A stretch of 29,859 bases of DNA. Source: a bacterium (GTDB lineage: Bacteria > Hydrothermota > Tepidihabitantia > Tepidihabitantales > Tepidihabitantaceae). A program made the position numbers and the translations under genes. The notes below the pieces were generated by a model that worked only from the letters and a program-made list of their open reading frames with translations, had not been told where the DNA came from and ran no database searches. The DNA is taken from the NCBI GenBank assembly GCA_046485285.1, contig JAWOHE010000033.1, positions 1 through 29,859 of the forward strand, written 5' to 3'. Below are positions 1 through 29,859 of the stretch, one piece after another (position 1 is the stretch's first letter; every line of letters starts with the position of its first letter).

Positions 1-236
1 GCGTACTGGCAAGCATGAGCCGGGCCGGGACGCCGCTCGACAATGCGCCGATGGAGAGCTTCATCAAGACCTTCAAAGCCGAGTTTGTCCGCCGGCACAG
101 CTTCGAGACGAGAGAGGAGGCACTAACGGAGGCTGGCAACTACCTGCAGCTGTTCTATAATTGTGAGCGAAGACACTCAGCCTTGGGCTACGTCAGCCCG
201 GCCGAGTACGAGAAGCAGTTGAGAAACCACGCCTAA
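1..236 (+). mobile_element. IS3-family transposase, C-terminal integrase-core part (5' truncated by window edge)
   Basis: Translation SMSRAGTPLDNAPMESFIKTFKAE...YNCERRHSALGYVSPAEYE matches the IS3/IS150 OrfB C-terminus (DNAxxESF; YNxxRxHSxLGYxSPxxYE). Confidence 0.93.
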
Positions 237-240
237 CTGC

Positions 241-266
241 GTGTCCACAATATCAGGGGCAGTCCA
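241..266 (+). repeat. Right terminal inverted repeat of the IS3-family element
   Basis: GTGTCCACAATATCAGGGGCAGTCCA directly after the transposase stop, ending in CA-3' as expected for IS3 ends; left end lies outside the window. Confidence 0.8.
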
Positions 267-746
267 CGGAGTGGTCCCCGGGGCGGCCCCCCGGAACCGT
301 CCCGGGGATATCCCCCCTGCCGTCAAAGCTGAGCCGGTGTGTGACTTACGTTTGGATGCAAAAACAGGTCCTGCGAGCGGCTCCTGCTCGACTACCCCAG
401 GGAGGGCCTTGACCCGAAGGTGCTGGCTGGGTCCATCGCGACGTCTTCAGCATCGGGCCCGGAGGCGGAGGAGGGGGAGAAACGACCTCTGACGTCAGAT
501 TGCAGAGGCGCATTGCGGGAGGATGGGGATCTCGGCACGAAGGCAGACGGAGAAGTGGTGAGAAGCAGCGCGGAGGATCGCGAAGGGTGAGGAGCGAAGA
601 GGCCAGGGCAGAGCGTGGAAGCCGGAAGGGCGGAAGCGGAAGTGGCGGAAAGGTATTCCTCCACTCCGGTCTTGCGGCCGTCTGGCGAGTTGACAGGCGG
701 CGCCGTTTCGGCAGGGTGCGGGCTCTCGCGTAGGGCGCGAATCGGA

Positions 747-840
747 TGTAGGAGCGGCTTTCAGCCGCGATGTCCGCCAGACTGAATGGATCGCGACAGA
801 GCTTGCCCTGAACGAAGTCGAAGGGGATGTCGCTCCCACA
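747..840. repeat. Inverted pair of GTAG/GTGG-type REP-like palindromes
   Basis: TGTAGGAGCGGCTTTCAGCCGCGAT (747-771, stem GCGGCT/AGCCGC) and, on the minus strand, TGTGGGAGCGACA...TGTCGCGAT (840-790). Confidence 0.7.
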
Positions 841-860
841 GAGGACAACGGCGCGGCAGG

Positions 861-972
861 GGATTCCTCTACTCCGTTGCGCTCCGGTCGAGATGACGGG
901 ACTCGGAAATAGACCTTCCAGGTCCGGCCCGTGGCCCTTCGGTCGAGATGACCTTGCGCGGGTCGAGATGAC
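861..972 (+). repeat. Three direct copies of GGTCGAGATGAC (extragenic repeat ends)
   Basis: Exact 12-mer at 886-897, 941-952 and 961-972; first copy preceded by GATTCCTCTACTCCGTTGCGCTCC. Confidence 0.7.
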
Positions 973-1012
973 GGGAATTGCGTTGGTGTCTCGGTGCCCG
1001 GCCCGGGCTGCT

Positions 1013-1040
1013 TTGACGGGCGGTCAGGGCAGGGTAGAAT
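1013..1040 (+). promoter_or_regulatory. sigma70-like promoter for the carboxypeptidase gene
   Basis: TTGACG-N16-TAGAAT. Confidence 0.55.
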
Positions 1041-1210
1041 GTATGTAGCCGGCGGGGAACGGCCGCCCGGATGTTGGCCTGGATAAACCACAAAGGCACG
1101 AAGAAGTGAAGAGGTCCAAGGCACGGATCCCAGTGTTTTCTCTGTCTTGGTGTCTTGGTGTTTTCTCCGGCGGCCGGTCGCCCGCTGTATTGTGTGAAAC
1201 GGAGGTACGA

Positions 1211-3463
1211 GTGAAGGTTGTGAATCGCGCGCTCGCGGCTGTGCTGTGTGCGCTGCTGTCCGCCCCGGGTATCGCGGCGGCGGGCAGGGCCCTGGTCCGG
1301 GTCGAGGCCGGGGACTACTGGGAGCTGTACGACCGGATTCCGTTCAAGGGAAGCTCGATCGAGATTGCCGGGAAGGTGGCGGGCGAGTCCTATGACCTGC
1401 TCCTCGACCGGGCCGAGCTCGGGCTGGTCACCGCGAGCGGGCTGGGCTGGCGGGTGCTGACCGACGACATCGACACTTGGCGCGGCGAGGCGGTCGAGGA
1501 CGGGCAGTACCGGTCCTGGGACGACCACGTCGCGCTGATGCGCGGCTGGGCCGCTTCCTATCCCGATATCTGCCGGCTGGACAGCATCGGCCAGACCCAC
1601 CTCGGGAACTGGATCTACGGCGTCAAGATTAGCGGCAACGTGATGGTCGACGACGATCGGCCGATGGTCCTGCTCGAGGCGCTGCACCACGCCCGGGAAT
1701 GGGCTGCGCCCGAGGCGGCGCGCCACTTCGTCGACACGCTGCTGAGTAACTACGCGACCAATGCCGCGTTCCGCGACTACATCGACAATACTCAAACCTG
1801 GGTGTTCCCGATGATAAACGTCGACGGTTACCTGTACGATTACCCGGCCCAGCGGTCGTGGCGTAAGAACCGCCAGCCGTACGGTAGCGCCATCGGCTGT
1901 GACCCGAACCGCGACTACAACGGCGTCTGCGACGGCGACCCGATTGGCGACTGGGGTGCATTGGTCTATGGCTCGAACACGAGCCACCGGCCGTCTCAAC
2001 TGGTGTGGATGGGCGCTAGGGGCGCTTGGGGCAAGGAAGTCAACGCGCTGGCCGAGTTCTTCAAGACCAGGAACTTCGTCGCCGACATAAGCCTCCACTC
2101 TTATTCCGAGCTGGTGCTCTGGCCGTATGGCGACGGTCGGACCGCGCCCGACAACGCGACGCTCGCCAGCCTCGGTCAGCGGATGGCCGCGCTGATGCCC
2201 AGGCTCTCGAGCGGCACCTACACGCCCGAGCAGTCGAGCCAGCTTTACCCGACCTCGGGCGGCTCCTGCGACTGGATGTACGGCTGGGGCCACCATGTCG
2301 GCGGGTTCCCGTGCATGAGCTACGTCTTCGAGCTCGGCACGAGCTTCTACCAGAGCACCAGCCAGCTCGAGGCGATCCAGACCACCTGCTTCAGCGGCGC
2401 GTGGTACCTGTTCCAGCGCGCGGACTCGATCCGGACCGCGCTCCGGGGTCGGGTTCCGCCGCCCGTACTGGTCGGGCCCGACACCTCGGAGACCGGCGAC
2501 GTCACCCTGCACTGGTCGCCGGTGCGGCCGGACTACAACGAGCCGGACCGCTGGGAGGTGGAGCAGCTCTCCGGGCTGACCGTGAGCGAGGAGGACTTCG
2601 AGTCGGGTTCGGCGGGCTGGACCCTGCACGGCGCTTCGCTCTCGACGACCCAGAGGAACTCGGGGAGCTACTCGGTGTACCTCGGCACCGGCCACAACAT
2701 CTCCAACTACGCGATGACCGCGGACCCGTATCCGGTCCGGCCGGGCGACTCGCTACGCTACTGGCTATGGTACAACACCGAGGCCAACTACGACGTGACG
2801 GTCGCCGAGGTGTCGGAGAACGGGCTCGAGTGGTTCCAGCTCCACGACCGGTTCGACGGCAATTCGGGCGGCTGGGTGCGGCAGGCGTTCTCACTCGAGC
2901 CATGGGTCGGTACGTCGGTCCACATCAGGTTCCGGTATATGACCGACGATGGCACCTTGAACGCCGGCGTCTATGTCGACGATGTCTGGCCGGCTCCGGG
3001 GTTCGCGAATCGCGAGGTCCTGTCGAACGTCATTACCGACACGCTCTACGAGGTGACCGGGCTCGAGCCCGGCACGGTTTGGTTCCGGGCGCGAGGCCGG
3101 AACGCGCGATGGGACTGGAACGCCCAGGGCCCGCTCAAGGAGGTCGTTGTCACCGGGACCGGCATCGCGGCCGGGCCCGGGTCGGTGTTTGTCACCGGCA
3201 TCCGGGGTATCAGCCCGAACCCGGCGGTTCGGGGCACGCAGGTGCGCTTCATGCTGGGCCGGTCCGGGGCGGCGCGGGTCGCCGTCTACGACGCGACCGG
3301 CCGCGAGGTGCGCGTGCTCGCCGATGGCGCGCGGCCGGCGGGCGAGCACAAGGCCGGCTGGGACGGGCGGGACGCGGCGGGCAGGCTCGTGCCGGCCGGG
3401 GTGTACTACTGCCGGCTGAGCGCGGATTCGAACCACACCGCCCGGTTCGCGGTCGTGCGCTAG
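1211..3463 (+). CDS. Secreted M14 zinc carboxypeptidase with FN3-like/jelly-roll region and C-terminal FlgD-like Ig domain
   Basis: GTG at 1211 after GGAGG (1201-1205); signal peptide; M14 motifs HHAREW, NRDY, HSYSE, FELG; C-terminus WDGRDAAGRLVPAGVYYCRL. Confidence 0.9.
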   Translation: MKVVNRALAAVLCALLSAPGIAAAGRALVRVEAGDYWELYDRIPFKGSSIEIAGKVAGESYDLLLDRAELGLVTASGLGWRVLTDDIDTWRGEAVEDGQYRSWDDHVALMRGWAASYPDICRLDSIGQTHLGNWIYGVKISGNVMVDDDRPMVLLEALHHAREWAAPEAARHFVDTLLSNYATNAAFRDYIDNTQTWVFPMINVDGYLYDYPAQRSWRKNRQPYGSAIGCDPNRDYNGVCDGDPIGDWGALVYGSNTSHRPSQLVWMGARGAWGKEVNALAEFFKTRNFVADISLHSYSELVLWPYGDGRTAPDNATLASLGQRMAALMPRLSSGTYTPEQSSQLYPTSGGSCDWMYGWGHHVGGFPCMSYVFELGTSFYQSTSQLEAIQTTCFSGAWYLFQRADSIRTALRGRVPPPVLVGPDTSETGDVTLHWSPVRPDYNEPDRWEVEQLSGLTVSEEDFESGSAGWTLHGASLSTTQRNSGSYSVYLGTGHNISNYAMTADPYPVRPGDSLRYWLWYNTEANYDVTVAEVSENGLEWFQLHDRFDGNSGGWVRQAFSLEPWVGTSVHIRFRYMTDDGTLNAGVYVDDVWPAPGFANREVLSNVITDTLYEVTGLEPGTVWFRARGRNARWDWNAQGPLKEVVVTGTGIAAGPGSVFVTGIRGISPNPAVRGTQVRFMLGRSGAARVAVYDATGREVRVLADGARPAGEHKAGWDGRDAAGRLVPAGVYYCRLSADSNHTARFAVVR

Positions 3464-3483
3464 GGCCGGGGACGGTCTTCATT

Positions 3484-3515
3484 GCGGGGCGCGGGCGACC
3501 GCGCCCCGCGCTTTT
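3484..3515 (+). terminator. Intrinsic terminator between convergent genes
   Basis: 11-bp stem GCGGGGCGCGG/CCGCGCCCCGC, GCGA tetraloop, then GCTTTT. Confidence 0.7.
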
Positions 3516-3526
3516 CGGGCCGGGTG

Positions 3527-4420
3527 CTAGTCCGCGGCGCCGGAGCGGGGGTGGGCGCGGTCGTAGGCCCGGCGCAGGCGCTCGAGCGAGACGTGGGTGT
3601 AGACCTGGGTCGTGCTGAGTGTGCGGTGACCGAGTAGCTCCTGGACCGCCTTGAGGTCGGCCCCGCGCTCGAGCAGGTGGGTGGCGAAGGCGTGGCGGAG
3701 CGCGTGGGGGTTGGTGGCGGTCGCGCCGGCGACCCGGCCGAGGAGCCGGCGGACGATGCTCTGGACCGAGCGGGTGGTGAGCCGGCCGCCACGGGGGTTG
3801 AGGAAGAGCGGCGCGGCGTCCTGGTGACGGCGCCGGCCGAGGTAGTCGCGGATGGCCGCAGCCTCGTGCCGGCCTACCGGGACGATGCGCTCGCGCCGGC
3901 CCTTGCCGAGGACGCGGACGGTTTCGGCGGCGAAGTCGATGTCGGCGATGTCGAGCCCGACGAGCTCGGCGGCGCGCAGGCCGGAGCCGTAGAGGGTCTC
4001 GAGGATTGCCCGGTCGCGGGCGGTGCGCTCGTCGGCCGGCTCGACCTCGAGCGCCTGGGCGACCTGGAACTGGCTGAGAAATCCGGGAAGCCGGCGCTCG
4101 GCCCGGGGCGCGCGGACCGTGCGGGCCGGGTTGGCCGGGACGGCGCCGGTCGCGGCGAGCCAGCGGAAGAAGCCGCGGACCGCGGAGAGCTTGCGGGCGG
4201 CCGACCGGCGCTCGTAGCCGCCGCGGAGGACCGCGCCCAGCCAGTCGCGGACGTGGTCGCGGGTGACGTGGTCGAGCGGCGGCGTGCCGAGGCGCTCGCG
4301 GCAGAAGTCGAGGAACTGGTCGAGGTCGGTGCGGTAGCCCCGGATGGTGGCGGGCGAGCACTGCCGCTCGCCGGCGAGGCCGGCGAGGTACCCCGCGAGC
4401 GCGCGTTCGTAGCCGGGCAT
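3527..4420 (-). CDS. xerC: Tyrosine recombinase XerC
   Basis: 297 aa; N-terminal SAM-like domain; catalytic motifs YGSGLRAAEL, VLGKG, HALRHAFATHLL, LLGH, TQVY. Confidence 0.88.
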   Translation of the reverse strand: MPGYERALAGYLAGLAGERQCSPATIRGYRTDLDQFLDFCRERLGTPPLDHVTRDHVRDWLGAVLRGGYERRSAARKLSAVRGFFRWLAATGAVPANPARTVRAPRAERRLPGFLSQFQVAQALEVEPADERTARDRAILETLYGSGLRAAELVGLDIADIDFAAETVRVLGKGRRERIVPVGRHEAAAIRDYLGRRRHQDAAPLFLNPRGGRLTTRSVQSIVRRLLGRVAGATATNPHALRHAFATHLLERGADLKAVQELLGHRTLSTTQVYTHVSLERLRRAYDRAHPRSGAAD

Positions 4421-4426
4421 CGGTTG

Positions 4427-4454
4427 AGGGTAGCGCGGCGGGCGCCCGCGTCAA
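4427..4454 (-). promoter_or_regulatory. Promoter for xerC, probably leaderless
   Basis: Minus strand TTGACG-N16-TACCCT, 6 nt before the ATG; no SD. Confidence 0.45.
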
Positions 4455-4465
4455 GCGCGGCGAGC

Positions 4466-4494
4466 TTGACCCCGGGCGATATCGGTTCTATAGT
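4466..4494 (+). promoter_or_regulatory. sigma70-like promoter
   Basis: TTGACC-N17-TATAGT. Confidence 0.6.
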
Positions 4495-4520
4495 CAATGG
4501 CAGGCAACCAAGGAGGACAG

Positions 4521-6482
4521 ATGACGCGCTATCGTCTTGCGCTGGCAGTTATGCTCGCGCTCGCCGCACCGGCCGCGGTGCTGGCCCAGCTCGATACCGC
4601 CTGGCTCCGGCAGTACGACTGCGGGGGCGAGGACGAGGACTTCCTGTCCGACATGGCGGTCGACCAGCTCGGCAACGTCCACGTCTGTGGCCTCGGCTAC
4701 ACCGGCGGCGTCTCCACTGACATCATCGTCCAGAAGTACGGCCCGACCGGCACGCTCGAGTGGACCCGGTTCCACGCGGGAGGCCAGGAACTGGACGATA
4801 CGGCCTCGGCGCTGGTCGTCGACGGTAGCGGCAACGTCTACGTCTGCGGGGCGATCGCGCACGTCCCCGGTCAGGGGCTCGACATGTTCATCGCCAAGTA
4901 CTCGCCGGCCGGCGACTCGCTCTGGGCGCGGACTTTCGCCCGGGGTGGCAGCGGCGACGACGTCGCGCTCGGCATCTGCCTGACCAGCTCGGGCCGGGTC
5001 GCGGTGACCGGGTTCTCGGCCGCCGCGGACGACCCGTGGAACTACGACTACTGCACGATGATGCTCGACGCCGCGACCGGGGATACCCACTGGGTCCGGA
5101 CCTACAACCGGGCGCCGGAGGACGACGAGGACGTCGCGATGGCGATCTGCGCGGACGGCGCGGGCGCGGTCTACGTCACCGGCTACAGCTACGACGACGG
5201 CACCGACTACGACATCCTGACGACGAAGTACACCGAGAACGGCGACCGGCCCTGGATGAGAAGGTACAGCCGCCAGTTCGACGACGACTACGGGATGGCG
5301 ATTGCCTGGAACCCGGTGACGAACAGCGTGTCAGTCGGCGGCGTCGTCTACACCGACAACCAGGACTACAACTACTACACGGTCGCCTACGGTGCAAACG
5401 GCGATTCGCTCTGGGCGCGGGAGTACAACCGCTATCCGGCCGACGACGAGGACCTGCTGACCGCGGTGGCCGTCACTACGACCGGCAACACGATTGTGAC
5501 CGGGATGAGCTGGGACGAGGCGACGTTCTCCGACTGCGCGACGGTCGCCTACGGGCCGACCGGTTTGCCGCTCTGGGTCAGCCGCTACGACGGCGGCGGG
5601 TGGGATGACGCCGGGCTCGGGCTGGCGGTGGACTCGCTGGGCCAGGTGCTGGTCGCCGGGTATGCCGAGGACGTCCAGACCGATTTTGACGCGCTGCTGC
5701 TGAAGCTCGGGACCGACGGGAGCGTGGTCTGGGCCTGGCGGTTCGACCAGTCCGAGGGCGAGGACTGGTTCGCCCGGGTTCTCCCTCGACCGGACGGCAC
5801 GATGTACGCGGCCGGCACGGTCGAGGCCAGCGCGACGATCACCGACTTCCTGGTCTGCCGGCTGAGAGAGCTCCTGGTTGATTTCAGCGCGCTCGCCTTG
5901 GTCGCGCCGGATTCGATCTACCTGGGCGACTCGGTCGCGTCGATGCTCGTGGTCCGGAACGAGGCGATCTATCCGGCCGAGGGCTGGGCGCGGTTCCGGG
6001 CGACCTGGACCGACCACGACGACAGCGCGTTCGTGCAGCTCGCGCCGCTCGAGGTCGACACTGTCGCGTTCGGGGTCTGGTACCCGGACACGACCGGGAC
6101 CTACGAGCTCGCGGGCTGGGTGACGGTCCCGGGCGACGAGCGGCCGGGCAATGACTCGGCGTTCGTCACGCTGCGGGTTTGGGGCGACACGATCGGGATA
6201 GGCGCGCCGGGCGCGGTGGCGCTGTCCGCCGGGTTCCGGTTGTTCCCGAACCCGGCGCGGGGCGCGGTCCAGGTCCGGGCGGCGCTGGCCGGCGAGGAGC
6301 CGGCAACGGTCCGGCTCTACGACGTCACCGGCAGCGTCGTGAGGACCGGGACAATGGCCCGGTCCGCCTCGGGCGAGGCCGCTACCAGGCTTGACCTGGC
6401 CCGCCTGCCCGCCGGTGTGTATTTCTGCCGGATCGAGCACGAGCGCCAGGAGGCGGTGAGGAAGCTCATCATCCAGCACTGA
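4521..6482 (+). CDS. Secreted SBBP-type beta-propeller repeat protein with CARDB-like domain and C-terminal sorting-like Ig domain
   Basis: ATG after AAGGAGG; signal peptide; repeated AVD-x-G-N-VYV-x-G...KY...G...W-x-R-x-Y units; GDERPGND; C-terminus FPNPARG...LPAGVYFCRI...VRKLIIQH. Confidence 0.85.
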   Translation: MTRYRLALAVMLALAAPAAVLAQLDTAWLRQYDCGGEDEDFLSDMAVDQLGNVHVCGLGYTGGVSTDIIVQKYGPTGTLEWTRFHAGGQELDDTASALVVDGSGNVYVCGAIAHVPGQGLDMFIAKYSPAGDSLWARTFARGGSGDDVALGICLTSSGRVAVTGFSAAADDPWNYDYCTMMLDAATGDTHWVRTYNRAPEDDEDVAMAICADGAGAVYVTGYSYDDGTDYDILTTKYTENGDRPWMRRYSRQFDDDYGMAIAWNPVTNSVSVGGVVYTDNQDYNYYTVAYGANGDSLWAREYNRYPADDEDLLTAVAVTTTGNTIVTGMSWDEATFSDCATVAYGPTGLPLWVSRYDGGGWDDAGLGLAVDSLGQVLVAGYAEDVQTDFDALLLKLGTDGSVVWAWRFDQSEGEDWFARVLPRPDGTMYAAGTVEASATITDFLVCRLRELLVDFSALALVAPDSIYLGDSVASMLVVRNEAIYPAEGWARFRATWTDHDDSAFVQLAPLEVDTVAFGVWYPDTTGTYELAGWVTVPGDERPGNDSAFVTLRVWGDTIGIGAPGAVALSAGFRLFPNPARGAVQVRAALAGEEPATVRLYDVTGSVVRTGTMARSASGEAATRLDLARLPAGVYFCRIEHERQEAVRKLIIQH

Positions 6483-6513
6483 CCCGGGAGCAGTTGCGCC
6501 GCCGCGGTCGGGT

Positions 6514-6541
6514 TTGACAGCGTCGGCGCTTCCCTTAGCAT
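6514..6541 (+). promoter_or_regulatory. Promoter for selC
   Basis: TTGACA-N16-TAGCAT, 12 nt upstream of the tRNA. Confidence 0.65.
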
Positions 6542-6553
6542 CAGACGGAATGC

Positions 6554-6648
6554 GGAGGCGGATGGGTGCTGGTGTGCCTGGCGGACTTCAAATCCGTGTG
6601 GTCTGCGATAAGTGGACCGGTAGGTTCGATTCCTACACGCCTCCGCCA
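6554..6648 (+). tRNA. selC: tRNA-Sec (anticodon UCA)
   Basis: 95 nt; anticodon arm GCGGA-CTTCAAA-TCCGT (TCA at 6588-6590); 6-bp D stem with TGGT loop; long variable arm; T arm GTAGG-TTCGATT-CCTAC; G discriminator and encoded CCA. Confidence 0.96.
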
Positions 6649-6689
6649 GAGTCTTGTCCGACGGCCGGCCCCGGGCCGGCCGCCGCGTT

Positions 6690-7385
6690 TCAGGCCGGCG
6701 GGCCGGAACCGTCCTGCCTCTCCCGGTTGAGCTCGGCGTCGGTGCGGCGGAGGTACCTCGGAACGAGGTCCTCGGGCCGGTCCGGGCCTTCGCGCGCGAG
6801 CATGTCGCGGGCGAGTTCGGCGACCGCGAGCGCGCCCGGGTGCCGGATGCCGGTGTCGGCGATGCCGAGCGCGTCGAGGGCGGCCAGGCAGAGTTGAACG
6901 CCCGAGCCGGCCGCGACCGTCGGGCCGGTGATGAGCGGGCGGATGAGTCCGGCGAGGCCGGACGGCTCGATGAGCCGGGGCGGCAGGAGCTCGGCCGGGC
7001 CGTCGTGGAGCGCGCAGTAGACCTGGCCCCGCCGGGCGTCGACGAGCGCGAGGACGCGGGAGGACTGGTCCGCGGCGCGGGCCAGCGCGGCCAGCGTACC
7101 GACCGCCTTGAGCGGGATTGCCCGGGGCAGACCGAGGCCGAGCGCGGTGGCTAGACCGACCCGGAGCGACGTGAACATCCCCGGCCCGGCGGTGACGCCG
7201 ATGAGCCCGACCGCGTCGAGCCCGGCCCCGGCTTCGGCCAGCGCCCGGTCAACAAGGCCGAGGAGAACCTCGTCGTGGCCGGTACCCTCGCGGGCGAACT
7301 CGCGGCGGAACCCGCCGGCGTCGAGCAGACCCACCGCGGACCGGGGGCCGGAGGTCTCGAGGCCGAGGACGAGCGGGCGGTCCAT
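6690..7385 (-). CDS. tsaB: tRNA t6A biosynthesis protein TsaB
   Basis: LGLETSG, GPGMFTSLRVG, DARRGQVY, LVPRYLR motifs. Confidence 0.92.
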   Translation of the reverse strand: MDRPLVLGLETSGPRSAVGLLDAGGFRREFAREGTGHDEVLLGLVDRALAEAGAGLDAVGLIGVTAGPGMFTSLRVGLATALGLGLPRAIPLKAVGTLAALARAADQSSRVLALVDARRGQVYCALHDGPAELLPPRLIEPSGLAGLIRPLITGPTVAAGSGVQLCLAALDALGIADTGIRHPGALAVAELARDMLAREGPDRPEDLVPRYLRRTDAELNRERQDGSGPPA

Positions 7386-7388
7386 CGC

Positions 7389-8147
7389 TCAGCCGCCCCG
7401 GTTGAGCGCGTGGAGAGCGGCGAGCCCGCGCAGGCCGAGGTCCGGGTCAACCGACTCCAGCCGGGGGATCCGGCGGGCGAAGTACCGGGCCGCGCCACCG
7501 GTGCCGACGAGCCGCCAGCGACGGCCGGTTTCCCGTTCGACCCGGGCGAGTTCGCGCTCGATGCCGCCCGCGACCGCGGCGAGCGCACCGGCGGCAAGCG
7601 CCGGCCGGGTGGTGCGCGGGAACAGGGCCGCCGGGGGGCGGAACCGGGCGAGCGGCAGGCGGCCGGTGTGGCGGCAGAGCGCGGCCAGCATCAGGCCCGG
7701 ACCGGGCAGGATCGGTCCGCCCTCGAACGCGCCGTCGGCATTGATGAAGTTGAGCGTCACCGCGGTGCCGAAGTCGGCGACGGCGAGGTCGCCCGGCCAG
7801 CGCCGGCGCGCGCCCTCGGCGACGCAGAGCCGGTCCGCGCCGAGCTCGCGCCGGTCGTAGCGGACGAGCAGGCCGGAGCGGGACCGGGCGGAGAGCACGA
7901 AGGGCGGCCGGCGGGCCTGCCCGCGCCCAGGCAGGCGGGCGAGCTCCCGGAGCGCGCGGGCAAGCGGCCGGGTCGCCGCGGGAAGGACCGAGGCGAGCGC
8001 CGCGTCGGCGGCGGTAAGCCCGGCAAGGAACCGGCCCGGGGCGGCGAGCACCCGGGCGGTCGGGGCGGCCCGGCGCGCGCGGACCCGGTCCGCCTCGAAG
8101 AGCGCGAGGCGGCAGTTCGTGTTGCCGGCGACCAGGCAGAGCGTCAT
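7389..8147 (-). CDS. coaX: Type III pantothenate kinase
   Basis: GNTN, LGADR, DFGTAVT, GGPILPG, TGG motifs; adjacent to birA. Confidence 0.9.
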   Translation of the reverse strand: MTLCLVAGNTNCRLALFEADRVRARRAAPTARVLAAPGRFLAGLTAADAALASVLPAATRPLARALRELARLPGRGQARRPPFVLSARSRSGLLVRYDRRELGADRLCVAEGARRRWPGDLAVADFGTAVTLNFINADGAFEGGPILPGPGLMLAALCRHTGRLPLARFRPPAALFPRTTRPALAAGALAAVAGGIERELARVERETGRRWRLVGTGGAARYFARRIPRLESVDPDLGLRGLAALHALNRGG

Positions 8148-8914
8148 CGGAGCCGGCGGACCTGGCCGGAGTTGACGGTGACGATGCTGCCGTTGTCGCG
8201 CCGGATGACCAACCGGCCCTCGGCGTCGATGTCAACGACCGTGCCGATGTGACGGCGGAGGGCCGTTTTCGCCTCGACCCGCCGGTGGAGCACCGCGGAG
8301 CGGGACTTGTACTCGTCCATCAGCGCCGGCAGTCCGTCCCGGCGGACCTGCTCGAGGGCCGCGAAGAGGCGGCGCAGGATTGTTTCGAGGAGTTCGAGCC
8401 TCTCCCATTCGCGGTTGGTGGCGAGGCGGAGCGAGCCGGCCTCGGCGAGGTCGTCCATCTCCGGGAACGAGGCCTGGTTGACGTTGATGCCGATGCCGAC
8501 GACGAGCGCCTCGCGGCGCTGCTCGCAGAGGATACCGCAGAGCTTCCTGTCGTCGAGCATCACGTCGTTGGGCCAGCGGATGAGCGGGCGCGTGCCGGTC
8601 AGGTCCTCGATGCCGCGGCTGACCGCGAGGCCGGCGAGGAGGGCGAGCCCGCCGGCCGGGAGCGGGTGGTCTTCCGCGCCCGGGAAGAGCAGTAGTGAGA
8701 AGAGCAGGCTTGAGTCGTCGGAGTACCAGCGCCGGCGGAACCGGCCGCGGCCCCGGGTCTGGCGCCGGGCGATGACGAGCGCGGGCTCGCGGGAGTCGGC
8801 GAGCGAGAAGGCGTAGTCATTCGTCGACTCGACCTGCTCGCGGAGGTGGACCCGGCCGAAGCGGGTGAGCCGGGCAAGAATCTCGCCCGGGACTTCGACC
8901 GCGTTCCGGTCCAT
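8144..8914 (-). CDS. birA: Biotin-[acetyl-CoA carboxylase] ligase (no N-terminal HTH)
   Basis: STND, QTRGRGRFRRRW, WPNDV, KLCGILCE, GIGIN motifs; ATGA overlap with coaX. Confidence 0.93.
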   Translation of the reverse strand: MDRNAVEVPGEILARLTRFGRVHLREQVESTNDYAFSLADSREPALVIARRQTRGRGRFRRRWYSDDSSLLFSLLLFPGAEDHPLPAGGLALLAGLAVSRGIEDLTGTRPLIRWPNDVMLDDRKLCGILCEQRREALVVGIGINVNQASFPEMDDLAEAGSLRLATNREWERLELLETILRRLFAALEQVRRDGLPALMDEYKSRSAVLHRRVEAKTALRRHIGTVVDIDAEGRLVIRRDNGSIVTVNSGQVRRLR

Positions 8915-8917
8915 TGC

Positions 8918-10576
8918 TCAGCGGGCGACCACCAGCCGTACCCGCGCGTCGCCGGCCCGGCCGAAGTAGGAACCGGGTACGACGCGGCGGCCGTAGCCGT
9001 CGAGAAGGTCCCAGTGCCAGCCGGCCGGGCCCGGGAGGAGTCGGCGGGCCAGTCGGCCGTCGCTTGCGTAGATGTCGAGGGGGGGCAGGGGAGTCGTGCC
9101 GGGCCCGGCCGTGAATGTCACCGGGCCGCGGGCCGGGCTGGGGCGAACCCGGAGCCGGGCGGGGACCGGCGCGCGTCCCGCCTCCGCGACCGGGCTCGCG
9201 TCGGTATTGCGGAACAGGTGGTTTCCGGCCGTGCGGTGCCAGTTGCTGACCGCGAGGTCGGGCCGGGCCGCGTACCGGTAGTGACAGCGGACCGCCGCAC
9301 CCGCGGGTGGCACGGTCTCGAGGCTGAACCAGGCCGCGAGCGGGTCCGCGCACCAGCTCCCCGGCGGGACCGCAGCGCCGTCGACCGTCACGCTGTCGAT
9401 GAACTGCGCCGGGCCGCGGCCCAGGCTCCAGAGCCGGCGGCTGCCGTCGCCGGCGAACTCGTCGAACCGGGCCTCGAGGCGGCGATTGCCGACGTCGGCA
9501 AAGGCGAGCGCCTCGCAGACAAGCTCCTGGATGTTGGCCGGCCGCCAGCTCCAGGCGGGGACGGTGCCGAGCGTGCCGGCATTGTTCTCGAAGACGACGA
9601 CCGGCTCCCACCAGCCGCCGGCGGCCAGCTCCGGGTAGCCGTCGCCGTTGACGTCGCCCCAGGCGACGCAGGAGGAGTAGCGGTTGGCGCGGAGCATCAC
9701 GAAGGACGGGGCGGCATCGAGCGTGCCGGCGTTGTTGCGGTAGACCCGGATGCTGTTCGAGTCGAGGAGCTGGCCGTTCGAGGCGACCGCCAGGTCGGGC
9801 CAGCCATCCTGGTCGTAGTCGCCGAAGGCGAGCCGGAGCACCCAGCCGACGCCGGCACGGGCGGTCCAGCAAGGCGACGTCTCGAGCGCGCCGGCGTTGT
9901 TGCGGAACATCGAGACCTGCCGGCGGTGGCCGACAAAGAGGTCGAGGTCGCCGTCGTTGTCGATATCGCAGAACCGGACCGCATCCGAGGCGGTGTCGAA
10001 CTGCGCGGACCATGCCGGCAGGGTATCGAAGGCCGGGCCCGTGTTGCGGTAGACCCGGGCCGGGTCGCGTTCGTTCCGGTAGGCGTCCCCGGCCGACACC
10101 GCCAGGTCGAGCCGGCCGTCGAGGTCGAAGTCGCCAAGACAGCAGTCGAAGGAGGAGTGCCGGTCGGCCGCGCGCCAGGCGGGCAGGGGGTCGAGCCCGG
10201 CACCCGAGTTACGGTACAGCCGCGCGACGAGCTTCGTGTGGGTTGACTCGGGCCCGAGCGAGACGACCGCGAGGTCGGGCCGGCCGTCCCGGTCGACGTC
10301 GCCCGCGTAGCAGTGGCCGAACATCCCGCGGTCGGCCGAGCGCCACGACGCGGCGGTCTCGAGCGCGCCGCCGACGTTGACGTAGACCGCGTTCGAGTCG
10401 TGGGCCATGTCGTTGCCGTTCGAGGTCGCGAGGTCGACGAGGCCGTCGCCGGTGAAGTCGGCGAAAGCGATGCCGGTCGCGTAGTCATCGTCGTGCGACG
10501 TCCAGTCCGGCGCGGCGGGCAGGGGGATGACCGCGGTCGTCGAAACGGCGAAAGCGACAAGCACGAGGCCGAGCAT
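8918..10576 (-). CDS. Secreted FG-GAP/VCBS repeat beta-propeller protein with C-terminal Ig-like tail
   Basis: Signal peptide; repeated D-x-D/N-x-DG-x-x-DL motifs (DFTGDGLVDL, DVDRDGRPDL, DIDNDGDLDL, DYDQDGWPDL); C-terminus WDLLDGYGRRVVPGSYF. Confidence 0.87.
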   Translation of the reverse strand: MLGLVLVAFAVSTTAVIPLPAAPDWTSHDDDYATGIAFADFTGDGLVDLATSNGNDMAHDSNAVYVNVGGALETAASWRSADRGMFGHCYAGDVDRDGRPDLAVVSLGPESTHTKLVARLYRNSGAGLDPLPAWRAADRHSSFDCCLGDFDLDGRLDLAVSAGDAYRNERDPARVYRNTGPAFDTLPAWSAQFDTASDAVRFCDIDNDGDLDLFVGHRRQVSMFRNNAGALETSPCWTARAGVGWVLRLAFGDYDQDGWPDLAVASNGQLLDSNSIRVYRNNAGTLDAAPSFVMLRANRYSSCVAWGDVNGDGYPELAAGGWWEPVVVFENNAGTLGTVPAWSWRPANIQELVCEALAFADVGNRRLEARFDEFAGDGSRRLWSLGRGPAQFIDSVTVDGAAVPPGSWCADPLAAWFSLETVPPAGAAVRCHYRYAARPDLAVSNWHRTAGNHLFRNTDASPVAEAGRAPVPARLRVRPSPARGPVTFTAGPGTTPLPPLDIYASDGRLARRLLPGPAGWHWDLLDGYGRRVVPGSYFGRAGDARVRLVVAR

Positions 10577-10583
10577 CGCCGTC

Positions 10584-10611
10584 AGTCTAGCCCTCGCGGC
10601 CGGCCGGTCAA
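10584..10611 (-). promoter_or_regulatory. Promoter for the FG-GAP/birA/coaX/tsaB operon, probably leaderless
   Basis: Minus strand TTGACC-N16-TAGACT, 7 nt before the ATG at 10576. Confidence 0.6.
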
Positions 10612-10690
10612 GCCTGCCCGCGCGCCGCGCAGGCGGGCCGTCGGCCCCTACCCCGGCACGGCATCGGCCCCGGCATCGGCCCTCGGCGGC

Positions 10691-10718
10691 TTGACTCGGC
10701 CGCAGCAGGTTCTATAAT
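10691..10718 (+). promoter_or_regulatory. Promoter for the tRNA-Arg operon
   Basis: TTGACT-N16-TATAAT. Confidence 0.75.
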
Positions 10719-10733
10719 CGCCAGAACAGAAAC

Positions 10734-10807
10734 GCCCCTGTAGCTCAGACGGATAGAGCGACGGTTTCCTAAACCGTAGGTCAGGCGTTCGAATCGCCTC
10801 AGGGGTA
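10734..10807 (+). tRNA. tRNA-Arg (anticodon CCU), CCA not encoded
   Basis: Acceptor GCCCCTG/CAGGGGT; anticodon arm ACGGT-TTCCTAA-ACCGT; T arm AGGCG-TTCGAAT-CGCCT. Confidence 0.95.
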
Positions 10808-10826
10808 CATTGAAGACGAACCAGCT

Positions 10827-11525
10827 ATGAAGAAATACCATGCCAGGCAGCGCGTAAGCAAAGAGGACCTGAAGCCGGACCGGTTCCAGCAGGCGACCGA
10901 GAAGGTCGCCGAGTTCTACTACCGGGACCGGCAGAAGTTCTTCATCATCCTTGGTGCCGCGCTCGTCGTCATCGTCGGGCTGATCCTGGTCCTGCAGAGC
11001 CGGAGGCCGGGCGCCAACCCTGAGGCCCAGCTCAGGTTCACCGAGGCGCTGGGCATCTACAGCCAGGGCCAGGTGCAGGAGTCCGAGGACGCATTCCGTG
11101 ATGTCGCCACCCGTTTCGGCCGGGATGCCGTCGGCGTCCGGGCCCGGTACTACCTCGGGCAGATCTACTTCCAGACCGGCCGGTACGAAGAGGCCCGGCG
11201 GGAGTTCGGCGCGTTTCTGAAGGGCAACCCGAAGGACCCGATTCTCGGGCCCGGCGCGCTGATCGGCGTCGCCGACTGCCTCCAGGAGACAGGCAAGCCG
11301 CTCAAGGCGGCCGAGACCTACGAGCAGGCCTGGCGGCGCTACCCGCAATCGCCGCTGGCCGAAGAGGCGGCGATGGCCGCCGGCCGCAACTACGCCGACG
11401 CCGGCGCGCTGGACCGGGCGGAGAAGCTCTACCGGGCGCTGCTGGACAAGGAACCGACTGGCGAGAAGGCCGAGGTGCTCAAGATGCAGTTGAGTCACGT
11501 CCGGACCCTGAAGGAGAAATTCTAA
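10827..11525 (+). CDS. Membrane-anchored TPR protein (YfgM/CpoB-like)
   Basis: Single TM helix FFIILGAALVVIVGLILVL followed by TPR helices (YYLGQIYFQTGRYEEA). Confidence 0.8.
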   Translation: MKKYHARQRVSKEDLKPDRFQQATEKVAEFYYRDRQKFFIILGAALVVIVGLILVLQSRRPGANPEAQLRFTEALGIYSQGQVQESEDAFRDVATRFGRDAVGVRARYYLGQIYFQTGRYEEARREFGAFLKGNPKDPILGPGALIGVADCLQETGKPLKAAETYEQAWRRYPQSPLAEEAAMAAGRNYADAGALDRAEKLYRALLDKEPTGEKAEVLKMQLSHVRTLKEKF

Positions 11526-11527
11526 GC

Positions 11528-13490
<1,963 letters not shown>

Positions 13491-13505
13491 CCGGCGCGGC
13501 CGAAT

Positions 13506-13542
13506 GAAGAAGCGGGGGCCGCGCGGCCCCCGCTCTCTCTTC
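13506..13542. terminator. Likely bidirectional terminator hairpin
   Basis: AGCGGGGGCC-GCGC-GGCCCCCGCT flanked by purine- and pyrimidine-rich tracts, between convergent guaB and malic enzyme. Confidence 0.65.
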
Positions 13543-13550
13543 TGCTGGAA

Positions 13551-14903
13551 TCAGGTCTTCGGGGCTTCGGCGATGAACCCTTCCTTCATCAGGCTCTGGA
13601 CCATCTCGCGGGCGTGCCTGATGGTCGCGCTGGACTTCTTCATCAGCTCGTCGCGGGTCAGCTTGATGCGGGCGACGCCCTGCTCGATGGCCTTCATCCC
13701 GACCGCGACCGCCTCGCGCGGGAATACCTCCCAGTCGTCCATCGTCGGGACGAGGTAGTCCTGGCGCAGGCCGCGGTCCTCGGCGACCTTGGCAAGTTCG
13801 AGCGCGGCGGCGATGCACATCTCGTCGGTGATCGTCTTCGCGTTGACGTCGAGTGCGCCGCGGAAGATGCCCGGGAAGCCGAGCGAGTTGTTGACCTGGT
13901 TGGGGAAGTCGCTGCGCCCGGTCGCGACGACCGCGGCGCCTGCCTCGAGCGCCTCCCAGGGCCAGATTTCCGGGATGGGGTTGGCGCAGACGAAGACGAC
14001 GGCGTCTTTCGCCATCGACCCGATCCACTCGGGCTTGACCGTGTCCGGCCCGGGCGTCGAGAGGGCGATGAGGACATCGGCGTCCTTGATCGCGTCGGCG
14101 ACCGTACCGCGTAGGTCCCACTTGTTGGAGACTTCGCACATGTGCCACTTCTCCTTGAACGTCTCCCTGAGTTCGGTCCGACCCTTGTGGAGCGTTCCCT
14201 TTGAGTCGCACATGATGGTGTTCTCGGCCGTGACCCCGCCCTTGATGCAGACGCGGGAGATGGCGATGTTGGAGGCACCGGCGCCGAGGAAGACGACCTT
14301 GACCCTGCCGATGTCCTTGCCGACGAACTTCAGGGCGTTGACGAGACCGGCGTAGGTAACCGCGGCGGTGCCCTGCTGGTCGTCGTGCCAGACCGGGACG
14401 TTCATCTCCGCCCTGAGCGTGTCAAGGATGCGGAAGCACTTGGGCTGGGAGATGTCTTCGAGGTTGAACCCGCCGAAGGAGGGCTCGAGCAGTTTGGCGG
14501 TGCGGATGAACTCGTCCGGGTCCTTGGTGCGGAGCGCGATCGGCACGCAGTCGACCCCGCCGAGGTACTTGAAGAGGATGGCCTTGCCCTCCATTACCGG
14601 CATCGAGGCCTCGGGCCCGATGTCGCCGAGGCCGAGCACCCGCGTGCCGTCGGTGAGCACACAGATGGTGTTGGCCCGGTTGGTGTGGACAAAGGACTGC
14701 TCGGGGTGCGCCTGAATATCTCTGCAGGGCGCAGCGACGCCCGGAGTGTACCAGATGGCGAAGTCGTTGAAGTCGCGGATGCAGCACTTGGGCACGGTCT
14801 GGTACTTGCCCTTGTAGAACGGGTGCAGGACCATGGCATCCTGCGACGGCTTCTGGGCCTTGGTCTTGAGCTGCTCGACCTCGGCCGGGCTGAGCTTCTT
14901 CAC
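13551..14903 (-). CDS. NAD(P)-dependent malic enzyme (short type, no PTA domain)
   Basis: YTPGVA, DGTRVLGLGDIG, MEGKAILFK, NLEDI, HDDQQGTA, GAGA, ANPIPEI, TGRSDFPNQVNN. Confidence 0.95.
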   Translation of the reverse strand: MKKLSPAEVEQLKTKAQKPSQDAMVLHPFYKGKYQTVPKCCIRDFNDFAIWYTPGVAAPCRDIQAHPEQSFVHTNRANTICVLTDGTRVLGLGDIGPEASMPVMEGKAILFKYLGGVDCVPIALRTKDPDEFIRTAKLLEPSFGGFNLEDISQPKCFRILDTLRAEMNVPVWHDDQQGTAAVTYAGLVNALKFVGKDIGRVKVVFLGAGASNIAISRVCIKGGVTAENTIMCDSKGTLHKGRTELRETFKEKWHMCEVSNKWDLRGTVADAIKDADVLIALSTPGPDTVKPEWIGSMAKDAVVFVCANPIPEIWPWEALEAGAAVVATGRSDFPNQVNNSLGFPGIFRGALDVNAKTITDEMCIAAALELAKVAEDRGLRQDYLVPTMDDWEVFPREAVAVGMKAIEQGVARIKLTRDELMKKSSATIRHAREMVQSLMKEGFIAEAPKT

Positions 14904-14923
14904 GGTGTTTCTCCTTGTCTGCT

Positions 14924-16198
14924 TCAGGACGCGGCGGGTCTGTGGGGCGCGGGCGGTCGGAGGAAGAAGCTGACCGCGGCCGCGGCGATGCAGAGCACGC
15001 CGGTCAGGATGAACGCGAAATTGTAGTTTCCGGTCAACTCCCGGACGCGCGGGGCAAAGATGTTCGACGCGAGCCCGCCGACCCCGTAGGCGGTGAAGAT
15101 GAGGCCGTAGTTGACCCCGGCGTACTTCGTGCCGTAGTAGTCGGCGTTGATCGCCGGGTAAATCGCCAGGTAGCCGCCGAAGGTCGCACCGACCAGCGCG
15201 ATGCCGAACCAGAAGACCACCGGCGCCGCGGGGATGAGGAAGTACCCGAACACGGCGACGGCGTTGATGAGGTACATCAGGAACAGAGCCCGGGCGCGGC
15301 CGATCGAGTCCGAGACGCGGCCCCAGAAGATGCGGCCGAGGGTATTGAAGATGGCGAGCACCGACACGCCGACCGCGGCGGTGGCGCCATCGAAGCGCGC
15401 GAGCTCCTGCGCGATCGGCGAGGTCTGGCCGATCATCATCAGTCCGGCCGCGCAGCCGGCGAAGTACATCAGCCAGATGACCCAGAACTGCCAGGTGCCG
15501 AGCATCCGGCCCGAGGTGTAGTCGGTGCGCGGCGCGGTGCCGGGCATGGGTTGCGGCGGGGTCCAGCCGGGCGGGCAGTAGCCGGCGGGCGGGTTACGCA
15601 AGAGCAGTCCGCCGATGACGACCAGCGCCAGGTAGGCGACACCGAGCCAGCGCAAAGTCTGCCACACCCCGAGCTGGGGGAGGGGGAAGAGGTTTGCGCC
15701 GATGAGGTTGTAGGGCGTGCCCGAGATGAGTCCCTGGGCGAGCGGGGCGACGAAGAATGCGCCGGCACCGAAGCCGGCGACCGAGACGCCGCTGATGAGC
15801 CCCCGTTTGTCCGGGTAGCATTTGACCCCGCAGGCAATCGGACAGACGTAGGCAAAGCCGATGCCGACGCCGGAGATGACGCCGTAGGAGAGGACGAGCA
15901 CTTCGATGCCGCGGGCGAGGCTGGCAAGGAGCATCCCGGCCGCGAGCAGGACGCCGCCGGCGATGACGACGACCCGGGGCCCGAGCCGGTCCTGGAGCCG
16001 GCCGCCGGCGACGGTCGCGAGCGCGAAGGCAATCAGGACGACCGAGAACGGCAGCGACGCCTGGGTCGGGGAGATGCCGAGTTCGGCCTCGAGCGGCTTG
16101 CGGAACACGCTCCAGGCGTAAATGGCGCCGAGGCAGATCTGGACGAGGATGGCGCCGACGACGATGAGCCGTCGGTTGAAGACTTTGCTTTCACTCAT
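14924..16198 (-). CDS. OFA-family (oxalate:formate antiporter-like) MFS transporter
   Basis: About 12 TM segments; QICLGAIYAWSVF, GRLQDRLGPR, PDKRGL, GRVSDSIGR, YYGTKYAGVNYG. Confidence 0.9.
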   Translation of the reverse strand: MSESKVFNRRLIVVGAILVQICLGAIYAWSVFRKPLEAELGISPTQASLPFSVVLIAFALATVAGGRLQDRLGPRVVVIAGGVLLAAGMLLASLARGIEVLVLSYGVISGVGIGFAYVCPIACGVKCYPDKRGLISGVSVAGFGAGAFFVAPLAQGLISGTPYNLIGANLFPLPQLGVWQTLRWLGVAYLALVVIGGLLLRNPPAGYCPPGWTPPQPMPGTAPRTDYTSGRMLGTWQFWVIWLMYFAGCAAGLMMIGQTSPIAQELARFDGATAAVGVSVLAIFNTLGRIFWGRVSDSIGRARALFLMYLINAVAVFGYFLIPAAPVVFWFGIALVGATFGGYLAIYPAINADYYGTKYAGVNYGLIFTAYGVGGLASNIFAPRVRELTGNYNFAFILTGVLCIAAAAVSFFLRPPAPHRPAAS

Positions 16199-16244
16199 TG
16201 CGTGACCTCCGTGAGGGCAGGCGGCGGGTTGCGGGGTTGTGACG

Positions 16245-16285
16245 GCAGGCGGACTGCCGGAGGGACGTCCGGGCAGTCCGCCTGC
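16245..16285. repeat. Perfect 14-bp inverted repeat between acs and the MFS gene
   Basis: GCAGGCGGACTGCC (16245-16258) / GGCAGTCCGCCTGC (16272-16285); no U tract. Confidence 0.7.
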
Positions 16286-16297
16286 ATTGTCGGGTGC

Positions 16298-18196
16298 CTA
16301 CTCGTCGAGCGTCGAGATGTCGCCGACCGGCTGGCCGAGGGCCTCGGCCTTGAGCAGGCGGCGCATTATCTTGCCCGAGCGGGTCTTGGGCAGTTTGTCG
16401 CGGAATTCGATCGAGTCCGGCTTCGCGATCGCGCCGATCTCGGTCGCCACCCACTTCATCAGTTCCTGCTTGAGCGCGTCGGTCTTTTCGTAGCCGACCT
16501 TGAGCGTGACGTAGGCCTTGGGCACGTCGCCCTTGACCTCGTGGGGGACGCCGATGACCGCCGCCTCGGCGACGGCCGCGTGCGCGACGAGCGCGGACTC
16601 GACTTCGGCGGTGCCGAGCCGATGGCCGGCGACGTTGAGGACCTCGTCGGCGCGGCCGCGGAACCAGAAGTAGCCGTCCTCGTCGTGCGACACCGAGTCG
16701 CCCATCAGGTACTTGCCCGGGAAGCGCGACCAGTAGGTCTGGACGTAGCGGTCCGGGTCCTTGTAGATCGTCCGAAGCATCGCCGGCCAAGGCTTGAGCA
16801 GGACCCCGAGCCCGTTGGTGCCCGACGCGGCCGGATTGCCCTGCTGGTCGAGGACGTCGGCCTTGACGCCCGGCAGGGGCCGGGTCGCGGAGCCGGCCTT
16901 GAGCGGGGTTATCGGCAGCGGCGATATCATGAACGTCCCGGTCTCGGTCTGCCACCAGGTGTCCATTATCTGCAGCTTCCCGCCGCCGATGTGCTCGCGG
17001 TACCAGCGCCACGCCTCGGGGTTGATCGGCTCGCCGACCGAGCCGAGCAGGCGTAGTGAGGAGAGGTCGTGCTTCGCCGGCAGCTCACCGCCGAAGCGCA
17101 TGAACATCCGGATCGCGGTCGGCGAGGTGTAGAGGATCGTGACCTTCTCGCGCTCGATAATCGACCACCAGCGGTCCGGGGCCGGAAAGTCGGGCGCGCC
17201 CTCGTAGAGTATCGACGTCGCGCCGGTCATCAGCGGGGCATAGACGATGTAGGAGTGGCCGGTCACCCAGCCGATGTCGGCCGCGCACCAGTAGACGTCG
17301 TCGGGCTTGATGTCGAAGACGAACTTCAGCGTCGAGTAGGTGCCGACCGCGTAGCCACCGTGGATGTGGACGATGCCCTTCGGCTTACCGGTAGTGCCCG
17401 AGGTGTAGAGCGTGTAGAGCATGTCCTCGGGGTCGAGTTGCTCGCACGGGCAGTCGTCGGACTCATCCTTGACGACGTCGTGCCACCACAGGTCGCGGCC
17501 GGCGGTCATCGGGGCGTCGTTGCCGGCGCGTTTGAAGACGATGCAGTGCTCGATGCTCGGGCACTCGGCCAGCGCCGGGTCGGCGTTCGCCTTGAGCGGG
17601 ACCAGCTTGCCGCGGCGGTAGGCGCCGTCGCAGGTGATGAGGACCTTCGCCTCGGCGTCCTGGATGCGGTCGCGCAGGGAGCCGGACGAGAAGCCGGAGA
17701 ACACCACCGAGTGGACCGCGCCGATCCGGGCGCAGGCGAGCATCGCGATCGGGTTCTGCGGGACCATCGGCATGTAGAGCGTGACCCGGTCGCCCTTCTT
17801 GACGCCGAGCTTCTTGAGGGCGTTGGCGAACCGGCCGACCTCCCGGTGGAGTTGGGCGTAGGTCCAGCGTTCGACCTCGCCTGGCTCGGACTCGTAGATG
17901 TAGGCGACCTTGTCCCGAACCGGGGTCTTCATGTGGCGGTCGAGGCAGTTGTGGACGATGTTGAACTTGCCGCCGGTGAACCACTTGAAGAACGGTGCCT
18001 TCGAGTCGTCGAGGACCTTTTCCCACGGCTTGAACCACTCCAGCTCCCTTGCTACCTCGCCCCAGTACCACTCGTGGTCCTCGGCGCGCTTGAGAAGGGC
18101 ATCCAGGTCCGCGATGCCGTGCCTGTCCATGAAGGCCTTGATGTTCGAATTCTCGACCAGCTCCCTGGGCGGCTGGTAGACCTCGGGCTGTGACAT
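16298..18196 (-). CDS. acs: Acetyl-CoA synthetase (AMP-forming)
   Basis: [54 protein letters not shown]. Confidence 0.96.
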
Positions 18197-18358
18197 GCCG
18201 TGTCCTCCTTTGACTACTGGCCTGTGATTAGCTGTTGCAGGATGCCTGACGCACCGGCTTCACGTCGCGCCGGCCGCGGCAACCCGGCGTGCGTCGGGCA
18301 TGCGGCGTGCGGTACCCGGCGCGATGCGTGGCGGACCCGAAGCGCCAGATGCCGGGTG

Positions 18359-18386
18359 AGTATATGCCGGGGTTGCGGGGAGTCAA
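18359..18386 (-). promoter_or_regulatory. Promoter for the acs operon
   Basis: Minus strand TTGACT-N16-TATACT, about 160 nt upstream of the ATG. Confidence 0.65.
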
Positions 18387-18395
18387 GCCGTCCGG

Positions 18396-19205
18396 TCAGC
18401 GCTTCGGGGCAAGAATCAGCGCGACGACGGACCGCTGTTCAAACAGCCCGCCGTGGCGTGCGAGGGTCCGGCGGATGCCGCCGAAGAGGCGGCGCTTGAC
18501 CGCCGGGGTCCGGATGGCGTGGTCGGACATCGTCCGGAGCAGGTCGACGTACTCCTCGACGGCGTATCGGCGGACGCAAGGGTAGCGGAGGATCGTGACC
18601 GGTCCGAACAGGCCCGAGTTCAGGATGGCCCGGCGCTGGCGGCGGATGCGTTCCCCGGGAGGGCGGGCCCGCCAGGGCTTCAACCCGGCCGCCCGGTAGA
18701 CCGCGTCGAGTTCGCGCCGGATTGCGTCGTCGGGCGTCTCGCGGAAGTGCCAGGCGAGCGCGAGCCAGCCGCCCTCGGCGAGCGCCCGGGCGGCCCCGGG
18801 GTAGGCGGTGCGGGTCGGTAGCCAGTGGAATGCCGAGGCGGCGAAGACGAGCCGGAAGGCGGCCGGCTCGACCGGCCAGTCTTCGAACCCGACGTTGAGG
18901 ATCTCGACCCGCGGGTATCCGCGCAGGTTGCGCCGACAGCGGCGGGCCATCCGCGGCGACAGCTCGACCGCGGTGACGGCCAGGCCGCGGCGGGCGAGCT
19001 CGAGGGTCGCCTGGCCGGTGCCCGGGCCGATCTCGAGTGCCCGGCTTCCCTGCTCGAGCCGCGCGAGCCGGACGAGGTCGTCGAACATCTTCGCGGGATA
19101 GCCGGGCCGGGTGCGTTCGTAGAGCGCCGGGTTGACGTCGAATGATGCCCGGCGCAGTCGGTGGCGCTCGGCGGCCCGGAGCGGAAGCGTCGCGCCGGCG
19201 TTCAC
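18396..19205 (-). CDS. Class I SAM-dependent methyltransferase
   Basis: YERTRPGYP, LEIGPGTGQAT, VELSPRM, ASAFHWL; start placed at GTG 19205 because a promoter lies directly upstream. Confidence 0.88.
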   Translation of the reverse strand: MNAGATLPLRAAERHRLRRASFDVNPALYERTRPGYPAKMFDDLVRLARLEQGSRALEIGPGTGQATLELARRGLAVTAVELSPRMARRCRRNLRGYPRVEILNVGFEDWPVEPAAFRLVFAASAFHWLPTRTAYPGAARALAEGGWLALAWHFRETPDDAIRRELDAVYRAAGLKPWRARPPGERIRRQRRAILNSGLFGPVTILRYPCVRRYAVEEYVDLLRTMSDHAIRTPAVKRRLFGGIRRTLARHGGLFEQRSVVALILAPKR

Positions 19206-19212
19206 AGCCGGG

Positions 19213-19240
19213 ATGCTAGGAGCCCGCGGCGGTTTGTCAA
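19213..19240 (-). promoter_or_regulatory. Promoter for the methyltransferase, probably leaderless
   Basis: Minus strand TTGACA-N16-TAGCAT, 7 nt before the GTG at 19205. Confidence 0.65.
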
Positions 19241-19257
19241 CCGGGCCGATGCCGGGG

Positions 19258-19285
19258 TTGCCATCCCGGCCGGGCGGCCTACAAT
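19258..19285 (+). promoter_or_regulatory. Promoter for the Asp-box protein gene
   Basis: TTGCCA-N16-TACAAT. Confidence 0.55.
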
Positions 19286-19310
19286 AGCCCATGACCGAAT
19301 GGAGTTGAAC

Positions 19311-21515
19311 ATGAGCAGAACGACGGTTGTCCTGATCCTGGCGCTGGCCGCGGCGAGCGCGCCCGCGGCGTGGCAGTCAATCGGGCCGGACGGCGGCTAC
19401 ATAATGGCGATGGCAATCAATCCGCGCGATGCCCGGCAGGTCTACGCGACGCCTTACGACTACCCGGACAGCGCGCGGCTGTTCCTGAGCACGGATGCCG
19501 GCGCGAGCTGGCAGGACCAGGGGCGCGTGCCGGATATCTACGTGACCCTCCTGGCCGCCGACCCGCTTGACAACGACCGGGTCTACGCCAGCGGCCGCGG
19601 GAACGTCATCCACAGCTCGACTGACCGCGGCCTGAGCTGGACGAGCAGTTCCCTGCCCGGGTACGGCGTGTCACTGGCGGCGGACCCGCTAACTGCGGGC
19701 CGGGTCTATGTCGGCGGGTACTACTACCACAATGGCGCTTACCGGGCGGCGGCCTACGTGTCGACCAACCACGGCGCGAGCTGGAGCGTCTCGATGCCCT
19801 ACCCGGACACGGTGAGCTACACCTACTCGCTCGCGGCCGACCCGGTTGACGCCGGCACGGTGTATCTCGGCGCCAACTACGCCCAGCTCTTCAAGTCGAC
19901 CGACGGCGGCGCGAACTGGCAGCGGGCGAGCGGCGGCATCCCGCCGGGTTCGTCGGTACAGGGCATCTCGGTCAGCCCGGCCGACAACCGCATCGTCCTC
20001 GCGGCGACGACCGCCGGGTTCTACCGGACGACCGACGGCGGCGCGAGCTGGCAGGCCGCGGGCGCGGTGAGCGGGACGATGAGCGTCGCGTTCTCGCCCG
20101 CTGACGGAAGTGTCGCCTACGGCATCGGCCGAACCGACTCGATGCGGGTCTGCGTGACGACCGACGCGGGGTTGACGTGGAACGTTCCGTCGCCCGGGTA
20201 CGTGACGCTGAAGACCGCGAGCCTCCACGCCGACCCGGGAACCGCGGCAACCGCCTGGGTCAACACCCAGACCGGCATCTATCGGTCGACCGATACCGGC
20301 GCCAACTGGCGCGAAGCCCACACCGGGCTTCGCATCACGAGGATATCCTGCATCAGCCCCAGCCCGGGCGATGGCAGGCGGCTGTACCTGGAGGTTCACG
20401 AGAACGGCATCTTCCGAACCGAGTCGGCCGGCGACAGCTGGACCCGGTGCAACGACTTCCTGTCCTGCGGCAACGTCTGCGGCATCGGGGTCGCGCCCGG
20501 GACCGGCTACGACGTGCTCTATGCGCTCGAAGGCGCAGGCTGAGGGGACGCCGAGCTCTTCAGGAGCACGGACGGCGGGACCGTCTGGACACAGATTGAC
20601 AGCTACCTCGGCGAGGGCGGCGACTGCATCGTTCACCCCGAGGACCCGGAACTCATCGTCTATGGCGGGCAGGGCAATTCCTCGACCAGCAACTGGTCGT
20701 TCGGGCTCTGTCGTTCGACCAACGGCGGGTTGAGCTGGACCCGGATCTTCATCCAGCAGTCGCAGCGCGGCTGGTGCCACGCGCTGGCGGGGGCGGGAGC
20801 GCAGTCCGACATCATCTACGCGGGCGGTTACATTGCCACCGCGGGCGCGGTCGCGCGCTCGACCAACCGGGGCGCGAGCTGGCTCGAGACCGCGGCCGCG
20901 CCGGCCGACACCGTCTTCGGCCTGGCCGTGGACCCGTTCGATGCGGACCGGGTCTTCGCCGCGACCTCGGGCGGCGTCTACCGGACGACGGATGGCGGCG
21001 CCGGCTGGACCCGGGTTTCCACCGAGCGCGGGCTGCGCGCGGTCGCGTTCTATCCCGGCGGGCCGGATACGGTCCTCGCCGGCGGCGACAACGGCGTCCT
21101 GGTCAGCCGCGACCGCGGGCAGAGCTGGCAGGCGATGAGCGAAGGCCTCGCCGGGCAGTCGGTCACCTGCCTCGCGTTCACCGCGACCGACGCCGTCCGG
21201 CTCTACGCCGGAACCGCCCGCGGCGCCGCGTACCGCTACTCGTTCCCGACCGGGGTCGCCGGGCCCGGGTCGGGCCGCGGTCGCGCGGACCGGGCCGGCT
21301 TCCCGGCCATCGTCCGCGGGGTGTTGAGGATTGGCGACCGGGGGCCGGGGACAGGAGACCGGGCGGAACTGCTCGACATCTCCGGCCGGAAGATGATGGA
21401 CCTTGCGCCGGGCGAGAATGACGTGCGGCACCTGTCGCCCGGGGTCTACTTCGTGCGGGCTGTCGGCGGCGAGCCGCCAGCCGCAGGCTGTCAGAAGGTG
21501 GTCGTCACCCGGTAG
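19311..21515 (+). CDS. Secreted Asp-box (BNR) beta-propeller protein with C-terminal sorting-like domain and one in-frame UGA (codon 411); candidate selenoprotein, 734 aa
   Basis: ATG after GGAG; signal peptide; 8 S/T-x-D/N-x-G-x-x-W type repeats before and 5 after the TGA at 20541-20543; frame otherwise open to TAG at 21515. Confidence 0.75.
20551..20587 (+). promoter_or_regulatory. Candidate bacterial SECIS element
   Basis: Hairpin CGGACGG-CGGGA-CCGTCTG (20569-20587), loop 32 nt after the UGA with G at loop position 2; overlapping alternative hairpin 20551-20571. Confidence 0.45.
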
Positions 21516-21558
21516 CGGTCGGGACCGGAGTGAGGCTGAGGCTGAGGTCAAGGCGGAG

Positions 21559-24225
21559 ATGACCCGGGGGCGGTCGTGCCTTGTCCTGCTGTCTCTGGCC
21601 GGGGTCCTGTCCGCCGCGCAGACCGGCAAGCTCGCCGGCCGGGTGCTCGACGCGCGGACCGGGGAGGGTCTCGCGGGCGCGAGCGTGGTGCTGGCCGACG
21701 GCGGGCTGGGCGCGGCGACCGACGATCAGGGTTCCTACGTCGTCCTGAACGTGCCGGTCGGGAGCCACCGGTTGGAGGCGTCGATGGTCGGGTACCGGTC
21801 GGTCGCGGTGACCGGTGTCAAGGTCGAGGCCGACCGGACGACCAGGCAGGTTTTCACGCTGGCCGAGTCCGCGGTGCCGATGCCGGGCGTGGTCGTGCGG
21901 GCGGAGCGGCCGATGGTCTCGAAGGAGGTCACCGCGGCGCGGCTGGCGGTCGGCCGGGACCAGATCGCCTGGCTGCCCGGCGACCGCCTGAGCCAGTTGA
22001 TGGTCTTCGCGCCGGGCGTGGCGAGGACCGAGTCGAGCTTCCACGTCCGGGGCGGCCGGGCGGCCGAGGTGGACTTTCTCGTCGACGGGGTGAGCGTCGT
22101 GGACCCGCTGTCCGGCGAGTTCGGCCTCGAGCTGTCGCGCGGGGTTGCCGACGAGGTGGTGTTCCTGCCCGGCGGGTTCTCCGCCGAGTACGGCCGGGCG
22201 ATGTCCGGCATCATCAATCTCGTGACCGTGAACCCGCGCCGGGAGTTCGGCGCCGGCTACCGGGCAAAGTCCGAGAAGCCGATGCCGGCCTGGTACGATT
22301 TCGGCTACACCGACCAGGGCGCGCAGGTGCACCTGCCGTTGCTCAAGGGCCTGCGCTCAGTAATCAACGTCGGCGTGACGACGACCGACGACTGGGACCC
22401 GCGGCTGTTCCGCCTGCCGCACAAGGCCCGGGCCGACTACTCGCTCTACGGCAAGCTGGTCGGCGAGCTGGGCGGGACGTTGCGGCTGTCCGCGTCGGGC
22501 GCGCTGTCCCGGGCCCAGTTCGACCGCTACAAGTCCGAGTGGCGGCTGATTCTCGACGACTACCGGAGTGATTTTCGGCGCGGGAACCTGCTGGTCGGCC
22601 GGCTGACCTGGATGCCGACGTCGCGGGAGTTCTACGACCTGGCGCTGTCGCGGTTCGAGACCGGTCGGACCTACGGGGTGCGGGATACCGGCGCGGTCCG
22701 TGCCTTCCGGGACTTCACGTTCCTCGACACGGGCGAGTACGAGGTCCCGGGCTGGGACATCGACAACCCGTGGGGGATGCCCTATGAGAACTACTGGTTC
22801 TTCCTGACCCGGGGCACGTTCGACGAGTGGCGGCAGACCCGGACCGAGGTGCTGGCGGCGCGGGCGACCGCCAACCGACAGCTCAACGCCAACCACCAGC
22901 TCACGCTCGGCGCGAATGGGGACCTCTACGACGTCTCGAGCGACCGCGTGCGCTGGCCGGCGTTCAACCCGGTCATCGACACGTACCGGGTCAGGCCGGC
23001 GCGGCTCGCGGCCTGGGTGCAGGACCGGGTCGAGTACGAGGGCATGTACGCCGACGCGGGCGTGCGCTGGGACCGGTTCGACGCCGCGGACTCGGTGCGC
23101 GCGCAGTCCGGACCGGACGGCTGGCTCAGGGTGCCGGCGCGCCAGCAGTTTTCACCGCGGCTGGGCGCGTCGTTCCGCATCACCGAGTGGCTGTTTGCCC
23201 GCGCGAACTACGGCTACTACTTCCAGGTCCCGCTGTTCAGCGCGCTCTACGACAACACCCGAAGTCCGGTGCGCTACCGGACCGTCTACGGCGACTCCCT
23301 GCTCGTCGTCGGCAACCCGGAGCTCAAGCCGGAGCGGACCCAGGCCTGGGAGCTAGGCGTCCAGGGCGAGGTCCGGCCCGGCCTGCTCCTGACCGTCAAC
23401 CTGTGGCGCAAGGATGTCTTCGACCTGCTCCGGACCGTCGAAGTCCCGGCCCTGCCGATGCGGTACGTCAGCTACGCCAACGTCGACTACGCGAAGCTGA
23501 CCGGCGGCGAGTTCATCGTCGAGGTCCGCCGGCCCTGGGTCGGCGCGAAGCTGGCGTACACCCTGTCCTGGGCAGTCGGGACGAGCTCGCACGCCAACGA
23601 GTACTACGACGAGTTCGCCAGCCGTGGCGATACCGCGCGGATGGTCGAGTACCCGCTTGACTTCGACCAGCGCAACCGGTTCTTCCTGCAGGCGGATTTC
23701 ACGCCGCCGGAGCGGGGCACCGGCGCGGCCTGGCTCGACGCCGCACTTGACCGGAGCGCGCTCCACATCCTTGGCTACCTCGGCAACGGCTTCCCTTACT
23801 CGGAGCCGGCCGAGAAGCGGGACCCGAAGACCTGGAATACCCGGCTCTCGCCCTGGCGGTCGAACGTCGACGCGGTCGTCACCAGGGGGTTCCGGTTCGG
23901 CCGGCTCGAGCTGGCGCTCATCGCCGAGGTGCTGAACGTCCTGGACATCCGGGACGTCCTCTACGTCTACCCGACGTCGGGCGAGCCCAACACCGACAAC
24001 CTCGCCCCGAAGCGGACCGACCCGCTGTTCTGGCGCACCGGCGAGAGCGCGATGCGCTTCGGCGACCGCGACTACGACCCCCGCCGCGACTTCAACCACG
24101 ACGGGTTCCTGTCGCCGGACGAGGAGTTCCGCGCCACCTACAGCTACCACCGGGCCTCGATGGACTGGGTCAACAACTACGGCCCGCCGCGCCGGGCCCG
24201 GCTCGGGTTCGAGGTGGCGTGGTGA
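21559..24225 (+). CDS. TonB-dependent receptor with N-terminal carboxypeptidase-regulatory-like domain
   Basis: Signal peptide; GKLAGRVLDARTGEGLAGASV; plug HVRGGR...VDG...GGFSAEYG; FSPRLG; GNPELKPERT; terminal RLGFEVAW. Confidence 0.9.
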   Translation: MTRGRSCLVLLSLAGVLSAAQTGKLAGRVLDARTGEGLAGASVVLADGGLGAATDDQGSYVVLNVPVGSHRLEASMVGYRSVAVTGVKVEADRTTRQVFTLAESAVPMPGVVVRAERPMVSKEVTAARLAVGRDQIAWLPGDRLSQLMVFAPGVARTESSFHVRGGRAAEVDFLVDGVSVVDPLSGEFGLELSRGVADEVVFLPGGFSAEYGRAMSGIINLVTVNPRREFGAGYRAKSEKPMPAWYDFGYTDQGAQVHLPLLKGLRSVINVGVTTTDDWDPRLFRLPHKARADYSLYGKLVGELGGTLRLSASGALSRAQFDRYKSEWRLILDDYRSDFRRGNLLVGRLTWMPTSREFYDLALSRFETGRTYGVRDTGAVRAFRDFTFLDTGEYEVPGWDIDNPWGMPYENYWFFLTRGTFDEWRQTRTEVLAARATANRQLNANHQLTLGANGDLYDVSSDRVRWPAFNPVIDTYRVRPARLAAWVQDRVEYEGMYADAGVRWDRFDAADSVRAQSGPDGWLRVPARQQFSPRLGASFRITEWLFARANYGYYFQVPLFSALYDNTRSPVRYRTVYGDSLLVVGNPELKPERTQAWELGVQGEVRPGLLLTVNLWRKDVFDLLRTVEVPALPMRYVSYANVDYAKLTGGEFIVEVRRPWVGAKLAYTLSWAVGTSSHANEYYDEFASRGDTARMVEYPLDFDQRNRFFLQADFTPPERGTGAAWLDAALDRSALHILGYLGNGFPYSEPAEKRDPKTWNTRLSPWRSNVDAVVTRGFRFGRLELALIAEVLNVLDIRDVLYVYPTSGEPNTDNLAPKRTDPLFWRTGESAMRFGDRDYDPRRDFNHDGFLSPDEEFRATYSYHRASMDWVNNYGPPRRARLGFEVAW

Positions 24226-24288
24226 CGCCCTGCTGACCGGCGGCGGCGCGATGAGTAACGCGCGGGGCCGGGCCGGCGTCGAACCGTC

Positions 24289-27200
24289 GTGAGCCCTGCA
24301 AGCGGTCGGCCGGGCCGGGAACTGCGCGCCCGCCTTGCCGGGTTCCTTCGTCGCCGGCTCGCCAATGACCTCGCCGCGCTCCTCCTGCTCCTGCTCGGCC
24401 TGCTCACGGCCGGTGTCGCGGTCGCGGCGCTCGCGTTCTGGAGCGGCTGGACGCTGGTCCTGCTCGCGGTGCCGTTCGGCTTCGCCTGCCGGCGCTGGCT
24501 GGCCGGCCTTCGCCGGCGCGCGCTCGGCTACGCGGTCGAGGCCGAGTTCCCGGCGCTGGCCGGGAGGCTCGTCGCCGCGCTCGACCTCGCCGACGGCGGG
24601 GAGACGCGCGAGGCGTACTCGGCCGAGCTTCGGGCGGCGGCGGTGCGCGCGGTCGAGGAACAGGCCCGGGAGCTCGACTTCGGCCGGGCGTGCCGGCGCG
24701 GGCGCGTGATGCGGGCCGGGTTTGTCGCCGTCGTCGGCGCCGGGCTCCTGCTCGGCGCGCGGCTGACGTTCCCGGCGCGGTTCGGGGTCGGCGTCGCCAA
24801 TGCGTTCGCACCCGGCCGCCTGTCGGTCCGGCTCGGCGTCGCGCCGGGCGACACCGCGGTGATGCCCGGGACCGAGCTCGAGCTGGTCTGCCGGGTCGAG
24901 CCGCCGGGCGTGTTCCGGGCAGTTAGTTTCGAGCAGCCCGGCCGGCGCGCGCGGCGGGTGCCGCTCGCCGGCGACACCGCCCGGGTGCGGCTGTACGCGG
25001 CGCGGGAACAGCGCTACCGGTTTCGGGTGCTGGGCACGGCCTCGGCCGAGCACCGCGTGCGGGTGCTCGAGCCGCTCAGCATCGAGGAGCTCGGCTTCAC
25101 CTGCCGCTACCCGCCTCACACCGGTCTGCCCGATACCCGGAGCGCGGGACCGGACCTTTCCGCGCCGGTCGGGTCGGAGTTCGCGGTCGTGGGCCGCGCC
25201 AGTCAGGAGCTCGCGGCCGGGCGGCTATCCTTCGCGGCCGAGACGGTCGCGCTCGAGCCCGGGCCGGGCGGCCGTTTCGCAGGGAGATTCCGGGTGCGCG
25301 CGGATGGCCGCGGGGTCTTCGAACTGCTCGGCGACTCCGGTGGCGCCTTCCAGGTCTGCGGGCACGTGACGCTGCGGGCGGTGCCGGACGAGAGCCCGCT
25401 GGTTCGAATCCTTCGGCCGGGCCGGGACGTCGAGCTGCCGATGACGATGCGGCTTCCCCTTGCCATCAACAGCCTCGACGACTACGGCCTCGGCACGCTC
25501 TGGTTGCGCTGGGGCCGGGAGAGCCTTGACACCCGGGTGCGCGTCAAGGGTCTGGCCGGCCGCCGCGAGGACACGACACTCCACGTCTGGGACCTATCCG
25601 GGTTCGGCATCCTGCCCGGCGACGCCGTCCGCTACCGGGCCGAGGTGACCGACAACGACGCGGTTTCGGGGCCGAAGACCGGCCGGAGCGAGGTCTTCGA
25701 GGTGCGCTTCCCGACGATGGCCGAGATCTACAACGCCTCGGTGCGCCAGGCCGAGGTCACCCGCAGCGAGCTCGCGCCGCTCAGCGAGCTCCAGGAGCGG
25801 TTGACCGAGGAGGTCGGCCGGCTCGGCGAGCAGGCCCGGGGCGCGGGCGAGCTGAGCTGGGAGGAGCGCCAGGCGCTCGGCGACCTGCTCGCCGAGCAGC
25901 AGGACCTCGCGGCTGAGATCAGTGACCTGCGCGAGCAGGTCCGCCGGACGATGGACGACATCTACGACGGCGTCGCCTACGACGAGGAGACGATGCGCCG
26001 GCTCGGCGAGCTCGAACGGCTGCTGTCCGAGCTCCTGCCCCGCGAGCTGGCCGAGTCGCTCGAGCGCCTGCGCGAGAAGCTCGGCGAGTCGGGCCCGGAG
26101 CTCCGGGCCGCGCTCGGGCAGTTCGAGTTCGACCAGGAGCAGCTCCGGCGCGGCCTCGACGACGCGCTCGAGTTTCTCCGCCAGGTGATGGAGGAGCAGC
26201 AGCTTGAGGCGCTGGCCCGGACCGCTGAGGAGCTGGCCCGGGTCGAGGACGACATCGCCCGGCGCGCGCCGGGCGAGCCCGCCGACAAGCTCGGCCGCGA
26301 GCAGGAGGCGCTGTCGGACGCGCTCGACAGCCTGCTCGCCGGCATCGAGGAACTGGCCGGGGAGATGTCGGACTCCGCGGCGGCCGGGGCGCTCGCCGAG
26401 CTTGCCGGGCAGGCGGAGCAGGACCGGCTCAGCGCCGAGGCCCGCGCGTCGGCGGCGCAGTTCCGGCAGGGCCGGCCCGGACCAGCGCAGGAGCAGGCTT
26501 CCGAGGTCGCGCGCAAGCTCGGCGAGCTCGGCACGTCGCTAGGCGACCTCGGCGGCGACCTGAAGCGCAGGCGGTCGGAAGACCTCGCCGGCAGGCTCGG
26601 GGCCGCGGTCGAGGAGCTGTTGATGCTTTCCCGGACCCAGGAGGAACTCGAGCGGCAGATTGCCGAGACGCGCGAGACCGGGCCGGCAATCGGCAGGCAG
26701 ATGGGGCTCCACGACGCGACCGGGGTCATCGCCGAGAGCCTCGCCGCGCTGCCGAACCGGACGCTGTCGGTTTCCGGCCGGCTGGTCGGCGAGCTCGGCC
26801 GGGCGCGCGAGGCGATGAAGTCGGCCGGGCAGGACCTGCTCGAGGCCCGCGCCGCCGCGGCGGGCCGGCGGATGGCCGAGGCCCGGGCCTCGCTCGACCG
26901 GGTCGCGGCCGGCCTGCTCGAGGCGATGGCCTCCGCGGAACGGGGCGGCGGGATGTCGGGCGGGTTCGAGGGCCTGATGGAGGCGCTGTCCCGGCTCGCG
27001 GCCGGGCAGATGTCGGTCAACATCGGGACCGGCGGCCTGCCGATACCGATGCCGGGCGGGATGAGCCCCGGCCTGGCCGAGGCGCTCGGCCGCCTGCTTG
27101 CCCAGCAGGGCGCCCTGCGCGAGCGGCTCGAGCATATGCTCGACCAGCTCGGCGGCGAGCGGCCCGGGCTGACCTCGGCGCTTGACGGGCTGGTCGAGGA

Positions 27201-27510
27201 GATGAGGCAGGTCGAGCGGGACTTTGCCGAGATGAGCATCCAGCGCGAGCTAATCGCGCGGCAGGAGGGGATCCTTTCCCGCCTTCTCGACGCCCAGCGC
27301 AGCGTCCGCCAGCAGGGTCGCAAGGAGGAGCGCGAGTCCGAGACTGCCGGCGCGTTCGAGCGCGACCCGGTGCCGGGCCTGCCCGAGGATCGGGGCGAAC
27401 GCAACCGCCTGCTTCGCGAGGAGCTGATGCGGTCCCTGCGCGAGGGGCGGCTGGGCCGGTTCGAGCCCCAGGTCCGGCGATACTTCGAGCACCTGCTCGA
27501 GGAGCAGTGA
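24289..27510 (+). CDS. Large membrane-anchored coiled-coil protein, DUF4175-like
   Basis: N-terminal TM helices, beta-rich middle (DDYGL; DNDAVSGPK), long Glu/Gln coiled coil, C-terminal ILSRLLDAQRS...VRRYFEHL. Confidence 0.75.
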   Translation: MSPASGRPGRELRARLAGFLRRRLANDLAALLLLLLGLLTAGVAVAALAFWSGWTLVLLAVPFGFACRRWLAGLRRRALGYAVEAEFPALAGRLVAALDLADGGETREAYSAELRAAAVRAVEEQARELDFGRACRRGRVMRAGFVAVVGAGLLLGARLTFPARFGVGVANAFAPGRLSVRLGVAPGDTAVMPGTELELVCRVEPPGVFRAVSFEQPGRRARRVPLAGDTARVRLYAAREQRYRFRVLGTASAEHRVRVLEPLSIEELGFTCRYPPHTGLPDTRSAGPDLSAPVGSEFAVVGRASQELAAGRLSFAAETVALEPGPGGRFAGRFRVRADGRGVFELLGDSGGAFQVCGHVTLRAVPDESPLVRILRPGRDVELPMTMRLPLAINSLDDYGLGTLWLRWGRESLDTRVRVKGLAGRREDTTLHVWDLSGFGILPGDAVRYRAEVTDNDAVSGPKTGRSEVFEVRFPTMAEIYNASVRQAEVTRSELAPLSELQERLTEEVGRLGEQARGAGELSWEERQALGDLLAEQQDLAAEISDLREQVRRTMDDIYDGVAYDEETMRRLGELERLLSELLPRELAESLERLREKLGESGPELRAALGQFEFDQEQLRRGLDDALEFLRQVMEEQQLEALARTAEELARVEDDIARRAPGEPADKLGREQEALSDALDSLLAGIEELAGEMSDSAAAGALAELAGQAEQDRLSAEARASAAQFRQGRPGPAQEQASEVARKLGELGTSLGDLGGDLKRRRSEDLAGRLGAAVEELLMLSRTQEELERQIAETRETGPAIGRQMGLHDATGVIAESLAALPNRTLSVSGRLVGELGRAREAMKSAGQDLLEARAAAAGRRMAEARASLDRVAAGLLEAMASAERGGGMSGGFEGLMEALSRLAAGQMSVNIGTGGLPIPMPGGMSPGLAEALGRLLAQQGALRERLEHMLDQLGGERPGLTSALDGLVEEMRQVERDFAEMSIQRELIARQEGILSRLLDAQRSVRQQGRKEERESETAGAFERDPVPGLPEDRGERNRLLREELMRSLREGRLGRFEPQVRRYFEHLLEEQ

Positions 27511-29129
27511 TGCGGTCGGCGATTCTCCTGCTTTTGCTTGCCGGCGTCGGTGTCGGTCAGACGATCGGCAATGCCCGGGTCCTTGAACAGGCCGGCCAGT
27601 ACGACGCCGCGCTCGTCGAGTACCGGGCCGTGCTCGAGCGCGCGCCGGCCGACTTCTCCGCTTACGCGGGACTGCGCCGGCTGGCGGTCGAGCAGGGCCG
27701 GTTCGGCCTGCTCGATAGCGTCAGCGCCCGGCTCGGCGCGCTGTACCCGGAGCGCGCAGACTACGCCTTCGCCCGGATCGAAGCCCTGCTCGGCCGCCGC
27801 CGGCCGGGCGAGGCAAGCGCCCTCGCGCGCGACGCGGTCCGGCGCTGGCCCGCGCTGGCCCTCGCGCTGACCGACATCCTCGAGGGCTCGGGCGACCTGC
27901 GCCTCGCCGCCGAGTTCCTGGTCGCGAGCCGCGCCGCGGCCGGGGCGCAGCCGGCCAGCCGTCGGCTCGTCGAACTCTACGAGCGCCAGCAGCGGCACGC
28001 CGACGCGGCCCGCGAGCTCGTGACGCTGGCCGGCGCGGACCCGCGGGCCGCGGCCGGGCTCCTGCCGCGACTGCGCGAGTACGGCGCCCGGCCGGGCTGG
28101 CGCGCGGTGCTGGCCGAGGCGCGCCGGCTGCCCGAAGGGCTCCGGGCGCGGGGCGAGGCCGAGGTCCTGCTCGGTGCGGGCCGGGAGGCCGAGGCGGCGG
28201 CCGCGGCGCGGGCCGGGCTGGCGCGCGACGAGCTTCGGGCCTTCGCGGCCGAGGCGGAAGCGGCCGGTGCGTTGCGGGCCGCGCTCGCGCTCTACGAGGA
28301 GCTCGGGCTCGCGGCCGACCAGGCCCGGGTACTGCGTGAGCTGGGGCGGGTCGACGAAGCGGTCCGGCTCCTGCGCGAGGAGCGGACGCCTGAGGCCCGG
28401 TTCGAACTCGCCCAGCTCGAGCGGCTGGTCCGGAAGGACCACGCCGCGGCGGCGCGGAGCTACGCCGAGGTCCTGCGCGGCCGGCCCGGCGACCCCGGGG
28501 CTTCGTGGGGCCTGGCCGCGTCGCGGCTTGCGACCGGTGACACGGCCGGCGCCCGGCAGGCGCTCGACGCCATCGCCCACCCGGCGGACAGCGTCATCCT
28601 GTTCCAGGCGCGGCTCGCGTTCTACGCCGGGTCGGCCGACACGCTCCGCCGGATTGCCGGCCGGCTCCAGTCCCGCTACCCGGCCAGCCCGCGCGTCAAC
28701 GACGCGCTCGAGTTGGTCCTGCTCGCGGCGGCGGGCGAGAAGTCCCTGCCGCTCGCCCGTGCGATGCTCGCGTTCGAGACCGGCCATGCCGACCTCGCGC
28801 TGGCCGAGGCCCGGCGGCTCGCCGGCGGCCACGACGCGGCGGCGGAGCACGCGCTGCTGCTCGTTGCCCGGGCGTTGGCGGAACGGGGCGAGCCGCGGGC
28901 CGCGTTCGCGGCACTCGACTCGTTCCCGGCCCGGTTCCCGGCCAGCCCACGCCAGGCCCGTGCGCTCTATGAACAGTCCCGGCTCGCCGCGGCGATTGGC
29001 GACGACAACCTCCGGCTGCGGCTGCTCGAGAAGCTCGCGCTCGAGCACCCGGACTCGCCCTATGCCATCGTCGGCCGGTCAATCCGCGCCGAGTTGGTCC
29101 GGCCGCAGGAATCACCGGTCGTCCGCTGA
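27510..29129 (+). CDS. Secreted TPR protein
   Basis: TGATG overlap with the upstream gene, SD GAGGAG; signal peptide; TPR-like helices; YPASPR/HPDSPY motifs. Confidence 0.8.
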   Translation: MRSAILLLLLAGVGVGQTIGNARVLEQAGQYDAALVEYRAVLERAPADFSAYAGLRRLAVEQGRFGLLDSVSARLGALYPERADYAFARIEALLGRRRPGEASALARDAVRRWPALALALTDILEGSGDLRLAAEFLVASRAAAGAQPASRRLVELYERQQRHADAARELVTLAGADPRAAAGLLPRLREYGARPGWRAVLAEARRLPEGLRARGEAEVLLGAGREAEAAAAARAGLARDELRAFAAEAEAAGALRAALALYEELGLAADQARVLRELGRVDEAVRLLREERTPEARFELAQLERLVRKDHAAAARSYAEVLRGRPGDPGASWGLAASRLATGDTAGARQALDAIAHPADSVILFQARLAFYAGSADTLRRIAGRLQSRYPASPRVNDALELVLLAAAGEKSLPLARAMLAFETGHADLALAEARRLAGGHDAAAEHALLLVARALAERGEPRAAFAALDSFPARFPASPRQARALYEQSRLAAAIGDDNLRLRLLEKLALEHPDSPYAIVGRSIRAELVRPQESPVVR

Positions 29130-29274
29130 CCCTCACGCCGGGCGGGCCGCGCCCGGGGTCCACCTCGTCGGCCGACAGGGCACCGGCGAGTCGGCCGGGC
29201 TGGTGCTGGTCGAACAGGCCCGAGGGCCGGTCGCCCCTTCGAGGCCGGCCCGGCCGCGACGGTGAGATCTTCTC

Positions 29275-29303
29275 TTGACACGGGGGGGCATCCTGCCTAA
29301 CCT
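29275..29303 (+). promoter_or_regulatory. sigma70-like promoter
   Basis: TTGACA-N17-TAACCT. Confidence 0.6.
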
Positions 29304-29515
29304 GTTCCCGACGGCAGGGCTTGAGTCGCGACGGCTCCGTGGCTCAGACGGACCGCGTCCCTGCCGAATCGGTAGAGGGCTGCGCAGTCCGGGCTGGGCG
29401 TCCGGCGAGGAGGAACGATGAGAGTGCGGATGTCAGTAAGTGCGGGGGGGGGCGGCACTTAGCCTTGACCGGCCCTGACCTCTCCGCGAGTCCCGCGGGC
29501 CGAAGGGAGGACACG

Positions 29516-29859
29516 ATGGTCCGATTCCTGCTGATTCCAACGATTGTCGTTCTGCTCGCGCTGGCGTTGCCTGCGCTCGGGCAGGACTCGCTCAACTGCC
29601 GGCAGGTCGGGCTCTGGCCGGGTGACCGGGGCGGCGAACCGGAAGGCCACTCGGTCGTCCTCGACCCGGACCGGGGCCTTGCATTCCTTGGGATGGACAG
29701 TACGCGGATCGGCGACGAGAAGGTCAGGGGCGCGTACGTGCTGGATGTCAGCAATCCGTCGGAGCCCCGGATGCTCTCGGCGATACGCCCGGTCAACGGC
29801 AATCCCGTCACCGGGCTCGCTCTCGCGTCGAACCGGCTGTACCTCGGCAGCGAGGCGGA
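29516..29859 (+). CDS. Secreted LVIVD-repeat-like protein (3' truncated by window edge; absent from the ORF track)
   Basis: ATG after GGGAGG; MVRFLLIPTIVVLLALALPALGQDSLNCRQVG...AYVLDVSNPSEPRMLS...NRLYLG; open to the end of the window. Confidence 0.8.
   Translation, partial: MVRFLLIPTIVVLLALALPALGQDSLNCRQVGLWPGDRGGEPEGHSVVLDPDRGLAFLGMDSTRIGDEKVRGAYVLDVSNPSEPRMLSAIRPVNGNPVTGLALASNRLYLGSEA

Follow-up and report, generated by a model that had tools for sequence, protein, structure and literature searches.

This locus raises the question of whether the TGA at positions 20541-20543 (+) of the window (the whole stretch of 29,859 nucleotides that was analysed) terminates a secreted Asp-box propeller protein after 410 residues, or is decoded as selenocysteine (Sec) within a longer one. 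Two open reading frames in the ORF listing, 19161..20543 (+) and 20730..21515 (+), share one frame, and the earlier note had read them as a single gene interrupted by one in-frame TGA, which was confirmed by translation and by a codon listing of the site (ggc tga ggg). When positions 19311-21515 (+) are translated with TGA as U, 734 residues followed by a stop are obtained, U411 being the sole non-standard step. The complete gene proposed here has 734 codons, with Sec at codon 411 in the motif L-E-G-x-G-U-G-x-A-E-L-F and a TAG end at 21513-21515. It begins at ATG 19311, 8 nt downstream of a GGAG, with a predicted signal peptide, MSRTTVVLILALAAASAPAA (19311..19370, +), which was recognized from the translation and from the hydrophobic leader of homologs, the position of the cleavage site being putative.

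If the TGA were a true stop, the gene would be broken or split, and the downstream part would be either a decaying remnant or a separate gene. Two ORFs are indeed what translation table 11 gives, the N-terminal part is annotated in public databases as a separate protein, and broken copies do exist, such as the paralog G014:C27, which also has three in-frame TAG codons. Several properties of the sequence that had been pointed out in the earlier note argue otherwise and were reproduced here. Thirteen Asp-box-like motifs, spaced by about 44 residues, stay in register across the TGA (8 before and 5 after it), and half a propeller would not close. GC3 is high on both sides (0.90 in 19311-20540, 0.87 in 20544-20729, and 0.92 in 20730-21512). 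In addition, nothing like GGAG precedes TTG 20730, the first start available to the downstream ORF, and this codon lies inside an Asp-box (STNGGLSW).

Comparison with relatives contradicts a broken gene more directly. In a set of 61 homologs from 40 related genomes and the source genome, 41 carry a TGA, and in all 41 the same codon occupies the same alignment column, down to approximately 31% identity; close and moderately distant homologs all share this UGA, and the full-length homologs have exactly one internal TGA each. Mean pairwise identity among 34 sequences was 0.37 for residues 21-410 and 0.41 for residues 412-645, and with the downstream part conserved at least as much as the upstream part, the frame remains under protein-level selection past the TGA. 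The outcome that the earlier note had proposed as support for Sec, i.e., a conserved TGA with conserved coding sequence on both sides, was therefore what the alignment gave. A TGA unique to the source genome, which had been named as an argument against Sec, was not what was found, as the codon recurs across the phylum: when the pattern E-G-x-G-[codon]-G-x-A-[E/Q]-L was searched in 272 genomes of the phylum, the version with TGA had 107 matches in 61 genomes (up to 8 per genome), and a reversed control pattern had none. Considering these comparative data, a broken or split gene is extremely improbable.

The machinery for Sec insertion is encoded in the source genome. A tRNA-Sec gene (anticodon TCA; 6554..6648, +) was detected by ARAGORN and by Rfam RF01852 (73.2 bits, compared with a gathering score of 47), 13.9 kb 5' of the TGA and in line with the distance of about 14 kb given earlier. 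The search for selA, selB and selD that had been recommended in the earlier note recovered all three in the source genome, which is 88% complete, with scores over the curated cut-offs (537.7, 357.5 and 334.8 bits, respectively), and the selD gene has a TGA of its own. Among the 61 genomes with the TGA motif, selA was detected at E <= 1e-60 in 59; in the remaining two, a contig end cuts selA to a fragment.

Some uncultured lineages have in-frame TGA codons because the codon has been reassigned, and a genome-wide change of TGA to Trp or Gly (NCBI codes 4 or 25) would be a general explanation of this kind. Against it, TGA is the terminator of 10 of the 13 likely coding ORFs in the window, TGA likewise closes the frame in 8 of the 40 complete members of the family, which have only one such codon internally, and a tRNA-Sec is present; the probability of reassignment is, in our opinion, negligible. 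The residues found at the Sec position are of interest in this respect, since Trp, Gly, Arg or Ser in homologs had been listed in the earlier note as evidence against Sec. Trp, Gly and Arg were absent. Ser was seen once: two distant homologs (27-31% identity) have Thr or Ser where the alignment is poor, and one of them accounts for this Ser. Leu occupies the position in one cluster of four proteins (P0067). When the Sec position was left free in a motif search, 80 sites were found in 75 of 79 loci from records named as WOR-3 or Fermentibacteria, with U at all 80, and three of the four remaining loci have U in a variant motif.

One expectation of the earlier note, the occurrence of Cys in orthologs, failed: no Cys form was found among the 61 homologs, the 80 motif sites or the 272 genomes. 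The pattern with TGY (a Cys codon) had one match in the 272 genomes, in a frame full of stops, which is a chance match. Selenoproteins typically have Cys-containing homologs, and their absence is atypical according to the available part of PMC12013277. A word-based protein search with residues 371-470 gave 18 matches, half of which (9) were N-terminal fragments, and the Sec motif was absent from the full-length matches P0009, P0013, P0014 and P0017. A search with a 131-position profile of the Sec region had, as its best 150 matches, mostly giant multi-repeat BNR proteins, and a scan of these 150 for the motif gave one useful match, P0067; 76,836 further matches lie beyond them, and the search says little about Cys forms there.

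If the codon is decoded as Sec, a signal in the mRNA is expected, and in bacterial genes with an in-ORF Sec insertion sequence (SECIS), for which Escherichia coli formate dehydrogenase is the paradigm, the UGA is directly followed by a stem-loop and the genome has tRNA-Sec together with SelA, SelB and SelD. The same arrangement is seen here, with the difference that those genes have one hairpin, whereas the propeller family has two adjacent ones, the first of which is invariant and breaks the loop-G rule. Hairpin 1 (GCUCU-UCA-GGAGC; 20555..20567, +) has its loop start 16 nt past the UGA, and four of its five pairs show no variation at all in 41 sequences. At 101 Sec sites, a set chosen by a motif that fixes several flanking residues, Leu416 is always CTC and Ser419 is AGC in all but one case, the sole AGT being accompanied by GAA so that the pair is preserved. 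Normalised codon entropy is 0 at E415, L416 and S419, and Gly422 is GGC in 38 of 39 sequences, compared with entropies of 0.46-0.97 for conserved Leu, Ser and Gly codons elsewhere in the gene. The 46 nt past the UGA are under nucleotide-level constraint beyond the needs of the protein.

Hairpin 2 (G-GACGG-CGGGA-CCGUC-U; 20570..20586, +) is the probable SelB-binding SECIS, with its loop start 32 nt past the UGA. Compensatory changes were observed in three of its five core pairs (9 sequences have AU in place of GC, 5 have CG or GC in place of AU, and 3 have UA in place of CG), counts that exceed the number of independent events because the sequences are related. Its covariation score was reached by none of 500 shuffles, and 91.8% of its cells are paired, a value that falls to 29-47% if the partner is displaced by 1-3 columns. 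The loop is N-G-G-N-N at all 101 Sec sites. According to the available part of PMC13188914, the bacterial SECIS (bSECIS) model demands a small apical loop of 3-9 nt with G at the first two positions, a stem of 4-16 bp, a location 16-37 nt after the UGA, and a minimum free energy no higher than -7.5 kcal/mol. Hairpin 2, with a stem of 5-6 bp, a loop of 5 nt and a spacing of 32 nt, falls within these structural limits and fits the published model as judged from its sequence; taken alone, the window's copy has an energy of -7.3 kcal/mol, short of the -7.5 threshold that only 40% of the 101 sites reach. The threshold is passed when hairpin 1 is included, with -15.3 kcal/mol for the window's copy and at most -10.5 for each of the 101 sites. 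When the 86 nt that follow the TGA in the window sequence were folded, z was -1.58 and 15 of 200 shuffles were at least as stable; single-sequence folding is not significant alone, and the case thus rests on the comparative data. An outer stem around hairpin 1 (columns 15-19 with 39-43) was also considered and showed no two-sided changes, and two separate hairpins are preferred.

The SECIS of this family overlies an Asp-box, a further difference from the formate dehydrogenase type, along with the lack of Cys-containing homologs. The codon of D421 (GAC) is forced to pair with that of V425 (GUC), and the two residues change jointly to T/S or S/A, while N at 421 is paired at some sites only. As the SECIS is written into the Asp-box, the RNA pairing would dictate two residues of the protein motif. 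In the proposed mechanism, SelB-GTP carrying Sec-tRNA(Sec) would bind the N-G-G-N-N loop of hairpin 2 as the ribosome reaches the UGA, and the bound complex would lead to insertion of Sec at position 411.

Conserved hairpins 3' of stop codons can stimulate read-through in other systems, and the UGA could in principle be passed by a route without SelB and Sec, either by near-cognate insertion promoted by the hairpins or as a selenium-independent switch between a 410-residue and a full-length product. The departure of hairpin 1 from the bSECIS loop rule (no G at the first two loop positions) and the marginal energy of hairpin 2 alone would suit such a route, as would the N-terminal products of 403-410 residues that are already in databases as predicted proteins. 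It is contradicted by the confinement of the TGA-propeller motif to genomes with evidence of Sec machinery (full selA in 59 of 61 and fragments in the other two), by the invariant loop and model-conforming spacing of hairpin 2, and by upstream Cys residues that are co-conserved with Sec and lost together with it in P0067. Such a route is unlikely, with a small probability that nevertheless exceeds that of the other decoding alternatives. Decoding as Sec is preferred: judging from the sequences compared, the "stop" codon in this secreted propeller protein is almost certainly read as Sec.

These upstream Cys residues form a C386-G-N-V-C390 (CxxxC) motif at 20466..20480 (+), 25 and 21 residues upstream of Sec. 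A Cys lies 20-28 residues upstream at all 101 Sec sites; CGxxC was found at 89 of them, and the other 12 retain at least one Cys in the stretch. In the Sec-less relative P0067, the loop is retained with U replaced by L and both C386 and C390 replaced by D. Co-conservation of the Cys residues and their loss along with Sec suggest that the chemistry of residue 411 matters.

The structural context of this site was derived from a predicted model. AlphaFold2 gave a pLDDT of 88.7, and the top PDB structural matches were all glycoside hydrolase family 74 (GH74) enzymes, with TM of about 0.62 over about 770 columns (2ebs, 5fkq, 2cn3, 6p2o and others); among the matches listed by Foldseek, 22 GH74 chains rank first (TM 0.50-0.63), and the profile match to GH74 had an E-value of 9.8e-38. 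The fold is therefore predicted to be GH74-like, i.e., tandem seven-bladed Asp-box propellers as in GH74 xyloglucanases and oligoxyloglucan cellobiohydrolases. A ten-bladed propeller of the sortilin/Vps10 type was rejected: PF15902 matched with E 2.9e-38, but TM was 0.17 for the sortilin entry listed and 0.62 for GH74. The NF045728 model (F510_1955 family glycosylhydrolase) reached 196.2 bits, against a cut-off of 175, but this score adds up five partial matches of a model of 246 positions along a repeat protein of 734 residues, so the match does not imply an equivalent architecture.

The family also differs from GH74. Sequence identity is only 17-20%, and the GH74 enzymes are not selenoproteins, the Sec loop and the CxxxC motif being features of the new family. 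After the signal peptide, the mature protein begins with a conserved W-x-S-I-G-P-D-G-G (a hydrophobic leader precedes W..[IV]GP.GG in homologs), and this W-containing strand followed by a Gly-rich turn presumably resembles the GH74 N-terminus. The catalytic residues of GH74 are a pair of Asp, one per propeller, and the Clostridium thermocellum chains 2cn2 and 2cn3 differ by Asp/Ala in the DIGG loop. No conserved acidic equivalent of this loop was seen in blade 1 of the selenoprotein family: between P26/G28/G29 and G64 of the family alignment, no column was invariant or at least 90% acidic. Sequence alignments with GH74 were thrown out of register by the repeats and gave no position for Sec relative to the catalytic Asp pair.

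In the predicted fold, Sec411 would be located on blade 9, in the loop that joins strands 2 and 3. C386 and C390 would lie where this blade begins, in its opening loop and the start of the strand, and standard propeller topology would place them on one face with Sec411. Together, Sec411 and C386/C390 would form the putative working site of the protein. The earlier note had suggested an Se-S redox or metal-binding site with the Cys residues of SCGNVC, and the sequence data give this idea only indirect support. The chances that the site works as a selenenylsulfide redox centre, or as a binding site for soft metals or chalcogens, may be put at about even.

The C-terminal part suggests where the protein may act. 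Approximately 88 residues (21249..21512, +) form a domain resembling the type A sorting signal of the type IX secretion system (T9SS), which scored 17.9 bits with TIGR04183 against a cut-off of 23; profile positions 661-733 match a 75-residue PDB chain, 8glk_D (E 1.8e-07), and no match to the tail was found in Pfam (T9SS sorting domain PF18962). The layout is that of T9SS type A cargo (signal peptide, functional domain, and C-terminal domain of about 80 residues), although the tail of the propeller selenoprotein itself remains under the TIGR04183 cut-off. The tail alone matches about 60 other frames of the source genome, which has 66 frames above this cut-off. For components of the secretion system, the SprA model had no matches in the source genome but none in control genomes either, and PorV gave only sub-threshold matches (20.7 bits compared with 27) in this 88%-complete genome. 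Export to the cell surface or the medium is suggested by the T9SS-like tail.

Genomic neighbourhoods were compared for 99 family loci with flanks of up to 1.5 kb, and no operon partner was found. The TonB-dependent receptor downstream in the window adjoins none of these loci, and a methyltransferase neighbour occurs in three, of which two represent a single place. Apart from paralogs, the neighbours that recur are limited to other propeller cargo of the T9SS type (10 loci) and an XerC-like recombinase (8 loci); the family is multi-copy and tandemly duplicated. Taken as a whole, the observations are very probably best explained by one gene for a 734-residue exported selenoprotein.

Sec might be inserted but have no catalytic part, serving as a gate for selenium availability or as a structural cross-link, with the function located elsewhere, e.g., in carbohydrate binding in the cleft between the propellers. 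Such a role would agree with the fold of the carbohydrate-active GH74 enzymes, with multiple, tandemly duplicated copies like those of other surface glycan-handling proteins, and with the persistence of P0067 without Sec and without both Cys. It is difficult to reconcile with the Sec motif being the most conserved segment outside the Asp-boxes, and with an obligate, costly Sec for which no Cys form was found in 272 genomes of the phylum, which argues for chemistry that Cys cannot replace. A non-catalytic Sec appears improbable.

Extracytoplasmic selenoproteins have been catalogued in 2026, including the GSU2204 family outer-membrane beta-barrel, a UshA-like CxU protein, the ExtKL cytochrome, and the SaoB/SaoX binding proteins (PMC13188914, in its available part). 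Like the propeller family, they have Sec outside the cytoplasm and Cys-plus-Sec motifs suggesting metal or redox chemistry; they belong to other folds and families, and in the available part of that catalogue none is described as T9SS cargo or as a propeller. The propeller family was absent from the literature searched, including this catalogue of 119 families, whose supplementary tables, or BSepDB, could list it. In the available parts of PMC13188914, PMC12013277 and PMC13326102, the terms BNR, propeller, sortilin, glycos- and photosystem do not occur; WOR-3 was likewise unmentioned in those of PMC13188914 and PMC13326102, and T9SS, repeat and hydrolase in the available main text of PMC13188914. 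The literature search returned no paper joining selenoprotein with Asp-box or with Fermentibacteria, and no selenoprotein as T9SS cargo was found in the literature searched. It is tentatively proposed, as a possibility that is still rather doubtful in its full extent, that with these proteins a double propeller like that of glycoside hydrolases serves for the first time as the scaffold of exported (T9SS-type) selenoenzymes in bacteria, in which CxxxC and an obligate Sec that would have no Cys form would constitute a new extracellular active site for redox or metal/chalcogen chemistry on outside substrates in anaerobic WOR-3 and Fermentibacteria, with the SECIS inside an Asp-box.

The analysis reveals a widespread family that has been cut in half by databases and is missing from the published catalogues searched. 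Public entries are "hypothetical" fragments of 403-410 residues, some labelled as photosystem II assembly factor-like, which implies annotation errors in many genomes of WOR-3 and Fermentibacteria, frequently at more than one locus per genome. As no Cys-form counterpart of Sec was found here, methods that depend on Sec/Cys homology would miss the family, and the same feature suggests chemistry beyond that of sulfur. In this family, one set of nucleotides clearly carries both an RNA signal and a protein motif, and the two co-evolve. It would add a non-thioredoxin, carbohydrate-enzyme-like, exported scaffold to the selenoproteins, and implies that lineages abundant in sediments and hot springs may have a selenium demand linked to their cell surface or secretome.

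The gene under study (19311..21515, plus strand) spans two ORFs, 19161..20543 and 20730..21515 (both plus strand), which share one frame in the ORF listing of the window. When TGA is translated as U, the frame runs from ATG 19311, which has GGAG 8 nt ahead of it, to the TAG at 21513-21515 as a single 734-residue product in which U411 is the sole non-standard step. Direct inspection of the bases gave TGA at 20541-20543, and the single in-frame TGA described in the earlier note was therefore confirmed by ORF list, translation and bases. Its other structural observations also held: 13 Asp-box-like motifs were counted (eight ahead of the TGA and five beyond it), GC3 stays high across the codon (0.90, 0.87 and 0.92 in three successive segments), TTG 20730 is located within the Asp-box STNGGLSW, and a tRNA-Sec is present in the window at 6554-6648, scoring 73.2 bits in Rfam (gathering score 47).

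A search with the read-through protein against 40 related genomes and the window's own genome yielded matches in 36 of these 41. Nearly all of the long matches (E about 1e-54 or better, 31-71% identity) carried one TGA, and the weaker matches at 27-31% identity carried none. Sixty-one matched places were fetched and aligned, 41 of them TGA-bearing and 20 TGA-free. In all 41 TGA-bearing genes the TGA occupies one column, with the context A-L-E-G-x-G-U-G-x-A-E-L-F-[KR]-S-T-D-G-G-x-V-W, and it is not confined to the window's genome. Eighteen of the 20 TGA-free homologs have a gap at the Sec column, implying that the Sec loop is absent there; the other two have Thr and Ser, respectively, within weakly aligned regions, and none of the 20 has Cys. 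Conserved coding sequence on both flanks, which the earlier note had taken as a sign of Sec, was observed: an alignment of 34 proteins has invariant columns on either side of position 411, and pairwise identities average 0.37 over residues 21-410 and 0.41 over residues 412-645. Judged from these sequences, translation runs on beyond the TGA. One copy in another genome (G014:C27:4736-6913, locus L062) combines the conserved TGA with three in-frame TAG codons, and is probably a decaying gene or an assembly error.

Scanning a single genome from each species yielded 166 relatives, from which the best 79 loci were kept; the titles of their records refer to candidate division WOR-3, Ca. Stahlbacteria, Ca. 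Fermentibacteria/Hyd24-12 and Ca. Sabulitectum. A motif search with the Sec position left free found 80 sites in 75 of these best 79 loci, all 80 with U; among the four loci outside the motif, three have U within a variant motif and the fourth is L154. Merging of overlapping locus sets gave 101 distinct 72-nt sites. In a matched codon test, all 272 phylum genomes were scanned with the flanks fixed as E-G-x-G-[codon]-G-x-A-[E/Q]-L. TGA gave 107 matches in 61 of the 272 genomes (0 for a reversed control pattern), and a Cys codon (TGY) gave one match in the same 272 genomes, in a scan that Cys forms with diverged flanks escape. Stops abound in the frame of this lone TGY match, which was rejected as a Cys form in favor of chance. 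The Cys-containing orthologs envisaged in the earlier note were found neither in the 61-place alignment nor in the fixed-flank scan of 272 genomes, to which flank-diverged forms are invisible.

The window's genome (102 contigs, 88% complete) encodes all three genes that the earlier note had named for checking, each above its cut-off: selB (357.5 bits, cut-off 242), selA (537.7 bits, cut-off 268) and selD (334.8 bits, cut-off 125). selD lies directly beside selB (G000:C37:9674-12542, minus strand; G000 is the window's own genome) and encodes a selenoprotein itself: it has an in-frame TGA (context SCAGUASK), and 22 nt downstream of that UGA lies a hairpin whose loop is A-G-U-U-G. A genome-wide reassignment of TGA was considered as another explanation of the read-through frame; TGA is the main stop codon, ending 10 of the 13 window ORFs of coding-like composition, and it also terminates 8 of 40 complete members of the Sec-propeller family, and reassignment is therefore ruled out. 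SelA was detected at E <= 1e-60 in 120 of 272 phylum genomes, and this SelA-positive set includes 59 of the 61 genomes in which the TGA motif occurs (cross-tabulated by hand), a co-occurrence that is a consistency check only because the relatives are not independent. In the two remaining genomes, G158 and G270, selA is represented by fragments located at contig ends; a full selB is encoded by G270.

Two hairpins follow the UGA in an ungapped nucleotide alignment of 41 sites and 72 columns. Hairpin 1 (20555-20567, plus strand; GCUCU/RGAGC) has four of five pairs without any variation. Hairpin 2 (20570-20586, plus strand; GACGG-CGGNN-CCGUC), the probable SECIS (the RNA signal for Sec insertion), shows pair-keeping changes on both sides in three of five core pairs, namely GC to AU in nine sequences, AU to CG or GC in five and CG to UA in three, counts that, given the relatedness of the sequences, are higher than the number of independent events. 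Paired cells amount to 91.8% for both hairpins jointly and to 29-47% after a shift of the 3' partners by 1-3 columns; the covariation score was reached by 0 of 500 column shuffles, and RNAalifold predicted the same two helices. A rival outer stem was without covariation and was rejected. At the codon level, Leu416 is CTC at 101 of 101 sites, Ser419 is AGC at 100 of 101 (the single AGT coincides with GAA at Glu415, and the pair is kept), and Gly422 uses GGC in 38 of 39; by comparison, normalized entropies elsewhere in the gene are 0.46-0.97 for conserved Leu, Ser and Gly codons. Synonymous-site constraint, as read from these alignments, is independent support for an RNA signal.

The bacterial SECIS model in the available text of a 2026 review (PMC13188914) specifies a loop of 3-9 nt, a stem of 4-16 bp, G in the first two loop positions, a spacing of 16-37 nt and an energy no higher than -7.5 kcal/mol. 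Hairpin 2, whose loop begins 32 nt past the UGA and reads N-G-G-N-N at 101 of 101 sites, agrees with that model in all respects but energy: in the window it has -7.3 alone, short of -7.5, and -15.3 together with hairpin 1, past the threshold. Folded singly, the window's own sequence gave z = -1.58, a stability that is not significant. The SECIS hairpin overlaps an Asp-box, and this post-Sec Asp-box has Val at a position filled by S, T, N or G in the remaining twelve, because GAC (Asp421, 20571-20573) pairs with GUC (Val425, 20583-20585). In relatives, the partner codons shift together (ACU with AGU, AGC with GCU), giving T with S and S with A at residues 421/425, and Asn (AAC)-GUU pairing occurs in some sites only. 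We consider UGA 20541-20543 very probably a genuine conserved Sec codon.

The product matches Sortilin-Vps10 and BNR repeats in Pfam, and AlphaFold2 modeling on the 34-sequence alignment gave pLDDT 88.7 and pTM 0.79. The best PDB matches of the predicted model were all GH74 xyloglucanases or cellobiohydrolases (TM about 0.62, identity 17-20%), which are tandem seven-bladed propellers. The cut-off of NCBIfam NF045728, a 246-position model, was passed only via a sum over five repeats, and this score is therefore not counted as membership. A typical signal peptide at the N-terminus is followed by a conserved W-x-S-I-G-P-D-G-G. The last ~88 residues scored 17.9 bits against a T9SS sorting domain, under the cut-off of 23; it resembles the tails of some 60 further frames of the window's genome, where 66 frames pass the TIGR04183 cut-off. 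A search of this genome for T9SS machinery gave PorV matches below threshold (20.7 bits, cut-off 27).

A GH74-type hydrolytic mechanism appears doubtful, given that the blade 1 counterpart of the GH74 DIGG loop is not conserved in the 34-sequence alignment; sequence alignments of the family to GH74 are out of register, and the DIGG loop itself shows one Asp/Ala difference between chains 2cn2 and 2cn3. Blade 9 is predicted to have strands at 389-395, 402-407, 415-419 and 427-430. In the model, U411 lies in the loop joining strands 2 and 3, C386 in the loop that leads into strand 1, and C390 at the beginning of that strand; propeller loops of these kinds share one face. At least one Cys is present 20-28 residues upstream of Sec at 101 of 101 sites, with CGxxC at 89 of 101. 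P0067 (32% identity, representing a four-protein cluster), the only full-length relative found with the loop and without Sec, has Leu at the Sec position and Asp at both Cys positions. The placement of the loops on one face, the upstream Cys at all Sec sites and the joint loss in P0067 favor a Sec/Cys site; that the working centre would be such a redox or soft-metal site is an evenly balanced proposal.

The gene stands alone, between a methyltransferase upstream on the opposite strand and a TonB-dependent receptor downstream, neither of which was a conserved neighbour in a survey of family loci. Recurrent neighbours are paralogs, other propeller cargo and a XerC-like recombinase, and paralogs are often tandem (up to three per fetched locus). 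The window's genome has a second family copy (G000:C30:23791-25893, plus strand; locus L030) with 36% identity; its internal TGA occupies the shared column, and it terminates naturally at TGA. In another genome, tandem Sec-bearing paralogs appear as four motif matches about 2.4 kb apart on one contig (G206:C29:3877-11193). The family grows by tandem duplication with the TGA retained. Further tandem-array loci are L106, L082, L101 and L127.

Elsewhere in the window, the gene for a 661-residue SBBP beta-propeller-repeat protein (4497-6479, plus strand; Por_Secre_tail, E 1e-12) ends 75 nt ahead of the tRNA-Sec, and similar SBBP cargo genes adjoin Sec-propeller genes at 10 other loci. A zinc carboxypeptidase (Peptidase_M14) with MAM-like and FlgD_ig C-terminal domains (1106-3460, plus strand) is likely another secreted cargo; beside it lies a XerC/D-type tyrosine recombinase (3530-4420, minus strand), and a comparable recombinase occurs near family members at 8 other loci. 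A 1073-residue ORF of coding-like composition (24289-27507, plus strand; GC3 0.93) had no Pfam match at E <= 1e-5. On another contig, a frame matching the C-terminal sorting-like domain contains one in-frame TGA (G000:C69:3254-3463, minus strand). The window's genome may hold further exported selenoproteins.

Public protein collections represent the family by N-terminal pieces 403-410 residues in length, under the names "hypothetical protein" or "photosystem II stability/assembly factor-like". A full-text literature search returned no selenoproteins linked with Asp-box proteins or Fermentibacteria. The 2026 review tabulates 119 prokaryotic selenoprotein families or subfamilies, and its available text has no BNR, propeller, sortilin, glycos-, photosystem, repeat, hydrolase, T9SS or WOR-3, while its supplements may list the family; the available texts of the deep-Sep (PMC12013277) and BSepDB papers have no BNR, propeller, sortilin, glycos- or photosystem, and their supplements could list it. 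By these texts, the Sec-propeller family is an uncatalogued family of proteins predicted to be exported GH74-like double propellers. According to the available text of the deep-Sep paper (PMC12013277), almost all selenoproteins have Cys homologs; a selenoprotein family without Cys homologs would elude homology-based discovery.
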